Below are positions 1-64,000 of a DNA stretch of 64,000 bases, piece by piece. The notes beneath the pieces were generated by a model. The model did not search any database. It was given only the letters and a program-made list of their open reading frames with translations, and had not been told where the DNA came from. Numbering within the stretch: position 1 is the stretch's first letter; each line of letters opens with the position of its first letter. This stretch comes from Anaerolineae bacterium. GTDB taxonomy: Bacteria; Chloroflexota; Anaerolineae; UBA1429. The stretch spans positions 11,764 through 75,763 of the forward strand of contig JAXGON010000012.1 of the NCBI GenBank assembly GCA_040767425.1, in the 5' to 3' direction. Position numbers and translations under genes: made by a program.

Positions 1-285
1 TGGTTACTGCTAGTGCTCCTCTTGGGGCCGGCCTGCGCCCTGATAGGCTTGGGCGTCACCGTGCTGGTCTCCTCCAAGGCCAAGACGGTGACCGGCGCCC
101 AACAGGCTTCCGGCGCGCTGGTGCTCCCCGTGGTCTTGTTGATGGTGGGGCAGTTGGCGGGAGCGTTCTACTTTGGTGGGGCGGTGATCTTGGGTGCTAC
201 AGCGGTGGCTTTGGTCATTGGGCTGGTGCTGGTGTGGCTGGGGGCGCGGACCTTTCAGCGCGGCGAGCTGGTAGCGCGGATCTAG
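1..285 (+). CDS. hypothetical membrane protein, 5'-truncated at window edge (frame is open back to position 1)
   Basis: Highly hydrophobic translation (Gly/Ala/Leu/Val-rich helices); no stop between position 1 and 285. Confidence 0.3.
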   Translation, partial: WLLLVLLLGPACALIGLGVTVLVSSKAKTVTGAQQASGALVLPVVLLMVGQLAGAFYFGGAVILGATAVALVIGLVLVWLGARTFQRGELVARI

Positions 286-306
286 GACGCGGCCGCCGGT
301 CCAGGC

Positions 307-1728
307 CTAATAGGCGTGCTTGTCACCTCGCAGGATGTTCACGATAGTCCGCAGGATGATCTTGAGATCAAATAGCAGCGACCAGTTCTCGATATAGTAG
401 AGATCGTACTTGGTTCGTTCCACGATCGACGTGTTGCCTCTGAGGCCGTTTACCTGGGCCCATCCCGTCATGCCGGCCTTTTCCTGGTGTCGCTCCATGT
501 AGCGGGGCACTACCTGCCGGAACTGCTCCACAAAGATGGGCCTCTCCGGGCGCGGCCCTACCAGGCTCATCTCCCCCATCAGAACGTTGATCAGCTGGGG
601 TAGCTCATCCAGCGACAGCTTACGCAACACCGAACCGATCCGCGTTCGACGGGGATCGTCCTCCGATGCCCACACGGCACCCGTAGCGGCCTCTGCTTCG
701 GTTCGCATGGAGCGGAATTTGAGCATCTTGAACGGTTTCCCGTCCAGCCCCACCCGCACCTGGGAGTAGAACACGGGCCCCGGCGACTCGATCTTGATCA
801 GGAGCGCAATAAGCATCATCAAGGGGGAGAGCACCAACAGGCCCACCGCCGAAACGATCAGGTCCATGCCGCGCTTGAGCGTCAGCTTCCAGCCGCGAAG
901 GGCCACATCGCGGACCGTCAGGAGCGGCAGTCCATCCAGGTCGTCGATGGTGAGGCTGGTAGCGATGATTTGGAACAGGTCGGGGAACAGCCGAACGGCG
1001 GTGTTGGCGCGTTGGCAGGCGGCAATCAGGTCCAGCGTCTCGTCGTGCGAGGCATTGATGGTGATGACCACGTCGTTGGCGTCCTGTTCGCGCAGCACGC
1101 GCTCCAGCTCGGAGCGACCGCCGAGGACAGGAACCCCAGCGATCTCTTCCCGGTCCACGTCGTCGACAAACCCGATGACTCGGTATCCCAGATCGGGCGA
1201 CTGGAGGGTCTTTTGCAGGATCATGCGGGCGACGTCGTTGGTGCCTACTAGGATGAGTCGATCGGGATTGGATCGGCGCGCCAGGCGGTGCAACCAGCCT
1301 GTAAAGATTCGCCCCAGCCCCGTCAGGATGATGGCCAAGAACCAGGCATAGATGATCAATCCCCGGGTGAGGTCGGTGCTTTCCGAGTAAAGCAGGTAGG
1401 TAAGGGCGGTCGTGCCAATGGTGGCGATAGAGACGCCCGAGAGGATCGAGTAGAATAGGTCGATTCGCGAATAGCTGCGCCCCAGATGGTACAGCCGGTA
1501 CCAGAAAAAGGTCAGTACGACGGTCACCGCCAGGATGATCTGAATCCCCACATAGTTGCGAAAGGGCCCCAGACGGATAGCGGTGGGAAAGGGTACGGTC
1601 TGGCGCAGCCAGTAGGCCAGATACATGGCGACGGCGGCCATGGCGGCGTCCACCGCCACGGTAATGAGGACGAGGAGGGATTCGAGCCGCCGAGACACTG
1701 GTAAGGCCCTCCTATGCCGAGGCGACAT
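307..1728 (-). CDS. polyprenyl-phosphate glycosyl-1-phosphate transferase (WbaP/CpsE-type bacterial sugar transferase)
   Basis: N-terminal TM helices; C-terminal bacterial sugar transferase domain (KRGMDL...PGPVFYSQ.RVG..G..F...KFRSM...DELPQL.NVL.GEMSLVGPRP). Confidence 0.8.
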   Translation of the reverse strand: MSPRHRRALPVSRRLESLLVLITVAVDAAMAAVAMYLAYWLRQTVPFPTAIRLGPFRNYVGIQIILAVTVVLTFFWYRLYHLGRSYSRIDLFYSILSGVSIATIGTTALTYLLYSESTDLTRGLIIYAWFLAIILTGLGRIFTGWLHRLARRSNPDRLILVGTNDVARMILQKTLQSPDLGYRVIGFVDDVDREEIAGVPVLGGRSELERVLREQDANDVVITINASHDETLDLIAACQRANTAVRLFPDLFQIIATSLTIDDLDGLPLLTVRDVALRGWKLTLKRGMDLIVSAVGLLVLSPLMMLIALLIKIESPGPVFYSQVRVGLDGKPFKMLKFRSMRTEAEAATGAVWASEDDPRRTRIGSVLRKLSLDELPQLINVLMGEMSLVGPRPERPIFVEQFRQVVPRYMERHQEKAGMTGWAQVNGLRGNTSIVERTKYDLYYIENWSLLFDLKIILRTIVNILRGDKHAY

Positions 1729-2623
1729 GCTTGCGCTTTGCCGGGCGGAGCCGGTTGCGCATCAGGGCCGTCCACTTGAGCAGGGCAACGCCTCCATCGA
1801 TGGCCCAGTTAATGGGCGCGGGCGTCTGGGCACGATAGTGCTTGTGGTGAAAGATGCGCATGGCGTCGTAAAAGGCCGTGATGGCGCGGTCACTGGCCTT
1901 GCGACTCGAGGCGCCCTTGACGTGGAGCACGGTGACCTGCGGGTGGTATACGATCCGCCACCCGCGCTGCTTGATGCGGTAGCAGAGGTCGATATCCTCG
2001 CCGTACATAAAGAATGTCTCATCCAGCAGGCCGGCTTGCGCCAAGGCCTCGCCACGCATGAGCATAAAGGCGCCCACCACCGCATCGACGTCGGCCTCTT
2101 GGTCCTCGTCCAAAAACGTGAGGTTGTACTGGCCGAACACGCGGCTGCGCGGAAAGAGCTGGCTGAGTCCCACGATGCGATAGAAAGAGACGGCCGGCGT
2201 AGGAAAGCTGCGGCGGCAGGCCTTGTCTAGCGCACCATCCCGGCGCACCAGCTTGGGGCCGCTGACGCCGATGTCGGGATGGGCATCCATAAACTGAACC
2301 ATCTGTTCCAGCGCTCTCGGCGGCAGGAGGGTGTCAGGGTTGAGCAGCAGAGCATAGCGGGGCGGCTCGCCTCCCTCGCAAAAGCCGGCCTCTCGCAGGC
2401 CGATATTGTTGGCGTAGGCGTAACCCCCGTTGTGGTCGGTGACTATCACCGTTGCCCAAGGGAAGCGCTCTTGCGCCATCTCGGCGCTGCCATCGCTGGA
2501 GGCATTGTCGACCACGATGGTCCGGCACGCCAGCCTCACAGCGGCCTCGGGGATGGTTCCGAGGCAGCGGGCGAGGTCCTCGCGCGTGTTATAGTTGACG
2601 ATCACAACGGTTAGGTCTTGCAT
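1712..2623 (-). CDS. family 2 glycosyltransferase
   Basis: N-terminal VVIVNYNT...VVDNASSDGS GT-A signature with DxD-type region. Confidence 0.75.
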   Translation of the reverse strand: MQDLTVVIVNYNTREDLARCLGTIPEAAVRLACRTIVVDNASSDGSAEMAQERFPWATVIVTDHNGGYAYANNIGLREAGFCEGGEPPRYALLLNPDTLLPPRALEQMVQFMDAHPDIGVSGPKLVRRDGALDKACRRSFPTPAVSFYRIVGLSQLFPRSRVFGQYNLTFLDEDQEADVDAVVGAFMLMRGEALAQAGLLDETFFMYGEDIDLCYRIKQRGWRIVYHPQVTVLHVKGASSRKASDRAITAFYDAMRIFHHKHYRAQTPAPINWAIDGGVALLKWTALMRNRLRPAKRKHVASA

Positions 2624-2688
2624 GCTTGCTCCGTCGCTAAAGGTACGCCAACCATTCTACCACACCGAGGTTGCTGCACCAATGGGGG

Positions 2689-3663
2689 CTAGCGAGGGGG
2701 AGAGGGTGAGACGTCGCGTAGGTGGCGGTGGCGCCACACGATCCCGACGGGATAGCCGGCCATCTTGGCTAGGTCACCCGTGATGACCAAAATGGGCAAC
2801 AGGGCTACCATGCCCAGCCGTTCGCCCCAGCTTGCCGAGGCGAGCTCTGGCCACAGGCGGCGCATGGGGCGCCAGAACATGCCGGCCGCCCCCAGCGCCA
2901 GGGCGGTCAGCCACCATGGCGAGTGGACACAAGCCAAGACCAGCAGCGCCGGGGCGGCCACCAGGTAGGTTCCGTAGCGGATGGCGTGGCGTCCCCGCCA
3001 GAGGTCAGCCTTTCCATCGCCTCTGGCGTAGCGATAGTACTGCTTGGCAAAGGCGCGCAGGCTGGAACGGGGTCGAAAGTGGACCAGCGCATCGGTGGCA
3101 AGGGCAAACTGCGCCCCCTGGCGGCGCATGGCCAGGTCAAACACCAGGTCCTCGCAATAGTCGAGCCACTCGGGGTAGCCCCCGACTCTATCCCAGACGG
3201 CCCTGGTAAAGGCTACCGAACGCGAGGACGGCAAGAAGCTCTTGGCATCCAGCTCGTCCAAACGCGGCAAGGTGATGGTCCCCAGGGCGCGCTCAAAGAG
3301 CGAACGCGGCGCCGACACAAAAACTCCACCCACTACGTCCGGCGGGGTATCCGACGCCAAGGGGGCGACGAGACGCTCTAGCCAATCGGGCGCCAGCCGC
3401 ACGCCGGCATCGGTGACGGCAATGATATCATAGCTGGCAGCCGCGATGGCGCGGTTCCTGCCGGTGGAGATATTGGCGCCAGGCAGCGAGAATGCCCGCA
3501 GCGGAAGCGTGCCCGCTTGCGCGGCTGACTCGAGGCGCTCCCAGGTGCCGTCGGTGGAGCCCCCATCGACGATGACCACTTCATCGGGGCGGCGCGTCTG
3601 CTGCGCTAGCGAGCTCAGCAATGCCTCAATGCTCTCACGCTCGTTGAGCACCGTGGCGATCAC
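2689..3663 (-). CDS. family 2 glycosyltransferase with C-terminal membrane segment
   Basis: TVLNERESI...VVIVDGGSTDGT GT2 motif; hydrophobic C-terminus. Confidence 0.7.
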   Translation of the reverse strand: MIATVLNERESIEALLSSLAQQTRRPDEVVIVDGGSTDGTWERLESAAQAGTLPLRAFSLPGANISTGRNRAIAAASYDIIAVTDAGVRLAPDWLERLVAPLASDTPPDVVGGVFVSAPRSLFERALGTITLPRLDELDAKSFLPSSRSVAFTRAVWDRVGGYPEWLDYCEDLVFDLAMRRQGAQFALATDALVHFRPRSSLRAFAKQYYRYARGDGKADLWRGRHAIRYGTYLVAAPALLVLACVHSPWWLTALALGAAGMFWRPMRRLWPELASASWGERLGMVALLPILVITGDLAKMAGYPVGIVWRHRHLRDVSPSPPR

Positions 3664-3747
3664 AGAGACGCGAACCGTTGGTGATCCCTGGATGATCTCC
3701 TCCTTACCTGGCTAGGGCCAGACGCCGCTTGTGTCGCCAACGCCCGC

Positions 3748-6246
3748 CTATGCCGGGGCGATCTCACGCCGCGTGTTTCCGTCGTGTCCCACGATCTCCA
3801 GGGCCCAATACGGCGTCCAGAGCAGACCAAAGGCCAGGAGGTCGATGTCTGAGCGTCGCGCGCTTTGAGTTCGCTGGACGATCTGGGTCGGCACCTCATC
3901 CCACCTGCGCCGCTCGGTCTCCAGCTCGCGGTCGCGCTCGGCTACCAGTTCCTCGCGGTCAGCACGGAGCCGCTCCAACGCGTCTTCGCGAGCGTCCATG
4001 GCCTGACGGGCCTTGGCGGTCATGCGGCGCTTTGTCTCGGCTTGCGAGAGACCGCGGCTGCGCTTGTGGCCCAGTAGCAGTCCGACGATGGATTCGCCTG
4101 CCGACAAGACCTCCTGGCGCTTGCGGCTCTCCCATTCAACTTCGGCTTGGCGTAGGCTCGCCTCCTCTTTGGCGATCTTGTCATCTAGCTTGTCGATGGC
4201 CTGCGCGTGCTTTTTTTCGAGCGCCTGCAGGGCAGCGCGCGACCGCTGCAACGCCTCAGCGCGACACCGCTCCGTAAAGGCGAGCTCTGACTCTCCCGGA
4301 TAGGATGTGAGCCCCAACGCCTCGTTATGCCACTGCTCCAGGCCGATGTCGTGATAGACATAGTCCTGAAACGCGTCACGGAGGCGGGTATAGGGCGGCG
4401 AGTCGTTCATCCCGTCAGGCAGCCGCTCATAGTAGGCTCGGCCGGTAGGCTCGGTCTCTAGGTCGTCCAGGCCCTCTACGATCTCGGCAAAGGCGTCCCA
4501 CTGGACGGTGCGGAACGCCTCTGGAAGCGGCAGACGGCAGGCTACCTGGCGCTCCTCGAGGGCGTTGGAGCTGGAATCCACAAAGCGCACCCGCGCCCAC
4601 CCGAGCAACTGGGGACGGTAGATGAGCGCCGCGTCTACGAGTTCGCCGCCGAGCTTGGCTGCCGCCCGCTCTCGGGGCACACTCAGCGCCGCATAGTACT
4701 GCATCACCCGCGAGTTCACCGCGGGTGGCGTCGACAGGAACCCGGCGGAGGTGAGGGCTGACTCGCTGACCAACGAGCTGGCTTTGGCTGCGGCCGCCGT
4801 GCGTCGTGGCGTCTCTGCTGGCCGGCGATCCTTATAGGGGCGCATCAGGTCGGCGACTTGGGTGCGGGTCATGGGCCCCCGGAGGTACGACATGGCCCAC
4901 CGGGTGCGGTAGAGCTGGGGTCCATCCCCATGGACGTTGTGTAGCACAAACACGCGTGATCCCAGCGACGAGATCATGCGGTCCATGTAGCGGCGATCCA
5001 GCAGGGTTCCCGACTGGGAGACAACCCCCTCCATGCCGTCCAGCAGGCGAGCTTTGTCTCGGTCGGTCTGCAGCTTGCCCACGAACCAGGTTCCTGCGTT
5101 AGAGAGCCCCTTATAGTCCAGGTCCATCGGGTTCTGGGTGGCCAATACGACGCCCAGGCCAAAGGCGCGGGCCTGCTTGAACAGAGTGAGCAGGGGCGTC
5201 TTGCTGGGTGGGTTGGCGGTGGGTGGGAAATAGCCAAAAACCTCGTCGAAATAGAGCAGGGCGCGCAGCGAGGTGGTGCCAGGCTGCTTACGCATCCAGG
5301 ATACGACCTGTTCCAGCAGGAGCGTGACAAAGAACATGCGCTCGGCATCGCTGAGGTGGGCGATGTAGCAGATCGAGACGCGCGGCTTGCCCGATGACGT
5401 CCAGAGTAGCCGACCGACGTCGAGGGGATCGCCCTCGCGCCAGGCGGCAAAGCTGGGCGCCGCCACGAGAGCGTTGAGCTGCATGGCAAGGCTCATGCGA
5501 TCACGGCTGGGGTAGAATGTCTCCAGCTCGAAAACGCCCAGGCGCTCGATGGGAGGGTTCTGCACGTCGACGATCAAGCGGCCCAGGTCCACATCCTCGC
5601 CGTTGCGCCAGGCGCGCTCTAGCAGGTTGGAGAGCAAGATGTGCTCACGGCTCTGCACGGGATCGGCGTCGATGCCGATGAGCCCGAGCAAGGCCGATAC
5701 GGTGCTAGAGATCGCCTCGCGCAACGACTCGGCGTCGTCATCCCAGCTCAAATCAGGCGCGTCAAAGCTCTGAAGCACGCTCAGGGGCAGGCCCGACTCG
5801 CTGCCTGGGGTATAGATGGTGAACTCGGCGGCCTCTTTCAGGCGACGGATGCGGTCGCCGTCCTGATCCCACTGCCCGAGCCCATCGGACCAGGTCTGCG
5901 CCGTTTGCTGGGCGTACTCGGCAATGGACTGACCCTTGCGGCGGGCGTCGTCGACGTTGATCCACGGCTCGAAATCGGAAGGGCGTAGCTCGGGGAACGT
6001 CAGGAGCAGGTTGGTCATGTCCCCTTTGGGGTCGATAATGATGGAGGGGATGCCGTCCAGCGCCGCCTCTTCCAGCAGCGTGATGCAGAGGCCCGTCTTG
6101 CCGCTGCCCGTCATTCCGACGCAGACGGCATGGGTGGTGAGGTCGCGGGCATCGTACATAATGGGGTCATCGACCTGATCCTGGCCCGAGTTGGGATCGT
6201 AGGCGCGGCCCAGGTAAAAGGCTCCCAGTCTCTCTTCCACCGCCAT
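3748..6246 (-). CDS. HerA/FtsK-superfamily NTPase (DUF853/YjgR-like) with ~300-aa C-terminal coiled-coil extension
   Basis: Walker A GMTGSGKTG followed by IIIDPKGDMTN (compare HerA/YjgR motifs); Walker B LLYFDEVF; ATQNPMDLD; charged heptad-like repeats in the C-terminal third. Confidence 0.6.
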   Translation of the reverse strand: MAVEERLGAFYLGRAYDPNSGQDQVDDPIMYDARDLTTHAVCVGMTGSGKTGLCITLLEEAALDGIPSIIIDPKGDMTNLLLTFPELRPSDFEPWINVDDARRKGQSIAEYAQQTAQTWSDGLGQWDQDGDRIRRLKEAAEFTIYTPGSESGLPLSVLQSFDAPDLSWDDDAESLREAISSTVSALLGLIGIDADPVQSREHILLSNLLERAWRNGEDVDLGRLIVDVQNPPIERLGVFELETFYPSRDRMSLAMQLNALVAAPSFAAWREGDPLDVGRLLWTSSGKPRVSICYIAHLSDAERMFFVTLLLEQVVSWMRKQPGTTSLRALLYFDEVFGYFPPTANPPSKTPLLTLFKQARAFGLGVVLATQNPMDLDYKGLSNAGTWFVGKLQTDRDKARLLDGMEGVVSQSGTLLDRRYMDRMISSLGSRVFVLHNVHGDGPQLYRTRWAMSYLRGPMTRTQVADLMRPYKDRRPAETPRRTAAAAKASSLVSESALTSAGFLSTPPAVNSRVMQYYAALSVPRERAAAKLGGELVDAALIYRPQLLGWARVRFVDSSSNALEERQVACRLPLPEAFRTVQWDAFAEIVEGLDDLETEPTGRAYYERLPDGMNDSPPYTRLRDAFQDYVYHDIGLEQWHNEALGLTSYPGESELAFTERCRAEALQRSRAALQALEKKHAQAIDKLDDKIAKEEASLRQAEVEWESRKRQEVLSAGESIVGLLLGHKRSRGLSQAETKRRMTAKARQAMDAREDALERLRADREELVAERDRELETERRRWDEVPTQIVQRTQSARRSDIDLLAFGLLWTPYWALEIVGHDGNTRREIAPA

Positions 6247-6288
6247 TCGCGTAACCTCCTTGTTCGGATCAGCGGCTCTCTGCTCGGA

Positions 6289-6759
6289 CTACTGACGAAG
6301 GGTCGAGACCAATCGCACGGGATCGATGAACAGGTCCAGGGCTTGCGCAATGGTGGCAGTGACCAGATCGGCCCGCCGCAGGGCACTGACCGCCACTCCC
6401 TCGTCTCCCAGAACGGCAATGCCGATCCTCGCCGCCTCAAGCATGAGAGCGTCGTTGGCGCCGTTGCCGATGGCCGCCACTCGCTCAGCAACCAAGCGGC
6501 GGGCCAGGTCGGCTTTGGCTTGGGCCTCGCCTCCCGCAGGAACACGCTGGATGGCCACGCCCAGCCTCTCGGCCAGGGCGTCGGCTGTGCCTCGGGTGTC
6601 CGCCGTCACCAGCATGATCTGGAGCGCATCGCTTAGCCGAGCGATACGCTCAGCCACCCCAGGGATCAGCATGCCACCGGTTGTAAGCGTGCCGTTGACG
6701 TCCAGCAGCAGATGCTCGATCTCCATGCTGCCGACGCCCGGGACGATCATCCGTATCAT
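6289..6759 (-). CDS. small HAD-superfamily hydrolase (soluble P-type-ATPase-like, COG4087-type)
   Basis: LLLDVNGTLT motif I, IGNGANDALML motif IV. Start chosen at internal Met (MIRM/MEIEH); the upstream extension in the ORF track is probably not coding. Confidence 0.6.
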   Translation of the reverse strand: MIRMIVPGVGSMEIEHLLLDVNGTLTTGGMLIPGVAERIARLSDALQIMLVTADTRGTADALAERLGVAIQRVPAGGEAQAKADLARRLVAERVAAIGNGANDALMLEAARIGIAVLGDEGVAVSALRRADLVTATIAQALDLFIDPVRLVSTLRQ

Positions 6760-6895
6760 AGCGGCTCCTCTTGAGCATGACCAGCGAGTTGACAGCCTAT
6801 TAGGGGGATGGTATACTCTGGTATGTACCCAAGGGGGGTATCCTATGGAGCCGCCCTTTTGTGAGCAGTTCAGGCCTTGGGCCAAAGGAGACAAC

Positions 6896-7237
6896 ATGAG
6901 CGATCAGGTCAAGCATGTGACGGATGCCAGCTTTCAGCAGGATGTACTGGAAGCGGATACCCCGGTTCTGGTGGACTTTTGGGCTCCCTGGTGCGGTCCC
7001 TGTCGCATGATCGCACCCATCGTCGAGCAACTAGCTGAAGAGTATGACGGCCGTCTAGCGGTTGTCAAGATGAACACCGACGAGAACATGGAGACGCCCA
7101 CGGGGCTGGGCATTCGTGGCATCCCCACGCTGATCCTGTTCGCCGATGGGGAAGAGGTGGAGCGGATCGTGGGGGTCACGCCCAAGCCGACGCTCAAGCG
7201 CAAGATCGACGCCATCCTCGAGGCTGAGATGGCGTGA
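6896..7237 (+). CDS. trxA: thioredoxin
   Basis: 113 aa with canonical WCGPC active site and GIRGIPTL cis-Pro region; AAAGGAG RBS upstream of the ATG at 6896. Confidence 0.9.
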   Translation: MSDQVKHVTDASFQQDVLEADTPVLVDFWAPWCGPCRMIAPIVEQLAEEYDGRLAVVKMNTDENMETPTGLGIRGIPTLILFADGEEVERIVGVTPKPTLKRKIDAILEAEMA

Positions 7238-7641
7238 GACAGCTCCTGGCGGAGAACTGGTTGGCGCTGCTCGTCTTGGGCGCGCTGGGTGCGGCCTACT
7301 TGTTGTTTCGCACCAGCCCGTCTGACCTGGCTTCGCTGGAAGAGGTGGATCAGATCATTGGAGCGGGCCGCCCCGTCGTGATCCAGGTCTATACCAACAC
7401 TTGAACGGCTTGCTTCCTAGCCAAGCCTGTCGTCGACGGGATCGAGCGATCGTTGGGAGAGCGGGGTACCGTGCTGAGATTCTCCGCTACTGGAACGGTG
7501 GGGAGGGCTCTGGCAGCGAGGCTGGGCGTGCGCGCCGTTCCCACCTTGGTGGTGTATGACGCGCAGGGTGACGAACTGCTCCGCCAGGTTGGATCCTTGA
7601 ATCAGGCCGAGGTGATAGCAGCGCTAGGTATTGATGACTAG
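7234..7641 (+). CDS. membrane-anchored thioredoxin-like protein with in-frame TGA (7402-7404) at the CxxC nucleophile position; candidate selenoprotein (UxxC), or else a disrupted gene
   Basis: One continuous frame from GTG 7234: N-terminal TM helix, then VVIQVYTNT-[TGA]-TAC-FLAKPVVDGIE aligning to Trx [24 protein letters not shown], then RAVPTLVVYD...GSLNQAEV matching Trx GIPTLLLF...GALSKGQL. Hairpin GGCTTG-N9-CAAGCC begins 3 nt after the TGA. Confidence 0.45.
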
Positions 7642-7669
7642 CGGCGAGAGAGACAAGTAGGAATCCACT

Positions 7670-7858
7670 ATGCCCATCTATGAATACGAATGTGTCGAGT
7701 GTGGGACGCGCTTTGACAAGTTTGTGCGCAGCGCCACGCGCCCCGTGGAGGTGGCTTGCCCCACCTGCAAGAGCGAGAACTGCCGCAAGGTGGTTTCGGC
7801 CTTTGCGTCAACGGGTGTCCAATCCAGCGGTGCCAACTGCGCCCCATCTGGTGGTTGA
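7670..7858 (+). CDS. FmdB-family zinc-ribbon protein
   Basis: MPIYEYECVECG...CPTC N-terminal signature typical of the FmdB putative regulatory family. Confidence 0.7.
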   Translation: MPIYEYECVECGTRFDKFVRSATRPVEVACPTCKSENCRKVVSAFASTGVQSSGANCAPSGG

Positions 7859-7904
7859 GGACTCACGCGCCGAGGCTAGTTAGCCTCCTTTCAGGATACG
7901 ATCG

Positions 7905-8180
7905 GTGGGAAGGGCCATGACGACGCTAGAAAGCGCCGCGCGAGACGATCTGGTCCTGCGCCTGCGCCGCATCGAGGGCCAGACCAAGGGGATCCAGCGC
8001 ATGCTCCAGGAAGGACGGAGTTGCGCCGAGATCCTTGATCAACTCGCCTCCGTGCGCGCGGCTACACGCAGCGCCAGCATCGCGCTCTTGCGGCACTATG
8101 CGGCTACCTGCGTCGAATCGCCCGAAGCAGAGGTGGACTTGAGCGGAATCCTCGACCTCGTGTTTCGGGCCACCGACTAG
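7905..8180 (+). CDS. CsoR/RcnR/FrmR-family metal-sensing transcriptional repressor
   Basis: RLRRIEGQ.KGIQRM....C.EIL.Q...V..A......LL.HY..TC aligns with B. subtilis CsoR including the Cys...His...Cys ligand positions. Confidence 0.75.
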   Translation: MGRAMTTLESAARDDLVLRLRRIEGQTKGIQRMLQEGRSCAEILDQLASVRAATRSASIALLRHYAATCVESPEAEVDLSGILDLVFRATD

Positions 8181-8280
8181 CTGCACAAGGTTACGGAGAG
8201 AGCCTGCTGCGGCCCTCCCCTACTTTGACATGCTTCCCCCGCGCCGCTAGGATCGACTCAGCAGAGCAGGGGGATCGGGC

Positions 8281-9846
8281 ATGAAGTGGCGCACCATCGA
8301 GGCAGCGCGAGCGCTGCTACAGACCGAGGACGGAGCGGTCATCCAGAACTGGGGCGGTCGCGTCCCCATCGCCCTTGTCTTTCCCAACAGCTATGCGGTC
8401 GGCATGTCGAGCCTCGCCATGCATGGGCTCTATCAGTGGCTCAATGCCATGCCTGACGTCGCCTGTGAGCGCGCTTTTGCCTCCCTCGGGCGACGAGAGG
8501 ATCGGAGCGAGCCCGTCGTCACCCTGGAATCGCAGCGCCTCTTGCGCGAGACCAGCTTGATCGCCTTTAGCATTCCCTACGAGCTGGATTATGGCAACGT
8601 CGTTGAGGTGTTGCGGCGGTCAGGCATCCCCGTGCTGGCCCGCGAGCGGACCGTGCGCGATCCGCTGGTGCTGATGGGAGGGCCCGCCGTGTCGGCCAAT
8701 CCTGCGGTGATGGGCCCGATGGCCGACGCCGTGATGATCGGCGAGGCCGAGCAGTCCCTCGAGGGCATCGTCGAGGCGGGACGTCTGCAGATGGGCGGGC
8801 AGCGCGATCAAGCCCTGAACGGGCTGGCGAGCCTGCCAGGGATGTGGGTGCCGAGCCGACCCCAGCGAGAACTGGTGACGCGGCAGTGGGTGCCAGACCT
8901 CGGGCGGCGGCCGTTTGCGTCCTCGGTGGTGTGCCCTCAGGCTGAGTTTGGCGACATGGCCATGATCGAGCTGGCGCGTGGCTGCGTGCACGCTTGCCGC
9001 TTTTGCCTGGCCACGCGCTGGTACCGCCCCTTTCGTGAACAGAGCCTGGATCAGGTGTTGGCTCTCGCCCGCCGAGCGCGGGGGCGCTGGCCCAGGGTGG
9101 GGCTGGTGTCGGCGGCGGTCTCGGATTACAGCCAGATCGACGCGCTCGTGGAGGGATTGTGCTCAGAGGGGATCCCGTTCAGCGTTTCCTCACTGCGGGC
9201 GGCGCCCCTCTCGGAGGCGCTGCTGCGAGGGTTGGCGGCCAGCGGTGTCCGCACGCTGACCATCGCGCCCGAGGCGGGCTCGCAGCGTCTGCGCGATGCC
9301 ATGCGCAAAGGGATCTCACACGAGGATATTATGCGCGCGGTGGCAGCCGCCAACGCATTAGGCTTTGAGACGCTCAAGCTGTACTATATGGTTGGCCTGC
9401 CCGATGAGGCCGAAGAGGATATCGCGGCGCTGATCGAGCTCACTGGCGAGATCGCCCGACGGTTTGATCGCTATGTGGTGGTGGGAGTCAGCCCCTTTGT
9501 GCCCAAGGCGCACACGCCGTGGGAGCGGTGCGGCATGGCACCCGCTGAGGTGCTGGATGCTCGTCTGGCCCGCATTCGCGCATCGCTGCAATCTCGATCG
9601 GTGAGCGTGCGAGCCGAATCCACCGCGCTGGCGCGGGTTCAGGGCATCCTGGCGCGTGGCGATGCCGCGGTAGGTGAGGCGCTGGCGACGACGAGCCGCG
9701 CAACTCCCAAACGGGTGGGGGCCCTCCTGGCCAAGGCGGGGCTGGACGTCGAGGGCTATCTGGCCCCATGGGCTCCGCAGCGGCCTCTGCCCTGGCGGAT
9801 GGTCGATGCCCGCGGCTGTCCATCAAGGGGCGAGGGGGCGCTGTGA
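8281..9846 (+). CDS. radical SAM protein with N-terminal B12-binding-like region (TIGR03960/DUF4080-like)
   Basis: CxxxCxxC cluster motif CVHACRFC in the middle of the protein; N-terminal FPNSY..GMS pattern. Confidence 0.6.
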   Translation: MKWRTIEAARALLQTEDGAVIQNWGGRVPIALVFPNSYAVGMSSLAMHGLYQWLNAMPDVACERAFASLGRREDRSEPVVTLESQRLLRETSLIAFSIPYELDYGNVVEVLRRSGIPVLARERTVRDPLVLMGGPAVSANPAVMGPMADAVMIGEAEQSLEGIVEAGRLQMGGQRDQALNGLASLPGMWVPSRPQRELVTRQWVPDLGRRPFASSVVCPQAEFGDMAMIELARGCVHACRFCLATRWYRPFREQSLDQVLALARRARGRWPRVGLVSAAVSDYSQIDALVEGLCSEGIPFSVSSLRAAPLSEALLRGLAASGVRTLTIAPEAGSQRLRDAMRKGISHEDIMRAVAAANALGFETLKLYYMVGLPDEAEEDIAALIELTGEIARRFDRYVVVGVSPFVPKAHTPWERCGMAPAEVLDARLARIRASLQSRSVSVRAESTALARVQGILARGDAAVGEALATTSRATPKRVGALLAKAGLDVEGYLAPWAPQRPLPWRMVDARGCPSRGEGAL

Positions 9847-10619
9847 GCGTGCTGCGCGATGACTTGGTGGCTTGGCGATCCTCTCTGCTGGCCGATGAAC
9901 GCATTGAACACGCAGTGATGGGCCGCCTGGGCGGGGTGAGCCAGGGCCCATATAGCAGCCTGAACGTGGGCGGAGCCGTTGGCGATGATCTCTCGGCGGT
10001 GGCCGAGAACCTCCGTCGCATCTATGCCGCCTTGGGATGGGATTCCGAGCGCGTGGTCAGCGGCCACCAGGTCCACGGGGATCGGGTCCATCGGGTTTCG
10101 AACGACGACGCGGGAAAGACCATCGCCGCGACCGATGCGCTCATCAGCGACCTCCCAGGGATCTTGCTGATGGGGCGATATGCCGACTGCGTCCCCATCC
10201 TGCTATTCGATCCCCTCCGCGCAGCGGTAGGGCTGGCCCATGCGGGATGGCGGGGCACCGTCCAGGGCATCGTGGCCAAGACGGTGCGAGCTATGGCGAG
10301 CAGCTACGGCAGCCAGCCCGCCGACCTGCGCGCGGTGATCGGTCCGAGCATCGGGCCGTGTTGCTTTGAGGTGGGTGAGTCAGTTCGAGACGAGTTCCGC
10401 CAGGCTTTTTCTGATGCGCAGGGCGAGATCGTCGATGCTGACGGTCGCTATGTGAACCTCTGGCGAGCGAATGCGATCCAGCTAGAGCGCTGTGGGGTGA
10501 GAGCCATCGACGTGGCTGGTTTGTGTACCAGCTGCCATGTGGATCGCTTCTACTCGCATCGGCGCGAAAAGGGCAGAACAGGGCGGTTCGCGGTGGCCAT
10601 CGGGCTGCGTTCCCGATAG
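9843..10619 (+). CDS. pgeF: peptidoglycan editing factor PgeF / YfiH (DUF152 laccase-domain protein)
   Basis: HAGWRG motif and overall YfiH similarity; GTG start overlaps the upstream stop (GTGA). Confidence 0.8.
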   Translation: MSVLRDDLVAWRSSLLADERIEHAVMGRLGGVSQGPYSSLNVGGAVGDDLSAVAENLRRIYAALGWDSERVVSGHQVHGDRVHRVSNDDAGKTIAATDALISDLPGILLMGRYADCVPILLFDPLRAAVGLAHAGWRGTVQGIVAKTVRAMASSYGSQPADLRAVIGPSIGPCCFEVGESVRDEFRQAFSDAQGEIVDADGRYVNLWRANAIQLERCGVRAIDVAGLCTSCHVDRFYSHRREKGRTGRFAVAIGLRSR

Positions 10620-10630
10620 CTGCGGCGGCC

Positions 10631-11362
10631 ATGGAGGTACGTATGGTGGATCTGGCCAGTAATGTGAAACGAGTGCGGGAGCGCGTCGCGGACGCGTGTC
10701 AGCGAGCTGGTCGCGCCCCCCAGGACGTGACCATCGTGGCCGTTTCCAAGACCCGCACTCCTGAGGAGATCGCGGCAGCGTACGCGTGCGGGTTGACGCA
10801 CCTGGGCGAGAACCGCGTGGAAGAGGCCGAGGCCAAGATACCTGCCGTCATCGAGCGGCTGGGCGACGGTATCACTTGGCACATGGTGGGGCATATTCAG
10901 AGTCGCAAGGCCAGTCGGGTGGCCGAGTTTGCCGACGTGATTCACTCGCTGGATTCGGTCAAGCTGGCTCAGCGCCTAGATCGCGCGGCCGCCGAAGCGG
11001 AACGGGGGATCTCGGTGCTGCTCGAGTGCAACGTCTCTGGCGAGCCCTCCAAATACGGGTTCGACGCGGCCGACGAGGACGGTTGGAGCCGTCTGGTGGA
11101 TCCTGTGCGCGAGATCGCCTCATGTCGGCATCTGCGGCTGTGCGGCCTCATGACCATGGCTCCCATCGCCGATGATCCCGAGACGGTGCGGCCCGTGTTT
11201 GCCAAGCTACGGGCGCTGCGTGACACGCTGCAAACGAGCGTGACGGGGGTGTCCCTGTCAGAGCTCTCCATGGGCATGACCGATGACTTTGAGGTGGCTA
11301 TCGAGGAGGGGGCGACCATGGTGCGGATCGGGCGCGCCATCTTTGGCCCCGCAACCTACTAG
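10631..11362 (+). CDS. yggS: YggS-family pyridoxal phosphate homeostasis protein (PLPBP)
   Basis: VSKTRTPEEI...GENRVEEA N-terminal Lys region, alanine-racemase-N fold; conserved pgeF-yggS-proC-yggT order. Confidence 0.8.
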   Translation: MEVRMVDLASNVKRVRERVADACQRAGRAPQDVTIVAVSKTRTPEEIAAAYACGLTHLGENRVEEAEAKIPAVIERLGDGITWHMVGHIQSRKASRVAEFADVIHSLDSVKLAQRLDRAAAEAERGISVLLECNVSGEPSKYGFDAADEDGWSRLVDPVREIASCRHLRLCGLMTMAPIADDPETVRPVFAKLRALRDTLQTSVTGVSLSELSMGMTDDFEVAIEEGATMVRIGRAIFGPATY

Positions 11363-11374
11363 GAAGGAGCAGCC

Positions 11375-12205
11375 GTGTTAGATCAGCCGCTGGGCCAGGT
11401 GGTGGCCTTTGTCGGTGGCGGGACCATGGCCGAGGCGCTCGTGGCCAGGCTGCTGGCGGGAGAGCGCTTTGAGGCAAAGCAGGTGCGAGTGGGCGAGCCG
11501 CTGGCGGAGCGCCGCGACGTGCTTCAACAGCAGTATGGCGTGCTGACCTATGCTGATAACCGCGAGGCGGTTCGATCCGCTTCTCTGGTGGTGCTGGCGA
11601 TCAAGCCCCAGGTGCTGGACCAGGTCCTGGATGGCCTGCGCGGAGCTATCGCCGAGGGCACATTGGTTCTCAGCATCGTCGCTGGGGTCACCATCGATCG
11701 CATCGTAGCGGCGCTGGGCGTGGAGGCGGTGGTGCGGGCCATGCCGAACACGCCTGGACAGGTGGGTGAGGGCGCGACGGTGTGGACGGCCACAGAGCAG
11801 ACCACCGATGAGCAGCGTCGACTGGCGCGAGAGGTACTGGGCGGCTTGGGCCTGGAGATCGAGGTGGCGCAGGAACGCTATCTCGATATGGCGACGGCGC
11901 TGAGCGGATCGGGGCCCGCCTATGTGTTTCTGTTCATCGAAGCCTTGGTGGAGGCGGGGGTGCGCTTGGGGTTCGCACGGCAGGTGGCGGAGCAACTGGC
12001 CCTGCAGACGGTGCGTGGCTCGGCCGCCTATGCGCAACAGGCGGGCATCTCGGCGGCAGACCTGCGCGCGCGGGTTACCTCGCCTGGTGGCACCACGGCC
12101 GAGGCGCTCTATCAACTGGAAAAGGGTGGCCTTCGGGCCGCCGTACTTGATGCCGTCCAAGCGGCGTATCACCGTGCCCAGGAACTGGGGAGGGCCAACT
12201 CGTGA
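11375..12205 (+). CDS. proC: pyrroline-5-carboxylate reductase
   Basis: FVGGGTMAEALV Rossmann motif and full-length ProC similarity. Confidence 0.85.
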   Translation: MLDQPLGQVVAFVGGGTMAEALVARLLAGERFEAKQVRVGEPLAERRDVLQQQYGVLTYADNREAVRSASLVVLAIKPQVLDQVLDGLRGAIAEGTLVLSIVAGVTIDRIVAALGVEAVVRAMPNTPGQVGEGATVWTATEQTTDEQRRLAREVLGGLGLEIEVAQERYLDMATALSGSGPAYVFLFIEALVEAGVRLGFARQVAEQLALQTVRGSAAYAQQAGISAADLRARVTSPGGTTAEALYQLEKGGLRAAVLDAVQAAYHRAQELGRANS

Positions 12206-12465
12206 TCATATTCATCAACTTTATCGATATTCTGGCGAGGTTGCTGAGCCTGGCCATCCTCGTTCGTGTGCTGCTATCATGGATCCCCATTGATCGAAGC
12301 GGCCGCTTTGCCGAGATCATCCTGCAGATCACCGAGCCCGTGGTCGGGCCCATCCGCAAGGTGCTCCCCTCGCTAGGGGGGCTGGATTTCTCGCCCATGG
12401 TCGCGATGATCCTGCTGGAGATGGTGCGAACGCTCCTGGTCAACCTCCTCTACACCTTGGCCTAG
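12202..12465 (+). CDS. yggT: YggT-family membrane protein
   Basis: 87-aa two-TM protein with YggT-like sequence, immediately after proC (4-nt overlap). Confidence 0.75.
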   Translation: MIIFINFIDILARLLSLAILVRVLLSWIPIDRSGRFAEIILQITEPVVGPIRKVLPSLGGLDFSPMVAMILLEMVRTLLVNLLYTLA

Positions 12466-12490
12466 TGAGCTGTCGCTGCGGTCGCTGGTT

Positions 12491-14761
12491 CTAGCGGCTC
12501 CAGCACGGGCTCTGCTCGATGGCTTCGCCCAAGGTGAGGTTCAGGCGACGCCCCGTGGTCAGATCCAGCGTGTAGATGTCCCAGCCGCCATCGCGGTTCG
12601 AGTAAAAGGCGATGCGCTCGCCCACGGGCGCCCAGGTTACGCCATGATCATTGGCGTACACGTCCTGGCTGAGGTTCCGCACATTGGTCCCATCGGCGTC
12701 CATGCCATAGATCTCCATGTTGCCATCGCGGTAGCTCTCCCAGGCGAGCTGTTGCCCATCGGGTGACCAGGCCGGCGACTGATCGCTGGCGGGATCGGTG
12801 GTAAGGCGTTGCACCGACAAGTCGGCCAGCGAGAGCAGGTGGATGTCGAGATTGCCCGTGCGGTTCGACACAAAGGCGATCTCGTTGCCCGTCGGTGACC
12901 AGGCGGGGCTATAGTCGGCGGCGCTGTGAGAGGTGAGCCGCCGCTGGCTGGTTCCCTCGGCCGTCATCACGTACAGCTCCCAACGGCCATCGCGAAAGCT
13001 GGCAAAGGCGATCTCGGTACCATCGGGTGACCACGATGGCGTCCAATCATCGGCCGCATGGAGCGAGAGGTTGGTCTGGTCAGAACCGTTGCGGTTCATG
13101 ACATAGACCTCGCGGTTGCCATCGCGGTCCGAGACAAAGGCGATCTTGCGGCCGTCGGGCGAGAGGACGGGCAAGGTCTCGTTGCTAGGCGTATTGGTCA
13201 GGCGAACGGGGTCCGACCCGTCGCTGCGCATGATATAGATATCCCAAGGCTTGTCGGGATCCTCTTTGGCTTGGTAGACGATATAGCCCTGCGCTAGGCC
13301 CGCCTCAGGCGTGGGAAGCGCCTCAGAATCCTCGGGCTCGGCTGTGGGGGGAACGTCCAGTGTCGGGCGATGCATCCAGACGACGGTTACATCGCGCGAC
13401 CGCCATACCCACGCGATGGCGACGGCGAGCAGGATGGCGACGCTCCAGAGGGCGATGCCTGTCCAGTCGATTTGGCGGCGGCGGCGGGTGCTGTGCACCT
13501 TGACGCGGCGCGAGCGGTAGGTGCCGCTGGAGGCGATGGTGGCGTCCAGCGGGTGGGTGCGGCGCACCCAAACCCGCAGGATGTCGGATGCCACGCGATA
13601 GGTGGGCCCTCCTAGCTCGTCCAGAATCCCGCGAGCGTGCAGTTCGGCCAGCCCGCGATTCACATCCCCTCGGAGCAAGCGCACGCTGGCCGCTAGCAGA
13701 CGGTTGACGTCGCCAGGCGTGCAGATCCCATGCTGCCCCGTGGTCTCGCACATGGCGGAGAGCACCAGCCGCGCGCTGTCGCTGAGCGGCTCCCACTGCT
13801 CCCGAAAGTGTTCGTCTGCCGCCTGGAGGACATCCTCCGAGAGATGGCTGACACCATTGGCAGGAACCCAACCCATCTTGGCATAATGCTGGTAGCAAAA
13901 GGAGCCAAAGAGCTGGAGCAGATAGGGATCGCCGCCCGCGAGCACGTACGACGCACGAATGATCTCATAGCCCAGGGCTAGCTTGCCTCGGAGCGGAATG
14001 GCCAGAAGCTCTTCGGACTCTTGCTCGTCGAGGGACGACAACTCGATGACGCTGGCTCCCTCGAGCATGGCCTGATCGAGGTCAGCCAGGTGTCCCTCTA
14101 TACAGAGCAGCAGGGCCAACTTGGCCGATGAGGACAGCGCTCGCTGAGCCGAGTGCAGGATCGCCAACCAACTGCTCTTGCGTGCTGTGAGGTCGGCCGT
14201 TGTGATCTGATCGAGGCAGATTAGGCAAGGGCGCTCCGCCTCCATCCTGGCCTCGAGGGCTGACCAGGTCTCGGTGGTAGGTTCCTCTGCCTGCTGAGAC
14301 TCCTGGCTTTCTCCACCCAGCTTGTGCGCGATGGTCTGGATCAGCCCCGCCTCTGAACGGATCTGGGCCGTTGTCAGGTCGATCTGGATCACCTGCCAGC
14401 GTGGGTGCAGGCGTAGAGCGAGCTGGTTCACAAAGGATGTCTTGCCCAGGTGGCGGTGCCCAAACAAACAGATGATGCGCTGTTCCGACCCAAGCATACC
14501 GTGCAGCTGGGCGAACTCGGCATCTCGCCCAACAAAGAGATCCTGGTCAGTCAGGGGACGATCGGTGATGAATGGGTTGCTGAACGACATGCTGCTCCGA
14601 AATCGGCAAGCAGAGGGTGCGGCCATCACGCCAAAAGGCTTGGCAGGGTGCGACAACGGGCCGAGTATAGCATCCGTGGGCGGGCACGGCAAAGATGGGT
14701 CGGGGCCGCAAAGAGCATCGTGCGTGGCTGGCTCGCTGGCTGGTGGGCGCAGAACGGCCAT
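12491..14761 (-). CDS. signal-transduction ATPase (AAA/NACHT-like P-loop) - TM helix - TolB-like WD40/PD40 beta-propeller protein
   Basis: Walker A GHRHLGKTS near the N-terminus; a single TM (WTGIALWSVAILLAVAIAWVW); C-terminal tandem PD40-type repeats (SPDG..IAF.S.RDG..E.Y). Confidence 0.55.
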   Translation of the reverse strand: MAVLRPPASEPATHDALCGPDPSLPCPPTDAILGPLSHPAKPFGVMAAPSACRFRSSMSFSNPFITDRPLTDQDLFVGRDAEFAQLHGMLGSEQRIICLFGHRHLGKTSFVNQLALRLHPRWQVIQIDLTTAQIRSEAGLIQTIAHKLGGESQESQQAEEPTTETWSALEARMEAERPCLICLDQITTADLTARKSSWLAILHSAQRALSSSAKLALLLCIEGHLADLDQAMLEGASVIELSSLDEQESEELLAIPLRGKLALGYEIIRASYVLAGGDPYLLQLFGSFCYQHYAKMGWVPANGVSHLSEDVLQAADEHFREQWEPLSDSARLVLSAMCETTGQHGICTPGDVNRLLAASVRLLRGDVNRGLAELHARGILDELGGPTYRVASDILRVWVRRTHPLDATIASSGTYRSRRVKVHSTRRRRQIDWTGIALWSVAILLAVAIAWVWRSRDVTVVWMHRPTLDVPPTAEPEDSEALPTPEAGLAQGYIVYQAKEDPDKPWDIYIMRSDGSDPVRLTNTPSNETLPVLSPDGRKIAFVSDRDGNREVYVMNRNGSDQTNLSLHAADDWTPSWSPDGTEIAFASFRDGRWELYVMTAEGTSQRRLTSHSAADYSPAWSPTGNEIAFVSNRTGNLDIHLLSLADLSVQRLTTDPASDQSPAWSPDGQQLAWESYRDGNMEIYGMDADGTNVRNLSQDVYANDHGVTWAPVGERIAFYSNRDGGWDIYTLDLTTGRRLNLTLGEAIEQSPCWSR

Positions 14762-14802
14762 GCCCGGGCATGGCCGTTCTCAGCAGCGATGTGGGAGGAT
14801 GA

Positions 14803-15594
14803 CTAGGAGTCTGGTGTCAACGTCTTGAGCATGATGTTGAGCCTTAGGCTGGCTTGGTTGAACACCTCAGAGTTGTTCTGCTGATCGGCCAACTCGGCGG
14901 CGGTGGCGAAATCGCTGGCGGCTTCCTCGGCTTTGCCCAGTCGGGCATAGATCTCGGCGCGCTGGAGGTGAGCTTGGGCGTGGGTCGGCTGAGTGGCAAT
15001 CAGCTCGTCCAGCTGGCCGATGGCAAGGTCGAGCTCCCCTGCCTCCTCATAAGCATTGGCCAAGGTCTCCAGGTAGGTGCGACGGTTTCGCAGCCCGCTC
15101 TGTGCCCTGGTGAACTGGTCGCGCGCTTCTGTCTGGCGACCCGTGATCTCATAGAGCACGCCCAGGTAGACGTGGGCATCGGCACGGCCGCTGTCGATAC
15201 GAAGTGCCCGCTCAAACTCCTCAATAGCCATGTCCCATTCCTGGCGCGCGACGTACTGCTGGCCGTTGACAAAGTGGGTGCGTGTTCGCTCGGCCTTGGT
15301 GCCAGGCCCGAACAGCGTGTTTGAGACATAGGCTGCCACAACTAACACCACGGCGATGATGCCTACTGTGATCCAGGTGGATCGGGATCGCTTTCTTGTT
15401 CTCATAGTAGGGGATATCGACGAACCACCACGTCTTGTCTTCCGAAAATGTTCCGCTTCCCGGGCTGCGGCCAGCCCGCCCGTCTTGCGGAGCTCTTTTT
15501 CGATGACGCCGGCGTGCCGCGTAAGCAAGAGTCGATCGTCTCTAGGCGGCTTTCTTCTGGCTTGAGTGAGGCCTTGCTCCAGCAGACGCTCCAT
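14803..15594 (-). CDS. membrane-anchored TPR-repeat protein (start uncertain)
   Basis: Basic stretch + TM (WITVGIIAVVLVVAAYV), then TPR-like helices (AIEEFERALRID..AHVYLGVLYE...AQAHLQRAEIYARLGKAEEA). Confidence 0.55.
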   Translation of the reverse strand: MERLLEQGLTQARRKPPRDDRLLLTRHAGVIEKELRKTGGLAAAREAEHFRKTRRGGSSISPTMRTRKRSRSTWITVGIIAVVLVVAAYVSNTLFGPGTKAERTRTHFVNGQQYVARQEWDMAIEEFERALRIDSGRADAHVYLGVLYEITGRQTEARDQFTRAQSGLRNRRTYLETLANAYEEAGELDLAIGQLDELIATQPTHAQAHLQRAEIYARLGKAEEAASDFATAAELADQQNNSEVFNQASLRLNIMLKTLTPDS

Positions 15595-15834
15595 CTCTCA
15601 TCCTGCACCCGGTCTCGCAGGCGGAGGATAGTAAGGATCTCCTCTCCCTTGCCTACCAGATCGCCGGCGCCGACCTCTAGCTCCCGAAGCATGTCCCGCA
15701 GATCCGATGCAGCCGTGCGGCCGCCTGAGCGTTCGATCACTCCCTTTGGCATGCTCATCCTCCATATACATCGCAACGAGGCCGTGACTGACCATCCACG
15801 GTACTAGAGATTATGGCGAATGGAGAACCGGGTG

Positions 15835-17019
15835 TCAATCGCCAGGAGCCTGGAAATCGGGCTTGGCAGCCAACCCCTCCTGGATCCAATCGGCAATGCG
15901 GTCCATCCACGTTGCTACGCCATGCTCTTGCGCCAGAGCCAGCCGAGCATCCCTCAGGCCAGGATCCTCAAGAGGTGCCCGCTCAATCGCTTCGAGGAAC
16001 TCGTCTGCGCTGCTGGCGATGTGGATGAGAGGGGCATACTCCTGAAGGGTGGGGAGGGCATCGGTCGCTACGATGGGGAGCCCGGTCGCCAGGTACTCGA
16101 ACAGCTTGGCTGGCATGATCCCCCGCACGAATTCGTGCCGCGCGTAGGGCAGCAACAAGACGTCGGTCTCCTCCAGGTGCTGCTGAAGAGCCTCGTGACG
16201 CACGGTGCCGACGAGTTCGGTCTCGGGAGCCAGCATGTCCAGGTCGGTGCGGATGGGCCCGATGAGACGTAGCTGGTGGCGGCGACTGATCTCGCCCAGC
16301 AGAGGCAGATCGAGACGCCACGAGATGCCGCCATAGTAGGTGCAACGGAGGCGTCCTCCCGGGCCCCGCCCCCCAGATGCCGCGGAGGGCACCTCGTGAA
16401 AGCGGTCGAGATCGACCATCGCGGGCAGCCGTCTTACGCCGGGATGATCATGACAGCGCTCGTACAACAGATCCGAGTCGGGCAGCACGAGGTCAGCATC
16501 AGAGAGGACGCGCTCCTCGCACAGCTCGCGTTTGGGTGCGCGCGGGTCGGCCGCCCAGTGGGTCCGGCACAGGTAGAGCAACAGATCGGGCCGCAACGAC
16601 AGCGCAACCTGATGGGGCAGACAAAAGGGAAGCGCGGTGATCACCACGCAGCGGGCGGCCTCCCCCCGAATACGCTGCAGGCGACGGATCAGGGGGAGCA
16701 GCATCAGGTGGGCGATCCTGCGCGTCCATGGGCCGGTGGCCGGTAGGCAGAGCGGGTTCCAGAGGGTGACGCCTGAGGGCAGTGGGTTGTGCGCCTGCCC
16801 GGCCAACTGGGGCCGCCCGGTGAGCCTTGCGGCCAGGCGTCTGACCTCACGAAAGCCGGGGAGATGCTTGGGCAGGGGATTGAGATAGTGGACGACGAAT
16901 CCTCGCTCAGCCAGGCCGCGGGCGATTGTCTGGCAGCTCTGCCAGGAAAAGTGCCACTCGACGTTGGCGATCAAGAACACCGTGATCGGCCGGCAGGCGG
17001 GCCGCGACGTGGCTGACAC
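15835..17019 (-). CDS. GT4 (GT-B) family glycosyltransferase
   Basis: C-terminal E-x7-E motif region (RGIMPAKLFEYLATGLPIVATD); start set at GTG with GGAGG RBS, which avoids overlapping the upstream gene. Confidence 0.7.
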   Translation of the reverse strand: MSATSRPACRPITVFLIANVEWHFSWQSCQTIARGLAERGFVVHYLNPLPKHLPGFREVRRLAARLTGRPQLAGQAHNPLPSGVTLWNPLCLPATGPWTRRIAHLMLLPLIRRLQRIRGEAARCVVITALPFCLPHQVALSLRPDLLLYLCRTHWAADPRAPKRELCEERVLSDADLVLPDSDLLYERCHDHPGVRRLPAMVDLDRFHEVPSAASGGRGPGGRLRCTYYGGISWRLDLPLLGEISRRHQLRLIGPIRTDLDMLAPETELVGTVRHEALQQHLEETDVLLLPYARHEFVRGIMPAKLFEYLATGLPIVATDALPTLQEYAPLIHIASSADEFLEAIERAPLEDPGLRDARLALAQEHGVATWMDRIADWIQEGLAAKPDFQAPGD

Positions 17020-17029
17020 GGAGAGCCTC

Positions 17030-19192
17030 CTAGGATGGTGGGGGGAGTGGCCACCGGTCGATGCCCAGGCGCTGCTTGAAAACGCGCCAGACAAAGCGGG
17101 GGTTGCCGATCAGGTATCTGCGCCAGAGCCGCTTGGGCTCAATCAGCAGCCGTCCCAGCCACTCCAGCGAGTGTTTGGTCATCCATGCCGGTGCCCGCTT
17201 TCGCGTGCCGGACACATAGTCAAAGACTCCCCCGCCCGTCAGCGCCACGCCGGCCTCCATCTGGTGCCAGTTTTCGGCCAACCAGCGTTCCTGGAGAGGC
17301 ATGCCGAATCCGACCAGCAGTATGTCTGGCTTCATGGCGTTGATGGACGCGATGACGGCCAGGTTCTCGGGGTCGGCAGCATCCTTGCCAAAGTAACCGT
17401 CGTGCAGAGCCGTCACGTCAAGGGCGGGATAGCGTTCCCGCAGGCGATCGGCGGCCAGGGCGGCAATCCCCGGCGGGGCCCCCACAAAGGCCATGGAGAG
17501 GCCGGCCTCGCTGGCGGCCGCCGCCAGCCTCCACATCCACTCGGCATAGGTGATGCGCCGCTCGATCCGCTGCCCCAGCAGCCGCGCTCCCAGGACCACG
17601 CCGGCGCCGTCGCAGAACACCAGATCGGCGCCGTTGAGGGTCTCGCGCAGCCATGGTTGCTCGTAGGCCAGGTTCAGGCAGTGGGCGTTGACGTTGAGCA
17701 CCATGGCGTGGGCGCGCTCCTGGGCAAGCTGAACCACGCGATGGGTCAGCTCCTCCACGGATAGCGATGCTACCCGAACACCCAAGACCCAGGCAGTCTT
17801 GGATGGCGAATCCTTGGAGTGAGCTGGTGGCTCAACGAGAGCGCGGCAAGCCAACACGCTACCGAATCCGATCCAGATAATCAGCAGGGCCATGGTATCC
17901 GCTGCGGGCGTGGACGTGAGGCCATCGATGAGCACCGCGATCAGGGACCATCGTCCGGCTATGAGCAGATCCTGTGCCCAGGGTGCCGCTATGGCGGCGG
18001 CAGCACCAAGCGGGCGGGTGCCGCGCCATAGCGCAAGCAGCAACGCCAGGTAGGCGAGTAGGCCCACGAGGCCATGCTTATACAGAATGCCCAGGTAGGT
18101 GCTATGCGTGCCGGCCGGAAGGGCGAGATCAGGCATGTCTCGGGCAGTTCCCCATCCCAGGATGGGACGTTTCGTCCAGTCGCGGATCGTCACTTCCCAG
18201 GTCGCGCTTCTGACCACCGCCGATCCCGCGTCCTCGTAGCGGTCGCGAGCAAACACGACCTCGGTCAAGATCGTCGATCCGCCCTCGATGAGGAACGATC
18301 CGCCGGGCGTGGCGACGTCAACCACTACCAACACCGCCACCACCGCGAGCCCAACCAGGGCTAGTCGCCAGAACAGGCACCGGAAGCGCGAGTAGGCCGC
18401 CCAGGCCACGATCCCACCAGCCACCAGGCCTGCAATGGCCGCCCGACCGGTGGTGAACGTCAGGTTCACCAGCCCCAGCAGCACGATCAGCCCGGCTGCC
18501 ACCCGATGCCAGGCCTTGCCCCGTCGGGTGAGCGTGGCTACCAGGGGGAGGGAGGCGGCCATCGCGGTGGCGTTGCTCAGTGGCCAAAGAAACAGGCTGC
18601 TGACCCGATAGTAGCGCCCCAGAGGGCGGAAATAGCCCACTCTCCCCAAGGAACGTTCCGCGATCTGCTCAAGATAGCCGCCTCGTTCGAGCGTCTCTGG
18701 CAAGAGGCGGGCAAAGGGCGAGACCCAGCCCTCTGGCCGGAGGCCAAGCAGAGCGGCGACGGCTACAGTGCTGGCGATGGCCACCAGCCCAGCCAGGATC
18801 CAGACCAGGCGATGCACGTCCTCAGAGTCGCGCGGCACCGTCGTGGCGATGGCGAGGACGGCCGCAGCGCCGGCCCATGTGGCAAAGGCTCTGGCAAAGG
18901 TGAGCAGACGACGGAGGTTGCCGATTCCCAGGGCCGAAAGCAACTGCGCGACCATAAAGAGAGCAAAGGCAACCAGCACCGTCCGCTGTCCAGATGGCGC
19001 GACCTGCTTTGAGAGCACTAGTTGGGCCAGGAGGATGACGGCCACAAGCGTCGGCACGAACTGCTCGATGCCGAGGACCCACCAAAGCGGCCAGAGAAGC
19101 AGCCAGAGACCCAACGTGCAGATCGGCGCACGGGGCTCGAGCGCCTGCCTCCACGTGCTGAAGCGGCTCACTGACGGGGTAAGAGTTGACAT
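17030..19192 (-). CDS. fusion protein: O-antigen ligase/polymerase-like polytopic domain (Wzy_C-like) + C-terminal WecB/TagA/CpsF (GT26) glycosyltransferase domain
   Basis: ~430 aa with many TM helices, then a GT26-like domain (LNVNAHCLNLA...DLVFCDGAGVVLGARLLG...ILLVGFGMPLQERW). Confidence 0.6.
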   Translation of the reverse strand: MSTLTPSVSRFSTWRQALEPRAPICTLGLWLLLWPLWWVLGIEQFVPTLVAVILLAQLVLSKQVAPSGQRTVLVAFALFMVAQLLSALGIGNLRRLLTFARAFATWAGAAAVLAIATTVPRDSEDVHRLVWILAGLVAIASTVAVAALLGLRPEGWVSPFARLLPETLERGGYLEQIAERSLGRVGYFRPLGRYYRVSSLFLWPLSNATAMAASLPLVATLTRRGKAWHRVAAGLIVLLGLVNLTFTTGRAAIAGLVAGGIVAWAAYSRFRCLFWRLALVGLAVVAVLVVVDVATPGGSFLIEGGSTILTEVVFARDRYEDAGSAVVRSATWEVTIRDWTKRPILGWGTARDMPDLALPAGTHSTYLGILYKHGLVGLLAYLALLLALWRGTRPLGAAAAIAAPWAQDLLIAGRWSLIAVLIDGLTSTPAADTMALLIIWIGFGSVLACRALVEPPAHSKDSPSKTAWVLGVRVASLSVEELTHRVVQLAQERAHAMVLNVNAHCLNLAYEQPWLRETLNGADLVFCDGAGVVLGARLLGQRIERRITYAEWMWRLAAAASEAGLSMAFVGAPPGIAALAADRLRERYPALDVTALHDGYFGKDAADPENLAVIASINAMKPDILLVGFGMPLQERWLAENWHQMEAGVALTGGGVFDYVSGTRKRAPAWMTKHSLEWLGRLLIEPKRLWRRYLIGNPRFVWRVFKQRLGIDRWPLPPPS

Positions 19193-19225
19193 CCGTCTCC
19201 TGCGGCCTGGTCGCCGACTATACGT

Positions 19226-20866
19226 CTACATGTAGCCTAGCGAGCTTAGCCGTTCGTCGATGAGGGCCTCGTCCTCAGGGGAGTAGGCGCGGGCGCGAGA
19301 GAACTGCTCCAGGGTGGCGGCATCATCGATGGCGATCTCCAGCGGCTGCTCAAATAGCGTCTGGAGAACCTGACCCTGGCAGTACGCCGGAACGGGCAAG
19401 CCCAGCCAAGCCAGAACGGTCGGAAAGAGGTCGACCAGCGCAGCGTCGCTGACCGTTGTGTGGCGCACCGCCGCGCCATGGGCCAAGAGGATGCCATCCA
19501 TGGAATGCGTGCCGGTATGGTCGCGCCGCCAGAGGTTTCGGCGTACCCGCGCCTTGCTGCTCTGCAACAGCGATGCGGTGAACTCGTAACCAGGGCTGGG
19601 CGCCGCGACCAGATCGGGCGCCTGCTCACAAGCGATGCCTGGAAAGGCCTGTTCTCGGAAGAGCACCTCGGCAACAACCGGCGCGCCGGTCTCGGGATCC
19701 TTCAGGGCGTGCAAGGCGTCGGCCACTTGCTGGCGGACGGCCTCGTACTCGGCGGGCGGCACCACGCCGTTCGGTTCGCGTCCTTGTAGGTTCACGTTGA
19801 CGTAGGCATACACCCAGCCGTGGATCATATAGGCCCTGGTGCGGTCCCACGCGATGCCGACAGCGTTCTGTACCTGCTCTACCAGGCGACGCCGTTTGCC
19901 GCGAGGGAGCAGGCGACGGTTGAGATTCCAGCGATCCAGTCGCAGTAGCGCTGTCATGGCGGCGCGAGCGAGCGCAGTCAGCGAGCCTTTCCGGCCTGAA
20001 CGGGCCAGCTCGAGCAAGCCGGCTTCGGCCAGCGCCGCGTTCACGTTGGCCGTGCGCGACACGGCACCGTGGCCATGGTCGGACAAGGCAATGACCAGCG
20101 TATCAGGATCACCGTACCGCTCCACCAGGCCGCCGATCTCTTGATCGATAGCTCGGTAGACGGACAAGGCCTTTTCATAGTGCTGAGGCGAGAACTCGGG
20201 GTGGGAAGGGTCTAGCCAGGGGTAGGCGGCATGCTGCAGGGTATCGGTCTCCTGAAAGTGCAGCATAGCCAGATCCCAGTCTGGGACCTCCTCCTCCACC
20301 AACAAGCGGAAGGCCCCAGCGCGGGCGCGTACCGTTTGCTCCGACATCTCCACAAAGCGCGACCATCCCTGCAGGTTGAACACTGATTGCGAGACCAGGA
20401 TGCGATAGTCGGGAACGCGGCGGAGCAGTGTATCCCGCAGGGCGGGGGGATAGGTCATCTCGGCCTTTAGATCCGGCGTCAGCATGCCCGTCACCATGGC
20501 GCCGTTGACGGCACGCGGCGGATAGGTAAGGGGGACGTTGAGCAGAGCGACGCGCTTGCCCGCAGCGCTGGCCAGCTCCCAAAGCGTGGGTGATGGCACG
20601 TCGCGTGACGAGACGGCATAGGTCTCATAGGTGGTTGCGTCGTGCTGACGAAAATCGAGCACGCCATGGTTGCCGGGCAGCAGGCCGGTCTGAAAGCTGG
20701 TCCAGGCAGCGGCGGTGACGGGCGGGATGGTCGAGCGGAGCTCGCCGTGGGCTCCACCCTCACGTAGGGCGGCCAGATGCGGCAAGTGGCCCTGCTGGAT
20801 CATGGGATCCAGGATACGCCACGTTGCCCCGTCCAGCCCAAGCAGCAAGACACGCCGTCGCTTCAT
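19226..20866 (-). CDS. alkaline-phosphatase-superfamily protein (type I phosphodiesterase/nucleotide pyrophosphatase-like), paralog 1
   Basis: N-terminal LLLGLDGATW metal-site motif and LSDHGHG motif. Confidence 0.6.
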   Translation of the reverse strand: MKRRRVLLLGLDGATWRILDPMIQQGHLPHLAALREGGAHGELRSTIPPVTAAAWTSFQTGLLPGNHGVLDFRQHDATTYETYAVSSRDVPSPTLWELASAAGKRVALLNVPLTYPPRAVNGAMVTGMLTPDLKAEMTYPPALRDTLLRRVPDYRILVSQSVFNLQGWSRFVEMSEQTVRARAGAFRLLVEEEVPDWDLAMLHFQETDTLQHAAYPWLDPSHPEFSPQHYEKALSVYRAIDQEIGGLVERYGDPDTLVIALSDHGHGAVSRTANVNAALAEAGLLELARSGRKGSLTALARAAMTALLRLDRWNLNRRLLPRGKRRRLVEQVQNAVGIAWDRTRAYMIHGWVYAYVNVNLQGREPNGVVPPAEYEAVRQQVADALHALKDPETGAPVVAEVLFREQAFPGIACEQAPDLVAAPSPGYEFTASLLQSSKARVRRNLWRRDHTGTHSMDGILLAHGAAVRHTTVSDAALVDLFPTVLAWLGLPVPAYCQGQVLQTLFEQPLEIAIDDAATLEQFSRARAYSPEDEALIDERLSSLGYM

Positions 20867-21095
20867 CGGATTGAGACCTCCCTATGGTTGTGATGGGCCG
20901 TAGCGCAGAGGCCTCTGGGGGAGCATCCGGGCCGGCCACGAACCGCCCCATTCTAGGGCGAGGTCCACGCCAGGGCAAGCGGCGTGCAGGCGGCGTGCAC
21001 AGGGCGCGACACGCTTGGGCGATCACCGGTACCCTGGCCGTCTTCTGCCCGGCAGAGTAGAATCAGGTTGGACGTCAAGCCACGAGAGGAGCACC

Positions 21096-22121
21096 ATGAA
21101 CAACGGCCCAGAAGTCTGCCACGAGATTTGGCTCGACCGCGCGCCGCGAGCCTTGGGGTATCGCCCGGACCGTGATCTGGCCGTGTGGCGCGGTCAGGTC
21201 AGGGAAACGCTCGCCACCCTGCTCGGAAGCACCCCCGATCGCGTCCCCCTCGATCTGCAGGTGGAGTGGGAGGCGCAGCGCGAGGGCTATCTCGAGCGAC
21301 GGTTCTGCTTCACGGCCGAAGAGGGGGCGCGGGTCCCTTGTCACCTTTTGCTGCCGGACGAGGGTCAGGAGCCGCATCCGGTCATGATCTGCCTGCAGGG
21401 GCACTCTACGGGCATGCATATCTCGCTGGGGCGGCCACGGTTCCCTGGCGACGAGGAGAGCATCGCTGGAGGCCGAGACTTTGGCGTGCAGGCGGTGCGC
21501 CAGGGCTATGCGGCCCTGGTGATGGAGCAGCGCAGCTTTGGCGAGCGCCGCGATCAGCGCCCCGACGAGGTGGTCTCGCTGGGTCGTGGTTGCCATCACG
21601 CCAGCATGGTGGCGCTCATGCTGGGGCGCACCATGGTGGGCGAGCGCGTCTGGGACGTCTCGCGGGCCATCGACGCGCTGGCTAGCTTCCCGGAGGTTGA
21701 TAGCTCACGGGTGGCCTGCATGGGTAACTCGGGCGGAGGGACCACCACCTTTTTCGCCGCGTGCATGGAGGAGCGGCTCTGCGCGGCGATGCCTTCCTGT
21801 TATGTGTGCACGTTCCGCCATTCGCTGGCGTCCATCGATCACTGCGCCTGCAACTATGTGCCTGGCATCCTGAACCACTTTGAGATGGGCGATTTGGCGG
21901 TGCTGATCGCGCCGCGACCGCTGGTGGTGGTGGCTGGCCGAGACGATCCGATCTTTCCGCTGGAGGGGGTGCGCGAGACGTTCGCGACCATCCAGGCGAT
22001 CTATGATCGCTGCGGGGCAGGCGACCACTGCCGCTTGGTGATCGGCGAGGGCGGGCATCGGTTCTACCCGGATCTAGGGTGGCCCGCATTCAAAGATCTC
22101 ACGCAGGGGATGATGAGCTAG
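21096..22121 (+). CDS. alpha/beta hydrolase (acetyl esterase / dienelactone-hydrolase-like)
   Basis: Nucleophile elbow CMGNSGGG (GxSxG); start at the ATG with GAGAGGAG RBS. Confidence 0.6.
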   Translation: MNNGPEVCHEIWLDRAPRALGYRPDRDLAVWRGQVRETLATLLGSTPDRVPLDLQVEWEAQREGYLERRFCFTAEEGARVPCHLLLPDEGQEPHPVMICLQGHSTGMHISLGRPRFPGDEESIAGGRDFGVQAVRQGYAALVMEQRSFGERRDQRPDEVVSLGRGCHHASMVALMLGRTMVGERVWDVSRAIDALASFPEVDSSRVACMGNSGGGTTTFFAACMEERLCAAMPSCYVCTFRHSLASIDHCACNYVPGILNHFEMGDLAVLIAPRPLVVVAGRDDPIFPLEGVRETFATIQAIYDRCGAGDHCRLVIGEGGHRFYPDLGWPAFKDLTQGMMS

Positions 22122-22187
22122 GCAGCCGATCTGATGACGAGATGGAGGAGGGGGCATCGATCTAGTCGGTGCCCCCTTGGGATCATG

Positions 22188-23432
22188 TCAGGGGTTCCAT
22201 TCACGTAACGCTGGCGCCTGACGTATGCGGTCCTCGGGCCAGCCGAGCAGGTGGCACTTTTCCCACATATAGTAGCAATAGTGGTCCCAGCTTACCTCGG
22301 CGGGGCAGCGGTGGTCCACATGAGGGATGAACCCCCCTTCGACGACGGCTGGCTCTAGCCGCTTGAGCTCGGCCAAGATCGCCTCGCGCCCCTCGTGGAG
22401 GGCGAACTTGTTGAACCCTCCCATGATCAGCAGGTCGCGCCCATAGCGTTGGCGCAGAGCGACGGGGTCATTGCCCGCGTTGACCTCCAACGGGAACATG
22501 CAGTTCAAGCCCACGTCCAGCCAGAGGGGGACCAGCGCGTTGATGTTGCCATCGCAGTCGGTATAGATCACGTCGATGCCGTGCTGTCGGAGCATGCGCA
22601 TGACGGGGCGCATGTGCGGCATGATGCGATCACGGAAAAAGCGCGGGCTGAGGAGCGGGCCGCTGTTAAAGGCAATGTCCTCCCAACCAGCCGCGACGTC
22701 AATCTGGCAGCGCTCCAGCGTCGGCGGCAGGAGCGTCAGCAACATCTGGGCGAGATGCGCAACCATCTCTTCCACAAGGTCGGGGTCGTCCACCGACAGG
22801 TAGGCCAGGCTCTCGAACCCGATCCAATCGCGGATCCAGCCGATGAACGAGCCGAATCCGACCACGACGGGCAGATCGGCGGCGCGGCTATCGCGCAACA
22901 TGCGGTCGAGCTCCGCCTCGGTCAGGGCGCGGGCGGGGTGCTGAGGATCGAGGAACTCGTCGCGAAAGGCCTCCCAGGTGGCCCGATCGCGAATCGGAAA
23001 CTCGAGAAAGTGAGGAATGGTGCGGGTGCCCTCGGTTACCTCTTGCACCAGCACGCCCAGCCCATCGCGATAGACGATCCTGCCCTCCTGGCGGGAGACG
23101 ATTTGGGTCTCACGGCGCGGGTAGGCCCCGATGCGGGCCCCCACATGAGTGAACTGCTCTACGCCAAAGTACGTCTCTACAGCCCGATCCGGAATGGCGC
23201 CATCCTCCCGCCGGAGTGATGCCGGCAGGTGTCCCTGGGCCATCCAGTCCTCTTTGAGTTCATCCCAGTAGCCGAACTCATAGTTGGGGATGCAATCTAC
23301 CTGCTGATAGTGCATAAAGCGGTTGTACCGCTCGCGGGTGGAGAGCGCGCCGCTGAACGGAGCCGTGCCTACGCGCAGATCAGTCATCTGGTCCTCCTCA
23401 ATGGGGCTGGCTAGCCGCCAAGCTCGATGCAT
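22188..23432 (-). CDS. uroporphyrinogen decarboxylase (URO-D) family protein, paralog A (no HxCG zinc motif)
   Basis: VVGFGSFIGWIRDWIGFESLAY aligns with the URO-D GFxGxPxTLAxY region; the C-terminal region has TDCDGN where MtaA-type enzymes have HxCG. Confidence 0.5.
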   Translation of the reverse strand: MHRAWRLASPIEEDQMTDLRVGTAPFSGALSTRERYNRFMHYQQVDCIPNYEFGYWDELKEDWMAQGHLPASLRREDGAIPDRAVETYFGVEQFTHVGARIGAYPRRETQIVSRQEGRIVYRDGLGVLVQEVTEGTRTIPHFLEFPIRDRATWEAFRDEFLDPQHPARALTEAELDRMLRDSRAADLPVVVGFGSFIGWIRDWIGFESLAYLSVDDPDLVEEMVAHLAQMLLTLLPPTLERCQIDVAAGWEDIAFNSGPLLSPRFFRDRIMPHMRPVMRMLRQHGIDVIYTDCDGNINALVPLWLDVGLNCMFPLEVNAGNDPVALRQRYGRDLLIMGGFNKFALHEGREAILAELKRLEPAVVEGGFIPHVDHRCPAEVSWDHYCYYMWEKCHLLGWPEDRIRQAPALREWNP

Positions 23433-24565
23433 CGCTGGCGATAGTACCGATAGTCGTCCAGCGGCACCTCGGCGGGGACGCCGTGGTCACAGGTAGGGAT
23501 ATACCCGCCTCGCTGTCGCATGGTGGGCAGGATACGCTCCAGGTGCGCATCGATGGCCGCTCGCCCCTGGGCCAACACGCGCTTGTCGATGCCGCCAAAG
23601 ATGGCCAGCCCAGGGTAGCGCCGTCCAATCTCGACGACATCACATCCAGCGGCCACCTCAAAGGGGCTCATGGCGTCCATGCCGATCTCTTGGTAGATGG
23701 GGATCACGGGCAGGGCGTTGCCATCGGTGTCGATCTGGACATACAGGTGCCGGGTAGGATCGAGTTGGCGGTGTCGGATGTTGTCGATCAACTGCTGATA
23801 GTAGGGCAACAGAAAGGTACGCATCATGCGCGGCGAGATCAAGGCGCCGCCGTTGTAGCAGATATCCTCCGCCAAGAAGAGCTCGTCCAGCGTCACGTGC
23901 TCTTGGTGCTTGGCGATGACGGCGTCAGCCAGTGACAGCCAGGCCTCCATGCAGGTGTGGATGAGTTCGGGCTGGTCGTGAAAGGCATAGAGCAGCCGCT
24001 CAGGTCCGATCAGGCTGCGCAGGTACATGTAACCACCGATGACCCGCTGCGAGATCATCAGGCCGCGGCGGGCGGCCTCGCGGGCGGCGGCCATCTGGGC
24101 CTCCAGCTCGGCATAGCGCGCTGGCGTGGTGGGGTCCATACGCCAGACGACGTCGCGCTCCCACGTGGCCTGATCCTGCACGGGGTGGGCGACATACTCG
24201 GGCATAAAGCCATCGCGTCGCCCCTTGAAATAGAGCACGTGTCGGCCCGCCTGATCCTGCTCGAGCTCATAGTCGCCCCGATCCTCGATGACCTTGGTCT
24301 CAAAGGCGGGCTCAAACGCGGCCTCGCACCATCCTAGCCCCCCCAAGGCGTGAAAGCCGGGCGGATCGTACATGAACTGCTGGGCCAGCGGTTGCTCCAG
24401 CGAGAGGCCCTGGGTCTCCCACGCCTGGAGCGAGTAGTAGCCAAACTCGCGGCGAATCAGGCGATCGGTGGGACGGATGGCATAGGTGTCGCGCAAGCGC
24501 CGCGCGTGTTCGTCCATCTGGTCGCGCGGGGGCAGGGTGAGTACGCTTTCGGACGGATCATGCAT
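23411..24565 (-). CDS. uroporphyrinogen decarboxylase (URO-D) family protein, paralog B (no HxCG zinc motif)
   Basis: Same fold signatures as the paralog at 22188 (VIGGYMYLRSLIGPERLLYAF; IDTDGN); 22-nt overlap with the downstream paralog. Confidence 0.5.
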   Translation of the reverse strand: MHDPSESVLTLPPRDQMDEHARRLRDTYAIRPTDRLIRREFGYYSLQAWETQGLSLEQPLAQQFMYDPPGFHALGGLGWCEAAFEPAFETKVIEDRGDYELEQDQAGRHVLYFKGRRDGFMPEYVAHPVQDQATWERDVVWRMDPTTPARYAELEAQMAAAREAARRGLMISQRVIGGYMYLRSLIGPERLLYAFHDQPELIHTCMEAWLSLADAVIAKHQEHVTLDELFLAEDICYNGGALISPRMMRTFLLPYYQQLIDNIRHRQLDPTRHLYVQIDTDGNALPVIPIYQEIGMDAMSPFEVAAGCDVVEIGRRYPGLAIFGGIDKRVLAQGRAAIDAHLERILPTMRQRGGYIPTCDHGVPAEVPLDDYRYYRQRCIELGG

Positions 24566-24663
24566 GGACGGGCCTCCCAGAGGGCGGGTATGGCGACAGC
24601 AGTGATGACGGGGATGGTAACATGGAGCCGATCTCTTCGCAACCGATGGACTGCCGGACAGGA

Positions 24664-24693
24664 AGAGGGCACGGCCTTGAGGCCGTGCCCTCT
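24664..24693. terminator. perfect 13-bp stem hairpin (AGAGGGCACGGCC-TTGA-GGCCGTGCCCTCT) between convergent/tandem minus-strand genes; terminator-like, no U tract
   Basis: Inverted repeat read directly from sequence; intergenic 24566-24712. Confidence 0.35.
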
Positions 24694-24712
24694 CGCCAAG
24701 CGAGCGGGGCGG

Positions 24713-25756
24713 TCAGCGGAGCTTGTGTCCGCACGAGTTGCAGAACTTGGCGCTCGGCGGGTTCTCGGCGTTGCACTCGGGGCAGTTGATGGTGCCCGCG
24801 AGGTTGGTGCCGCACTCGGCACAGAACTTGGCGGTCTCTGGATTCAGATGGCCGCAGTTGGGGCAGCGGACCTTGATCACCTGGGCTGGCGCTGTGGCGC
24901 TTTGCCCCCCGCCACCGAACGCGCCGCTCATCACCTGGCCCATGGCGAGGCCTGCGCCGAGGCCCATGCCCGTCTGGGCGGCGCCCCCCGCGCTGCCTTC
25001 GGCCGTGGCGGCGTCTCCCATGGCCCGAGCGGCCTTGAACTTGACGTAAGCGTCCATGTTGCCGATGGCGCCCATGGAGGCGGCCTCATCGATGGCAGCG
25101 GCCGTCTCCTCGGTGGGGCTCACCGAGAGGATATAGAGCTGCTTGAGCGAGAGCCCGACCGCGCTAAAGTCGTCGGCCAGCTTGGCCTTGACCGCCGCCG
25201 AGATCTCCTCGAACATGGAGGGGAGATCCAGGATGGACTTTATGTTCTCACCCAGCAGATCCGTCAAGCGGTTGACGATCATGCTTCGCAGGTAGTTGGC
25301 AATGTCATTGGCGCTATAGTAGCCGCGCGCGCCGACGACCTGCCCCACAAAGCGCTGCGGCTCGGCCACGGCCATGTTGTAAGTGCCGTGGGCGCGCAGG
25401 CGCACAAAGCGAAGCACCTCGTCGCGCAGCGTGATCGGTTCTGGCGTGCCCCAGCGCTGGTCCACCATGTCTCGGGTGGAGACAAAGTAGACCTCGGCGG
25501 TAAACGGGGTGTTGCCGCTAAAGATGCCAGAGACAAGCTGTGCAAGCAGGGGGATATTGGCAGTGGTGATGGTGTGGCGCCCTGGGCCAAAGCTGTCTAG
25601 CGCCTTGCCATCGCGGAAGAACACCGCGGTCTGCCCCTCGCGGACGATGAGCTGGGATCCCAAACGGAAATCCCCTGCACCGCGTTCGGGAACGCGCCGC
25701 ACCATCTCCTGCGGCCCAAGATCTGGGCACTCGATGACATCAAGAATCCTGGCCAT
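24713..25756 (-). CDS. SPFH/band-7-family protein (Band_7_1-like) with C-terminal double zinc-ribbon
   Basis: SPFH-like N-terminal 250 aa; Gly/Ala-rich linker; two CPxC...CxxCG zinc ribbons (CPNCGH..CAECG; CPECNA..CNSCGH). Confidence 0.65.
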   Translation of the reverse strand: MARILDVIECPDLGPQEMVRRVPERGAGDFRLGSQLIVREGQTAVFFRDGKALDSFGPGRHTITTANIPLLAQLVSGIFSGNTPFTAEVYFVSTRDMVDQRWGTPEPITLRDEVLRFVRLRAHGTYNMAVAEPQRFVGQVVGARGYYSANDIANYLRSMIVNRLTDLLGENIKSILDLPSMFEEISAAVKAKLADDFSAVGLSLKQLYILSVSPTEETAAAIDEAASMGAIGNMDAYVKFKAARAMGDAATAEGSAGGAAQTGMGLGAGLAMGQVMSGAFGGGGQSATAPAQVIKVRCPNCGHLNPETAKFCAECGTNLAGTINCPECNAENPPSAKFCNSCGHKLR

Positions 25757-25787
25757 CTCTACCTCCTAGGCGGCTGTACGGTGCGTT

Positions 25788-26306
<519 letters not shown>

Positions 26307-26320
26307 CTTTACCTCGCCTC

Positions 26321-26341
26321 TTGCTACGTGACGCGTAGCAA
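26321..26341. promoter_or_regulatory. perfect 8-bp-arm palindrome TTGCTACG-tgacg-CGTAGCAA, 15-35 nt upstream of the 25788..26306 start codon; candidate operator
   Basis: Seen directly in sequence; sits between the putative RBS and promoter region of the SPFH operon. Confidence 0.3.
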
Positions 26342-26512
26342 CGCTGCCTACCCGCTATACGGTGCTCTCGGCTAAAGGTTGCGTCGCTAGTGTACGCGTG
26401 ACGGAACGTAACGCAAGAGCTCCAACAGCCAAAAGAGACCATTCGGCTTGGAAAGAGAGCGTTAGCGGGAGCGCGAGCCGTGATCCGGGGCCGTTCCGCG
26501 GCGGGACGCGAG

Positions 26513-27913
26513 CTAGTAGGCGCCCTCGCCCCGAAGGACCTTGGGGATAGTCAGCAGGAGGATGCGCAGATCCAGCAGCAGGGAATAGTTCTGCACATAG
26601 TAGAGATCGTCCTGAGTGTTGTGGTACATGGGACGATCGCTGCGACCGTTGATCTGCCACCAGCCGGTCATGCCCTGGGGCACCGTGAAGCGCTTGCGCT
26701 GCCAGAGCTCGTACTTTTCCACCAGCCACGGGAGTTCGGGACGAGGCCCCACCAGGCTCATCTCGCCCTTGAGGACATTGATGAGCTGCGGCAGCTCATC
26801 GAGGCTGGTCCGACGCAGGATCCTGCCCACCCTGGTGACCCGCGGGTCATCAGGTCGCTTGTACACGGTTAGATCCTCAAGCGTCTCGTTCCGGGCTGGC
26901 GACAGCTGCTCCTCGGCGCCCACCCGCATGGAGCGGAACTTGAGCATGTCGAATAGCCGACCGTTCTCGCCAACCCGTTGCTGACGAAAGAGCACGGGCC
27001 CCGGCGAGTCGAGCTTTATGGCCAGCGCAATGGCACCGTAAAGGGGCAGCGTCACCACAAACCCAATGCTCGCCACAGCCAGGTCAAAGCAGCGCTTGAT
27101 TAACCGCTGGTAGTCGCTCAAGGCAGGCGCCCGCACATCGATCATCGGTATGCCCGCGAACTCTTCAAAGTCGGCCTTGTGTAGCGCGAGCGAGAAATAG
27201 TCGGGCACGATGCGCACATGCACGGGCAAGGTGTGTAGGGAGACGACCGCCTGGCTTAGGCGTTCCCAGGCGCGTAGCGGTAGCGTCACGACGACCTCAT
27301 CGATCTGGTGCGCCTTGACGATCTCGGTGATCTCATCAAGAGACCCCAGGATGCGCACCTCGTCCGAGGCCTTGGAGGGGTCATCATCAAGATACCCCAC
27401 CAGCTCCAGGCCGCGCCAGGCATGGCCCTGAAGGCGGTTGGCCACCTCGCGGCCCAGCACGCCTGCTCCCACAATGATCACCCGTGCTACCTCGCCGTTA
27501 TGGTGGTTGCGCCTCTGGATGGTCATGGCCACCAGGCGCCAACCGACCATCAAGGCCCAAAGCGAGGCCACGATGATGACCAGGAGCCAGCGCGAGGTCT
27601 GGCGATAGGTCAGGTAGACCAACCCCGCCAGAACGAGGCCGCATAGCAACGACGCGCGCGTGACGTGGGCGAACTGCTGGCGGTAGGTGGTCGTACGGGA
27701 GGGGTCATAGATGCCGAGGGCCAGGCCCACGAGCAGCCAGGTGGCGGGGACCAGCCACCAGAAAAACGGTGGTATCAGGCCTTCCCGCGGCAGCGGGATG
27801 GCCCAAGGCCAGTTGGGGCGTATCACCAAAGCCAGCAGCAAGGCCGCCAGGGCCATGATCAGGTCCATGGCTAATGAGAGGATGGCATAGTTGACACTGT
27901 GCTGACGAAACAT
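26513..27913 (-). CDS. polyprenyl-phosphate glycosyl-1-phosphate transferase (second WbaP/CpsE-type sugar transferase)
   Basis: Same architecture and C-terminal motif set as 307..1728 (KRCFDL...PGPVLFRQQRVG...KFRSM...DELPQLINVLKGEMSLVGPRP). Confidence 0.8.
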   Translation of the reverse strand: MFRQHSVNYAILSLAMDLIMALAALLLALVIRPNWPWAIPLPREGLIPPFFWWLVPATWLLVGLALGIYDPSRTTTYRQQFAHVTRASLLCGLVLAGLVYLTYRQTSRWLLVIIVASLWALMVGWRLVAMTIQRRNHHNGEVARVIIVGAGVLGREVANRLQGHAWRGLELVGYLDDDPSKASDEVRILGSLDEITEIVKAHQIDEVVVTLPLRAWERLSQAVVSLHTLPVHVRIVPDYFSLALHKADFEEFAGIPMIDVRAPALSDYQRLIKRCFDLAVASIGFVVTLPLYGAIALAIKLDSPGPVLFRQQRVGENGRLFDMLKFRSMRVGAEEQLSPARNETLEDLTVYKRPDDPRVTRVGRILRRTSLDELPQLINVLKGEMSLVGPRPELPWLVEKYELWQRKRFTVPQGMTGWWQINGRSDRPMYHNTQDDLYYVQNYSLLLDLRILLLTIPKVLRGEGAY

Positions 27914-28056
27914 GACCTACGCCCTACTTTGCAAAAGCTTATGGGTGCCGACATTCTACCGCGGGCCTCCCGGGTCCTCAAGATCCCGCTATCGGGCTCT
28001 TGCCCGCGGAACCGAAACAGTGTCAGCGCCCAGCCGGGCTATGCGCCGTCACAAGC

Positions 28057-29454
28057 CTATAGCCGTTCGTCTCCCATCCATCCCGGGGCCGTCAAGCCCA
28101 GCCCCTCCAGGATGGTGGGCGCGACAGCATGCCACGTACGTGGGCTTGGCCCGGTTTGCGGCTCGCCCCCGGTGGCGATATAAAGGCCGTTCTGCGCGTG
28201 GTTGGCATCGTCGGGGCCGGTGTCGTTCTCGAACACGTGGAGCGCGCCGTGCCCCACCGATCCGACGGAGCGCCAGGCCAGGTTGCCAAGGTAGACGATC
28301 AGGTCGGGCGGAATGTTGGTAACCCGACGGTAGACATCCTCGGGGCGAAAGGCGCGGGTGCCGATGGGTTCGTTGCGCTGATCGGTAGTCGCCTCGAGCT
28401 CGGCGGCTAGCTGGTTGCGAAACGCCTCGTACTCTTCCGGCGGGACGACGCCGTGAGGCTCGCGGCCGGCGACGTTCACGAACACACGCGCATAGTAGCC
28501 GCCAGAGGCCCAGGCGCGGGTGTGCTCCCAGTCGATGGCACAGTCCTCCAGGCGGGCGATGCCCTCTGGCTGCTCCTTGAGCACCAGGTAGCCCCGCTGC
28601 ATCAGCCACTCGTTGATGCAAAAGCCGCCGATCATGGGCTGCCCGCCGTGGTCCGATAGTACCACGATGGTGGCGTCCCGCGGCAGCAGCGCGAGCATCT
28701 CGCCGATCTGGCCGTCGAGATACACGTAATAGTCGTGCATGGCGCGCTCGAAGGGATTCCCGGGCTCGTACATGGGGTGGGCGGGATCGCCGTATTTCCA
28801 AAAGCCGTGGTGGATGCGGTCGACGCCGATCTCGACCCAGACAAAGAGGTCCCAGGGCTTTGTTTCTAGCAGGTGCTTTACCAGACGGCAGTGCTGTGCC
28901 GTCATGGCCTGGATCTGACCCAAGAGCTGCTCTTTACGGTCGGTGCGAAAGGGCTGTACGTCGAGGGCATAGTCGCCCACTACCTCTTGGACCTCGTCCC
29001 TGAGCTCGGCTGGCCAGGTATACGCGGAGCGTGTGCTCGGCGTCAGGAATCCGCTGATCATCAGCCCGTTCACGGGGCGAACGGGGTACGTCTGCGGTAC
29101 GCCCACCACCGCCACCCGCTTGCCGGCGTCGCCAGCCAGATCCCACACGCGCGGCGCGGCGACGGCAGCTCCGGTGGCGATGCGCATCTTGTCGTAGGAA
29201 TAGTCGGCCCGGTTGCGAAAGCCATAGAACCCCAGCTCGCCCGGATCGCGCCCGCTGAACATGGAGGACCAGGCCGGCACCGTGATGGCCGGGATGGTGG
29301 TCTCCAGTGGGCCGTGCCTCCCCTGGGCAACCAGCCGGGAGAGGTTCGGCAGATCGGCGGCATAGCGGTCAAAGACCAGACTGGGCTCGGCGCAGTCCAG
29401 GCCGATCACGAACACCTTGTTGCGGGCGCGCCTGCGAAAGAGCCTGCCTAACAC
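28057..29454 (-). CDS. alkaline-phosphatase-superfamily protein (type I phosphodiesterase/nucleotide pyrophosphatase-like), paralog 2
   Basis: VFVIGLDCAEP N-terminal motif and LSDHGGQ; overall collinear with paralog 1. Confidence 0.6.
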   Translation of the reverse strand: MLGRLFRRRARNKVFVIGLDCAEPSLVFDRYAADLPNLSRLVAQGRHGPLETTIPAITVPAWSSMFSGRDPGELGFYGFRNRADYSYDKMRIATGAAVAAPRVWDLAGDAGKRVAVVGVPQTYPVRPVNGLMISGFLTPSTRSAYTWPAELRDEVQEVVGDYALDVQPFRTDRKEQLLGQIQAMTAQHCRLVKHLLETKPWDLFVWVEIGVDRIHHGFWKYGDPAHPMYEPGNPFERAMHDYYVYLDGQIGEMLALLPRDATIVVLSDHGGQPMIGGFCINEWLMQRGYLVLKEQPEGIARLEDCAIDWEHTRAWASGGYYARVFVNVAGREPHGVVPPEEYEAFRNQLAAELEATTDQRNEPIGTRAFRPEDVYRRVTNIPPDLIVYLGNLAWRSVGSVGHGALHVFENDTGPDDANHAQNGLYIATGGEPQTGPSPRTWHAVAPTILEGLGLTAPGWMGDERL

Positions 29455-29691
29455 AGCGATGACACCCCTCTGGACCAGTCCGTTTCACTCAGGTTCCCAC
29501 TTCGTACAGACACGCCGTCATCGAGCGCAGCGTGTAGCGTGCGGGAGGATCACCAAGGACAGTCTATGCAGGGACGGCGACGTTGCCAAACCACGCGGCC
29601 CCTGCCGTCGCTTGGCGGCTGGGGTGGACAGTGCCACCGTGCGGGGCTATGATCGTTGCTGAATATGGGTGCTAGACGACGGGAGGTGGAT

Positions 29692-30858
29692 ATGGCCGAC
29701 AAGCTACGTGCGGGCGTTATCGGGTTGGGCATCTTGGGCTCCCAGCATGCCGAGTACATGGCGGCTCATGCTGAGGTGGATCTGGTGGCGGTGGCCGACA
29801 TTCGCAGCGATACGGCCAACGAGGTGGCGTGCCGCCTGGGCGCCGAGAGCTATACCGACTATGGGCGGATGCTGGCCGAACATGCCCTGGACCTGGTGGT
29901 CGTCGCGACGCCAGATCCGTTGCACAAGGAGCCGACGCTGGCCGCCCTCAAGGCTGGCGTGCCGACGATCCTGCAGGAAAAGCCGCTGGCGACCACGCTG
30001 GCTGACGCTCAGGAGATCCATGATGAGGTGGAGGCTCGCAAAGCGCGGCTGTTTGTGAACTATGCCAACCGCGCGACGCCGCTGGATATGGCCACCCGCT
30101 ATGTGATGCAGCAGGGGCTCTTGGGGCCAGTGGTCTATGGCGAATCGCGCCTGGATGATAACATCTGCGTGCCCACCCAGATGTGGGGCGGACGCAGCCG
30201 CGATTGGGCGGCTGGGTCGTCTACGGTCCACTTTTTGCTGAGCCACGTGGTCGATCTGCTCCGCTTTTATTTCAGGCCCGCAGAAGTGACCGACGTCTAT
30301 GCCATCAGCCAGCAACAGGTCCTGGGCTATACCCCAGACGTCTATGACGCGTTCCTGACGTTCGATTCGGGGATGCGGGTGCGGGTCAAAGCGGAGTGGA
30401 TCAAGCATATCGACGAGCTGGTCGAGTTCTACATGTGCTTTTCGGGGCACAAGGGCACGCTGATCTATAACAAGCGGGGAGGGTTCGGGACGGAGCCTGG
30501 CTGGCGGGCCAATCTGCCCGATGAGATCGATGCCGCAACGTTGCTGGGCCACCAAGAGGCCCTGTCGGCGGTGGGAGCTAACGTACGGGCGATGTTCCAT
30601 CGACCTGAACCGATGGCGGGGACGCTGCGAGCAGGTACTTGGGGGCGTGTCCCAGCGCTCGAGTATCGCGGGCTGGGCTATGGCCGCCCCATGGCGCTAT
30701 CGGACGCGATTATCGAGGCCATTCTGGGTGATACGCTGGAGCCTGAAGGTTGGGAGGGGTTGGGCCCCCTTCCGACCCATGAGGATGGGCTGGCGCAGAC
30801 TCGCATCACCGATGCCATCATCAAGTCGGCCAAGCTCGGCGAGCCCGTTAGCCTCTAG
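29692..30858 (+). CDS. Gfo/Idh/MocA-family NAD(P)-dependent oxidoreductase
   Basis: LRAGVIGLGILGSQHA Rossmann N-terminus; EKPLATT motif characteristic of the family. Confidence 0.75.
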   Translation: MADKLRAGVIGLGILGSQHAEYMAAHAEVDLVAVADIRSDTANEVACRLGAESYTDYGRMLAEHALDLVVVATPDPLHKEPTLAALKAGVPTILQEKPLATTLADAQEIHDEVEARKARLFVNYANRATPLDMATRYVMQQGLLGPVVYGESRLDDNICVPTQMWGGRSRDWAAGSSTVHFLLSHVVDLLRFYFRPAEVTDVYAISQQQVLGYTPDVYDAFLTFDSGMRVRVKAEWIKHIDELVEFYMCFSGHKGTLIYNKRGGFGTEPGWRANLPDEIDAATLLGHQEALSAVGANVRAMFHRPEPMAGTLRAGTWGRVPALEYRGLGYGRPMALSDAIIEAILGDTLEPEGWEGLGPLPTHEDGLAQTRITDAIIKSAKLGEPVSL

Positions 30859-30920
30859 GACAAGACGGCAACCACATGTGCCGCGCCAGATATCCTGGCG
30901 CGGCCAGCGCCTATGCCGAG

Positions 30921-31355
30921 CTACTCTGCCACCGTCTCGGGCGGCAGATCATCGCCGCGCGTAAACTGGGCGGCCAAGCTCTCTTGCGTCAGATACCAGA
31001 TGGTCACGGCGCCGACCGCGGTCCCCGTGGGAAAGTCCAAGAGGGACAGGACGGCCAACACCAAGGCGCCCCAGCGCGACCAGGGTTGCATCTTGAGCAG
31101 GCCCCAACCTACGGCGATGGACAACGCCGCATAGATCAGGGTCACCATGGCCACTATGCCCAGGAGGACAGTCATAAAGGCGACGCCCGCTGCGTTGGTC
31201 GCCGTCAGCAGGATGAGCAGCGCCAAGAGCACCAGGATCCCAGTGGCCGTCAGGGACACTGCTCCCACAAAGAAGCGATAGATTGCTAGTAGCGTGACGC
31301 CCTGCGGGCGTCGGTTCTGTCCTCCGGCCATAGTGCCTCCTCGTTGGTCCGTCAT
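30921..31355 (-). CDS. hypothetical 4-TM membrane protein
   Basis: 144 aa, four hydrophobic helices; no recognisable catalytic motif. Confidence 0.4.
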   Translation of the reverse strand: MTDQRGGTMAGGQNRRPQGVTLLAIYRFFVGAVSLTATGILVLLALLILLTATNAAGVAFMTVLLGIVAMVTLIYAALSIAVGWGLLKMQPWSRWGALVLAVLSLLDFPTGTAVGAVTIWYLTQESLAAQFTRGDDLPPETVAE

Positions 31356-31397
31356 TCCTTCACAGGCTATACGGCTTTCGGTGCAGCGTGTTGCGCC

Positions 31398-32492
31398 CTA
31401 GGGTCGCCAGCGCCGCCCTTCGTCGAGCATGATCAAATAGCTCTCCAGCGGGATATAGTTGGCGACGCTGTTGCCCGTGCCCAGGCAGTAGCCTCCGCCA
31501 GGCATACAGGCCTCGAGGGTCTCGCGCACGCGGGAGCGGATGGCCGACTCATCGGCGCGGCAGAGAAAGTCGACGTCGATGCCGCCCAGGGCCGAGAGGC
31601 GGTCTCCATAGAGCCGCTTGTGCTCGATCACCGTGATGATCGTATCCTCGAACGAGTGCTGGGCGTCGATGCGCACATCCTCGATGAGATCCTCCATGAT
31701 CTCGCGCAGGTTGCCGCACGAGTGTAGCAGGTAGGGCCGCCCCGCCGCGTGAGACATTCCCGCCATCAGCTTGTGGCCTGGTAGAACGAATTCGCGGAGG
31801 TCATCTGGGCCGATGAGCGTGGCCGAGCGAAAGCCCATGTCGTCGCTGCCCCAGACGAGCTTGACGCGATCAAACTGCAAGATGCGCTCCAGCGCCTGAC
31901 GGAACATCTCGGTAATGCGATCGGCGATGGCTCGGACCAGGTCGCGCTGATCGAACAGCGCATAGCAGAGCGTCTCATAGCCCATCAGCCAGGTGAGGTA
32001 CTCGGCAAAGTGGCCAAAGCCACCACCGCCGATGATGCACATATCATCGGGTAGGTTGTCCTGATACCACTCGAGCATCCGCGTATGAGCATCGGTCATC
32101 TGGGGCCAGGGGTAGGCCTCGAACTCTTCCCAGGACGTGATGGGGCCCCGCCCCTCCGACATGAACTGGCGTCCGCCCGTGCGTTCCAGGTCGGCCGTGT
32201 CGGCGGCGGAGCCATAGTTGAACGTCATCGTCAGCCCTTCGACGCCCGCTCGCACATGATCGTATCCCAGGAACCGCTGGATGATGACCTCGGATTTGAC
32301 GTCAAAGAAAGGATCGTCAGCATCGAGCCCATCCCAGAGATGGAACCGCCGAGCCACGGCCTGGCGGACCTCTTGGTCGAGGAACAACTCGATATGGTGC
32401 ACCCTTTGCGGCGTGCCCTGGCGGAGGATGCAGCAGTCACGCAGCTCCTCCCAGTCGGGTGTGATCTGGTCGCGCAATAGCCGTTCGGCCAT
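31398..32492 (-). CDS. uroporphyrinogen decarboxylase (URO-D) family protein, paralog C, retaining the MtaA-like HxCG zinc motif
   Basis: IGGGGFGHFAEYLTWLMGYE (URO-D GFxGxP.TLA.Y region); VWGSDDMG; LLHSCGN. Confidence 0.55.
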   Translation of the reverse strand: MAERLLRDQITPDWEELRDCCILRQGTPQRVHHIELFLDQEVRQAVARRFHLWDGLDADDPFFDVKSEVIIQRFLGYDHVRAGVEGLTMTFNYGSAADTADLERTGGRQFMSEGRGPITSWEEFEAYPWPQMTDAHTRMLEWYQDNLPDDMCIIGGGGFGHFAEYLTWLMGYETLCYALFDQRDLVRAIADRITEMFRQALERILQFDRVKLVWGSDDMGFRSATLIGPDDLREFVLPGHKLMAGMSHAAGRPYLLHSCGNLREIMEDLIEDVRIDAQHSFEDTIITVIEHKRLYGDRLSALGGIDVDFLCRADESAIRSRVRETLEACMPGGGYCLGTGNSVANYIPLESYLIMLDEGRRWRP

Positions 32493-32525
32493 GGCCTTGT
32501 TCTCCTCTCTGGTCGTCGCGTCGGC

Positions 32526-33686
32526 TCACCAGTTGGTGTAGGAGCCATCCTCTTTGTGGAGGTGCGGGGGTTCTGAGAAGCGGAACTCGCCCGCTGCCGC
32601 CAGCTCCTCGTTGACGTCGACGCCCAGGCCAGGCGTGTCGGGAACGATGTAGCGCGGTCCATCCAGCTGCACCTGCCGCGGAAAGAGATCGGCATTGTCG
32701 GCGCCGAGCTGCTCGGTGGGCGTGGCGCGGCACTCGAGCCAGGAAAAGTTGGAGACCGCTGCCGCTAGGTGGACCGTGGCGGCCGTGCAGACGGGGCCCA
32801 GCGGATTGTGCGGCATGAGGTCGATATAGTGGGCTTCACACCAGCCCGCAACCTTGATGGCCTCGGTCAGGCCGCCAACGTTGCAGACGTCGACCCGCGC
32901 ATAGTTGGTGAGCCCCTGCTCGATATAGGGCAGGAATTCCCACTTGCTCGAGATCTCCTCGCCGATGGCCAATGGCACGTCGATCATGGTGCGCAGCGAC
33001 TGGTAGGCGGGCGGACACTCGTCGCGGATCGGCTCTTCCAGAAAATCGAGCGTGCCGTTGGGCATGCGCTGGCAGAACGAGGCCGTCTCGGCGACGTTGA
33101 GGCGGTGGTGGTAGTCGATGCCCAAGACGGGGTCGGGCCCCAAGGTCTGGCGGAGCTGGGTCAGCAGCTCGGCCGTTGCGCCGATAGAGCGCCAGGGCTC
33201 CCAGGCGCGCGGATCCTCCGAGCGGCCGCGGTAACCGATGCTGGTACGGATGGCCTGCCAACCGTGTTCCAGCAAGAGGCGGGCATCGGCTTCGGCCTTT
33301 TCCAGGTTGCTCAACCCGATGGTGGCGAATACGGGGACATAGTCCCGCTGCTTGCCGCCTAGCAGCTGGTACACAGGGACACCCAAGGCCTTGCCGACGA
33401 TGTCGTACAGGGCCAAGTCGATGGCCGAGATCGCGGCAGTGAGCACGCGGCCGCCCTCAAAGTAGGCGCTCCGATACATCTCTTGCCAATGGCGGCCGAT
33501 GGCGAACGGGTCGCGCCCCAGGAGGAACTCACGAAAGTGCCTGACGGCGCCCACCACCGCGAGCTCGCGACCCGAGAGGCCCGACTCGCCCCAGCCGTAC
33601 ACGCCGTCATCGGTCTCGACCTTGACCACCAGTTGGTTTCGGCTGCCCACCCACACTGGATAGGCCTTGATGTCACTGATGCGCAT
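32526..33686 (-). CDS. enolase-superfamily dehydratase (D-galactonate/D-mannonate dehydratase-like, MR/MLE family)
   Basis: MRISDIKAY..V....LVVKVETDDGVYGWGE N-terminal capping domain; metal-ligand region GIDYHHRL...LEEP; start at the internal ATG 33686. Confidence 0.7.
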   Translation of the reverse strand: MRISDIKAYPVWVGSRNQLVVKVETDDGVYGWGESGLSGRELAVVGAVRHFREFLLGRDPFAIGRHWQEMYRSAYFEGGRVLTAAISAIDLALYDIVGKALGVPVYQLLGGKQRDYVPVFATIGLSNLEKAEADARLLLEHGWQAIRTSIGYRGRSEDPRAWEPWRSIGATAELLTQLRQTLGPDPVLGIDYHHRLNVAETASFCQRMPNGTLDFLEEPIRDECPPAYQSLRTMIDVPLAIGEEISSKWEFLPYIEQGLTNYARVDVCNVGGLTEAIKVAGWCEAHYIDLMPHNPLGPVCTAATVHLAAAVSNFSWLECRATPTEQLGADNADLFPRQVQLDGPRYIVPDTPGLGVDVNEELAAAGEFRFSEPPHLHKEDGSYTNW

Positions 33687-33885
33687 GGAATTCCCCTTCC
33701 CATTGCTAGATGTCTGTTGGCACAGTCTACGAGGGCGGCCCAGGCCTGGCAAGGGCGTTGGCAGAAGATCGTATTTCTAACCAAGTCACTTGATTTTAGC
33801 TGCCCCCCTGAGTAGACTGTTCAAGCGAATCGGACAGAGTAGACGTCTTGGACGAGCTGGCAACAGGGCAGGCAAGGATGTTGGG

Positions 33886-34854
33886 ATGAGAGGACAGGGG
33901 CGGCTAATCGTGGGGGTCTTTGTGGCGGCGGTGGCCGTTGGGGTGGCGTTTAGCCTCACGCAACCGCCCAATGGTCGGGTGGCGCTGGCCCCTAGCCCAA
34001 CCATCGCCGCGCCGCCAGCGCCCACGTCCATTGCCACGGTGGCGGAGCCCATCGTCACGGACACCGTCAGCCCTACCTCGATGGCCAGCCTTGTCGCGAG
34101 CCGGTCGCCGAGCGAGGAGGGGTCTACGAACACGCCCATGGCAGCGCCGACCGAGACGACCACCCCCGCGCAGACGGCCACATCGACCACCGAGCCCGCT
34201 CCGCCCACGTCGCCACCTGCGACGCGACGGCCGACAGCGAGTCCCAGATCGGGCAGCTTGGTCGTTGGGGGGATCGACTTGGCAGCGTCGTCGCAGCCCC
34301 TAACCCTCGCCTACCCGACCGATTGGGAGCGCGCCGATTGGTTGATGCTGGAGCAGGTCGGCATTCTGCTTTCGGATGCCACGGGCGAGAGCCTGCGTAT
34401 CTTTGACGACATCGGCTCGTGGCGGCCAGGTCATCGCATCTTTGTGTACGCCGACGGGCCGACGGGTGTGCCGATTCTCAGTATCCACGATGGCTACTGG
34501 GCGCGCCAGCCGCTGGAGGCGGAGCCGCTGCGGGCCCTGATCGAGGGCACGGTGGCATCGCCGTATGCCTTGGCCACCATCGAGGCCAATCTGGAGCGCT
34601 TGCGAGGGCACCCTGTGGTGTTTGGCCAGGGCGATCAAGAGGCTCGCTTTGTGGTGCGGAGGGCCGTCCGCATGGACGCCGAGACCACCAGCGCGTATCT
34701 GTCCCGCCCCGCCTACCTGAGCGAACGGTTCCCCGATGGCGAGGTTACCAGTGACACGCTCATCGTCATGATCTGCAGCGCGCGCCAGCCGAACGAGCCC
34801 AACGAGACCTTTCCCGCACGGTTCCTGCTCTTGCTTGGCCTGGAGGAGGGCTAG
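33886..34854 (+). CDS. secreted/membrane-anchored protein with Pro/Thr-rich linker and a possible sortase-like C-terminal domain
   Basis: N-terminal signal anchor (LIVGVFVAAVAVGVAF); PT-rich low-complexity segment; C-terminal GHR...TLIVMICS...ARFLLL loosely aligns to the sortase His/Cys/Arg triad regions. Confidence 0.35.
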   Translation: MRGQGRLIVGVFVAAVAVGVAFSLTQPPNGRVALAPSPTIAAPPAPTSIATVAEPIVTDTVSPTSMASLVASRSPSEEGSTNTPMAAPTETTTPAQTATSTTEPAPPTSPPATRRPTASPRSGSLVVGGIDLAASSQPLTLAYPTDWERADWLMLEQVGILLSDATGESLRIFDDIGSWRPGHRIFVYADGPTGVPILSIHDGYWARQPLEAEPLRALIEGTVASPYALATIEANLERLRGHPVVFGQGDQEARFVVRRAVRMDAETTSAYLSRPAYLSERFPDGEVTSDTLIVMICSARQPNEPNETFPARFLLLLGLEEG

Positions 34855-34979
34855 CGCGCATGGCTCGGCTGGGCGCGGCGTGATGGCGTTGCCGTACGAT
34901 TGGACAGCCGTGTGGTCCTGACGTATACTTGGGCCTTGCTACTGCATTCATCCCGTATGGGAAGCTTGGGAGGATCACC

Positions 34980-35240
34980 TTGGCCAATACAGCTTCTGCC
35001 GCCAAGCGAGCGCGGCAATCTGAGAAACGACGTATGCGCAATCGCCTGATTCGCACGCGGATGCGCAACAGCGTGCGCCGTGCGCGGGTGGCCCTGTCGG
35101 CGGGCGACCGCGAAGCCGCCGAGGATGTGGTACGTCAGGCTTGTCGTGAGCTGGACAAGGCGGCTCAGAAGGGCGTCATCCATCGCAACACGGCTGCCCG
35201 AACCAAGTCTCGCCTGGCTTCGAGGCTGAATACGCTCTAG
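34980..35240 (+). CDS. rpsT: 30S ribosomal protein S20
   Basis: ANTASAAKRARQSEKRR...NRLIRTRMRN matches S20; TTG start preceded by GGGAGGA. Confidence 0.85.
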   Translation: MANTASAAKRARQSEKRRMRNRLIRTRMRNSVRRARVALSAGDREAAEDVVRQACRELDKAAQKGVIHRNTAARTKSRLASRLNTL

Positions 35241-35263
35241 CCAGCTCCACCACGATACCTCTA

Positions 35264-35292
35264 GGGCGCCAGGAGCATCTGGCGTCCTTTTG
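35264..35292 (+). terminator. rho-independent terminator after rpsT (CGCCAGG-agcat-CTGGCG + TCCTTTT)
   Basis: Hairpin plus T-rich tail ~25 nt after the rpsT stop. Confidence 0.5.
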
Positions 35293-35307
35293 CTGCGTCT
35301 CTGAGGT

Positions 35308-37602
35308 CTAGTCCAGATCAGGAACGCGGAGGAGATGAACGTCTCCGCTGGACATGGCTGGTTCGAGCCAGACGATGAGCTGGGCCAGGCGGCGGTCGTC
35401 TAGTCCGTAGCGATCCCGTTCGTATGCCCCGATATAGAGATAGCGAGCGCCGTAGCGTGCCAGCGTCTCCACCACCTCGCTCTCGCTGCCTGAGACATAG
35501 ATGACCTCCAGATCCTCAAGGCGCGGCGCCAGCATGGCGTCATGCCCGCGCCACTGCACCACGTGGCCGGGCCAGCCGAGGATGGTGGGCATCCCCGTGA
35601 GGGCTGACAGGCGGCTGGTGGCTGGATCGTAGGTCTCGCCGGGTGCTTCGACCAGCACGTCGTCGGCTTGGCCGTTCGCCAGCAGCCAGCGGTAGGCGGC
35701 GTAGGCGTCGGGATCCTCTTCAGCCAAGTACGCTGCGCCGTCTAGGGTCCAAGTGGAGGGGCTTTCAGCCCATCGGCTGGCGGCCGCCAAGGGCAAGTAG
35801 GGCAGCGAGAGGGCCAGGAGCAGTGCCCAGGGGACGAGGGCCCAGCGACGAGGGCGTTGAGCCTGCCACAGACGATAGGCGGCACAAGCAGCGCTCGCCG
35901 CCAGCAGGATCCATGCCTGCTGATACACCTTGAAGAGCGTGTTCATTCGGGTGCCAAACAGGTCGCGGATGTAAACAAACTCGACGCCGATGAGGGCCAG
36001 GCTGGCCAAGAGCGCCAGCAGGTGCCCCGCTAGCTGCGGCAGCGACGCCTCGGCCCCGTCCGCCACGATCCGCGCCCACAGATCTTCGATCAGCAGGCCC
36101 ACGAGAATCGAGAGCAGCAGCGCTGCCCAGGGGCCCACGTTGAGCGCCCCCACCAACGCTAGGCCCCAGACGCCGACTCCCCCCAGGACTAGTACTGCCA
36201 ACCATGGGGCCAACGCCACTGACAGGCTCAACCAGGCCACACGTCGCCACGAGCGTTTGGTCGGGCGCGGAGCGAGGATCAGCTCCAGCGTGATGGGCAG
36301 GTACCAGAGCCCGAACTGCAAGATCAGGCTCCGTAATCGCGTCCGTGTGAGAATCACAAAACCAAGCCCTTGGACCTGTGACTCGAGCTGGGCATAGAAC
36401 GGCGCATAGAGCAGCCCACAGAGGCCTAGGCCGACCACCGATACCAGGGCCGCCTCGACCAGAGAGCGCCAGGGTCGATGGGTGTACGCCCAGCGGCCCA
36501 CTCCCCAAGCCAGGCCGATCAGGGCGACGATGACGGGCAGATCCCAGGTGTTGACCATGCCCGCATACCCGATCGGTAGCACAGCCAACGCGAGGGCCGC
36601 ATGGGGCCGTGTCCCGTGGCGCGATCGCGCTAGCAGCTCGATCGCGACCGCCACCCCGAGGGCCAGAAAGGGCAGGCCCATCAGGTGGGGATGCAGATCT
36701 CCCAGCAGAAAGCCAAAGGCGGGAAACTCGGTGATCAGCGTTCCCGAGCGCCCTCCCAGGGAGACGTCAGTGACAACGCGGCTGGCCCGCCACCACCAAA
36801 CGCCTTCGGGGAGCCAACGCCCCGTGATGGGCGCCTCGGCCAGGCCAGGGACGCCGCTCCAGCGCGCCAGCGTCGCTATCCCAAACCGTGCCTGGAGAAA
36901 CTCCAGGATCGGCTCCCCATTGCTGCAGCCCACGGTGGCGAGGGCTCCCAGGAGGGCGAACGTTCGGCTCTTTCGAGGGACTCCACTGGGTGCCAGCATG
37001 GCGTGGAGGGCGCCATAGCTGCCTACGGTGGCCAGGGCGGCGTATAGCCCCAGCCCCAGGTTGTACGCCGTTGGCGCTGGCGTGGCCGTGACCTGCGCCA
37101 GCAGCCCTACCAGAAGGTAGCCTCCGTAGTAATAGCTTACGGATTCGCCTGCCAGCCACGGATCGGCAGGCGGCATGGACGTGCTGCGCAGCGTGGCCGA
37201 GAGCATGGCCAGGTCCATGGGCTGCTCGGTGTGTTGGATGGCGGGCGTTCCGCCGCGGAAAAAGAGATAGAGCGCCAGGCTGCCAGCGAATAGCAGCTCG
37301 ACGGTGAGGATCTCGCGACGCATCTCGCGCAGAGCGTGCGGCGCGCTGCGCAACGTGCCCCACCAGGCCAGCGCCCCAGCCACCAGGCAGGCGGCACACA
37401 CGGCGATGGCCAAGGCACGGCCCGCAGGGAACAGGCCCACGCTGCTCGTGAGCCAGTAGAGATAGGCGGCCAGCACCAACCCGAGGAGACGGCTGACGGC
37501 CCATCCGCGGCCTGGAGCATGCGCCAAAAGCAGTCTGGCCCAAGGCCAGGCGGCCCATCCAAGCAGGGTGGTCAGCAGCCACCAGAGCAGGGCAAACGTC
37601 AT
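35308..37602 (-). CDS. large polytopic membrane protein, GT-C-like putative glycosyltransferase (DUF2298-like)
   Basis: 764 aa, >12 TM helices with a soluble C-terminal domain; architecture typical of ArnT/PMT-like GT-C enzymes; family assignment from memory only. Confidence 0.4.
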   Translation of the reverse strand: MTFALLWWLLTTLLGWAAWPWARLLLAHAPGRGWAVSRLLGLVLAAYLYWLTSSVGLFPAGRALAIAVCAACLVAGALAWWGTLRSAPHALREMRREILTVELLFAGSLALYLFFRGGTPAIQHTEQPMDLAMLSATLRSTSMPPADPWLAGESVSYYYGGYLLVGLLAQVTATPAPTAYNLGLGLYAALATVGSYGALHAMLAPSGVPRKSRTFALLGALATVGCSNGEPILEFLQARFGIATLARWSGVPGLAEAPITGRWLPEGVWWWRASRVVTDVSLGGRSGTLITEFPAFGFLLGDLHPHLMGLPFLALGVAVAIELLARSRHGTRPHAALALAVLPIGYAGMVNTWDLPVIVALIGLAWGVGRWAYTHRPWRSLVEAALVSVVGLGLCGLLYAPFYAQLESQVQGLGFVILTRTRLRSLILQFGLWYLPITLELILAPRPTKRSWRRVAWLSLSVALAPWLAVLVLGGVGVWGLALVGALNVGPWAALLLSILVGLLIEDLWARIVADGAEASLPQLAGHLLALLASLALIGVEFVYIRDLFGTRMNTLFKVYQQAWILLAASAACAAYRLWQAQRPRRWALVPWALLLALSLPYLPLAAASRWAESPSTWTLDGAAYLAEEDPDAYAAYRWLLANGQADDVLVEAPGETYDPATSRLSALTGMPTILGWPGHVVQWRGHDAMLAPRLEDLEVIYVSGSESEVVETLARYGARYLYIGAYERDRYGLDDRRLAQLIVWLEPAMSSGDVHLLRVPDLD

Positions 37603-37675
37603 CGGGGAACCCCATGCCTACGGGATACGGCGCGATAGGGGCATTCTAAGGCCTGGGAGCGAGGGCGCCAAGCAG

Positions 37676-37705
37676 AACGGGGCGGAAGCACGCTCCCGCC
37701 CCGTT
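37676..37705. terminator. 10-bp perfect stem hairpin (AACGGGGCGG-N10-CCGCCCCGTT) immediately downstream of eno; terminator-like, weak U tract
   Basis: Inverted repeat read from sequence between eno stop (37721) and the next gene start (37602). Confidence 0.35.
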
Positions 37706-37720
37706 GGCTAGCCGTTGGGC

Positions 37721-39124
<1,404 letters not shown>

Positions 39125-39129
39125 TCATA

Positions 39130-41220
39130 CTAACTGAGGATCAGCCGCATGTCAACCGCGACCGCGCCCTGGCCCTGCTCGCGCACGAGCAGGGGGTTGA
39201 TATCCAGCTCGGCGATCTCGGGGAAATCGGTGACGAGCTGCGAGATACGCAGGATGGCATCCACGACCGCGTCCAGGTCCGAGGCGGCCTGGCCACGCAC
39301 GCCCGTCAACAGCTTGAACGAGCGGATCGACCTGACCATCTCGTCGGCCTGGAGCCGCGACATGGGCGCCACCCGGAAGGTGACGTCCTTGAGCACCTCT
39401 ACATAGATGCCGCCCAGGCCGAACATGACCAGCGGCCCGAACTGCGGATCACGGTTCATGCCGATGATGATCTCGCGGGCGTTGGTGACCATCTCTTGCA
39501 CCTGAACGCCCCAGATGGTGGCGTCTGGCTGGTGCTCCTTGGCGCGGGCGATGAGCGTGTCGAACGCCTCGCGCATCTCGTCGGCGCTAGAGACGCCCAC
39601 GATGATGCCGCCCACATCGGACTTGTGGAGAATGTCGGGCGACGCGATCTTGGCCACCACGGGATATCCGATCTCTTCGCCAAGGGCCACGGCCTCGTCG
39701 GGCGTCGGGGCCACGTCGCTCTTGGGCGTGGTGAACCCATAGGCCTTGAGAATGGTCTGCGCCTCGGCATCGCCGATGGCAGTGCGCCCCTCGGCGCGAA
39801 TCCGCGCTAGCAGATCGGCCACGGCCTTTTTGTCGACGTCGAACGTCTCAATCTCGACGGCGGGTTGCTGCTTCCAGGTGTGGTACCGCAGCATGGCGCC
39901 GAGGGCCCCCACAGCGCGCTCGGGGAATGGGTAGTTGGGCACCTTGTTCTTGGCCAGGATCTCGGTGCCTCGGGAGGCCTCCTTGGCGCCCATCCAGCAG
40001 CCCAGGAGCGGCTTGTCCGACTTGGCGCTTTCCCTGACCAGCGCCTCGGCCGTGCCCTCGATGTCGGTGGAGGTCTGCGGCGTGACGATGACGATAACGC
40101 CATCGACGCCAGGATCGGCGATGACGACGTCCATCGCGGCAGCGTAACGGTCGGCGCGGGCATCGCCTAGCACGTCCACTGGGTTGTGGATGTTGGCCGC
40201 TGCGGGGAGGACCTCAGCCAGACGTTTCTCGGTCTCGGGCTGGAGGGTAGCCAGAACCAGGCCTTGCTTTTCCAGGGCGTCGGTTGCCATGACCCCCGGG
40301 CCGCCAGCGTTGGTGACGATGGCAACGCGATTGCCCTTGATCAGTGGCTGGTAGGCAAAGACGGTGGACCAATCGAATAGCTCTTGCACCGACTCGGCGC
40401 GCAGCACGCCCGACTGTAAGAACGCGGCGTCGTAAGCCGCGTCAGAGCCCGCCAGGCTGCCTGTGTGCGAAGACACGGCCTTTGATCCCGAGGCCGTACG
40501 GCCCGACTTGACGGCGATAATCGGTTTTTTGGCGGCGGTGGCGCGGGCGGTCTCGATGAACCGGGAGCCGTCGGTGATGCCTTCGACATAGGCGATGATG
40601 ACGTTGGTGTTAGGATCGTCTCCCCAGACGTCGAGCAGCGCCACGTCATCCACGTCGGCCTTGTTGCCGAGGCTGACAAACTGCGAGAACCCGATATGCT
40701 CGGCCAGGGCATAGTCCAGAATGGCCGTGCAGAGGGCGCCGGACTGGGACATAAAGGCGATGGTGCCCTTTTCTGGCGTGCCGGCGGCAAAGCTGGCGTT
40801 CATGGGGGTGTGCGTGTCGATCACGCCCAGGCAGTTTGGCCCGACGAGCCGAATGCCGTGGCGTTTGGCGATGCGCACGATCTCCTGCTCCAAGGCCACG
40901 CCCTCGGGCCCGGCCTCGCGGAACCCGGCCGTGATAATGATGGCGGCCTTGACGCCCTTTTTGCCAGACTCTTCCAAGACGTCGGCGACGAACTTGTTGG
41001 GGATGACGACGACAATCGTATCGACGTCGCCGGGGATGTCACTGACGCTGGCATAGGCTTTGAGACCCAGAATCTCGTCAGCTTTTGGGTTGACGGGGTA
41101 CAAGGCGCCCTGGAATCCACTCGAGATCAGATTGGCCAGAACTTGGTTCCCTAGCTTGCCGGGGTTCTCGGAGGCACCGATGACGGCCACGGACGACGGG
41201 GCAAAGAGCTTTTCGAGCAT
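39130..41220 (-). CDS. acetate--CoA ligase (ADP-forming) / NDP-forming acyl-CoA synthetase, fused alpha-beta
   Basis: N-terminal CoA-binding domain (SVAVIGAS.NPGKLG), succinyl-CoA-synthetase-like flavodoxin domain, C-terminal ATP-grasp; start at MLEKLF. Confidence 0.8.
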   Translation of the reverse strand: MLEKLFAPSSVAVIGASENPGKLGNQVLANLISSGFQGALYPVNPKADEILGLKAYASVSDIPGDVDTIVVVIPNKFVADVLEESGKKGVKAAIIITAGFREAGPEGVALEQEIVRIAKRHGIRLVGPNCLGVIDTHTPMNASFAAGTPEKGTIAFMSQSGALCTAILDYALAEHIGFSQFVSLGNKADVDDVALLDVWGDDPNTNVIIAYVEGITDGSRFIETARATAAKKPIIAVKSGRTASGSKAVSSHTGSLAGSDAAYDAAFLQSGVLRAESVQELFDWSTVFAYQPLIKGNRVAIVTNAGGPGVMATDALEKQGLVLATLQPETEKRLAEVLPAAANIHNPVDVLGDARADRYAAAMDVVIADPGVDGVIVIVTPQTSTDIEGTAEALVRESAKSDKPLLGCWMGAKEASRGTEILAKNKVPNYPFPERAVGALGAMLRYHTWKQQPAVEIETFDVDKKAVADLLARIRAEGRTAIGDAEAQTILKAYGFTTPKSDVAPTPDEAVALGEEIGYPVVAKIASPDILHKSDVGGIIVGVSSADEMREAFDTLIARAKEHQPDATIWGVQVQEMVTNAREIIIGMNRDPQFGPLVMFGLGGIYVEVLKDVTFRVAPMSRLQADEMVRSIRSFKLLTGVRGQAASDLDAVVDAILRISQLVTDFPEIAELDINPLLVREQGQGAVAVDMRLILS

Positions 41221-41369
41221 GCGATTCTCCCTTGAATTGATCGATTGTTCCGAGGGTACAACGAAACGAAAGAAAACACAAGCGGGCGCGAACGCAGCAC
41301 GACTCTCCACGTGCCGCACGCGATGTGCTTACTCTATCCAGTTCTGCATTTGTGGGCAAATGCACAAGC

Positions 41370-41399
41370 TTGACAGGTGTCAATACGGAGGGCTATAAT
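41370..41399 (+). promoter_or_regulatory. consensus sigma-70-type promoter for the pheST leader (TTGACA - 18 nt - TATAAT)
   Basis: Exact consensus hexamers at 41370-41375 and 41394-41399; the -35 lies within a TGACAggTGTCA inverted repeat. Confidence 0.55.
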
Positions 41400-41405
41400 C
41401 GCTGT

Positions 41406-41712
41406 CAATCACATAGGTGCACAGGCGATGATGGAGAATATGGGTGGGGAACGGCCCCTCAGGGAGGGGGGATCACCGACTGCAAGTCCCCCTGGGAGAC
41501 GCCCATTGAGGTTCGCTCCTGAGCCGACGGCTGAACTCGGGGACCAGCGCCCCGACGCGTAGGTCGCTCCGGTAGCCCACCGTTAAGGGGCATCGGCACG
41601 CGGGCCCGTTGGGTCCGCCAGCCGTTGATGAGTGGGCCTCACGCGAGGCCAATCAGGGTGGTACCGCGGAGACTTTGGCAGCTTCGTCCCTAGGGGCGGC
41701 TGCTTTTTTTTG
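41406..41712 (+). promoter_or_regulatory. T-box riboswitch leader upstream of pheS-pheT
   Basis: T-box motif AATCAGGGTGGTACCGCGG (41651-41669; one mismatch to consensus AATTAGGGTGGNACCGCGG), immediately followed by a competing terminator hairpin and a T8 run; ~350-nt leader before an aaRS operon. Confidence 0.7.
41677..41712 (+). terminator. T-box leader intrinsic terminator (GCAGC...GCTGC + TTTTTTTT)
   Basis: Stem-loop overlapping the 3' half of the T-box sequence, followed by eight T. Confidence 0.6.
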
Positions 41713-41754
41713 TGGGTTACTCGAGCGAGCCCCGCCCATGCAAAGGACAAGATC

Positions 41755-42789
41755 ATGACGATGCGAGAAGAGCTGTTGGTGATGCAGGCAGAGGCGTTGG
41801 AGGCGTTGCAGGCAGCCGATGACGAGGCAGCACTAGCCGCCTGGCGAACGGCATACCTGGGCAAAAAGGGGGCGCTTACCGGCATTCTGCGAAGCTTGGG
41901 CTCGCTGCCGGCGGAGGAGCGCCCGGCCATGGGAAGCCTCGCCAACGAGGTCAAGGAAGCGTTGCAGGCAGCCTATGACGAGCGTGAGGCGTCGCTGGAG
42001 CAAGAGACGCTTCAGGCGGCCCTGCAGCGGGAGGCCTTTGATGTGCGGCTGCCGGGGCGGCGCCCTTCCGTGGGCTATCTGCATATCAGCACCCAGACGC
42101 TACGGGAGATCTATGAGATCCTTGGTGGCATGGGCTTTACTGTGTTGCGGTCTCCCGAGGTGGAGACGGACGTCTACAATTTTCAGTACTTGAACATGCC
42201 GCCTCACCATCCGGCCCGCGACATGTGGAGCACCTTTTACACCACGCGCCCTGGCGTGCTGCTGCGAACCCACTCTTCGCCCGGGCAGATCCACGCCATG
42301 CGAGCGTACCATCCCGAGCCGCTACGCGTGATTCTGCCGGGCAAGTGCTATCGCTATGAGCAGGTGACGACGCGTAGCGAGCACATGTTCCACCAGGTGG
42401 AGGGGTTAGCCATCGGCCGAAATATCACCATGGCCGATCTCAAGGGCGTTTTGACGCGCTTTGCTCGCGAGATGTTCGGCGGCGAGCGGCGGCTGCGCTT
42501 TCGCCCCAGCTACTTTCCGTTCACAGAGCCCAGCGCCGAGGCCGACATTGACTGCATCCTCTGCCATGGCGAAGGGTGCCAAATCTGCAAGTACACCGGC
42601 TGGCTGGAGATCCTGGGGGCGGGGATGGTGCATCCCAACGTGCTCAAGAACGGCGGCTATGACCCCGACGAGTTTAGCGGATTCGCCTTTGGCATGGGGC
42701 CCGAGCGCATGGCGATGCTCAAGCACGGCATCCGCGATATCCGCCAGTTCTTTGCCAACGACGTGCGATTCCTTCAGCAGTTCGCCTAG
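41755..42789 (+). CDS. pheS: phenylalanine--tRNA ligase alpha subunit
   Basis: Canonical PheS motifs (class II aaRS motifs 1-3; FRPSYFPFTEPS; GFAFGMGPERMAML); start at ATG 41755 downstream of the leader. Confidence 0.9.
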   Translation: MTMREELLVMQAEALEALQAADDEAALAAWRTAYLGKKGALTGILRSLGSLPAEERPAMGSLANEVKEALQAAYDEREASLEQETLQAALQREAFDVRLPGRRPSVGYLHISTQTLREIYEILGGMGFTVLRSPEVETDVYNFQYLNMPPHHPARDMWSTFYTTRPGVLLRTHSSPGQIHAMRAYHPEPLRVILPGKCYRYEQVTTRSEHMFHQVEGLAIGRNITMADLKGVLTRFAREMFGGERRLRFRPSYFPFTEPSAEADIDCILCHGEGCQICKYTGWLEILGAGMVHPNVLKNGGYDPDEFSGFAFGMGPERMAMLKHGIRDIRQFFANDVRFLQQFA

Positions 42790-42821
42790 GCAAGCTTTCG
42801 CTCAACGGAGGTTGATGCGCT

Positions 42822-45281
42822 ATGCGTGTACCATTGCAGTGGCTGCAAGAGATGGTGGATGTGACGTTGCCCGTCGACGAGCTGGCCGACCGCCTGACGC
42901 TGGGGGGGCTCGAGGTCACGGCTATCGACCGGGTCGGAGACTGGTGGGATCGCGAACGAATCGTGGTGGGCGAGGTGGTGGCTGTACGGCCGCATCCCAA
43001 CGCCGATCGGCTGGTGCTGGTGCGGGTGTACCTCGGCGCCGATGAAGAGATCGAGGTGGTGACGGGCGCGCCCAACCTGCCGGTGGGCACGTCCGGCCAA
43101 AAGGTGGTCTTTGCCAAGAGCGGTGCGCGACTCATCGATGGCTATGCCGACGAGGAGCGCTATGTGACGCTCAAGCCGGCCAAGATCCGTGGGGTGCGGT
43201 CCGAGGGGATGGTCTGCTCGGAAAAGGAGCTGGGGCTATCTGACAGCCACGAGGGGATCCTGATCTTGCCCGATGATGCGCCGGTGGGGCGACCATTGGC
43301 CGACTATTGGGGCGATACGGTGCTGGATCTGGACTTGACGCCCAATCTGGCGCGCTGCTTTTCCGTCTTGGGCGTAGCGCGCGAGACGGCGGCCCTCACC
43401 GGCGAGCCGCTGCGCTGGCAGCCGCCTGCGATGCAGGCCGCAGGGCAGCCCATCGACGGGCGCGTGGTGGTCGAGATCGACGATCCAGACCTGTGCCCGC
43501 GCTATGCCGCCGCATTGATCACCGGCGTCACCATCGGGCCCTCACCCGCTTGGATGCAGCGACGTTTGGTGCTGGCCGGCATGCGGCCGATCAATAACGT
43601 CGTCGATATCACCAACTATGTGATGCTGGACTTGGGTCAGCCGCTGCACGCCTTTGACTATGCCAAGCTGCGACCCAAGACGGCTGGCGGGGCTCCCACC
43701 ATCATCGTGCGGCGGGCTCGAGAGGGCGAGCGCATGGCGACCTTGGACGGCGTGGAGCGTGAGCTGACCGCCGATGATCTCCTCATCACGGATGGGGGTG
43801 GGCCGGTGGCCATCGCCGGCGTGATGGGCGGCCTGGAGAGCGAGGTCACGGACGAGACCTGCGACGTGCTACTCGAGGCGGCCAGCTTTGACAACATCAG
43901 CATCCGACGCACCTCGGCCAAGCAGCGCCTGGTTAGCGAGTCCGCGCAACGGTTTGGGCGCGGCGTGGATCGCGAATTGCCTCCCGTGGCACTGCGCCGC
44001 GCTGCCGAGTTGATGCGCGAGCTGGCGGGCGGCACCATCGCCGCAGGCTTTGTGGACGTCTACCCGCGCCCCTTTGAGGCGCCGCAGCTAGAGCTACCGG
44101 TCAGCGAGATCCAGCGGCTGCTGGGCATCAGCCTCACGCCCGAGCGCGCCGCCGAGATGCTTGTCAGCCTGGGGTTCGATTGCTCCACACACGACGCCGG
44201 CGTCTCGGTCACGGTCCCCAGCTTTCGCTTTGACGTGTCGCTGCCGGCGGATCTGGTGGAGGAGATCGCACGGGTGTATGGGTACGATCGTCTTCCCACC
44301 ACGTTGATGGCCGAGGAGACGCCTTCGCACCTGCGAAACCAAGACCTGATGCGAGAAGAGAAGGTGCGAGACATCCTGGTCGCTTGTGGCCTGACGGAGG
44401 TGATCACCTACTCGCTCACGAACCTGGAGAGTGTGGCCAAGCTGGATCCTCATGGAACGTTGCCCGCGCCTGAGGACTATGTTCGACTGGCAAACACGCT
44501 GACCCGCGAGCAAGAGTACATGCGCCAGACGTTGATGAACGGCCTGCTGGAGACGACGGCGCGGAACCTGCGTTTTGTGGAGAGTGTGTCGCTGTTCGAG
44601 ATCGGGGCGGTGTTCCTGCCGCGCGAGGGGGCTGAGCTGCCCGACGAGCCTAGGCGGCTAGGTCTGGTGCTGACGGGACCGCGCGAGGAGGCCTCCTGGC
44701 TAACGCCGGATCCCTCTCAGGTGGGCTTTTACGATCTCAAGGGCATCATCGAAGAGCTGGCGGAGCGGCTCGGCATCGCCGATCTGCGGTTCCGCGCGAC
44801 AGAGCATGCCACCTTCCATCCGGGCAGGACGGCGGCGCTGTACTGTGGCGATCAGCGCCTCGGAGTTGCGGGCCAGGTCGATCCACGGGTATGTGCGGCC
44901 TTTGATCTGCCGAGCCAGCCGGTACTCCTGGCCGAGCTGGACCTGGAGGCGCTGCTCGCTCGGATGCAGCCGACGCAGGCCATCCGTCCCATCTCGCCCA
45001 TGCCGGCGCTGATCGAGGACCTGGCCTTTGTGGTGGACGAGACCGTTGGCGCCGATGAGGTCGAGGCCGCCATCCGGCAGGCGGCTGGCTCCTTGCTGGT
45101 TGGGCTGAGCCTGTTTGACGTCTATCGCGGCGGGCAGATCGGGCCCAACAAGGTCAGCCTGGCGTACCGGATGGTCTTGCAGGCTCCCGATCGCACCTTG
45201 ACCAGCAAGGAATCGGAACAGGTCCGCGGGGCCATCGTCCAGCGCGTGTCTGACGATTTGGGCGGGCAGTTGCGGCGCTAA
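42822..45281 (+). CDS. pheT: phenylalanine--tRNA ligase beta subunit
   Basis: 819 aa with tRNA-binding N-terminal domain, B3/B4, B5 and FDX-ACB domains in PheT order. Confidence 0.9.
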   Translation: MRVPLQWLQEMVDVTLPVDELADRLTLGGLEVTAIDRVGDWWDRERIVVGEVVAVRPHPNADRLVLVRVYLGADEEIEVVTGAPNLPVGTSGQKVVFAKSGARLIDGYADEERYVTLKPAKIRGVRSEGMVCSEKELGLSDSHEGILILPDDAPVGRPLADYWGDTVLDLDLTPNLARCFSVLGVARETAALTGEPLRWQPPAMQAAGQPIDGRVVVEIDDPDLCPRYAAALITGVTIGPSPAWMQRRLVLAGMRPINNVVDITNYVMLDLGQPLHAFDYAKLRPKTAGGAPTIIVRRAREGERMATLDGVERELTADDLLITDGGGPVAIAGVMGGLESEVTDETCDVLLEAASFDNISIRRTSAKQRLVSESAQRFGRGVDRELPPVALRRAAELMRELAGGTIAAGFVDVYPRPFEAPQLELPVSEIQRLLGISLTPERAAEMLVSLGFDCSTHDAGVSVTVPSFRFDVSLPADLVEEIARVYGYDRLPTTLMAEETPSHLRNQDLMREEKVRDILVACGLTEVITYSLTNLESVAKLDPHGTLPAPEDYVRLANTLTREQEYMRQTLMNGLLETTARNLRFVESVSLFEIGAVFLPREGAELPDEPRRLGLVLTGPREEASWLTPDPSQVGFYDLKGIIEELAERLGIADLRFRATEHATFHPGRTAALYCGDQRLGVAGQVDPRVCAAFDLPSQPVLLAELDLEALLARMQPTQAIRPISPMPALIEDLAFVVDETVGADEVEAAIRQAAGSLLVGLSLFDVYRGGQIGPNKVSLAYRMVLQAPDRTLTSKESEQVRGAIVQRVSDDLGGQLRR

Positions 45282-45412
45282 TACAGCGCGCTGGCAGAGG
45301 GGCGGGTCACAGGGCTTGCCTCTTGTTAGGAAGACTCTCTCTGGGGTCAGCGTGGATCTTTGGAAGCCGATACTGGGTGGATAGGCGGTACTGGCTCACA
45401 ACGCCGGGATTC

Positions 45413-45441
45413 TTGACATGCTTGGGGCCGCGGTGTAGAGT
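45413..45441 (+). promoter_or_regulatory. candidate promoter for feoAB (TTGACA - 17 nt - TAGAGT)
   Basis: Hexamers read from sequence ~85 nt upstream of the feoA start; a partial palindrome around CTCGAG lies just downstream. Confidence 0.3.
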
Positions 45442-45523
45442 GCTCGAGACTCTTGAAGGTATAGACGGTCGCTGCCGTCATCTATGTAGGTCATCTCTAG
45501 GATCTCTTGATCGGAGACAGGCG

Positions 45524-45760
45524 TTGACACAGAGGTTTGTGCGTCTATCAGATCTGGCAACCGATGCCAAGGCTACGATAGTTCGCATTGATGGAGGACG
45601 TGGTTTTGTTGCACGCATGTCGGCTCTCGGCTTCACCCCTGGTGCCGAGGTCGTCGTCCGCGCCAACCCCGGGCATGGCCCGCTGATCGTCCGCATCATG
45701 GATACGCAGATCGCCCTCGGTCGCGGCCAAGCGGCGCATGTCACGGTCAAGCCGCTATGA
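45524..45760 (+). CDS. feoA: ferrous iron transport protein A
   Basis: LSDL..G..A.IVRI...G....RMSALGFTPGAEV.V SH3-like FeoA signature; TTG start with GGAGA RBS (start uncertain, GTG 45539 is the alternative). Confidence 0.7.
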   Translation: MTQRFVRLSDLATDAKATIVRIDGGRGFVARMSALGFTPGAEVVVRANPGHGPLIVRIMDTQIALGRGQAAHVTVKPL

Positions 45761-45785
45761 GATGAGCCTCTGAGTAGGGGGCACT

Positions 45786-47780
45786 TTGACAGAGCAAAGG
45801 GCTGTGATCGCTCTGGCCGGACAGCCCAACGTCGGCAAGAGCACTGTGTTCAACATGCTGACAGGACTGAATCAGCATGTGGGAAACTGGCCGGGAAAGA
45901 CCGTTGAGTGTCGGACGGGCGAGCTGGTTCACGACGGCATGGCGATTCATCTGGTGGATCTGCCAGGGACCTACTGCCTGACGGCGGCCTCGCCCGAGGA
46001 GACCATCACGCGTGACTATATCATGCGTGAGCGTCCCGACGTCGTGTTGGTGATCATCAACGCCGCCAGTCTAGAACGTAACCTCTATCTCGTGGCAGAG
46101 CTCTTGGCCCTGCCCGCCCCGCTCGTGATCGGTCTCAACATGATGGACGTCGCTCATCAGGAAGGCTTTGAGGTCGATGCCGAAGTGCTGTCGGCCGCCT
46201 TGGGCCTACCGGTCATCCCGATGATCGCGAGTCGCAACGTGGGCGTACACGAGCTGATCGATGCGGCGGTCAAGGTGGCGCGCGATGGTCCCACCATGGA
46301 GCCCAACCGCCCCGAGATCGAGGACGACCACCGCGAGGTGCTAGAAGAGATCCTCGAGCTGATCCACGACCGGGTGCCAGAGCCTTACATCGAGAGCTGG
46401 GTGGCGCTCAAGCTACTGGAAGGCGATGAGCAGGTCACCGGCATGATGAGGGAGGCGCTCGAGCCGGCGCTGTGGCAACAGGTCGAGGCGATCTTGCGCG
46501 ACCACGAAGACGCCATCATCGCGGTGGCCAGCGGGCGCTATGACTGGATCCGTCGCATGACCCGGGCGGCGCTGCGTCGTCCGCGCGTCGGGCGCGTCAC
46601 GCTGACCTACCACCTGGACAATATCGCCACCCATCCCTTCTGGGGGCTGCTCGTGCTGGCCGCTGTGCTGGCTCTCGTCTTTGGGCTGACCTACTCGGTC
46701 GGCGGGCCGCTGCAGGAGCTGCTGGAAGGATCTGTGGTCTCGCCGTTAGCTGAGCTCGCCGAGGCCTGGTTGGGAGGTAGCCCTGCCTGGCTGATAGGTC
46801 TGGTCACCGAGGGCGTGATCGGCGGTGTGGGCACTGTCCTCACCTTTTTGCCGATCCTGCTGCTTTTCTTCCTGGCCATGGGCATTCTGGAGGACACCGG
46901 CTACATGGCACGGGCGGCCTATGTGATGGACCGCTTCATGCATGTGATCGGTCTGCATGGCAAAAGCTTTCTGCCGTTGTTCCTCGGTTTTGGCTGTAAT
47001 GTGCCTGCCATTATGGGGGCTAGGGTGGTCGAATCGCCCCGTGGTCGTCTGTTGACCATCATGCTGGCACCTCTGGTTCCTTGTGCGGCGCGCCTGGGCA
47101 TCGTTGCAGTGCTGACGCCGGTATTCTTCCCTGCCCGTCCAGCATTGATGGCGTGGATATTGACGGCATTGCCGCTGGTGGTGCTGGCGCTTACGGGGTA
47201 CCTGGCGCATCGCGTGATCTTTAGGGGAGAGCGGGCGGCGTTCATCATGGAGTTGCCGCTCTATCACGTGCCCAACTGGCGCACCATCGGGATCTCTGTG
47301 TGGGAGCGGCTGCTTGCGTTCCTGCAAAAGGCAGCTACCGTCATCATGACGGCCTCGGTGCTGGTTTGGCTCCTGGCATCGGTGCCGACGGGCGACATCG
47401 AGACCAGCGTTCTCGCCAGTATCGGACGCTTCCTGGAGCCGGTCGGGGCACTGATGGGGCTGGGCTGGAGGGCCCTGGTGGCCCTGCTGGCCAGCTTTGT
47501 CGCCAAGGAGAACTCGATTGCAGTGTTGGGCATCCTGTACGGCTCTGGGCAGGGAGGCGCTTCGCTGGCGGAGGCTTTGAGGGCCTCCCTTACGCCGGCC
47601 TCCGGGTTGGCGTTCCTGGTGGTTCAGATGCTGTTTATTCCCTGCGTGTCCACGGTGGCGGCCATTCGCCAAGAGACCGCGTCATGGAAGTGGACGCTCC
47701 TCAATCTGGTGTTTCTGGGTGTGCTCTCGCTGGTGGGCGGCATTGTCGCTTACCAGCTCGGCGTTCTCTTTCTCGGGTAG
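45786..47780 (+). CDS. feoB: ferrous iron transport protein B
   Basis: N-terminal G-domain (GQPNVGKSTVFN), followed by the polytopic Gate/nucleoside-recognition membrane domain. Confidence 0.85.
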   Translation: MTEQRAVIALAGQPNVGKSTVFNMLTGLNQHVGNWPGKTVECRTGELVHDGMAIHLVDLPGTYCLTAASPEETITRDYIMRERPDVVLVIINAASLERNLYLVAELLALPAPLVIGLNMMDVAHQEGFEVDAEVLSAALGLPVIPMIASRNVGVHELIDAAVKVARDGPTMEPNRPEIEDDHREVLEEILELIHDRVPEPYIESWVALKLLEGDEQVTGMMREALEPALWQQVEAILRDHEDAIIAVASGRYDWIRRMTRAALRRPRVGRVTLTYHLDNIATHPFWGLLVLAAVLALVFGLTYSVGGPLQELLEGSVVSPLAELAEAWLGGSPAWLIGLVTEGVIGGVGTVLTFLPILLLFFLAMGILEDTGYMARAAYVMDRFMHVIGLHGKSFLPLFLGFGCNVPAIMGARVVESPRGRLLTIMLAPLVPCAARLGIVAVLTPVFFPARPALMAWILTALPLVVLALTGYLAHRVIFRGERAAFIMELPLYHVPNWRTIGISVWERLLAFLQKAATVIMTASVLVWLLASVPTGDIETSVLASIGRFLEPVGALMGLGWRALVALLASFVAKENSIAVLGILYGSGQGGASLAEALRASLTPASGLAFLVVQMLFIPCVSTVAAIRQETASWKWTLLNLVFLGVLSLVGGIVAYQLGVLFLG

Positions 47781-47872
47781 GACCGGCAGCGGGTTCGTAG
47801 CTGGTCGCCATGACCGACGGTATACTGACCCCATGCGGGCGGCTGGAAGGCTGAGCGGGAGATGGGGGTTCC

Positions 47873-49549
47873 ATGGATCTGGGCCAGCGGGTTGGCGGCC
47901 GCTACCAGCTGGAGGAGCGTCTGGCCTCGGATATCCGGCTGACGGTCTATCGCGCTCTGGACGAGCAGACGGGTGAGCCGGTCATTCTGCACGTACATCG
48001 CGATCAGCCTGCCTGGCGCGGCAGCCCGTGGCTCGATCTCCGCCTGCGTCTTCCCGAGCTGATCGCGCGCTCCGCCGACTTGCGACATCCTCACCTCGTG
48101 TGCCCGCGAGACTGGCTGGCCATGGACGATGGCGACGTGGCGGTCGTGTATCCTCTGGTTGAGGGGCAGCCGCTGGATCAGCGCCTCGTTGCCGGACCGC
48201 TGTCCCCTGAACAGGCTCTCCGATTGGCTTCCGACCTATGTGGCGCCCTCCAGGCCTTCCACGGCCGTGGTCTGGTGCACCGAGACATCAAGCCGCGCAA
48301 CATCCTGCTCACCGACCAAGGGGCTGTGCTGACTGGGCTGGAGTGGGCCCAGATGCCTAGCGATCTGGTCGCCAGTGGGCCCCGCGAACAGCACCCGGGA
48401 AGCCCCGCGTACATGTCGCCAGAGCAAGCTGCCGCCAGTGGCCGGCTGGACAGCCGTTCTGACCTCTACAGCCTGGGTCTGGTACTACAAGAGGCGCTGG
48501 ATGGGCGCGCGGCCTGGGATGCCACGCCCGCCGCCCGCAACCCCGGCAAAGGAGCGAACGGCTCCTTGGGCGTGGTGCTCTGGCGGGCGCTACAGGCCGC
48601 CCCGGTTCGTCGCTATCAGAGCGCGTACGAGTTGGGGCATGACCTCGAGCTCCTGGCGCGAGGATCGATCGGCGACCGCCTATGGCTGCATTTGCGGCGT
48701 ACGCCCAGATGGGGTTGGGCGCTGGGTTCGCTCGGAGCTGTAGCTCTTGTCTGGCTGCTGCTTTCGGGCTCAAGGGACAACACGGGGCCTGGTGAATTAA
48801 CCGGTAGCATGGGTGCGTCCTCGGTCCCGATCGCCTGGCTAGTGGAGACGGCTCCTGTCCCGGAATCGCCGGGCCCGGTGGCGATGGAGGCCGCCGCGGT
48901 GCCGCAACCTGCATCGGCCGCGGCCCGGGCGATCGAGGCGTGGCCGGTGGAGCTGCGGGTGGGTCAGTTCGTCGAGCGGGCCTTTACGAGCAAGGGAGAG
49001 GTGCACCGCGCCACGGTGCGGGTGGCTGGCGGGCGCGGTTACTTGGTGGCGACGGCAAACCTGGCGCCCGGGGTCGATACCATCCTCGATGTCTCGCACA
49101 ATGGTCAGCGGAGCAGCAACGACGACGCCTGGCCGGGAACATTGGCCTCCAGCGTGTTTGTGATGCCCGCGCAAGATAGCACGTTGTCGGTTCAGGTGAG
49201 CAACCGGGGGGTGGTCGGCGAGGATGCGACCTATGAGCTCTTGATCGTGCAGGCTGATCCCACGCCTACACCCACTGAGGAGCCCACGGAGGTGGTTGCG
49301 CGGGAGGAGGCCGTGACCATGACGCCTCGTCCCACCTATACGCCGCATCGGGCAGCCACTGCTACTAGGGCGCCGACCAGGACGCCCCGGCCTACCAGCA
49401 CGCGTCGCCCAACCTATACCCCGCGCCCGACCATGTCGGCAACGCCAAGCGTCACGCCATCCACCGCGCCGACCGCGCGCCCCACGGCGACGGCCACGCC
49501 GCCCAGGACGGTGCTGCCTATCAAGACGGTCACTACGCCCGTGTGGTAG
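47873..49549 (+). CDS. serine/threonine protein kinase with TM helix, extracellular PPC-like beta-sandwich domain and Pro/Thr-rich tail
   Basis: HRDIKPRNILL catalytic loop, SPAYMSPEQ activation segment; a TM; the C-terminal segment resembles the pre-peptidase C-terminal domain; PT repeats at the end. Confidence 0.8.
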   Translation: MDLGQRVGGRYQLEERLASDIRLTVYRALDEQTGEPVILHVHRDQPAWRGSPWLDLRLRLPELIARSADLRHPHLVCPRDWLAMDDGDVAVVYPLVEGQPLDQRLVAGPLSPEQALRLASDLCGALQAFHGRGLVHRDIKPRNILLTDQGAVLTGLEWAQMPSDLVASGPREQHPGSPAYMSPEQAAASGRLDSRSDLYSLGLVLQEALDGRAAWDATPAARNPGKGANGSLGVVLWRALQAAPVRRYQSAYELGHDLELLARGSIGDRLWLHLRRTPRWGWALGSLGAVALVWLLLSGSRDNTGPGELTGSMGASSVPIAWLVETAPVPESPGPVAMEAAAVPQPASAAARAIEAWPVELRVGQFVERAFTSKGEVHRATVRVAGGRGYLVATANLAPGVDTILDVSHNGQRSSNDDAWPGTLASSVFVMPAQDSTLSVQVSNRGVVGEDATYELLIVQADPTPTPTEEPTEVVAREEAVTMTPRPTYTPHRAATATRAPTRTPRPTSTRRPTYTPRPTMSATPSVTPSTAPTARPTATATPPRTVLPIKTVTTPVW

Positions 49550-49580
49550 CGAGGGGCGGTTTAGCCTCTCAACGGCGTGC

Positions 49581-49841
49581 CTAGAAGACGTCTTCCTCGT
49601 CGTCTCCTGGGTTGAGCAGGTCCTCTGACGGTCCTTTTCCCCAATTCTTGCCAATCAGCTCGGTCAGGCGCAGCTCGGCGGCCCGAAGCTGTTGCTCGCA
49701 CTGGGCGGCCAGCCGCACGCCCTCCTCATAGAGTGCCAGGGATTCGTGTAGGGGCCGCTTGCCGGATTCGAGCGCCTCGATCACCTCGTCCAACCGCGCG
49801 TACGACTCTTCAAAAGTAAGGGATTCGATCTCTTGCTGCAT
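49581..49841 (-). CDS. xseB: exodeoxyribonuclease VII small subunit
   Basis: MQQEIESLTFEESYARLDEVIEALESG matches XseB; start placed 2 nt after the xseA stop. Confidence 0.8.
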   Translation of the reverse strand: MQQEIESLTFEESYARLDEVIEALESGKRPLHESLALYEEGVRLAAQCEQQLRAAELRLTELIGKNWGKGPSEDLLNPGDDEEDVF

Positions 49842-49842
49842 T

Positions 49843-51078
49843 CTAGTTCCTCTTGCTAGACTCGTGGTCATCGAGAGAAGCGTCGTCGATCTCTACGACG
49901 TCGGCCAGGAGACGGCCGTCATACAGGCGAACGCCCAGCCGCTGTCCCACGGTGGCCTGCGATACCCGCGTGACCCGCTGGCCAGTGGCCGCATCCTCTA
50001 GCGCCGCATAGCCGCGTTTGAGCACCAACATGGGATCAAGCGCCGTCAGGCGGGCGCTGGCGCCCTCTAGCCGAACGCGGCTGAGGTGGAGCTGATGCGC
50101 GGCGGCCCTGGCCAGGTCGCGTGTGGCGTCGTCTAGCTGCTGCCACAGCTCCGGGAGCCTTCGCTCTGGCGACTGGAGGAGCAGGCGTCTGTTGGCTCGT
50201 TCCAGGTCGTCGCGCGCTTGGCCGATGATCGCGTCGATAGCTGACCGGGCACGCTGGCCTTTGAGGGCGATCTGCTCCAAGAGCATTGCCGCCTCGGGAA
50301 CGGCCGCGGCCGCGGCGGCCGAGGGCGTGGGCGCGCGATAGTCGGCAGCCAGGTCGGCGATGGTGTAATCGGTCTCATGGCCAACGCCCGTGATAACTGG
50401 CACCGGCGCTTGGACGATGGTGCGGGCGAGAGTCTCGTCGTTAAAGCACCAGAGATCCTCCATGGAGCCGCCGCCCCGCGCTAGAATGATCAGGTCGATG
50501 CCGGGCTCATCATACAGCCGCTCCAGCGCCAAGACGAGTCCGGCGGGCGCCTCGGCCCCCTGAACCGCGCTGGGCGAGAGCACTACCTCAACGACGGGAT
50601 AGCGCTCGTTCAGCACGTTCAAAATGTCGCGGAGGGCTGCGCCAGTGGGTGAGGTGACCACCCCGATGCGGCGTGGCCAGCTAGGGAGTGGACGCTTGCG
50701 GGACTCGTCAAAGAGCCCTTCCTGTTCTAACCTGTTCTTGAGGGCGAGGAACCGCTCCCAGAGTACGCCTACGCCGGCCTGCTGCAGAGCCGAGGCATAG
50801 AACTGGTACTTGCCACCCCGCTCGTACACCGAGACCGATCCCAGCGCCTGTACCCAGTCTCCCACCCGCGGCTCAAAGGTGAGGCGATCGGCGGCTCCGC
50901 GCCACATGACGCAGGGGATCTCGGCCTGGTCGTCCTTGAGGGTAAAGTAACAGTGGCCTGACCGCGCTCGACTCCAGTTCGATAGCTCGCCAGCCACCCA
51001 CAGCTCGGCCAGGCCGGGGGCGCTGTCCAGCAGCTCTTTGATGTAGCGCGTCAGTTCCGAGACCGTCCAGGTGTCCAT
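49843..51078 (-). CDS. xseA: exodeoxyribonuclease VII large subunit
   Basis: OB-fold N-terminus (VAGELSN.SRARSGHCYFTLKD) and XseA catalytic core; start at MDTWTV. Confidence 0.85.
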   Translation of the reverse strand: MDTWTVSELTRYIKELLDSAPGLAELWVAGELSNWSRARSGHCYFTLKDDQAEIPCVMWRGAADRLTFEPRVGDWVQALGSVSVYERGGKYQFYASALQQAGVGVLWERFLALKNRLEQEGLFDESRKRPLPSWPRRIGVVTSPTGAALRDILNVLNERYPVVEVVLSPSAVQGAEAPAGLVLALERLYDEPGIDLIILARGGGSMEDLWCFNDETLARTIVQAPVPVITGVGHETDYTIADLAADYRAPTPSAAAAAAVPEAAMLLEQIALKGQRARSAIDAIIGQARDDLERANRRLLLQSPERRLPELWQQLDDATRDLARAAAHQLHLSRVRLEGASARLTALDPMLVLKRGYAALEDAATGQRVTRVSQATVGQRLGVRLYDGRLLADVVEIDDASLDDHESSKRN

Positions 51079-51089
51079 GGGCAACCCTT

Positions 51090-52319
51090 TCACGGCGTCG
51101 AGGCCGGCGGGACCGGACCCTGTGGCGCATCTGGCCGGGGCACAACGTGGATCAACCCCCATCGACCGCTAGTGAGCCAATCCGGGTCAGTCGCAGCCGT
51201 GCGCTCGGCCATGCCTGGGGGTAGGCCTACCACCAGCTCGGCCTTGAGTGTGCGGAGGCAGGCGAACGAAAAGGGCAGGTAGCGCGTGATCTCCTCGAGG
51301 GCGGCCATAGTCGGCCAGTGTCGGTCGTCCAGCAGGCGGCGATAGTTGGCGTCGCCCTTGAACAACACAAGGTCGGCCTGTTGCAGGGTAGCCAGGAGCG
51401 CGGCCGGCATGTGCGAAAAGCCCGCTGGGCCGCTCCAGAAGGGATCGGCTAGGGCCCGCAAGCGGCCGCTCTCCACCAGCGTGGTGAGGTCTGCCCCCAG
51501 CGCACCAAGCGCCGGCACCGATGTTTGGCTCAGCCGCTCCAGCGTGTAGGCGAGATCCGAGGGCATGGCATCAGAGACGAAAAAGGGCGTGCTCTTCAGG
51601 TGGAGCGTAACCTGATCCACCAGCCCCGAGGACAGCAGGTGGTGAAGCAGTATCAGATCAGCCAACAGCTCAGGGCCAGCGTTATCACAAACCACGTGCA
51701 AGCTGCGCACCGCCCCGTGAGCCAGTGCGCCGGCCAGCGACATGGAGTGATCCACCAGCAGGTGGCGGCCGTCTCTCGCCGGCGAGGCGGACGGGCCATC
51801 GCGCACATCGTGGTTGCTGAGGTCGGTTTGGTTGCCCCAGAGGGCCCGCAGCAGCAGCTCTCTGAGGCGTTCGACGGGATCCCTGTCGCCAAGCCGATCG
51901 GGCTCGAACGCGTCCACGGCGCGGTGCAGCGCCTCGGCCTTGTCGGGGGCAAAAGGATCGCGATGGTGCCACGGGCCTGGGTCGTGGTAGTGTACCGCCT
52001 CCAGCAGGCGGTGGTAAAAGTAGGACTCGGCTAGGTACCAGGGGATCTCTAGCCATGAGCGTCCCTGCCATGGGGTCCAGGCCTCTCGCCAGTGGCCGGC
52101 GGGATCGTTCTGCGGCAGAGGTGCCGCTACCGGACCGTCGGCCAGCTCACGGCGCAGGGCCGTCAATTGCGCCTGGATGGCTGGTGGATAGGCATTAGTG
52201 GCCATCACGCGGTCGATGATGCGGGGCTTGCGCTCGGTGATGGTACGTCGCGCGAATGAGCCCAGCTCTGACGTCATGATGGGCGGAGGCATCTGGCGCA
52301 CTGGGGGCTCCTTCCTCAT
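51090..52319 (-). CDS. ARMT1-like/DUF89 protein (damage-control sugar-phosphate phosphatase family)
   Basis: VCDNAGPELLADL (DxxGxE) DUF89 signature; start may be the later MTSELG. Confidence 0.6.
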   Translation of the reverse strand: MRKEPPVRQMPPPIMTSELGSFARRTITERKPRIIDRVMATNAYPPAIQAQLTALRRELADGPVAAPLPQNDPAGHWREAWTPWQGRSWLEIPWYLAESYFYHRLLEAVHYHDPGPWHHRDPFAPDKAEALHRAVDAFEPDRLGDRDPVERLRELLLRALWGNQTDLSNHDVRDGPSASPARDGRHLLVDHSMSLAGALAHGAVRSLHVVCDNAGPELLADLILLHHLLSSGLVDQVTLHLKSTPFFVSDAMPSDLAYTLERLSQTSVPALGALGADLTTLVESGRLRALADPFWSGPAGFSHMPAALLATLQQADLVLFKGDANYRRLLDDRHWPTMAALEEITRYLPFSFACLRTLKAELVVGLPPGMAERTAATDPDWLTSGRWGLIHVVPRPDAPQGPVPPASTP

Positions 52320-52568
52320 CGTATCAAGGCGATTATAGAACGAGACGATGGATGCTCAAAGAATGGCCATGGTTTGGTGTCGGATGACGTCGACACGACA
52401 CACGAGTTGATTATACTGGATGCCGCTGTTGGGCAAGGCGAACGACACAGTGCGTTTTTACGCAGGCTTTCTGTAGGCCAACGGCGTGCGTGTTATAGTC
52501 GACGTGACTAGGTGGAGGAGACCGAAAGGCTGCGGTTCTGACCCGGAACCGATCAAGCAGGTGTCACC

Positions 52569-53267
52569 ATGGATACTGAGATAACCCTACTACTCGTGGA
52601 TGACGATGAGGCCCTGACCAAGGCTGTCCAACTCTACCTGGCACACGCTGGCTACGAGGTGCGGACGGCCAGCGACGGCGCGGAGGGTTTGCGCAAGCTG
52701 CACACCTTGGGGCCAGACCTGATGCTGCTGGATGTGATGATGCCCGAGATGGACGGGTTCGATGTGCTGAAGCGGGCCCGTGAAGAGTCGATGGTGCCCA
52801 TCATCATGCTAACTGCGCGGGGCGAAGAGACCGACCGGATTCGGGGCTTGCGGCTAGGCGCCGATGACTATATCCGCAAGCCGTTCAGTCTGCGGGAGAT
52901 GCAGGCCCGCATCGAGGCGGTGTTGCGTCGCGCGAGCCCGTCCGTCGGCCGCGAGCTTTCAGGCAAGCAGGAGGTCTATGGCGACCTAGTGATCGATCCC
53001 GATCGCTGGGAGGTGCGGCTGCATGGTGAAAAGGTGGATTTGACGCCCACCGAGGCGCGGCTGCTGTTCTACCTGGCTGAGCATGCTGGCCGGATCTTGT
53101 CACACAACCAGCTCCTCTCGGCGGTGTGGGGGCCAGAGTACGTGGGGAACACCGACTATACCAAGCTTTTGGTCTGGCGTCTCCGCCAAAAGATCGAGCC
53201 CGATCCCGCTGAGCCACGCTATATCCATACCGAGCGGGGTATGGGGTATCGGTTCGCCCCTCGATAA
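52569..53267 (+). CDS. OmpR-family DNA-binding response regulator (no cognate histidine kinase in window)
   Basis: Receiver domain (LLVDDDEAL...LLDVMMP..DG) plus winged-helix trans_reg_C (LTPTEARLLFYLAEH...R.VWG). Confidence 0.85.
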   Translation: MDTEITLLLVDDDEALTKAVQLYLAHAGYEVRTASDGAEGLRKLHTLGPDLMLLDVMMPEMDGFDVLKRAREESMVPIIMLTARGEETDRIRGLRLGADDYIRKPFSLREMQARIEAVLRRASPSVGRELSGKQEVYGDLVIDPDRWEVRLHGEKVDLTPTEARLLFYLAEHAGRILSHNQLLSAVWGPEYVGNTDYTKLLVWRLRQKIEPDPAEPRYIHTERGMGYRFAPR

Positions 53268-53283
53268 TAGATCTTTCGCGATC

Positions 53284-53309
53284 AAGGGCCCTCGAAGGGC
53301 CCTTTTTTG
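53284..53309 (+). terminator. rho-independent terminator after the response regulator (GGGCCC-tcgaa-GGGCCC + TTTTTT)
   Basis: Self-complementary 6-bp stem with T6 tail 17 nt after the stop; flanked by AA so it could act bidirectionally. Confidence 0.6.
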
Positions 53310-53433
53310 CTGTCTGTAGGTTGCGCTGTCCCCTCGCAGGTCTATAATCGCAAAAGCCTACAGGCTGCGCGCATCGCAAGGATCAGCCCGGGGTTGTCGA
53401 TGCTGGAGATGTGTAGGCATTTGAGGAGCGGCC

Positions 53434-54579
53434 ATGTCAGACGCAGAGCTTCGAATTGAGCCCGTCACCACCCAGCGGGAGCTGGAGGCCTTTATCCGGT
53501 TCCAGTTCCACCTGTACCGCGACGACCCCTTCTGGGTGCCGCCGTTACTCTCGGAGCGGCGCGACCATTTCTCGACGGAAAAGAACCCCTTCTTTGCGCA
53601 CGCGACTGCGCAGCTTTGGGTGGCCAAGCGGGGAGACGAGATCGTGGGGCGAATCGCCGCCATCGACGACGAGATACATCGCCAGGTGTGGAACGATAAC
53701 CTGGGTTTCTTTGGCGAGTTCGAGGCGGTCAACGATCAGGCCGTGGCGCAGGCTCTGCTGGAAGCGGCCTCGCATTGGTTGGGGGTGCGCGGTCGGACAG
53801 CCATGCGGGGGCCGATGAACCTCAACATCAATGATGAGTGCGGACTCCTCGTCGATGGGTTCGACGGCCGTCCGGTAGTGATGATGCCCTACAATCCTCC
53901 CTACTATGCTCCACTCCTGGAGGCGTATGGGCTGACCAAGGCCAAGGATCTCTATGCCTACAAGGTCGATGTCGCTCGCTTTGGTCCCGATCTCGAGAAC
54001 CTACCAGCCCGCGTCAAGCGCGTGGCCAAGACCGCCCAGGAGCGCTATGGCATCAGAGTCCGCAAGCTGGTGCGCAAACGCCTGGACGAAGAGGTCGACT
54101 TGATCAAGCCGATCTACCGCGAGGCCTGGGCCCAGAATTGGGGCGCCGTCCCGATGACCGATGCCGAGTTCGATCACCTGGCGCACGATCTCGCTATGAT
54201 CGTGGATGACGATCTCTGCTACCTGGCCTTTGACGGCGACCGGCCCATCGGATGCTCGATCACCCTGCCGGACCTGAACCAGATAGCGGTCAAGATGAAG
54301 GGACGTCTATTCCCCTTTGGCTGGTATCACTATCTGTTTGGCCGGCGGAACATTACCGGGCTGCGCGTGTTGATCATGGGCGTCTTGCAAGAGTATCGCC
54401 TGAAGGGTGTCGAGGCGCTGTTCTACCAAGAGACCTGCCGCGTGGCGGTGAAAAAGGGCTTTGAGTGGGCCGAGATGTCCTGGATCCTCGAGGACAACTA
54501 TAACGTCCGACGCGGCATCGAGATGATGGGCGGCGAGATCTATCGTACCTATCGGATCTATGAAAAGCCCATCGCCTGA
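53434..54579 (+). CDS. GNAT-fold N-acyltransferase-like protein (tandem GNAT-type domains)
   Basis: 381 aa with acetyltransferase-like beta-alpha pattern in two halves; no exact family recalled. Confidence 0.45.
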   Translation: MSDAELRIEPVTTQRELEAFIRFQFHLYRDDPFWVPPLLSERRDHFSTEKNPFFAHATAQLWVAKRGDEIVGRIAAIDDEIHRQVWNDNLGFFGEFEAVNDQAVAQALLEAASHWLGVRGRTAMRGPMNLNINDECGLLVDGFDGRPVVMMPYNPPYYAPLLEAYGLTKAKDLYAYKVDVARFGPDLENLPARVKRVAKTAQERYGIRVRKLVRKRLDEEVDLIKPIYREAWAQNWGAVPMTDAEFDHLAHDLAMIVDDDLCYLAFDGDRPIGCSITLPDLNQIAVKMKGRLFPFGWYHYLFGRRNITGLRVLIMGVLQEYRLKGVEALFYQETCRVAVKKGFEWAEMSWILEDNYNVRRGIEMMGGEIYRTYRIYEKPIA

Positions 54580-54588
54580 GGCGACGAG

Positions 54589-55380
54589 CTAGAGCAGCCC
54601 GGCGTATAGGCCTCCGTCCACCTGGATGGTGGTCCCCGTGATATAGGCGGCCTGCTCCGAGGCGAGAAAGGCGATCAGCGCTGCCAACTCCTCGGGGCGG
54701 CCTAGCCTGCGGGCCGGAATGGCATCCTCCCAAGTGGCCATGGCTTGGCTGATGTCGATGCCGGTGGAAGCGGCCCGCGCTTGTGCCAGCCTCCGGACGC
54801 GGTCGGTCAGGGTATAGCCCGGGCAGACGTTGTTCACCGTGATGCCCTCGGCGGCAACCTCGGTGGCCAGGGTCTTGGCATAGCCCACCACGCCCGCGCG
54901 GATCGCGTTGGACAGAACTAGGTCAGGCAGCGGCTGCTTGACTGATATCGATGTGATGTTGACGATCCTGCCCCATCTCCGCTTACGCATCCCTGGCAGC
55001 ACTCCCTGGACCAACCGCACGGCGCTCATGAGCGTCAGCTCATAGGCGGCGCGCCAGTCTGTCTCGGTGACGTCCAACGCGTGGCCGGGGGGCGGGCCGC
55101 CAGCGTTGTTGACCAGGATGTCCACCTTCCCAAAGGTTCCGAGCACCGTCTCGACCAAGTGGTCAATGTCGGCGGCGACGGCTAGGTCCGCGACCACCGG
55201 GAGAACGCGTCTGCTCGAGTTGGTGGCGATCTCGTGTGCGGTGCGCTCTAGCTCGTCCTGGTGGCGGGCGGTGATGGCTACGTCGGCGCCCTCATCGGCC
55301 AAGGCTTGCGCGGCGGCCCGTCCTAAACCCCGGCTGGAGGCGGCCACCAGAGCGATCTTTTTCGTGAGTCTCAGGTCCAT
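54589..55380 (-). CDS. SDR-family oxidoreductase
   Basis: KIALVAASSRGLGRA (TGxxxGxG) and NNAG, YxxxK-type catalytic region. Confidence 0.75.
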   Translation of the reverse strand: MDLRLTKKIALVAASSRGLGRAAAQALADEGADVAITARHQDELERTAHEIATNSSRRVLPVVADLAVAADIDHLVETVLGTFGKVDILVNNAGGPPPGHALDVTETDWRAAYELTLMSAVRLVQGVLPGMRKRRWGRIVNITSISVKQPLPDLVLSNAIRAGVVGYAKTLATEVAAEGITVNNVCPGYTLTDRVRRLAQARAASTGIDISQAMATWEDAIPARRLGRPEELAALIAFLASEQAAYITGTTIQVDGGLYAGLL

Positions 55381-55554
55381 GGGTTCACCTCCGTGCTGGA
55401 TAGGGGGACGCCACCAGTGTACGCCAGTTCTGAGCGGCCGTCAGCTTGCCAAGGCGTTTGGCGCCTGACGTTTGTTCAGCGCAGAGCGACACGCTATAAT
55501 CGCGTTCGTGTACCTATCAACGATCGTTGGCCAAGCCAGCCAAGGGAGCGCCTC

Positions 55555-56256
55555 GTGATCAAGCTCTCGGTCCTGATGCCCGTCTATAACGAAGAGGCGG
55601 ATCTCGCCACCATACTCCAACGTGTTGCGGCCGTCGATGTGAACAAAGAGATCATTATCGTCGATGACTGTTCTTCCGACGGAACGGCCAAGATCTTGGC
55701 GCAGGTGGACCTACCCGAGGTTCGCATCGTACGCCACGTGGTGAATCGAGGCAAGGGCGCCGCCATCCGCAGCGCCCTCGAGGCGGCAACTGGCGATGCG
55801 GTCATCATTCAGGACGCCGACCTGGAGTACGACCCCGAGGACTACCATGCCCTGCTGGAGCCTTTGCTCTCTGGCAAGGCGCAGGTTGTGTATGGTGTGC
55901 GCAGCTTTGCGAACCAAAAGCTGCTGTTGCGCCTCGGGAACCAGTTCCTCACCTGGCTCACCAATCTGCTCTATGGGGTGCGCCTCCGCGATATGGAGAC
56001 CTGCTATAAACTGATGCGGACCGAGATCGCGCGCAGGCTGGATATCGAGTGTAACCGGTTCGACCTGGAGCCAGAGATCACGGCCAAGATCATTCGCATG
56101 GGGATCGACATTCACGAGGTGCCCATCTCGTATGACCCGCGCGACGAGAAAAAGCTCTCGCCGTGGCGTGACGGTTTGCCGGCGCTCAAGGCCCTGTGGC
56201 GCTACCGACGGTGGGAGCCGAGCCAGGTATCCCCGCAAGAGGGGGCTGACGTGTGA
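55555..56256 (+). CDS. GT2 glycosyltransferase, polyprenol-phosphate mannose/glucose synthase (Dpm1/GtrB)-like
   Basis: LSVLMPVYNEE...IIVDDCSSDGT...IQDADLEYDP signature; GTG start with AAGGGAG RBS. Confidence 0.7.
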   Translation: MIKLSVLMPVYNEEADLATILQRVAAVDVNKEIIIVDDCSSDGTAKILAQVDLPEVRIVRHVVNRGKGAAIRSALEAATGDAVIIQDADLEYDPEDYHALLEPLLSGKAQVVYGVRSFANQKLLLRLGNQFLTWLTNLLYGVRLRDMETCYKLMRTEIARRLDIECNRFDLEPEITAKIIRMGIDIHEVPISYDPRDEKKLSPWRDGLPALKALWRYRRWEPSQVSPQEGADV

Positions 56257-57173
56257 CCGCTCCGGATGTTCTGAAAGGGACCGTCATCCGTTCCCATGGC
56301 GGCCACTATTATGTGGAGAGCGATGGTATTCCCGGAGAGGTGCTGGATTGCGGTGTGCGTGGTCGGCTCAAGCAAGAGGCGGCCGAGAGCGATCTGATCG
56401 CCATCGGAGACCGAGTTCGTTTCACCGTACTGGAAGAAGGCCGTGGCATGGTGGAAGAGATCATGCCCCGCAAGAGCGCGCTATCGCGCTGCCCCCCGCC
56501 GCCCCGCCCTCAGGTAGAGCAGGTCATCGTCGCGAACCTGGACCTGGTCCTGGCCGTCTTTAGCGTGGTCAACCCTCCGCTGAACCCCTTTATGCTGGAT
56601 CGTTATCTCGTCGCTTGCGAGGTGGAAGAGCTGGCCGTGGCCATCGTTGCCAACAAGATGGACCTCGCCCGAAAAAAGCAGGCTCGGGTGCTGGGTGTGT
56701 ACGAGAGTATCGGCTACCGGGTGGTGCGCACCAGCGCGACGACGGGCGAGGGGCTGGACGATCTGCGCGAGCTGATGCGTGGTCGCCTGACGGCCTTGAC
56801 TGGCCCCTCTGGTGCCGGCAAATCCTCGTTGCTGAACGCGTTGTGGCCTCACCTGGGCTTGCAGACCGGTGAGGTCAGTACGTATCACGACCGCGGGACG
56901 CACACGACGGTGGTATCGCAGATCTTGCGCCCCGAGGCGGGATTCCAGGTGGCCGACACGCCCGGGCTGCGGCAGTTTCGTCTCTGGGATATCGCGCCCG
57001 AGGATCTGGACGGCCTGTTCCCAGAGATGCGTCCATACGCGCCCACGTGTCGCTTTTCGCCCTGTACCCATCGCCACGAGCCGGGCTGTGCGGTTCAAGC
57101 GGCGGTGGAACAGGGGCGGATCCCACGGATTCGATACGAGAGCTACTGCCGCATGTTTGAGCACGGATTCTAG
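56253..57173 (+). CDS. rsgA: ribosome small-subunit-dependent GTPase A
   Basis: OB domain, circularly permuted GTPase (G4-G1-G3 order; GPSGAGKSSLLNAL), C-terminal zinc finger CRFSPCTHRHEPGC. Confidence 0.85.
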   Translation: MTAPDVLKGTVIRSHGGHYYVESDGIPGEVLDCGVRGRLKQEAAESDLIAIGDRVRFTVLEEGRGMVEEIMPRKSALSRCPPPPRPQVEQVIVANLDLVLAVFSVVNPPLNPFMLDRYLVACEVEELAVAIVANKMDLARKKQARVLGVYESIGYRVVRTSATTGEGLDDLRELMRGRLTALTGPSGAGKSSLLNALWPHLGLQTGEVSTYHDRGTHTTVVSQILRPEAGFQVADTPGLRQFRLWDIAPEDLDGLFPEMRPYAPTCRFSPCTHRHEPGCAVQAAVEQGRIPRIRYESYCRMFEHGF

Positions 57174-57221
57174 CGGCGCCCCGTCTCTTGGAGACGCCCA
57201 CACGGAGGGAGGTGTACCCCC

Positions 57222-58193
57222 ATGCCGTACCCACAGTTCGATCGGAGCCGACTCAGATTGCAGCCGCTTTCAGCGCGGCAACACGACCTCTCGATCGATC
57301 AGCTAGCCCGGCTGGATGATCCGCGGCCGGCGTTCGACCATCCTGCTCTGCCGGTCCTGGCGGAACGCATGCTGCAGGCTCGTGAGGCCGGTGCGTCGGT
57401 GATCCTGATGATGGGGGCCCACGTCATCAAGTGTGGTCTGGCACGCTATGTTATTGACCTAATGGAGCGGGGCGTGATCAGCGCGGTGGCTCTGAACGGC
57501 GCGGGATCGATCCACGACTATGAGCTGGCCCTCGTCGGAGGCACCAGCGAGAGCGTCGCCCGCTACATTCGGACGGGCGAATTTGGCTTGTGGCAAGAGA
57601 CAGGCGCCCTCAATGATATGGCTGTTCAGGCGGCTGATGAGGGTATCGGCTTTGGTGAGGCGGTGGGCCGCGCTATCTGGGAGGGCGACTTGCCCCATCG
57701 CGACACCAGCATCCTGGCGGCGGGGTACCGGTTGGGGGTGCCAGTCACGCTGCACGTGAGCATCGGCTACGATATCGTTCACATGCATCCCAACTGCAAC
57801 GGGGCGGCTCTGGGCGCGGCCTCGTACACCGATTTTATGGTCTATACTAACCAGGTCTCTGGACTGGAGGGCGGCGTCCTGCTCTGCTTTGGGACGGCGG
57901 TCATGGGGCCGGAGGTGTACCTGAAGGCGCTGTCAATGGCTCGCAACGTGGCTCATGCCGATGGCAAGGTGATCGCCCACCTGACCACGGCCGTATTTGA
58001 TCTCCAGTCGCTTGGAGATGATCTTTACCAGGAGCCGGACAAGTCACAACCGGCCTACTATTTCAGGCCCTACAAGACCATCTTGGTACGGACGGTGCGC
58101 GACGGCGGTGAGAGCTACTATGTGCGGGGCGATCACCGGGATACGCTGCCATCGCTCTATGGGCAGGTGGTGGACGCCATGGGACAGCGCTAG
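57222..58193 (+). CDS. conserved hypothetical protein (unassigned fold; possibly DHS-like/NAD-binding)
   Basis: 323 aa, no signal peptide; Gly-rich ALNGAGS and VGG segments; I could not place it in a family with confidence. Confidence 0.35.
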   Translation: MPYPQFDRSRLRLQPLSARQHDLSIDQLARLDDPRPAFDHPALPVLAERMLQAREAGASVILMMGAHVIKCGLARYVIDLMERGVISAVALNGAGSIHDYELALVGGTSESVARYIRTGEFGLWQETGALNDMAVQAADEGIGFGEAVGRAIWEGDLPHRDTSILAAGYRLGVPVTLHVSIGYDIVHMHPNCNGAALGAASYTDFMVYTNQVSGLEGGVLLCFGTAVMGPEVYLKALSMARNVAHADGKVIAHLTTAVFDLQSLGDDLYQEPDKSQPAYYFRPYKTILVRTVRDGGESYYVRGDHRDTLPSLYGQVVDAMGQR

Positions 58194-58201
58194 GGAGGGG
58201 C

Positions 58202-59233
58202 TTGATGCTGACGCGCGAACGCCTGTCCGACCTGTTGGCCACGATGAGCTCGCTGCGCATCCTGGTGGTGGGCGACCTGTTTCTCGATCGCTATCTGGAG
58301 ATCGATCGGTCGCTGGCCGAGATCTCGTTGGAGACAGGGCTGGAGGCTCACCAGGTCACCGCGGTGCGGGCCAGCCCCGGGGCCGGCGGCAACGTAGTGG
58401 CCAACGTGCGGGCGCTGGGGGCGCAGGTCAGCGTGGTGAGCATCATCGGCGATGATGGTGAGGGCTATGTGCTCAGGCGCTGCCTGGAAGAGCTGGACGT
58501 GGACATGTCCGGCCTGGTGGTAGCCTCCGATCGCTTCACCCCAACCTACATCAAGCCGATGATGCACGAGCCGGACGGGCACGTACACGAGCTCTCCCGG
58601 TTGGACATCTGTAACCGCACGCCCACCCCAGCGCGCTGGGAGCGGGAAGCCATCGAGGCGTTCCACGATCTGGCGGGCAAGGCCGATGGCATTTTGGTGG
58701 CCGATCAGGTGACCGGCGACGAGCTGGGCGTGATGACCACGGGGCTGCGCGAGGCGGTGATCGAGAGCGCCCGCAGCAACTCTGGCAAGCCACATCTCGT
58801 TGATTCGCGCATGCGGGTGGGGCTGTACCGGCACCTCATGCTCAAGCCCAACGCCGCCGAGGCGCTACGGGCGCTGGGGCGAGAGGCAGAGGAGGTGATA
58901 CCGCTGGAAGAGGCAGGCGCCGTCGGTGTGGAGCTGGCCCGCCGAGGGGGGCGTATCGTGTTCCTGACTGTCGGCGAAAAGGGCATTCTCGTCTGCGACG
59001 CTGACCACGCAGAGAGGGTGCCGGCGGTGCCGGTCCGGGGCGAGATCGACGTGGTGGGGGCCGGCGACACCACGATCGCGGCCATCGCGGCCTCGCTATG
59101 TGCTGGCGCTACGCCTCTGGAGGCGGCCTCGATCGGCAACCTGGCGGCCTCGGTGACCATCCAGTGTATCGGGACCACCGGCACCGCGTCGCCGCAACAG
59201 ATCGTGGCAGCCTGGGAGCGGAACGTTCGCTAG
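58202..59233 (+). CDS. PfkB-family sugar kinase, RfaE-domain-I-like (D-glycero-beta-D-manno-heptose-7-phosphate kinase-like)
   Basis: LRILVVGDLFLDRY N-terminal motif and DVVGAGDT catalytic motif as in the HldE kinase domain. Confidence 0.6.
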   Translation: MMLTRERLSDLLATMSSLRILVVGDLFLDRYLEIDRSLAEISLETGLEAHQVTAVRASPGAGGNVVANVRALGAQVSVVSIIGDDGEGYVLRRCLEELDVDMSGLVVASDRFTPTYIKPMMHEPDGHVHELSRLDICNRTPTPARWEREAIEAFHDLAGKADGILVADQVTGDELGVMTTGLREAVIESARSNSGKPHLVDSRMRVGLYRHLMLKPNAAEALRALGREAEEVIPLEEAGAVGVELARRGGRIVFLTVGEKGILVCDADHAERVPAVPVRGEIDVVGAGDTTIAAIAASLCAGATPLEAASIGNLAASVTIQCIGTTGTASPQQIVAAWERNVR

Positions 59234-59910
59234 TAGACGCTCACGCCTGGGATCGGCTCTCGCTCGCCCAGGATCGGCTTGGGGTGCAGGACGTTGAGAT
59301 CCCACCATGCTGCCCACGTGGCGGCCACCTCGCGCCACCGGTAGCGCTGGATGTACACGTATGATCGCTTGTCGGCCGGGACACCCACGGCGTCGATGCC
59401 CAGCCGGTTGGCGGTATAGAGGGCCCGATCGAGGTGGTAAGCCTGGGTGACCAGGACGGCATCTTGGACGCCAAAGATGTGTAGCGCCCGATAGCACGAG
59501 TCATAGGTGCGGCGCCCGGCATAGTCGAGGACGATCGCCTCGGCCGGCACGCCAGCGCTGACGGCATAGTCCCACATGGCCTGGGGTTCGTTGTACTCTA
59601 GCCGCGAGTTGTCGCCGCTCATGAGCAACACGCTGACCTTGCCGGCGTGATAGAGCTCAGCGGCGGTGTCGACGCGGTCGGCCAGCACCGGCGTGGGGGA
59701 GCCGTCCGCCCAGAGGCCCGCCCCAAACACCACGGCGACGTTGCGAGGAGGGACGTCCTCGATGCTATAGACGCGATCAGCGAAGCAGCGTTGGGTCCAG
59801 GCCCGTAGCCCGAGCGGCCATGCGATCAGAGCAATGGCGCCGCATAGGACGGCGACCAGTACCATCATCCACTTGGGCGCACGACGCCGCTGGCCATGAA
59901 TGCTGAGCAT
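59230..59910 (-). CDS. SanA/YdcF (DUF218) family membrane-anchored protein
   Basis: N-terminal TM then the DUF218 core (VVFGAGLW.DG.P...L..R...A..LY..GKV..LL.SGD); start at the internal Met. Confidence 0.65.
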   Translation of the reverse strand: MLSIHGQRRRAPKWMMVLVAVLCGAIALIAWPLGLRAWTQRCFADRVYSIEDVPPRNVAVVFGAGLWADGSPTPVLADRVDTAAELYHAGKVSVLLMSGDNSRLEYNEPQAMWDYAVSAGVPAEAIVLDYAGRRTYDSCYRALHIFGVQDAVLVTQAYHLDRALYTANRLGIDAVGVPADKRSYVYIQRYRWREVAATWAAWWDLNVLHPKPILGEREPIPGVSVY

Positions 59911-60047
59911 AATCCTCTCTCGGCGGGGGACTCGTGGTTGGGTTGGTTGCTCTATAGACTCTCCGGGCGGCGGCACGGTTCCATGGGGGGCGCATCCCGC
60001 CTCCGCACGCGGTGTTCCCATCCTAGCAAGGAAAGGGGGATGCGGCA

Positions 60048-60524
60048 ATGAGCCAGTCGAGCACTGGGAGATGGTTCGAGGATCTGCAGGTTGGTGATGT
60101 GGTGATCAGCCCCGCACGGACGGTGACTGAGGCGGATGTGACGCTGTTTGCGGGACTATCGGGCGACTATAACCCCCTGCATACCGATGCGGTGTATGCT
60201 CAAGCCACACCTTTTGGCCAACGGATCGCCCACGGGCTGCTGGGGCTGTCGGTGGCCTCCGGGCTGGTGGCTCGGGCGGGCCTGACCGATGCCAACGTGC
60301 TGGCATTCATGGGGCTGACCTGGAAGTTTCGGCGGCCCGTGTTCTTTGGCGATACGATCCACGTGCGCGCCGAGGTGGTACACACCCGGGCCATGCCCAG
60401 CGCGGGGGGCGGTCTGGTCACGCTCAAGCTGGCGGTGACCAACCAGGACGATGCTGTGGTCCAAGAAGGCGAGTGGAAGCTGATGATGCGCGCGCGTAGC
60501 GCGGCTCCCGGCGACAGCTGCTAG
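60048..60524 (+). CDS. MaoC-family (R)-specific enoyl-CoA hydratase/dehydratase
   Basis: Hot-dog fold motif YNPLHTDAVYA...GQRIAHGLL. Confidence 0.75.
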   Translation: MSQSSTGRWFEDLQVGDVVISPARTVTEADVTLFAGLSGDYNPLHTDAVYAQATPFGQRIAHGLLGLSVASGLVARAGLTDANVLAFMGLTWKFRRPVFFGDTIHVRAEVVHTRAMPSAGGGLVTLKLAVTNQDDAVVQEGEWKLMMRARSAAPGDSC

Positions 60525-61711
60525 TCGTCGAGACCGGTCAGCGGCAGCAAGAGGCGCCAGAGCCGCTGGATAAAGCCACGCCAGGTTCGCCGGCTGCGGC
60601 TGCGAAGGTGGGCCCACCCGTACAGGGCCTTGCGTCCCAACGAGTGCCACCAGGACACTCGTCCGCCAGGCTCGGCGTCGCCCCATTCGAGCAGCGCCGC
60701 TGCCCAGGTTAGGCCCGCGCCGAACCCGACTAGGATCACCTGTTCCCCGGGCCGGAACCGCCCGCTCTCGGCCGCCTCGCACAAAGCAATGGGCACCGAT
60801 GCGGCCGAGGTGTTGCCGTAACGCTCCAGGTTGCAAAAGAACCGGCTCTCATCTACCTGGAGCCGCTTGGCGGCCTGGGCAATGATCCGCTGGTTGGCCT
60901 GGTGCGGCACAAAGTGGTGAACGTCTTTGACCGGCACCCCCGCTCGCTCGGCCACGCGCTCACAGGCATCCGCCATGGTCTGCGTGGCAAAGCGGTACAC
61001 CTGGCGGCCATCCATACGGAGGGCGTGCTCCTTCTGGAGTACCGTCTCGGCGCAGGCGGGGCGGGCGCTGCCTCCGGCGGGCACATACAGCATCTGGCTG
61101 CCGGAGCCATCCGAGCCGAGGAGCGTGCTGCGGATGCCAGCCGATCCCTCGGTGGCTCGCAGCAGCACCGCGCCGGCCCCATCACCAAAGAGCACGCAGG
61201 TGGAGCGATCCTCCCAGTCCACCATCCGAGATAGCGTGTCAGCGCCGATGACCAGAACCAAGTCGCTTTCGCCTGACGCAATAGAGCGATGGCCCATCAC
61301 CAACGCATACACAAAGCCCGAGCAGCCGGCGCCCAGATCAAAGGCGCCGGCATTGGTCGCGCCGATGGCGTCCTGAACCAGGCACGCCGTGCTGGCCAGG
61401 GGATAGTCGGGCGTTGCGGTGGCGACAATGACCAGATCCACCTGGCGTGGGTCGGCATCGGCACGCTGAAGGGCCTGGCGGGCGGCGGTGATGGCCAGCG
61501 AGGCGGTGGTGTCTCGCGCTTCGGCAATCCGTCGCTCGGCGATGCCGGTGCGCGAACGGATCCACTCGTCAGAGGTGTCCATCCTCTCGGCCAGATCGGC
61601 GTTGGTGACTACCTGCGTCGGTAGGCCCATGCCCCAGCCAACGATGGCGGCGCGGCGCGTCAGCTTAGGCCTCCCATCGCCGGAAGGCGAGGCACGCGTT
61701 GTGGCCGCCAA
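60521..61711 (-). CDS. fabH: 3-oxoacyl-ACP synthase III
   Basis: AAIVGWGMGLP...VVTNADLAERMDTSDEWIRSRTGI; active-site C (GAGCSGFVYAL), H and N regions. The TTG start gives a 46-nt overlap with fabF, so the true start may be downstream. Confidence 0.8.
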   Translation of the reverse strand: MAATTRASPSGDGRPKLTRRAAIVGWGMGLPTQVVTNADLAERMDTSDEWIRSRTGIAERRIAEARDTTASLAITAARQALQRADADPRQVDLVIVATATPDYPLASTACLVQDAIGATNAGAFDLGAGCSGFVYALVMGHRSIASGESDLVLVIGADTLSRMVDWEDRSTCVLFGDGAGAVLLRATEGSAGIRSTLLGSDGSGSQMLYVPAGGSARPACAETVLQKEHALRMDGRQVYRFATQTMADACERVAERAGVPVKDVHHFVPHQANQRIIAQAAKRLQVDESRFFCNLERYGNTSAASVPIALCEAAESGRFRPGEQVILVGFGAGLTWAAALLEWGDAEPGGRVSWWHSLGRKALYGWAHLRSRSRRTWRGFIQRLWRLLLPLTGLDD

Positions 61712-62906
61712 AGCCGAACGAGTTGCTCAGAGCCACGTGGATATCGGCGTGGCGAGCAGCGTTGGGCACATAGTCGAGGTCGCAGCCTGGATCGGGGGCG
61801 TCCAGGTTCATGGTGGGCGGCAAGACGCCCTCCTGGAGGGCCTTGAGGGTGAAAGCTGCTTCCAAGGCGCCGGAGGCCCCCAGCAGGTGGCCGGTGACCG
61901 ACTTGGTCGAGCTGACGGCAATGTCATCCGCCGCCGCGCCCAGGGCTGCACGGATGGCGCGGGTCTCGGTGACGTCGTTGAGGGGCGTGCTGGTGCCATG
62001 CGCGTTGATATAGTCGACGTCCTGCGGAGCCAGGCCGGCGTCGGCCAAGGCCAGGCGCATGCATCGAGCCGCCTCGGCGCCATCCTCCAGCGGGGCCGCG
62101 ATGTGGTAAGCGTCGTCGGTGGAGCCATAGCCGACCAGTTCGCCATAGATGCGGGCGCCGCGAGCCTGGGCGTGATCCAGCGATTCCAGGATCAGGATGG
62201 CCGCGCCCTCGGCGATGACAAAGCCGTCGCGGTCCTTGTCAAAGGGTCGGCTGGCGGCCTGGGGGTCGTCGTTGCGCTCCGAGAGGGCCCGCATGGCGCA
62301 AAAGCCGGCCACCCCGATGGGCACGATGCTCGCTTCGGTGCCCCCACAGAGCATCGCATCGGCGGCGCCGCGGCGGATCATGGCAGCGGCCTCGCCGATG
62401 GCGTTGGCCCCGCTGGCACAGGCCGAGGTTACAGCCATGTTAGGCCCGCGCAGGCCACAGTCAATGGCAACCTGCGAGGCGGCAGCATCGGGCAGAATCA
62501 TGGGCACCAGAAAAGGACTGACTCGCTCGGGGCCGCGAGAGAGCAACACCTCTATCTGCTGGGAGAGGGTCGTCATTCCGCCGATGCCCGAGGCGACCAC
62601 CGTCCCCATGCGCTCGGCGTTGGGCGGCGGCGTCTCGAACCCGGCGTCGGCCATGGCCTCGCGAGCGGCGATCACACCATAGATGAGGACCGGATCCATG
62701 CGCTTGGCCTCGCGCCGGTCGAAATGATCGGTCGGATCCAGGTTCTTGACCTCGCCGGCGATCTGGCTGCGATAGCCCTCGGGATCGAACCGGGTGATGC
62801 GCGTGATGCCAGAGATGCCGGCTACCGCCGCAGCCCAGCTGGTTGGCAGATCGTTGCCGAGGGGGGATACTGCACCCATGCCCGTTACCACCACGCGAAT
62901 TGCCAT
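61665..62906 (-). CDS. fabF: 3-oxoacyl-ACP synthase II
   Basis: MAIRVVVTGMGAVSPLG; catalytic Cys (VTSACASG); HGTST and GHLLGASG motifs. Confidence 0.85.
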   Translation of the reverse strand: MAIRVVVTGMGAVSPLGNDLPTSWAAAVAGISGITRITRFDPEGYRSQIAGEVKNLDPTDHFDRREAKRMDPVLIYGVIAAREAMADAGFETPPPNAERMGTVVASGIGGMTTLSQQIEVLLSRGPERVSPFLVPMILPDAAASQVAIDCGLRGPNMAVTSACASGANAIGEAAAMIRRGAADAMLCGGTEASIVPIGVAGFCAMRALSERNDDPQAASRPFDKDRDGFVIAEGAAILILESLDHAQARGARIYGELVGYGSTDDAYHIAAPLEDGAEAARCMRLALADAGLAPQDVDYINAHGTSTPLNDVTETRAIRAALGAAADDIAVSSTKSVTGHLLGASGALEAAFTLKALQEGVLPPTMNLDAPDPGCDLDYVPNAARHADIHVALSNSFGFGGHNACLAFRRWEA

Positions 62907-63059
62907 CGAGAAACCTCCCGTTGCCCACTTGCTCATGCTATCGATCAGATAAACACTTGTTCACTCAGATGGTTGCACCGAATCGTGGCGAGACGGGTAG
63001 CGCAACGTCAAGCCTAGGGAGGTGTTAGAGTCCACAGACCGTCTACATGAGGAGGATAG

Positions 63060-64000
63060 ATGCTGCGCACACCACTCACCGAGCTTCTTGGAATCCAGCA
63101 TCCCATTCTGCAGGGGGGCATGGCATGGGTGGCCACTTGGGAGCTGGCGCTGGCGGTCTCCGAGGCGGGGGGCCTGGGCATCTATGGTGCCGGAAACGCC
63201 CCGCCCGACCTGGTGCGCGATCAGGTGAGACAGATCGCCCAACGCACCGACCGCCCCTTTGGTCTGAACATCCCGCTCTTTAGCCCGTATGTCGATGAGG
63301 TTCTGACGATCTGCGAGCAGGAGGGGGTGCCGGTCGTGACCACCGGTGCGGGCAATCCTGCGCCTTACATGGACCGCCTCAAGGCCGCCGGCATCAAGGT
63401 GCTGCCGGTGGTGGCCTCGGCGGCCCTGGCTAAGCGACTGGAGCGGGCTGGCGCCGATGCTGTCATCGCCGAGGGCTCCGAGTCCGGCGGGCATATCGGA
63501 GAGGTGGGTACGCTGCCGCTGGTGCCTGCAGTGGCGGATGCGGTCGCCATTCCGGTGGTTGCCGCAGGGGGCATCGCCGATGGGCGCGGGTTGGCGGCCG
63601 CTCTGGCCCTGGGCGCGGCGGGGGTGCAGATGGGCACGCGGTTCATCTGTACGGAAGAGTGCATCGCCCACGCCAACTACAAGCAGGCCATCGTGCGGGC
63701 CAGCGAGCGCTCCACCATGGTGACGGGCGCGACGCTGGGGCATCCGGTGCGTTGCATCCGCAACCAGATGGCGCGCGCGTTTGACGAGCTGGAGAAACGT
63801 GGCGCCCCGGAGGAAGAGGTGGTGAGCTTTGGGACCGGTCGCCTGCGGCAGGCGGCTATGGAGGGCGACGTGACCGCCGGCTCGCTGATGGCGGGCCAGG
63901 CGTCGGGCTTGGTGCATGACGTGGTGTCAGTGCGCGAGGTGGTGGAGCGCACGATCCGCCAGGCGGAGGAGGTCATGGAGCGGCTCCAGCATTGCTGTCG
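63060..64000 (+). CDS. fabK: enoyl-ACP reductase II (FabK)/nitronate-monooxygenase-family FMN enzyme, 3'-truncated at window edge
   Basis: ATG 63060 after GAGGAGGA; open frame to the end of the window; LLGIQHPILQGGMAWV...VVAAGGIADGRG..AA.ALGA.GVQMGTRF matches the NPD/FabK family; located divergently from fabF-fabH. Confidence 0.65.
   Translation, partial: MLRTPLTELLGIQHPILQGGMAWVATWELALAVSEAGGLGIYGAGNAPPDLVRDQVRQIAQRTDRPFGLNIPLFSPYVDEVLTICEQEGVPVVTTGAGNPAPYMDRLKAAGIKVLPVVASAALAKRLERAGADAVIAEGSESGGHIGEVGTLPLVPAVADAVAIPVVAAGGIADGRGLAAALALGAAGVQMGTRFICTEECIAHANYKQAIVRASERSTMVTGATLGHPVRCIRNQMARAFDELEKRGAPEEEVVSFGTGRLRQAAMEGDVTAGSLMAGQASGLVHDVVSVREVVERTIRQAEEVMERLQHCC

Follow-up and report, generated by a model that had tools for sequence, protein, structure and literature searches.

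Motors of the HerA/FtsK class power the segregation of chromosomes, the resection of DNA ends, conjugation, the packaging of viral genomes and several defence systems against phages, and to our knowledge it is a partner protein or an accessory domain that sets the role of the motor in every case studied. In a 64,000-nucleotide stretch of an Anaerolineae genome (the window), a gene for a HerA-like ATPase lies between a small HAD-like hydrolase gene and a cassette of two GT2 glycosyltransferase genes and a WbaP-type transferase gene (Table 1). An earlier note, made from the sequence, had read this setting as suggesting polymer export, or else a single-gene defence or DNA-handling function.

Much of the earlier description stands. 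The 832-aa frame lies exactly at 3748..6246 on the minus strand, the Walker A, IIIDPKGDM, LLYFDEV and ATQNP motifs are all found in the translation, the flanking genes (two GT2, HAD and WbaP-type) are confirmed by Pfam, and no NurA, Sir2, relaxase or T4SS gene occurs within about 10 kb. The frame is not a product of chance, because a sequence search retrieves full-length homologs at E = 0, its codon-usage score is 297, and dN/dS against an ortholog of 89% identity is 0.094.

Table 1. The ATPase gene, its predicted parts and its neighbours (window coordinates; aa, residues of the ATPase; AF2, structure model)
Feature	Position	Strand	Basis
Complete gene, HerA-like ATPase, 832 aa	3748..6246 (stop codon included)	-	ORF list and translation; ATG start
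N-terminal beta-hairpin replacing HAS barrel, aa 9-32	6151..6222	-	AF2 strands E9-17, E22-32
Motor module, HerA/FtsK-class, aa 33-475	4822..6150	-	Foldseek HerA matches; Pfam DUF87; AF2 pLDDT mostly above 85
Walker A, G44MTGSGKT51	6094..6117	-	Invariant in 118 homologs
I69IIDPKGDM77, strand after Walker A helix	6016..6042	-	D72, K74, G75, D76 invariant in 118 homologs
Helical insertion of about 210 aa within motor, aa 78-287	5386-6015	-	AF2 model
Walker B, L330LYFDEV336	5239..5259	-	D334, E335 invariant; aligns with HerA Walker B
K357-x-x-R360 (arginine finger region), strand 362-370, then sensor-1 T370-Q371-N372-P373	5128..5178	-	Sequence alignment
Disordered, variable linker between motor and C-module, aa 476-494	4765..4821	-	pLDDT below 50 for aa 476-490; alignment
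C-module beta-domain, first half, aa 495-653	4288..4764	-	AF2; W583, E652 invariant
Antiparallel coiled-coil hairpin, aa 654-787 (helices 654-724, 732-787)	3886..4287	-	AF2 models
Conserved hairpin-tip motif, aa 708-747	4006..4125	-	Per-column frequencies, 118 sequences
C-module beta-domain, second half, aa 788-832; W810-x-P812-x-W814 invariant	3751..3885	-	AF2 strands E789-795, E801-820, E825-831
Small HAD-like hydrolase, upstream of ATPase	6289..6750 (or to 6897)	-	Pfam Hydrolase
Promoter-like site	6783-6755	-	Site scan
GT2-GT2-WbaP cassette, downstream of ATPase	307..3663	-	Pfam
GT2 adjoining ATPase	2689-3663	-	Pfam
Second GT2	1712-2623	-	Pfam
WbaP-type Bac_transf	307-1728	-	Pfam

The motor module and its relatives

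The catalytic residues K50, T51, D334, E335 and T370-Q371-N372 are invariant across 118 homologs, as are K357 and R360, and the motif A369TQNP373 contains sensor-1. A strand of the IIIDPKGDM type is typical of DUF87/HerA/VirB4-type ATPases. The HerA clade is defined by a glutamine at sensor-1 and an arginine finger upstream of strand 4 (PMC10853773), and both are present in the ATPase: Q371 follows the strand of residues 362-370, R360 (with K357) comes directly ahead of this strand, and the segment aligns with 'KEGRKYGIG...SQRP' of HerA. The Pfam DUF87 profile scores 30 bits against a cut-off of 23.2. A Foldseek search of the PDB with the motor gave 138 matches at E<=1e-3, the top 50 of which are all HerA or DndH-C, and the best are HerA hexamer structures (9x1m, 8wiv and 4d2i; E 2.9e-13 to 3e-12).

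[quoted passage not shown] Profile searches, proposed in the earlier note as a check, put DUF87 above its cut-off but matched DUF853 (PF05872, HerA_C) only at profile positions 5-64 of 502, the Walker A region, with 22.4-24.1 bits. The YjgR structure 11kk matches aa 38-80 only (E 0.031) and does not appear in the profile search. YjgR proteins are also stand-alone, with no linked nuclease, but they are about 500 aa long and lack the C-terminal module described below.

The likeness to HerA itself (as in HerA-NurA, Sir2-HerA/Nezha and DUF4297-HerA) covers the RecA-like motor, Walker A and B, the glutamine sensor-1 and the trans-acting arginine. In the model, the helical insertion after the Walker A strand occupies the position of the HerA helix-bundle domain, and the hexameric, dsDNA-translocating state of HerA is presumed for the ATPase family too. 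Identity to HerA is nevertheless only 12-16%, and sequence alignment with it can be trusted only in the Walker and sensor segments; the DNA-contact residues of Thermococcus kodakarensis HerA are Q262, R328 and K332. The HAS barrel by which HerA binds NurA, Sir2 or DUF4297 is lacking in the ATPase family, as the earlier note had held for this protein: only 32 residues (two beta-strands forming a hairpin) precede the motor, the start position is the same in all family members, and no HAS-barrel match was found in Pfam even at E<=10. Nor does the family have the adjacent effector gene of HerA (NurA, Sir2, DUF4297 or a nuclease), no conserved neighbour being found across 86 loci.

The highest target-normalised overlap is with the C-domain of DndH (7es4; TMt 0.66 over 373 residues), of the 'HerA/FtsK capture' systems, which shares the glutamine sensor-1 and the arginine finger (PMC10853773). 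DndH, however, is about 1700 aa long, carries nuclease and DNA-binding domains and acts in a three-gene defence system; the ATPase has neither such domains nor such partners. FtsK belongs to the same superfamily and likewise joins its motor to a second module through a P/Q-rich linker that is of low complexity and varies widely in length, as seen in the ATPase homologs P0211 and P0193, but the FtsK profile PF01580 scores 17.4 bits for the ATPase against a cut-off of 24. FtsK also has an N-terminal membrane domain, a KOPS-reading gamma domain and TM segments, which the ATPase lacks; an anchoring module in the ATPase would sit at the C-terminus and have another fold. No TM segment was found in the ATPase (the 19-residue Kyte-Doolittle maximum is 1.57, for a stretch inside the ATPase core), and no signal peptide. 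As judged from sequence and model, the gene is predicted to encode a ring ATPase that is soluble and catalytically intact and falls in the HerA clade of the FtsK-HerA superfamily.

A C-terminal module on a flexible linker

The C-terminal part had been described in the earlier note as an extension of about 300 aa, coiled-coil and charged. The coiled coil is borne out, as a hairpin, but the region is not merely a tail. Structure prediction, which that note had called for, gives a 340-aa module, a folded beta-domain into which the hairpin is inserted, modelled with confidence when taken alone (pLDDT 90.6); in the full-length model (pTM 0.61) the inter-domain geometry is uncertain. The two helices of the hairpin, of 71 and 56 residues, project from the split beta-domain. 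The same module is found on a flexible linker in every full-length family member. It is always fused to the motor described above, and among the matches listed all copies end at the protein C-terminus; short matches are fragments and long ones carry expanded P/Q linkers. In P0211 the linker is expanded to about 250 P/Q-rich residues, and that of P0193 is expanded as well. Values of dN/dS are 0.052 for the motor, 0.12 for the C-module and 0.15 for the linker (against the 89% ortholog), and both modules are under strong purifying selection.

No homolog of the C-module was found in Pfam, the PDB or BFVD (viral structures), and the tethered module is confined to the ATPase family and absent from all HerA structures. 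The hairpin gave only weak Foldseek matches, to generic coiled-coil hairpins (such as p85 iSH2, Wzc, CorA and EmrA). The module shows no catalytic constellation, since its invariant residues among 118 homologs are W, F, Y and P together with E652, R660 and R708. Conservation at the hairpin tip is described by the motif RKRxE-LLSAGES-[VIL][VIL]G[ML][LF]L-G-RR[SR]SR-x-LS-x-A-x-[RS]KRRMT-x-K-A-K (118 sequences), in which a 6-residue hydrophobic loop between glycines is flanked by basic clusters (Arg/Lys). The tip region (aa 715-750) has a net charge of +6, while the rest of the protein is acidic, and it is flexible in the AF2 model (pLDDT below 50 at aa 719-733).

Glycines on either side of a hydrophobic loop, with Arg/Lys clusters next to them, make up a pattern typical of the loops by which monotopic proteins insert into membranes. 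The ATPase could accordingly be conceived as something other than a DNA motor, namely a protein or polymer translocase, an unfoldase or a membrane-remodelling ATPase, with six tips in the membrane and the ring acting on a protein or lipid-linked substrate. Some members of the FtsK-HerA superfamily (EssC/EccC, VirB4) handle proteins and act in protein secretion, and periplasmic adaptors, which form hexameric tubes, are likewise built with an alpha-hairpin set into a beta-domain. The resemblance to EmrA, MacA, AcrA and the periplasmic domain of Wzc is topological only, however, consisting of a long antiparallel hairpin from a split beta-domain with a conserved tip motif, and the Foldseek matches are non-significant (E 0.01-0.1, TM below 0.3; E 0.1 for EmrA). 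These proteins are moreover periplasmic or membrane-anchored, whereas the ATPase is cytoplasmic and its hairpin is fused to a motor. With no linked secretion-system genes or membrane partners, and with nearest folds in Foldseek that are all dsDNA translocases, a substrate of this kind is unlikely, although it deserves to be kept in mind.

Genomic context and spread of the family

The reading on which the earlier note leaned, that the ATPase powers translocation or assembly of a polysaccharide made by the adjacent GT2/GT2/WbaP genes, finds its support in the window itself: the ATPase gene is co-directional with the cassette, the gap to the first GT2 gene is 84 bp, and no terminator-like site lies between them. 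In three other Chloroflexota loci (L012, L017 and L020) an RmlD-like gene and a GT2 gene are located directly upstream in the same direction, and the hairpin has a non-significant Foldseek match to the Wzc periplasmic domain (E 0.013, probability 0.28). Comparison across the family points the other way. By phmmer, 4 of 80 loci have homologs of the window GT2 genes within ±8 kb and one (the window itself) has a WbaP homolog, and GT2 accounts for 4 of 138 immediate neighbours in a Pfam census. The cassette is missing in relatives of 74% and ~55% identity that have the same upstream synteny (L090, L001, L005 and L091 all lack it with flanking synteny kept), and in the 89% relative (L089) the GT2 gene adjoining the ATPase (GT2a) is a deletion remnant (aa 1-92 plus 275-316) beside an intact ATPase. 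The ancestral downstream block (AIM24, DUF554, rubrerythrin and PFOR) is not found elsewhere in the window.

Since close relatives either lack the cassette or show it in decay, and since it is rare across the 80 loci, its presence beside the ATPase is very probably incidental: a recent, local and lineage-specific insertion that holds no clue to ATPase function. Linkage to a glycan cluster was rejected by blast clustering of neighbours, the Pfam census, phmmer with GT2 and WbaP, and synteny in close relatives. Known polysaccharide export (Wzc-type, ABC or Wzx/Wzy) combines a membrane or periplasmic topology with glycan linkage; the ATPase has neither, and its family is found also in archaea, in unrelated contexts. 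Glycan export is thus already largely refuted by comparative context and has next to no credibility left. The earlier note had itself named two findings that would weigh against it; of these, the lack of conserved glycan linkage was observed, while no match to a characterised family turned up.

Other neighbours are no more constant. The HAD gene has orthologs upstream of the ATPase in L089 (80% identity), L090 (67%) and L001 (52%), but across the broad set it neighbours the ATPase in no more than 2 of 80 loci, and it is conserved only within an Anaerolineae sub-lineage. The 138 immediate neighbours yield 207 Pfam families without a dominant partner, and among them are found neither a paralogous HerA-like ATPase nor NurA, Sir2, DUF4297 or another nuclease partner. 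By blast clustering no neighbour cluster occurs in more than 12 of 86 loci. Upstream genes lie on either strand (39 on minus, 38 on plus), and neighbours across 80 loci are essentially random. Within lineages the syntenic chromosomal contexts are stable, and the neighbours are housekeeping genes. In eight Nitrospirota loci uvrA precedes the ATPase gene in the same orientation, at distances of 39 bp and 111 bp in two of them, a weak, lineage-limited hint of DNA repair; no SOS/LexA-type box of four consensus types was found in the upstream 270 bp of 74 loci.

A word-indexed search returned more than 8000 matches to the ATPase family, which is present in at least 599 species genomes, and the C-module alone as query gave 3,651 representatives at 50% identity. 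Members are about 830-870 aa long and keep 45-55% identity over 830 aa across phyla, the carriers including Chloroflexota, Nitrospirota, Chlorobi, Planctomycetota, Asgard archaea and methanogens. No description of the family turned up in the literature on YjgR, DUF87, HerA-like coiled-coil proteins or MADS. The ATPase is almost certainly the representative of a new HerA-clade family, a large, previously undescribed and stand-alone one that consists of a HAS-less motor, a variable linker and a family-specific C-module. An island-encoded 'DUF87' relative in Tsukamurella (28% identity, 1088 aa) has another architecture.

The family is chromosomal and essentially absent from phages, plasmids and viral contigs: a search of 50,697 phage records found nothing, 72,556 plasmids yielded only three relatives, all distant and motor-only, and among 2.9 million viral contigs there was one relative. 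The last is a motor-only homolog on an IMG/VR contig with unidirectional small ORFs. Together with weak matches of the motor to TraD, TrwB, IcmO, the DNA translocases CedB/CedD and FtsK-type viral packaging ATPases (phrog_2666, 'terminase large subunit', 3e-10), it might suggest a DNA transfer or packaging ATPase of a mobile element, either the coupling protein of a conjugation system or, in a membrane-containing virus or integrated element, the terminase. The scores are, however, far below or short of family cut-offs (TIGR03743, 26 bits against 366; PF10412, 19-20 bits against 20.5). The coupling proteins VirD4, TraD and TrwB have an N-terminal TM anchor and T4SS or relaxase neighbours; the ATPase has no such anchor and is not linked to relaxase, T4SS, capsid or integrase genes. 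Composition around the gene is uniform. Considering also the stable chromosomal synteny and the near absence from phage and plasmid collections, such a mobile-element function is very improbable.

Interleaving of phyla in the phylogeny shows inter-phylum transfer, a trait also of accessory and defence genes, and one that counts against a cellular reading. It is among the observations that favour single-gene defence against phages or plasmids, by a HerA-like sensor or motor that would intercept invading DNA. Many HerA-family ATPases serve in defence (Sir2-HerA, DUF4297-HerA and DndH), the best PADLOC matches of the ATPase are to mad8 and HerA models, and the motor-only copy on the viral contig could be a decoy. 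Yet an effector domain is lacking, the ATPase has no conserved catalytic residues beyond its motor, and there is neither a conserved partner nor enrichment of defence islands among its housekeeping neighbours. Its conservation (dN/dS 0.05-0.12 in the modules, besides the high identity over full length) is unlike that of fast-evolving defence genes. The 'mad3', 'mad8' and 'mad2' matches among neighbours are ABC transporters, UvrA and methyltransferases. Membership in MADS was rejected: the mad models, built from PDB homologs, are generic, those for mad3 and mad8 being broad P-loop profiles, and whereas mad6, mad7 and mad8 are mandatory for that system, the ATPase gene is solitary and belongs to no mad operon. 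A defence function is improbable on this evidence, and a cellular, non-defence role is probable.

A candidate anchored translocase

Our best guess is a cellular hexameric DNA translocase that docks through its hairpin tips. The motor would form a hexamer, like its structural relatives, and use ATP to pump a linear polymer through the central pore. Double-stranded DNA would be the most probable such polymer, by analogy within the superfamily, membership of which is what suggests DNA translocation; we propose DNA as substrate tentatively, at rather less than an even chance. The six tethered C-modules are proposed to act as a docking or targeting device and not as catalysts, because they have no conserved residues of catalytic type. 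Their tips may bind a fixed cellular target, be it a membrane surface, nucleic acid or a conserved protein, and the hydrophobic and basic character of the tip fits all three equally well; the chances that the tip is a docking element are about even. The motor might then work while anchored, as in FtsK, where a P/Q-rich linker of variable make-up connects the motor with its anchor. Its role would lie in genome maintenance or DNA handling, and neither in glycan export nor in phage defence. Taken as a whole, the new HerA-clade family together with this anchored-translocase mechanism and cellular role is the best explanation that we can offer, though we hold it with slightly less than even confidence.

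A bolder version can be imagined, in which archaea (Asgard and others) and many bacterial phyla share an unrecognised cellular machine. In it a HAS-less HerA-type hexamer, docked to a membrane or scaffold by six hairpin modules of a new fold, would be an anchored pump for DNA or another polymer, serving chromosome handling or DNA transfer independently of FtsK and HerA-NurA. This is a speculation, and on balance an unlikely one.

For annotation, it is important to emphasize that the glycosyltransferase context cannot be used to name the ATPase gene, and that PADLOC 'mad3' and 'mad8' matches are not evidence of a defence system. The wider significance lies in a large, strongly conserved family, found in Asgard archaea, Nitrospira, green sulfur bacteria, Planctomycetes and Chloroflexota, that combines a motor with an accessory module without known relative and has no partner gene. 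To learn what its substrate is and what the hairpin tip targets would extend the superfamily by a new functional branch, and could also uncover a DNA-handling process so far unrecognised in many lineages that matter in the environment but resist cultivation.

The ATPase gene and its predicted motor

The 832-residue ATPase is encoded by an ATG-initiated open reading frame that occupies exactly positions 3748..6246 of the minus strand, as read from the window's ORF listing and translation. The gene is clearly real, since its full-length homologs match at E = 0, its codon-usage score is high, and dN/dS against the 89% identical ortholog is 0.094. The motifs quoted in the earlier note are all present, with their coordinates checked: G44MTGSGKT51 (Walker A), I69IIDPKGDM77, L330LYFDEV336 (Walker B) and A369TQNP373. 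By Pfam the flanking genes are those named there, and NurA, Sir2, relaxase and T4SS genes are absent, as that note had also stated. Genes for radical-SAM, YfiH-like, YggS-like and P5CR-like proteins and a STAND-type NTPase lie further out; base composition is uniform in the window, with no compositional sign of an island. The STAND-like protein (12491-14761, minus strand; 756 aa) combines an AAA_16/AAA_22 NTPase region (weak nSTAND6) with an HTH and a C-terminal PD40/WD40 beta-propeller. STAND NTPases with an HTH and a beta-propeller are often components of signalling or conflict systems.

Features of the ATPase (residue numbers, AlphaFold2 models) and of the genes beside it (window positions, Pfam)
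Feature	Position	Strand	Remark
Beta-hairpin	aa 9-32		
RecA-like motor	aa 33-475		helical insertion of ~210 aa after the Walker A strand
Disordered linker	aa 476-490		
Beta-domain	aa 495-653 + 788-832		includes very long strands
Antiparallel coiled-coil hairpin	aa 654-724 + 732-787		helices of 71 and 56 residues, between the beta-domain halves
HAD-like hydrolase	6289-6750/6897	-	directly upstream of ATPase
GT2 glycosyltransferase	2689-3663	-	downstream of ATPase
GT2 glycosyltransferase	1712-2623	-	downstream of ATPase
WbaP-type Bac_transf priming transferase	307-1728	-	
Thioredoxin, divergent		+	flanks ATPase region

Curated libraries match only the nucleotide-binding segments of the protein. 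Pfam DUF87 scores 30 bits (aa 29-81) and HerA_C/DUF853 scores 22 bits over profile positions 5-64 of 502 only, while TrwB_AAD_bind, AAA_10, Zot and FtsK_SpoIIIE lie at or below threshold; the NCBIfam models TraD, CedD, CedB and HerA_antiphage give 20-26 bits, with cut-offs of 366-800. PADLOC returns mad8 at 1.8e-12 and HerA models at 1e-8. A sequence search of the PDB finds the HerA of Sir2-HerA (8wiv) at 4e-5 and YjgR (11kk) at just 0.03 over aa 38-80, and in the family profile search HerA is top-ranked and YjgR drops out. The DUF853/YjgR type proposed in the earlier note does not stand up to these scores.

An AlphaFold2 model built from 118 homologs is confident (mean pLDDT 86.7), and its Foldseek matches in the PDB are HerA hexamer structures (9x1m, 4d2i, 8wiv, 7wrw and others) and the DndH C-domain, at E values of 3e-13 to 1e-9 and just 12-17% identity. 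Residues K50, T51, D334, E335, the K357/R360 finger region and the sensor-1 Gln371 are invariant in 118 of 118 sequences, and the catalytic residues agree with the signature published for the HerA/FtsK clade (PMC10853773). On the strength of these residues the ATPase is predicted to be an active HerA-clade motor, in keeping with the HerA/FtsK P-loop placement first proposed for it. The lack of a HAS-barrel is likewise upheld: just 32 residues precede the motor, no HAS model of Pfam matches at E<=10, and the N-terminus is conserved family-wide.

The C-terminal module and a possible mechanism

Modelled alone, aa 491-832 fold with a pLDDT of 90.6; the module they form has no detectable relative. 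The residues invariant in this C-terminal module (W583, E652, F657, R660, R708, W782 and W810-x-P812-x-W814) look like structural or binding residues, not like a catalytic set. Conservation within the coiled-coil hairpin is highest at its tip, which has the consensus R708-K-R-E-E-L-L-S-A-G717-E-S-[VLI]-[VLI]-G-[ML]-[LF]-L-G726-R-R-[SR]-S-R-x-L-S734-x-A-x-[RS]-K-R-R741-M-T-x-K-A746-K, that is, a glycine-bracketed hydrophobic loop of six residues with basic clusters on either side. The tip carries a net charge of +6 per 36 residues in an otherwise acidic protein, and it is predicted to be flexible (pLDDT <50).

When the C-module profile was run by exhaustive hmmsearch against 1.84 billion representatives, it recovered 3,651 proteins at E<=1e-3, of which 1,056 reach E<=1e-30. 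Among the matches listed, the match always extends to the protein C-terminus; short ones are gene fragments, such as P0122, which starts mid-motor at '...ATQNPVDIDYKGL', and in the long ones (P0211, 1075 aa; P0193, a 585-aa fragment) the linker has expanded to ~250 residues of P/Q/Y-rich low complexity. The module thus appears to be specific to the HerA-like motor of this family and joined to it by a flexible tether of variable length. The two members with expanded linkers also have a similar low-complexity tail at the C-terminus.

The protein is soluble, stand-alone, conserved and cellular, with an intact HerA-clade motor that carries a tethered, apparently non-enzymatic C-module whose conserved feature is the hairpin tip. 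The motor would assemble as a hexamer and translocate a linear polymer. Double-stranded DNA is the most likely substrate, because the closest folds by Foldseek are all dsDNA translocases, because what weak sequence similarity there is points to DNA pumps (TraD, CedB/CedD and FtsK-type viral packaging ATPases, phrog_2666), and because other stand-alone HerA homologs that have been studied act in DNA maintenance. DNA translocation by the family is nevertheless put forward here as a tentative reading. In FtsK a variable P/Q-rich linker joins the motor to a second module, and the analogy suggests that the C-module may anchor or target the motor. The hydrophobic loop of the tip and its basic flanks look like a docking element, equally for a membrane surface, nucleic acid or a conserved protein; the membrane-active look of this motif makes a motor directed at protein or membrane a serious alternative to one that moves DNA.

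Gene neighbourhoods and the glycan cassette

Gene calls in 86 loci relied on codon-usage models, each trained on the ATPase gene of the locus in question, and the caller was validated against the annotation of L001, a relative with ~55% ATPase identity. In all-against-all clustering of these 86 loci no family of neighbours recurs in more than 12, and the upstream gene has the orientation of the ATPase gene in 38 and the opposite one in 39. The 138 immediate neighbours fall into 207 Pfam families, led by ABC_tran (7), DUF2780 (6) and GT2 (4, the window counted), and include no paralogous HerA-like ATPase. In eight Nitrospirota loci (L040, L048, L051, L061, L065, L066, L078 and L080) uvrA precedes the ATPase gene in the same orientation, 39 bp to 5.2 kb away (39 bp and 111 bp in two), a lineage-limited synteny that gives a weak hint of a connection with DNA repair; no SOS-type boxes were found. 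The HAD gene is a co-inherited ortholog in this Anaerolineae sub-lineage (80%, 67% and 52% identity) and has no family-wide linkage.

As one possibility, the earlier note proposed a role in polymer export, judging by the glycosyltransferase cluster around the gene; in the window a GT2-GT2-WbaP cassette lies 3' of the ATPase gene. Homologs of the window's GT2 genes occur within +-8 kb in just 4 of 80 loci and a WbaP homolog in 1 of 80; the three other GT2 cases (L012, L017, L020) are related Chloroflexota with an RmlD-GT2 pair upstream. L089, at 89% ATPase identity, keeps the order HAD-ATPase-GT2-WbaP, but its GT2 gene adjacent to the ATPase (L089:9597-10101 vs window 2689-3663) is a pseudogene remnant, in which, owing to an internal deletion, aa 1-92 and 275-316 are recognisable. 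At 74% identity, L090 has the same upstream block as the window (radical SAM, CsoR-like, Zn-ribbon, thioredoxins, HAD) and continues downstream into AIM24, DUF554, rubrerythrin, Grx-PDZ, PFOR and encapsulin. An AIM24/DUF554/rubrerythrin-type block of the same kind, usually with Gamma_PGA_hydro first, follows the gene in L001, L005 and L091 (~55%), and L001 also has upstream thioredoxin and HAD genes in common with the window. The remnant in L089 and the different downstream block in the other four loci indicate that the cassette is a recent, lineage-specific insertion beside the ATPase gene. By this context analysis, and by the absence of any membrane topology, a role in glycan export is essentially refuted.

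Two other local arrangements were seen. Gamma_PGA_hydro (PF05908) is immediately 3' of the ATPase gene and co-directional in L001, L005, L016 and L091, where the two genes overlap by 4 bp at the closest and stand 34 bp apart at the widest, and is followed by AIM24 in L001, L005 and L016 and by the DUF554/rubrerythrin/PFOR block in L001, L005 and L091, with encapsulin (Linocin_M18) in the downstream blocks of L001 and L005; this tight coupling is confined to the lineage, and L090 and the window have lost the gene. Divergent from the HAD-ATPase pair, window 6845-8180 (plus strand) holds a redox/metal mini-cluster of thioredoxin, a small thioredoxin_2-like ORF, Zn_ribbon_8 and a CsoR-like Trns_repr_metal repressor, then a B12/radical-SAM gene; blocks in L001, L089 and L090 match it, and the synteny holds to ~55% ATPase identity.

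Distribution, viral relatives and the question of defence

A word-indexed search gave at least 8000 matches, the best 120 of which are all 826-934 aa long and 50-96% identical, and bear only the labels 'hypothetical', 'ATP-binding', 'DUF87' and 'helicase HerA domain-containing'. At least 599 carriers were counted in a scan of one genome per species. Bacterial carriers among the matches listed belong to Chloroflexota (Anaerolineae, Caldilineae, Dehalococcoidia, Ardenticatenia), Nitrospirota, Planctomycetota, Gemmatimonadota, Acidobacteriota, Chlorobi, Ignavibacteria, Bacteroidota, Myxococcota, Fermentibacteria, Krumholzibacteria and WOR-3, and archaeal ones to Asgard (Loki-, Frey-, Jordarchaeia), Bathyarchaeia, Methanomicrobiales, Methanofastidiosia and Methanomassiliicoccales; full-length identity is 44-52% for all of these matches, and in their complete genomes the gene is chromosomal. 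The neighbour-joining tree is star-like with interleaved phyla, and Nitrospira, Chlorobi and Planctomycetaceae are locally monophyletic, a pattern consistent with old transfers between phyla and vertical retention since then. Both modules are under strongly purifying selection: between the window and the 89% ortholog, dN/dS comes to 0.052 in the motor and 0.12 in the C-module.

None of 50,697 phage records contains a family member, and 72,556 plasmid records yield only three distant relatives, matched over the motor alone at 28% identity. Stable chromosomal synteny, and this absence of the family from phage, plasmid and viral collections, contradict a role in mobile-element transfer or packaging. 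One of the three plasmid-search relatives forms the C-terminal domain of a DUF87 protein of 1088 aa (L087; Tsukamurella tyrosinosolvens NZ_LR134464.1, 180907-184173), unlike the family in architecture, whose island includes VapBC, DUF559 and a DEAD-box helicase and splits a ribosomal-protein operon; it is probably a defence or mobile element. Among the 2.9 million contigs of IMG/VR, the sole one with a relative (L093, IMGVR_UViG_3300035698_017915) encodes at 8004-9422 a motor-only protein of 472 aa, 50% identical to aa 7-473 and ending at the linker, and the C-module is encoded nowhere in that locus. This variant could be a captured packaging motor, or a decoy. The contig's GC content is 44%; its small ORFs all run in one direction, mostly without PHROG matches, and it also bears an AAA ATPase and a UDP-glucose-dehydrogenase-like gene.

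A PADLOC census of neighbours gave apparent matches to mad3 (7), mad8 (3) and mad2 (3) of the MADS defence system. By direct scan these neighbours are ABC-transporter ATPases and UvrA, and a MADS link was rejected, the neighbours' matches and the query's own mad8 match being generic P-loop matches. The profiles PDLC04135 (mad3), PDLC04140 (mad8) and PDLC04134 (mad2) act as generic P-loop, ABC and methyltransferase models, since they derive from HHpred alignments to PDB homologs, and match ordinary ABC-transporter ATPases and UvrA at E values of 1e-21 to 1e-104; single-gene matches to them are a source of false defence calls. A single-gene defence function, which the horizontal spread of the family and the viral motor-only copy might favour, is unlikely given the lack of an effector and of a defence-island context, the very high conservation and the low dN/dS; a cellular, non-defence role is judged probable.

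[quoted passage not shown] It differs from HerA sensu stricto in that both the HAS barrel and a partner gene are absent, and it lacks the defining features of YjgR/DUF853, FtsK/SpoIIIE, the T4SS coupling proteins and Mad8. The literature search found no paper describing it. It represents an undescribed family of the HerA clade, very widely distributed and equipped with a novel accessory module; although the glycan link suggested for the gene is wrong, the family is a good candidate for experimental characterisation.

What the first reader, a model, noticed from the sequence alone, without database searches (positions are those of the whole stretch)
7234..7641. Candidate selenocysteine-containing thioredoxin-like protein (UxxC) directly downstream of trxA
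One reading frame from GTG 7234 to the stop at 7641 encodes an N-terminal membrane anchor plus a complete thioredoxin fold. It contains a single in-frame TGA at 7402-7404. The TGA falls exactly where the nucleophilic Cys of the CxxC motif should be: VVIQVYTNT-U-TA-C-FLAKPVVDGIE aligns to [24 protein letters not shown]. The downstream half (RAVPTLVVYD...GSLNQAEV) matches the cis-Pro/beta3-alpha3 region of thioredoxin. A 6-bp-stem hairpin (GGCTTG-CTTCCTAGC-CAAGCC) starts 3 nt after the TGA, where bacterial SECIS elements sit. A random nonsense mutation landing on the catalytic Cys codon is much less likely than Sec recoding.
Basis: partly seen in the sequence, partly recalled or inferred. Interest (0 to 1): 0.78.

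Follow-up and report, generated by a model that had tools for sequence, protein, structure and literature searches.

The report
Membrane-anchored thioredoxin-like selenoprotein gene
The in-frame TGA is almost certainly a selenocysteine codon in a membrane-anchored thioredoxin-like protein that is widespread in Chloroflexota and split in two by public annotation; the RNA signal is a different hairpin from the one first proposed, and the find adds to a well-known class of proteins.

Summary
ORF 7234-7641 has one in-frame TGA (7402-7404) at the nucleophile position of a thioredoxin CxxC motif. It is not an error or a pseudogene: two independent assemblies are identical, and all 122 relatives read at DNA level keep TGA there, down to about 32% identity. 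Both halves evolve as coding sequence in one frame, and full-length Cys (CxxC) homologues exist. It is a 15-nt hairpin, CCYGUC-GUN-GACGGG, at 7426-7440, 21 nt after the UGA. It shows synonymous-site constraint, 99.7% pairing in 103 unique sequences, and compensatory changes at two pairs (G-C to A-U, C-G to U-A). It fits the published bacterial SECIS model. Most Cys forms examined have lost it. The protein is an N-terminal membrane helix plus a classical thioredoxin fold, probably facing outward. Sec machinery could not be checked in this genome; cultured Anaerolineae have it according to the literature. Trx-fold UxxC selenoproteins are well known, so this is a new, unannotated member of a known kind.

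The parts
6896..7237 (+). trxA, a canonical cytoplasmic thioredoxin (WCGPC). Its TGA stop overlaps the GTG start of the next gene (GTGA).
   Evidence: Pfam Thioredoxin E = 6.8e-33. The overlap can be read directly. This neighbour is kept in 13/36 genome loci.
7234..7641 (+). Full gene of the thioredoxin-like selenoprotein: 135 codons, Sec at codon 57.
   Evidence: Public annotation splits it into a 56-aa 'hypothetical protein' and a C-terminal 'thioredoxin family protein' fragment.
7258..7308 (+). N-terminal hydrophobic helix (residues 9-25, WLALLVLGALGAAYLLF), a predicted membrane anchor.
   Evidence: Hydropathy and flank charges in 36 orthologues: N flank +0.6, C flank -2.4. The Cys-form homologue model has helix 2-28.
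7402..7404 (+). In-frame UGA, the predicted selenocysteine codon (U of the U-T-A-C motif).
   Evidence: TGA in all 122 sequences read at DNA level. It aligns with the first Cys of CxxC in 27 full-length homologues.
7411..7413 (+). TGC, the resolving Cys of the UxxC motif.
   Evidence: Invariant Cys60.
7426..7440 (+). Conserved hairpin CCUGUC-GUC-GACGGG, the predicted SECIS core (SelB-binding stem-loop). It has a 6-bp stem and a G-U-N loop, and starts 21 nt after the UGA. It encodes P-V-V-D-G.
   Evidence: Synonymous-site constraint. It is the only RNAalifold consensus helix. Pairing is 99.7%, with compensatory changes at 2 pairs. It fits the published bacterial SECIS criteria.
7408..7428 (+). 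It is present here but is not a conserved feature.
   Evidence: z = +0.53 against shuffles. 66.7% paired across orthologues. Pair probability about 0 in a 75-nt context.
7540..7542 (+). CCC, the cis-proline of the thioredoxin fold (P103, in VPT).
   Evidence: Invariant in 39 Sec and Cys forms.
7670..7858 (+). FmdB-family zinc-ribbon gene (Cys form). A clade-specific downstream neighbour.
   Evidence: Pfam Zn_ribbon_8 E = 3.7e-15. Synteny.
7917..8180 (+). CsoR-like metal-sensitive repressor gene. A clade-specific downstream neighbour.
   Evidence: Pfam Trns_repr_metal E = 1.4e-20. Synteny.

Best explanation
Gene 7234-7641 encodes a single 135-residue protein: an N-terminal membrane-anchor helix followed by a classical thioredoxin fold. 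The attacking residue of its redox motif (U-x-x-C) is selenocysteine, encoded by UGA 7402-7404.

[quoted passage not shown] The hairpin has a 6-bp G+C-rich stem and an apical C-GUN-G. SelB delivers Sec to the A site in competition with release factor 2. The hairpin lies inside the coding sequence and fixes the peptide K-P-(V/I)-V-D-(G/R).

Inferred protein function: a membrane-tethered thiol-disulfide (selenol-thiol) oxidoreductase, with the Trx domain probably on the outer face of the cytoplasmic membrane. In this clade it is co-transcribed and translationally coupled with cytoplasmic trxA.

Shown here: conservation of the TGA, the coding status of both halves, the Trx fold, and the conservation and covariation of the hairpin.

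Inferred only: SelB binding, actual Se incorporation, topology and substrates.
For: 1. The TGA is real. Two independent assemblies are 100% identical over the gene.
2. TGA sits at the same codon in 36/36 sequences (the window, L001 and 34 GTDB-genome loci), in 80/80 metagenome loci, and in 6/6 further divergent members, at 32-90% protein identity.
3. Both halves are under purifying selection in the same frame. Synonymous to nonsynonymous codon differences are 144:117 upstream and 198:154 downstream, against 67:552 and 38:565 in the shifted frames.
4. TGA is an ordinary stop in this genome: trxA and 10 long ORFs end in it.
5. Full-length homologues of the same architecture carry Cys at the site, giving 27 CxxC among 150 representatives. 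111 representatives are gene calls that start right after the site.
6. Hairpin, synonymous sites: Gly69 is GGG in 36/36, against 12-35% GGG in other conserved Gly columns. The third base of the loop varies freely.
7. Hairpin, pairing: it is the only consensus helix. Over 103 unique sequences it is 99.7% paired, against 30-62% for slid controls. Pair 4-12 is G-C 55 / A-U 44 / G-U 4 / A-C 0. Pair 3-13 is C-G 97 / U-G 4 / U-A 2. 46 cells are changed on both sides, against 17 +/- 9 in shuffles (0 of 500 shuffles reach this).
8. The G-C to A-U switch recurred independently: clear cases are L045/L051 and L082/L088, and crude parsimony gives about 17 events.
9. Fit to the published bacterial SECIS model (PMC13188914): 3-nt loop (or C-GUN-G), 6-bp stem, G then U at the start of the loop, 27 nt from the UGA to the loop, and -8.2 kcal/mol for the commonest hairpin variants.
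10. Divergent TGA members whose peptide differs have other hairpins with a G-first loop at 23-31 nt.
11. Three of the four Cys forms examined at DNA level have lost or degraded the hairpin, even where the peptide is still P-V-V-D.
12. The Trx fold is supported by Pfam, by the AF2 model of Cys homologue P0006 (pLDDT 95.5), and by best structural matches to classical thioredoxins.
13. The Sec trait (SelD, SelA, SelB) is reported in Anaerolinea thermophila, Caldilinea aerophila and other Chloroflexi (PMC5029168 Table S1).
Against: - No selA, selB, selD or tRNA-Sec was found in the 64-kb window or in the 842 kb of related loci. So little of each genome is held that this says nothing either way. 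The Sec machinery of this particular organism remains unverified.
- There is no experimental evidence of Se incorporation.
- The window's own 15-nt hairpin has a U-G pair and folds at only -6.0 kcal/mol, weaker than the -7.5 model threshold. Its predicted occupancy depends on context, ranging from 0.28 to 0.8.
- Four of the six stem pairs are largely fixed by the encoded amino acids, so independent covariation is available at only two pairs.
- One Cys form (L117) keeps a perfect hairpin. This fits a fossil SECIS, but also shows the hairpin can persist without a UGA.
- No Rfam family matches.
- The loci read at DNA level were retrieved with peptide patterns overlapping the hairpin, which biases them towards intact hairpins. 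The four divergent members found through the exhaustive search only partly offset this.
Confidence: 0.9

Rival explanations
1. The TGA is a genuine stop, and the locus makes two products: a 56-residue membrane peptide and a separately initiated C-terminal fragment. On this reading the conserved hairpin serves termination-reinitiation, pausing or mRNA stability rather than Sec insertion.
For: Gene callers annotate it this way. The N-terminal 56-aa ORF is itself well conserved. One Cys form keeps the hairpin without a UGA.
Against: - The codon after the TGA varies freely (ACG, AGC, CUG, AUG, GGC, GCG, CCG and others), and no conserved start codon follows it.
- In the window the next start is TTG 7453. 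The fragment from there would lack strand beta-1, the whole redox motif and half of the active-site helix.
- The reading frame is preserved across the TGA in all 122 sequences.
- Cys homologues are single ORFs with C aligned exactly to the TGA.
- The hairpin fits the SECIS model in spacing and loop.
Confidence: 0.03
2. The UGA is read through or recoded as a standard amino acid (Cys, Trp or Gly) by a suppressor or near-cognate tRNA or a variant genetic code, not as selenocysteine.
For: Two database gene calls show W at the site. Sec machinery was not verified for this genome.
Against: - TGA terminates trxA and at least 10 other long ORFs in the window, so there is no genome-wide reassignment.
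- One of the 'W' calls was checked at DNA level. It is a TGA with the same hairpin, and the locus does not translate to the database protein under table 11, so that W is an artefact of the gene caller.
- A site-specific downstream hairpin that meets the SECIS consensus is the hallmark of SelB-dependent decoding.
- The position is the nucleophile of a redox motif, where Sec/Cys pairs are the rule (PMC1794560).
Confidence: 0.05
3. The TGA is a sequencing or assembly error or a recent nonsense mutation, making this a pseudogene.
For: None beyond the bare presence of a stop codon.
Against: - The sequence is identical in two independent assemblies from different samples.
- TGA is conserved in 122/122 relatives across deep divergence.
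- Both sides of the TGA are under purifying selection.
Confidence: 0.01

Closest known systems
Thioredoxin (Trx) selenoproteins with a UxxC motif (Pfam PF00085; for example Treponema denticola and Geobacter; listed in PMC1794560 and PMC13188914)
   Same: Thioredoxin fold. Sec replaces the N-terminal (attacking) Cys of CxxC. The SECIS lies within the coding sequence just downstream. Cys-containing homologues exist. Best structural matches are classical thioredoxins.
   Different: - It has an N-terminal membrane anchor.
- The motif context is NT-U-x-x-C-L-x-A-K-P rather than W-C-G-P-C.
- It scores far below NCBI's thioredoxin equivalog cut-off (33 against 96.8 bits).
- It is confined, as far as sampled, to Chloroflexota.
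- Apparent Sec forms outnumber Cys forms about 4:1 among cluster representatives.
'Thiol:disulfide interchange protein' selenoprotein family (Pfam PF13098, UxxC, representative WP_011366075.1; PMC13188914 inventory)
   Same: The best Pfam hit is the same model (Thioredoxin_2, PF13098). Same UxxC motif. Probably an extracytoplasmic thiol-disulfide oxidoreductase.
   Different: I could not obtain the representative sequence, so direct homology at family level is untested. The structural neighbours of the model here are classical thioredoxins, not DsbE/TlpA-type proteins.
Membrane-anchored extracytoplasmic thioredoxin-like reductases (ResA, CcmG/DsbE, TlpA; plant HCF164 and cyanobacterial TxlA, the last two from my own knowledge)
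   Same: An N-terminal signal-anchor helix followed by a Trx domain predicted to face outward. A possible electron supply from cytoplasmic TrxA through a CcdA/DsbD-type transporter.
   Different: - It lacks the extra N-terminal hairpin and central insert of TlpA/ResA-type proteins. The NCBIfam ResA hit is only 16.6 against a cut-off of 170 bits, and only for a Cys homologue.
- It uses Sec instead of Cys.
- No CcdA/DsbD gene is in the window.
Bacterial SECIS elements (bSECISearch consensus; E. coli fdhF and Moorella fdhA SECIS, from established knowledge)
   Same: A stem-loop inside the coding sequence downstream of the UGA. A small apical loop with G then U. Spacing within 16-37 nt. The apical C-GUN-G matches the published N1-G-[G/U]-N-N2 pattern.
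   Different: Unusually compact (15 nt) and unusually conserved in sequence across a phylum-level family. There is no conserved lower stem and no bulged U as in E. coli fdhF. There is no Rfam match.

Membership tests
Bacterial selenoprotein gene (SelB/SECIS-dependent UGA recoding) | In-frame UGA aligned with a catalytic Cys in homologues (Sec/Cys pair) | tested here: met
   27 full-length homologues carry CxxC with the first C aligned to the TGA.
Bacterial selenoprotein gene (SelB/SECIS-dependent UGA recoding) | UGA conserved among orthologues, with coding conservation on both sides | tested here: met
   122/122 sequences have TGA.
Bacterial selenoprotein gene (SelB/SECIS-dependent UGA recoding) | bSECIS model (i): apical loop of 3-9 nt and upper stem of 4-16 bp | tested here: met
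   6-bp stem and 3-nt loop, or 5 bp and 5 nt. Criteria taken from PMC13188914.
Bacterial selenoprotein gene (SelB/SECIS-dependent UGA recoding) | bSECIS model (ii): G in the first two loop positions, usually followed by G or U | tested here: met
   The loop is G-U-N in all 103 unique sequences (columns 34-35 are invariant G and T).
Bacterial selenoprotein gene (SelB/SECIS-dependent UGA recoding) | bSECIS model (iii): 16-37 nt between the UGA and the apical loop | tested here: met
   21-nt spacer plus 6-nt 5' arm gives 27 nt, with no indels in 117 sequences.
Bacterial selenoprotein gene (SelB/SECIS-dependent UGA recoding) | bSECIS model (iv): minimum free energy of -7.5 kcal/mol or lower | tested here: inconclusive
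   The 15-mer alone gives -8.2 in most orthologues but -6.0 in the window, where CCU gives a U-G pair. With 75 nt of context the window folds at -25.9 and the hairpin is included.
Bacterial selenoprotein gene (SelB/SECIS-dependent UGA recoding) | selA, selB, selC (tRNA-Sec) and selD present in the same genome | not testable with these tools
   None in the window's 46 genes or in 842 kb of loci. Only fragments of each genome are available. The lineage-level Sec trait is reported for Anaerolinea and Caldilinea.
Bacterial selenoprotein gene (SelB/SECIS-dependent UGA recoding) | Selenium demonstrably incorporated (75Se labelling or mass spectrometry) | not testable with these tools
   Experimental.
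Thioredoxin-fold superfamily (Pfam PF00085 / PF13098) | Profile match above the gathering score | tested here: met
   Thioredoxin_2 29.3 bits (cut-off 27) and Thioredoxin 25.9 bits (cut-off 23.5), with U replaced by C.
Thioredoxin-fold superfamily (Pfam PF00085 / PF13098) | Beta-alpha-beta-alpha-beta-beta-alpha fold, with the redox motif at the N-terminus of the first long helix, and a cis-Pro loop | tested here: met
   AF2 model of Cys homologue P0006, pLDDT 95.5. Foldseek finds classical thioredoxins with target-normalised TM-score about 0.8. P103 is invariant.
Canonical thioredoxin TrxA (NCBIfam TIGR01068 equivalog) | Score above the equivalog cut-off; WCGPC motif; soluble protein | tested here: not met
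   33.2 bits against a cut-off of 96.8. The motif is NTUTAC. It has a membrane anchor.
TlpA/ResA/CcmG-type membrane-anchored disulfide reductases | Profile match and TlpA-like structural insertions | tested here: not met
   There is no hit for the window protein, and only 16.6 against 170 bits for one Cys homologue. The listed (best 50) structural matches are all classical thioredoxins or thioredoxin domains; no TlpA/ResA-type protein is among them.
Curated NCBIfam selenoprotein families (SaoT, HUIPC-motif Trx-like, TsoB and others) | Match to one of the dedicated models | tested here: not met
   No such model is hit by the window protein. TsoB is hit only weakly by Cys homologues, at 20-25 against 805 bits.
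'Thiol:disulfide interchange protein' selenoprotein family (PF13098, WP_011366075.1) | Family-level sequence similarity to the representative | not tested
   The representative sequence is not obtainable with these tools. Only the shared Pfam model and the UxxC motif are established.

The most novel reading that the evidence does not exclude
This may be an uncatalogued, Chloroflexota-wide selenoprotein family in which Sec forms dominate over Cys forms. On this reading the Sec-containing thioredoxin domain is displayed outside the cytoplasmic membrane. The entire SelB recognition element would be a 15-nt hairpin whose sequence dictates the protein's K-P-(V/I)-V-D-(G/R) motif. That would make it a very clean natural case of an RNA structure and a peptide co-evolving, and would define the SECIS/SelB recognition code of the phylum.
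Probability: 0.35. Interest if true: 0.55.

Novelty: new member of a known kind. Interest (0 to 1): 0.4.

Why it matters
**Annotation.** Hundreds of Anaerolineae/Chloroflexota genomes and metagenome contigs carry this gene split into a 'hypothetical protein' and a truncated 'thioredoxin family protein'. It should be one selenoprotein, and no NCBIfam model covers it.

**Biology.**
- It adds a membrane-tethered, probably outward-facing Sec-thioredoxin to the redox toolkit of a phylum abundant in anaerobic digesters and sediments.
- It gives a compact SECIS supported by covariation, which could be used to find other selenoproteins in these genomes.
- It shows how an RNA element embedded in coding sequence constrains the encoded peptide, and how that constraint relaxes after Sec-to-Cys conversion.

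It does not change the general picture. UxxC thioredoxin-fold selenoproteins are the commonest kind of bacterial selenoprotein.

Tried and rejected
- **Rfam.** No hit at gathering thresholds for the whole window, or at E <= 10 for 7350-7500.
Rejected: not better than shuffles, 66.7% paired across orthologues, pair probability about 0 in a 75-nt context.
- **Scan for other TGA-interrupted ORFs.** Too noisy at 64% G+C to be useful. The apparent hits were adjacent genes sharing a frame.
- **Strict hairpin motif elsewhere.** Searching 597 kb for other selenoprotein genes with the same SECIS found only this family.
- **tRNA-Sec and selA/B/D.** None in the window or loci. This says nothing either way given how little of each genome is held.
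- **Structure prediction of the window protein with U replaced by C.** I modelled natural Cys homologue P0006 instead.
- **First metagenome scan with a very diverse alignment.** Failed for lack of a conserved stretch. I repeated it with a tighter alignment.
- **Functional inference from gene neighbourhood.** Rejected as a family-wide argument. The trxA/Zn-ribbon/CsoR context holds in only 13/36 loci. Other clades sit next to endonuclease IV/MurI-like genes (by eye) or an EF-G-like gene.
- **BSepDB supplementary tables.** Not held, so I could not check whether the family is already listed.
- **Alternative genetic code.** Rejected, because TGA terminates many genes here.
Full report
**Observation.** The window holds trxA (6896-7237, WCGPC, Pfam Thioredoxin E = 6.8e-33). 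Its TGA stop overlaps the GTG start (7234) of a 135-codon frame that ends at 7641. This frame has one internal stop, TGA 7402-7404, in the context VYTNT-U-TA-C-FLAKPVVDGIE. With U read as C, the product passes Pfam's gathering scores for Thioredoxin_2 and Thioredoxin. The region folds no better than dinucleotide shuffles, with z = +0.53.

**Is the TGA real and conserved?** The only word-index protein hit (P0001) was a gene call starting just after the CxxC position. Its contig (L001) carries the same ORF at about 64% identity, with TGA at the same codon.

- A scan of one genome per GTDB species returned 35 loci, all Chloroflexota and mostly Anaerolineae/Anaerolineales MAGs. All 34 readable ones have TGA at the U-x-x-C position, at 32-90% identity. 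L012 is masked by N over the site.
- A metagenome scan with a more degenerate pattern found 448 relatives, and all 80 retained have TGA.
- Two independent assemblies, a Logan run and an anaerobic-digester metagenome, are 100% identical to the window over the gene. This excludes a sequencing error.
- Synonymous to nonsynonymous codon differences are 144:117 upstream and 198:154 downstream of the TGA, against 67:552 and 38:565 in the two shifted frames. Both halves are therefore translated in the same frame.
- TGA is a normal stop in this genome: trxA and 10 other long ORFs end in it. This excludes a variant genetic code.

**Sec/Cys pairs.** I ran an exhaustive HMMER search with the post-TGA part of the protein. 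Of the 150 listed representatives:

- 111 are short gene calls that begin within a few residues after the site.
- 27 are full-length proteins with CxxC aligned to UxxC. About 15 of these share the membrane-anchor architecture, for example P0006 (NTCTSCLLARPAIDGLA).
- Two have 'W', one has S and one has G at the site.

All short calls I checked at DNA level have an upstream in-frame TGA: P0001, P0007, P0073, P0112 and P0097. One 'W' call, P0136, is a TGA that was translated under another genetic code.

**The RNA element.** In 36 sequences the peptide K-P-V-V-D-G-I-E is invariant. Its synonymous sites are frozen exactly where a hairpin CCCGUC-GUN-GACGGG would pair:

- Gly69 is GGG in 36/36, against 12-35% GGG in other conserved Gly columns.
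- Pro65 is CCC 33 / CCU 3, Val66 is GUC 34, and Asp68 is GAC 34 / GAU 2.
- The third base of the loop varies freely: G 20, C 13, A 2, U 1.

RNAalifold returns this helix as the only consensus structure.

The metagenome set adds true compensatory changes.

- Where Val (GUC) is replaced by Ile (AUC), the synonymous third base of the Asp codon is always U. Pair 4-12 is G-C 55, A-U 44, G-U 4 and A-C 0.
- Where Gly (GGG) is replaced by Arg (AGG), the Pro codon is CCU. Pair 3-13 is C-G 97, U-G 4 and U-A 2.

On 103 unique sequences the helix is 99.7% paired, against 30-62% when the 3' partners are slid. It has 46 cells changed on both sides, against 17 +/- 9 in shuffles (0 of 500 reach this). The G-C to A-U switch recurs between near-identical neighbours (L045/L051 and L082/L088). 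Crude parsimony on a tree built from only 75 flanking nt suggests about 17 events.

The element fits the published bacterial SECIS model (PMC13188914):

- a 3-nt loop, or C-GUN-G, which is exactly the N1-G-[G/U]-N-N2 pattern;
- a 6-bp stem;
- G then U at the start of the loop;
- 27 nt from the UGA to the loop;
- -8.2 kcal/mol in the commonest hairpin variants.

The window's own copy has a U-G pair and reaches only -6.0.

Divergent TGA members with a different peptide have different hairpins with G-first loops at 23-31 nt. An example is L122, with an 8-bp stem and loop GGU.

Four Cys forms were read at DNA level. L124 has no hairpin although its peptide is still P-V-V-D. L118 and L125 retain degraded versions. 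L117 retains a perfect hairpin carrying both compensatory variants. L117 looks like the 'remnant SECIS' described for recent Sec-to-Cys conversions (PMC1794560).

**The protein.** Residues 9-25 are a hydrophobic helix. Across 36 orthologues the N flank is on average +0.6 and the C flank -2.4. By the positive-inside rule this suggests N-in/C-out, with the Trx domain outside the cytoplasm. This topology is an inference.

I therefore modelled the natural Cys homologue P0006, which gave pLDDT 95.5. It has helix 2-28 and then a canonical thioredoxin fold, with the CxxC at the N-terminus of helix 61-76. Foldseek's best PDB matches are classical thioredoxins (S. aureus, E. coli, Thermus; target-normalised TM-score about 0.8), not TlpA/ResA-type proteins.

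**Context.** The arrangement trxA-X-FmdB-like Zn ribbon-CsoR-like repressor is kept in 13 of 36 genome loci, and also in L120 and L126. Other clades have unrelated neighbours. The trxA link is therefore clade-specific. It may reflect electron supply from cytoplasmic Trx, but no CcdA/DsbD gene lies in the window.

**Sec machinery.** No tRNA-Sec, selA, selB or selD is present in the window's 46 likely genes or in the 842 kb of related loci. So little of each genome is held that this says nothing either way. Peng et al. 2016 (PMC5029168, Table S1) list SelD, SelA and SelB in Anaerolinea thermophila, Caldilinea aerophila, Sphaerobacter, Thermomicrobium and Chloroflexus aurantiacus, and count four selenoproteins in A. 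thermophila. BSepDB reports very selenoprotein-rich Chloroflexota of the class Dehalococcoidia. The trait is therefore established in the phylum but not verified for this organism.

**Comparison with what is known.** Thioredoxin-fold UxxC selenoproteins are long known. They include Trx, the 'thiol:disulfide interchange protein', DsbA-like and Prx-like families.

- This family matches no dedicated NCBIfam selenoprotein model, and scores far below the thioredoxin equivalog cut-off.
- Public records annotate it as two fragments: a 56-aa 'hypothetical protein', and a 75-aa 'thioredoxin family protein [Anaerolineae bacterium]', for example MGD2103975.1.
- I could not check whether homology-based catalogues such as BSepDB already include it under 'thioredoxin'.

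**Verdict.** The SECIS assignment is corrected to 7426-7440. Confidence in Sec recoding is about 0.9. The remaining doubt comes from the unverified machinery and the lack of experiment. This is a new, unannotated member of a well-known kind, made more interesting by a very clean, covariation-supported mini-SECIS and by the predominance of Sec forms. Interest is 0.4.

Noticed in passing
window 7670-7858 (+): The gene just downstream is an FmdB-family zinc ribbon (Zn_ribbon_8) with CxxC...CxxC. The 2026 selenoproteome review lists this family (TIGR02605) as having UxxU selenoprotein forms elsewhere. Here it is the Cys form.
   Followed up: partly
L117:651-1139 (protein P0074): A Cys (TGC) form of the family keeps a perfect copy of the hairpin, carrying both compensatory variants (CCU AUC GUG GAU AGG). 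It looks like a fossil SECIS from a recent Sec-to-Cys conversion. The review says such conversions are rarely documented outside FdhA and SelD.
   Followed up: partly
L119:702-1067 (protein P0136); also P0039: Database gene calls show Trp at the Sec position. For P0136 the DNA has TGA plus the hairpin, and the locus does not translate to the stored protein under table 11. Some pipeline therefore called these contigs with a TGA=Trp code. P0039 was not checked.
   Followed up: partly
(150 representatives of the exhaustive search): Apparent Sec forms (111 calls truncated at the site) outnumber Cys forms (27) about 4:1 within this family. The reverse is usual for selenoprotein families.
   Followed up: partly
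L001:166-645: In this orthologue the stop at the end of the gene is missing. The ORF runs on for about 25 codons into the start of the Zn-ribbon gene, in another frame, giving a different C-terminus.
   Followed up: no
L012:10001-10551: The stored genome record is masked by a run of N exactly over the N-terminal half and the TGA of this gene. Only the hairpin and the downstream part are readable.
   Followed up: no
window 22191-23432, 23414-24565, 31401-32492 (all -): Three paralogous URO-D-like (uroporphyrinogen decarboxylase family) genes lie within 10 kb, with weak Pfam scores. They sit among polysaccharide-synthesis genes: two Bac_transf, several glycosyltransferases, a Wzy_C/WecG fusion and two Phosphodiest genes.
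   Followed up: no
window 3748-6246 (-): An 832-aa protein with only a weak HerA/DUF87 ATPase match lies two genes upstream, beyond the HAD-like hydrolase gene. It is conserved with the trxA cluster in the closest relatives (L002-L005).
   Followed up: no
L120:809-1228 (protein P0007, NCBI GCA_040364295.1): This member has the same trxA/Zn-ribbon/CsoR neighbourhood and a TGA, but its peptide is K-P-A-V-D-G-L-A, which breaks the standard hairpin. A longer alternative stem-loop is predicted instead (loop about 31 nt after the UGA). The SECIS may have been remodelled within the clade.
   Followed up: partly
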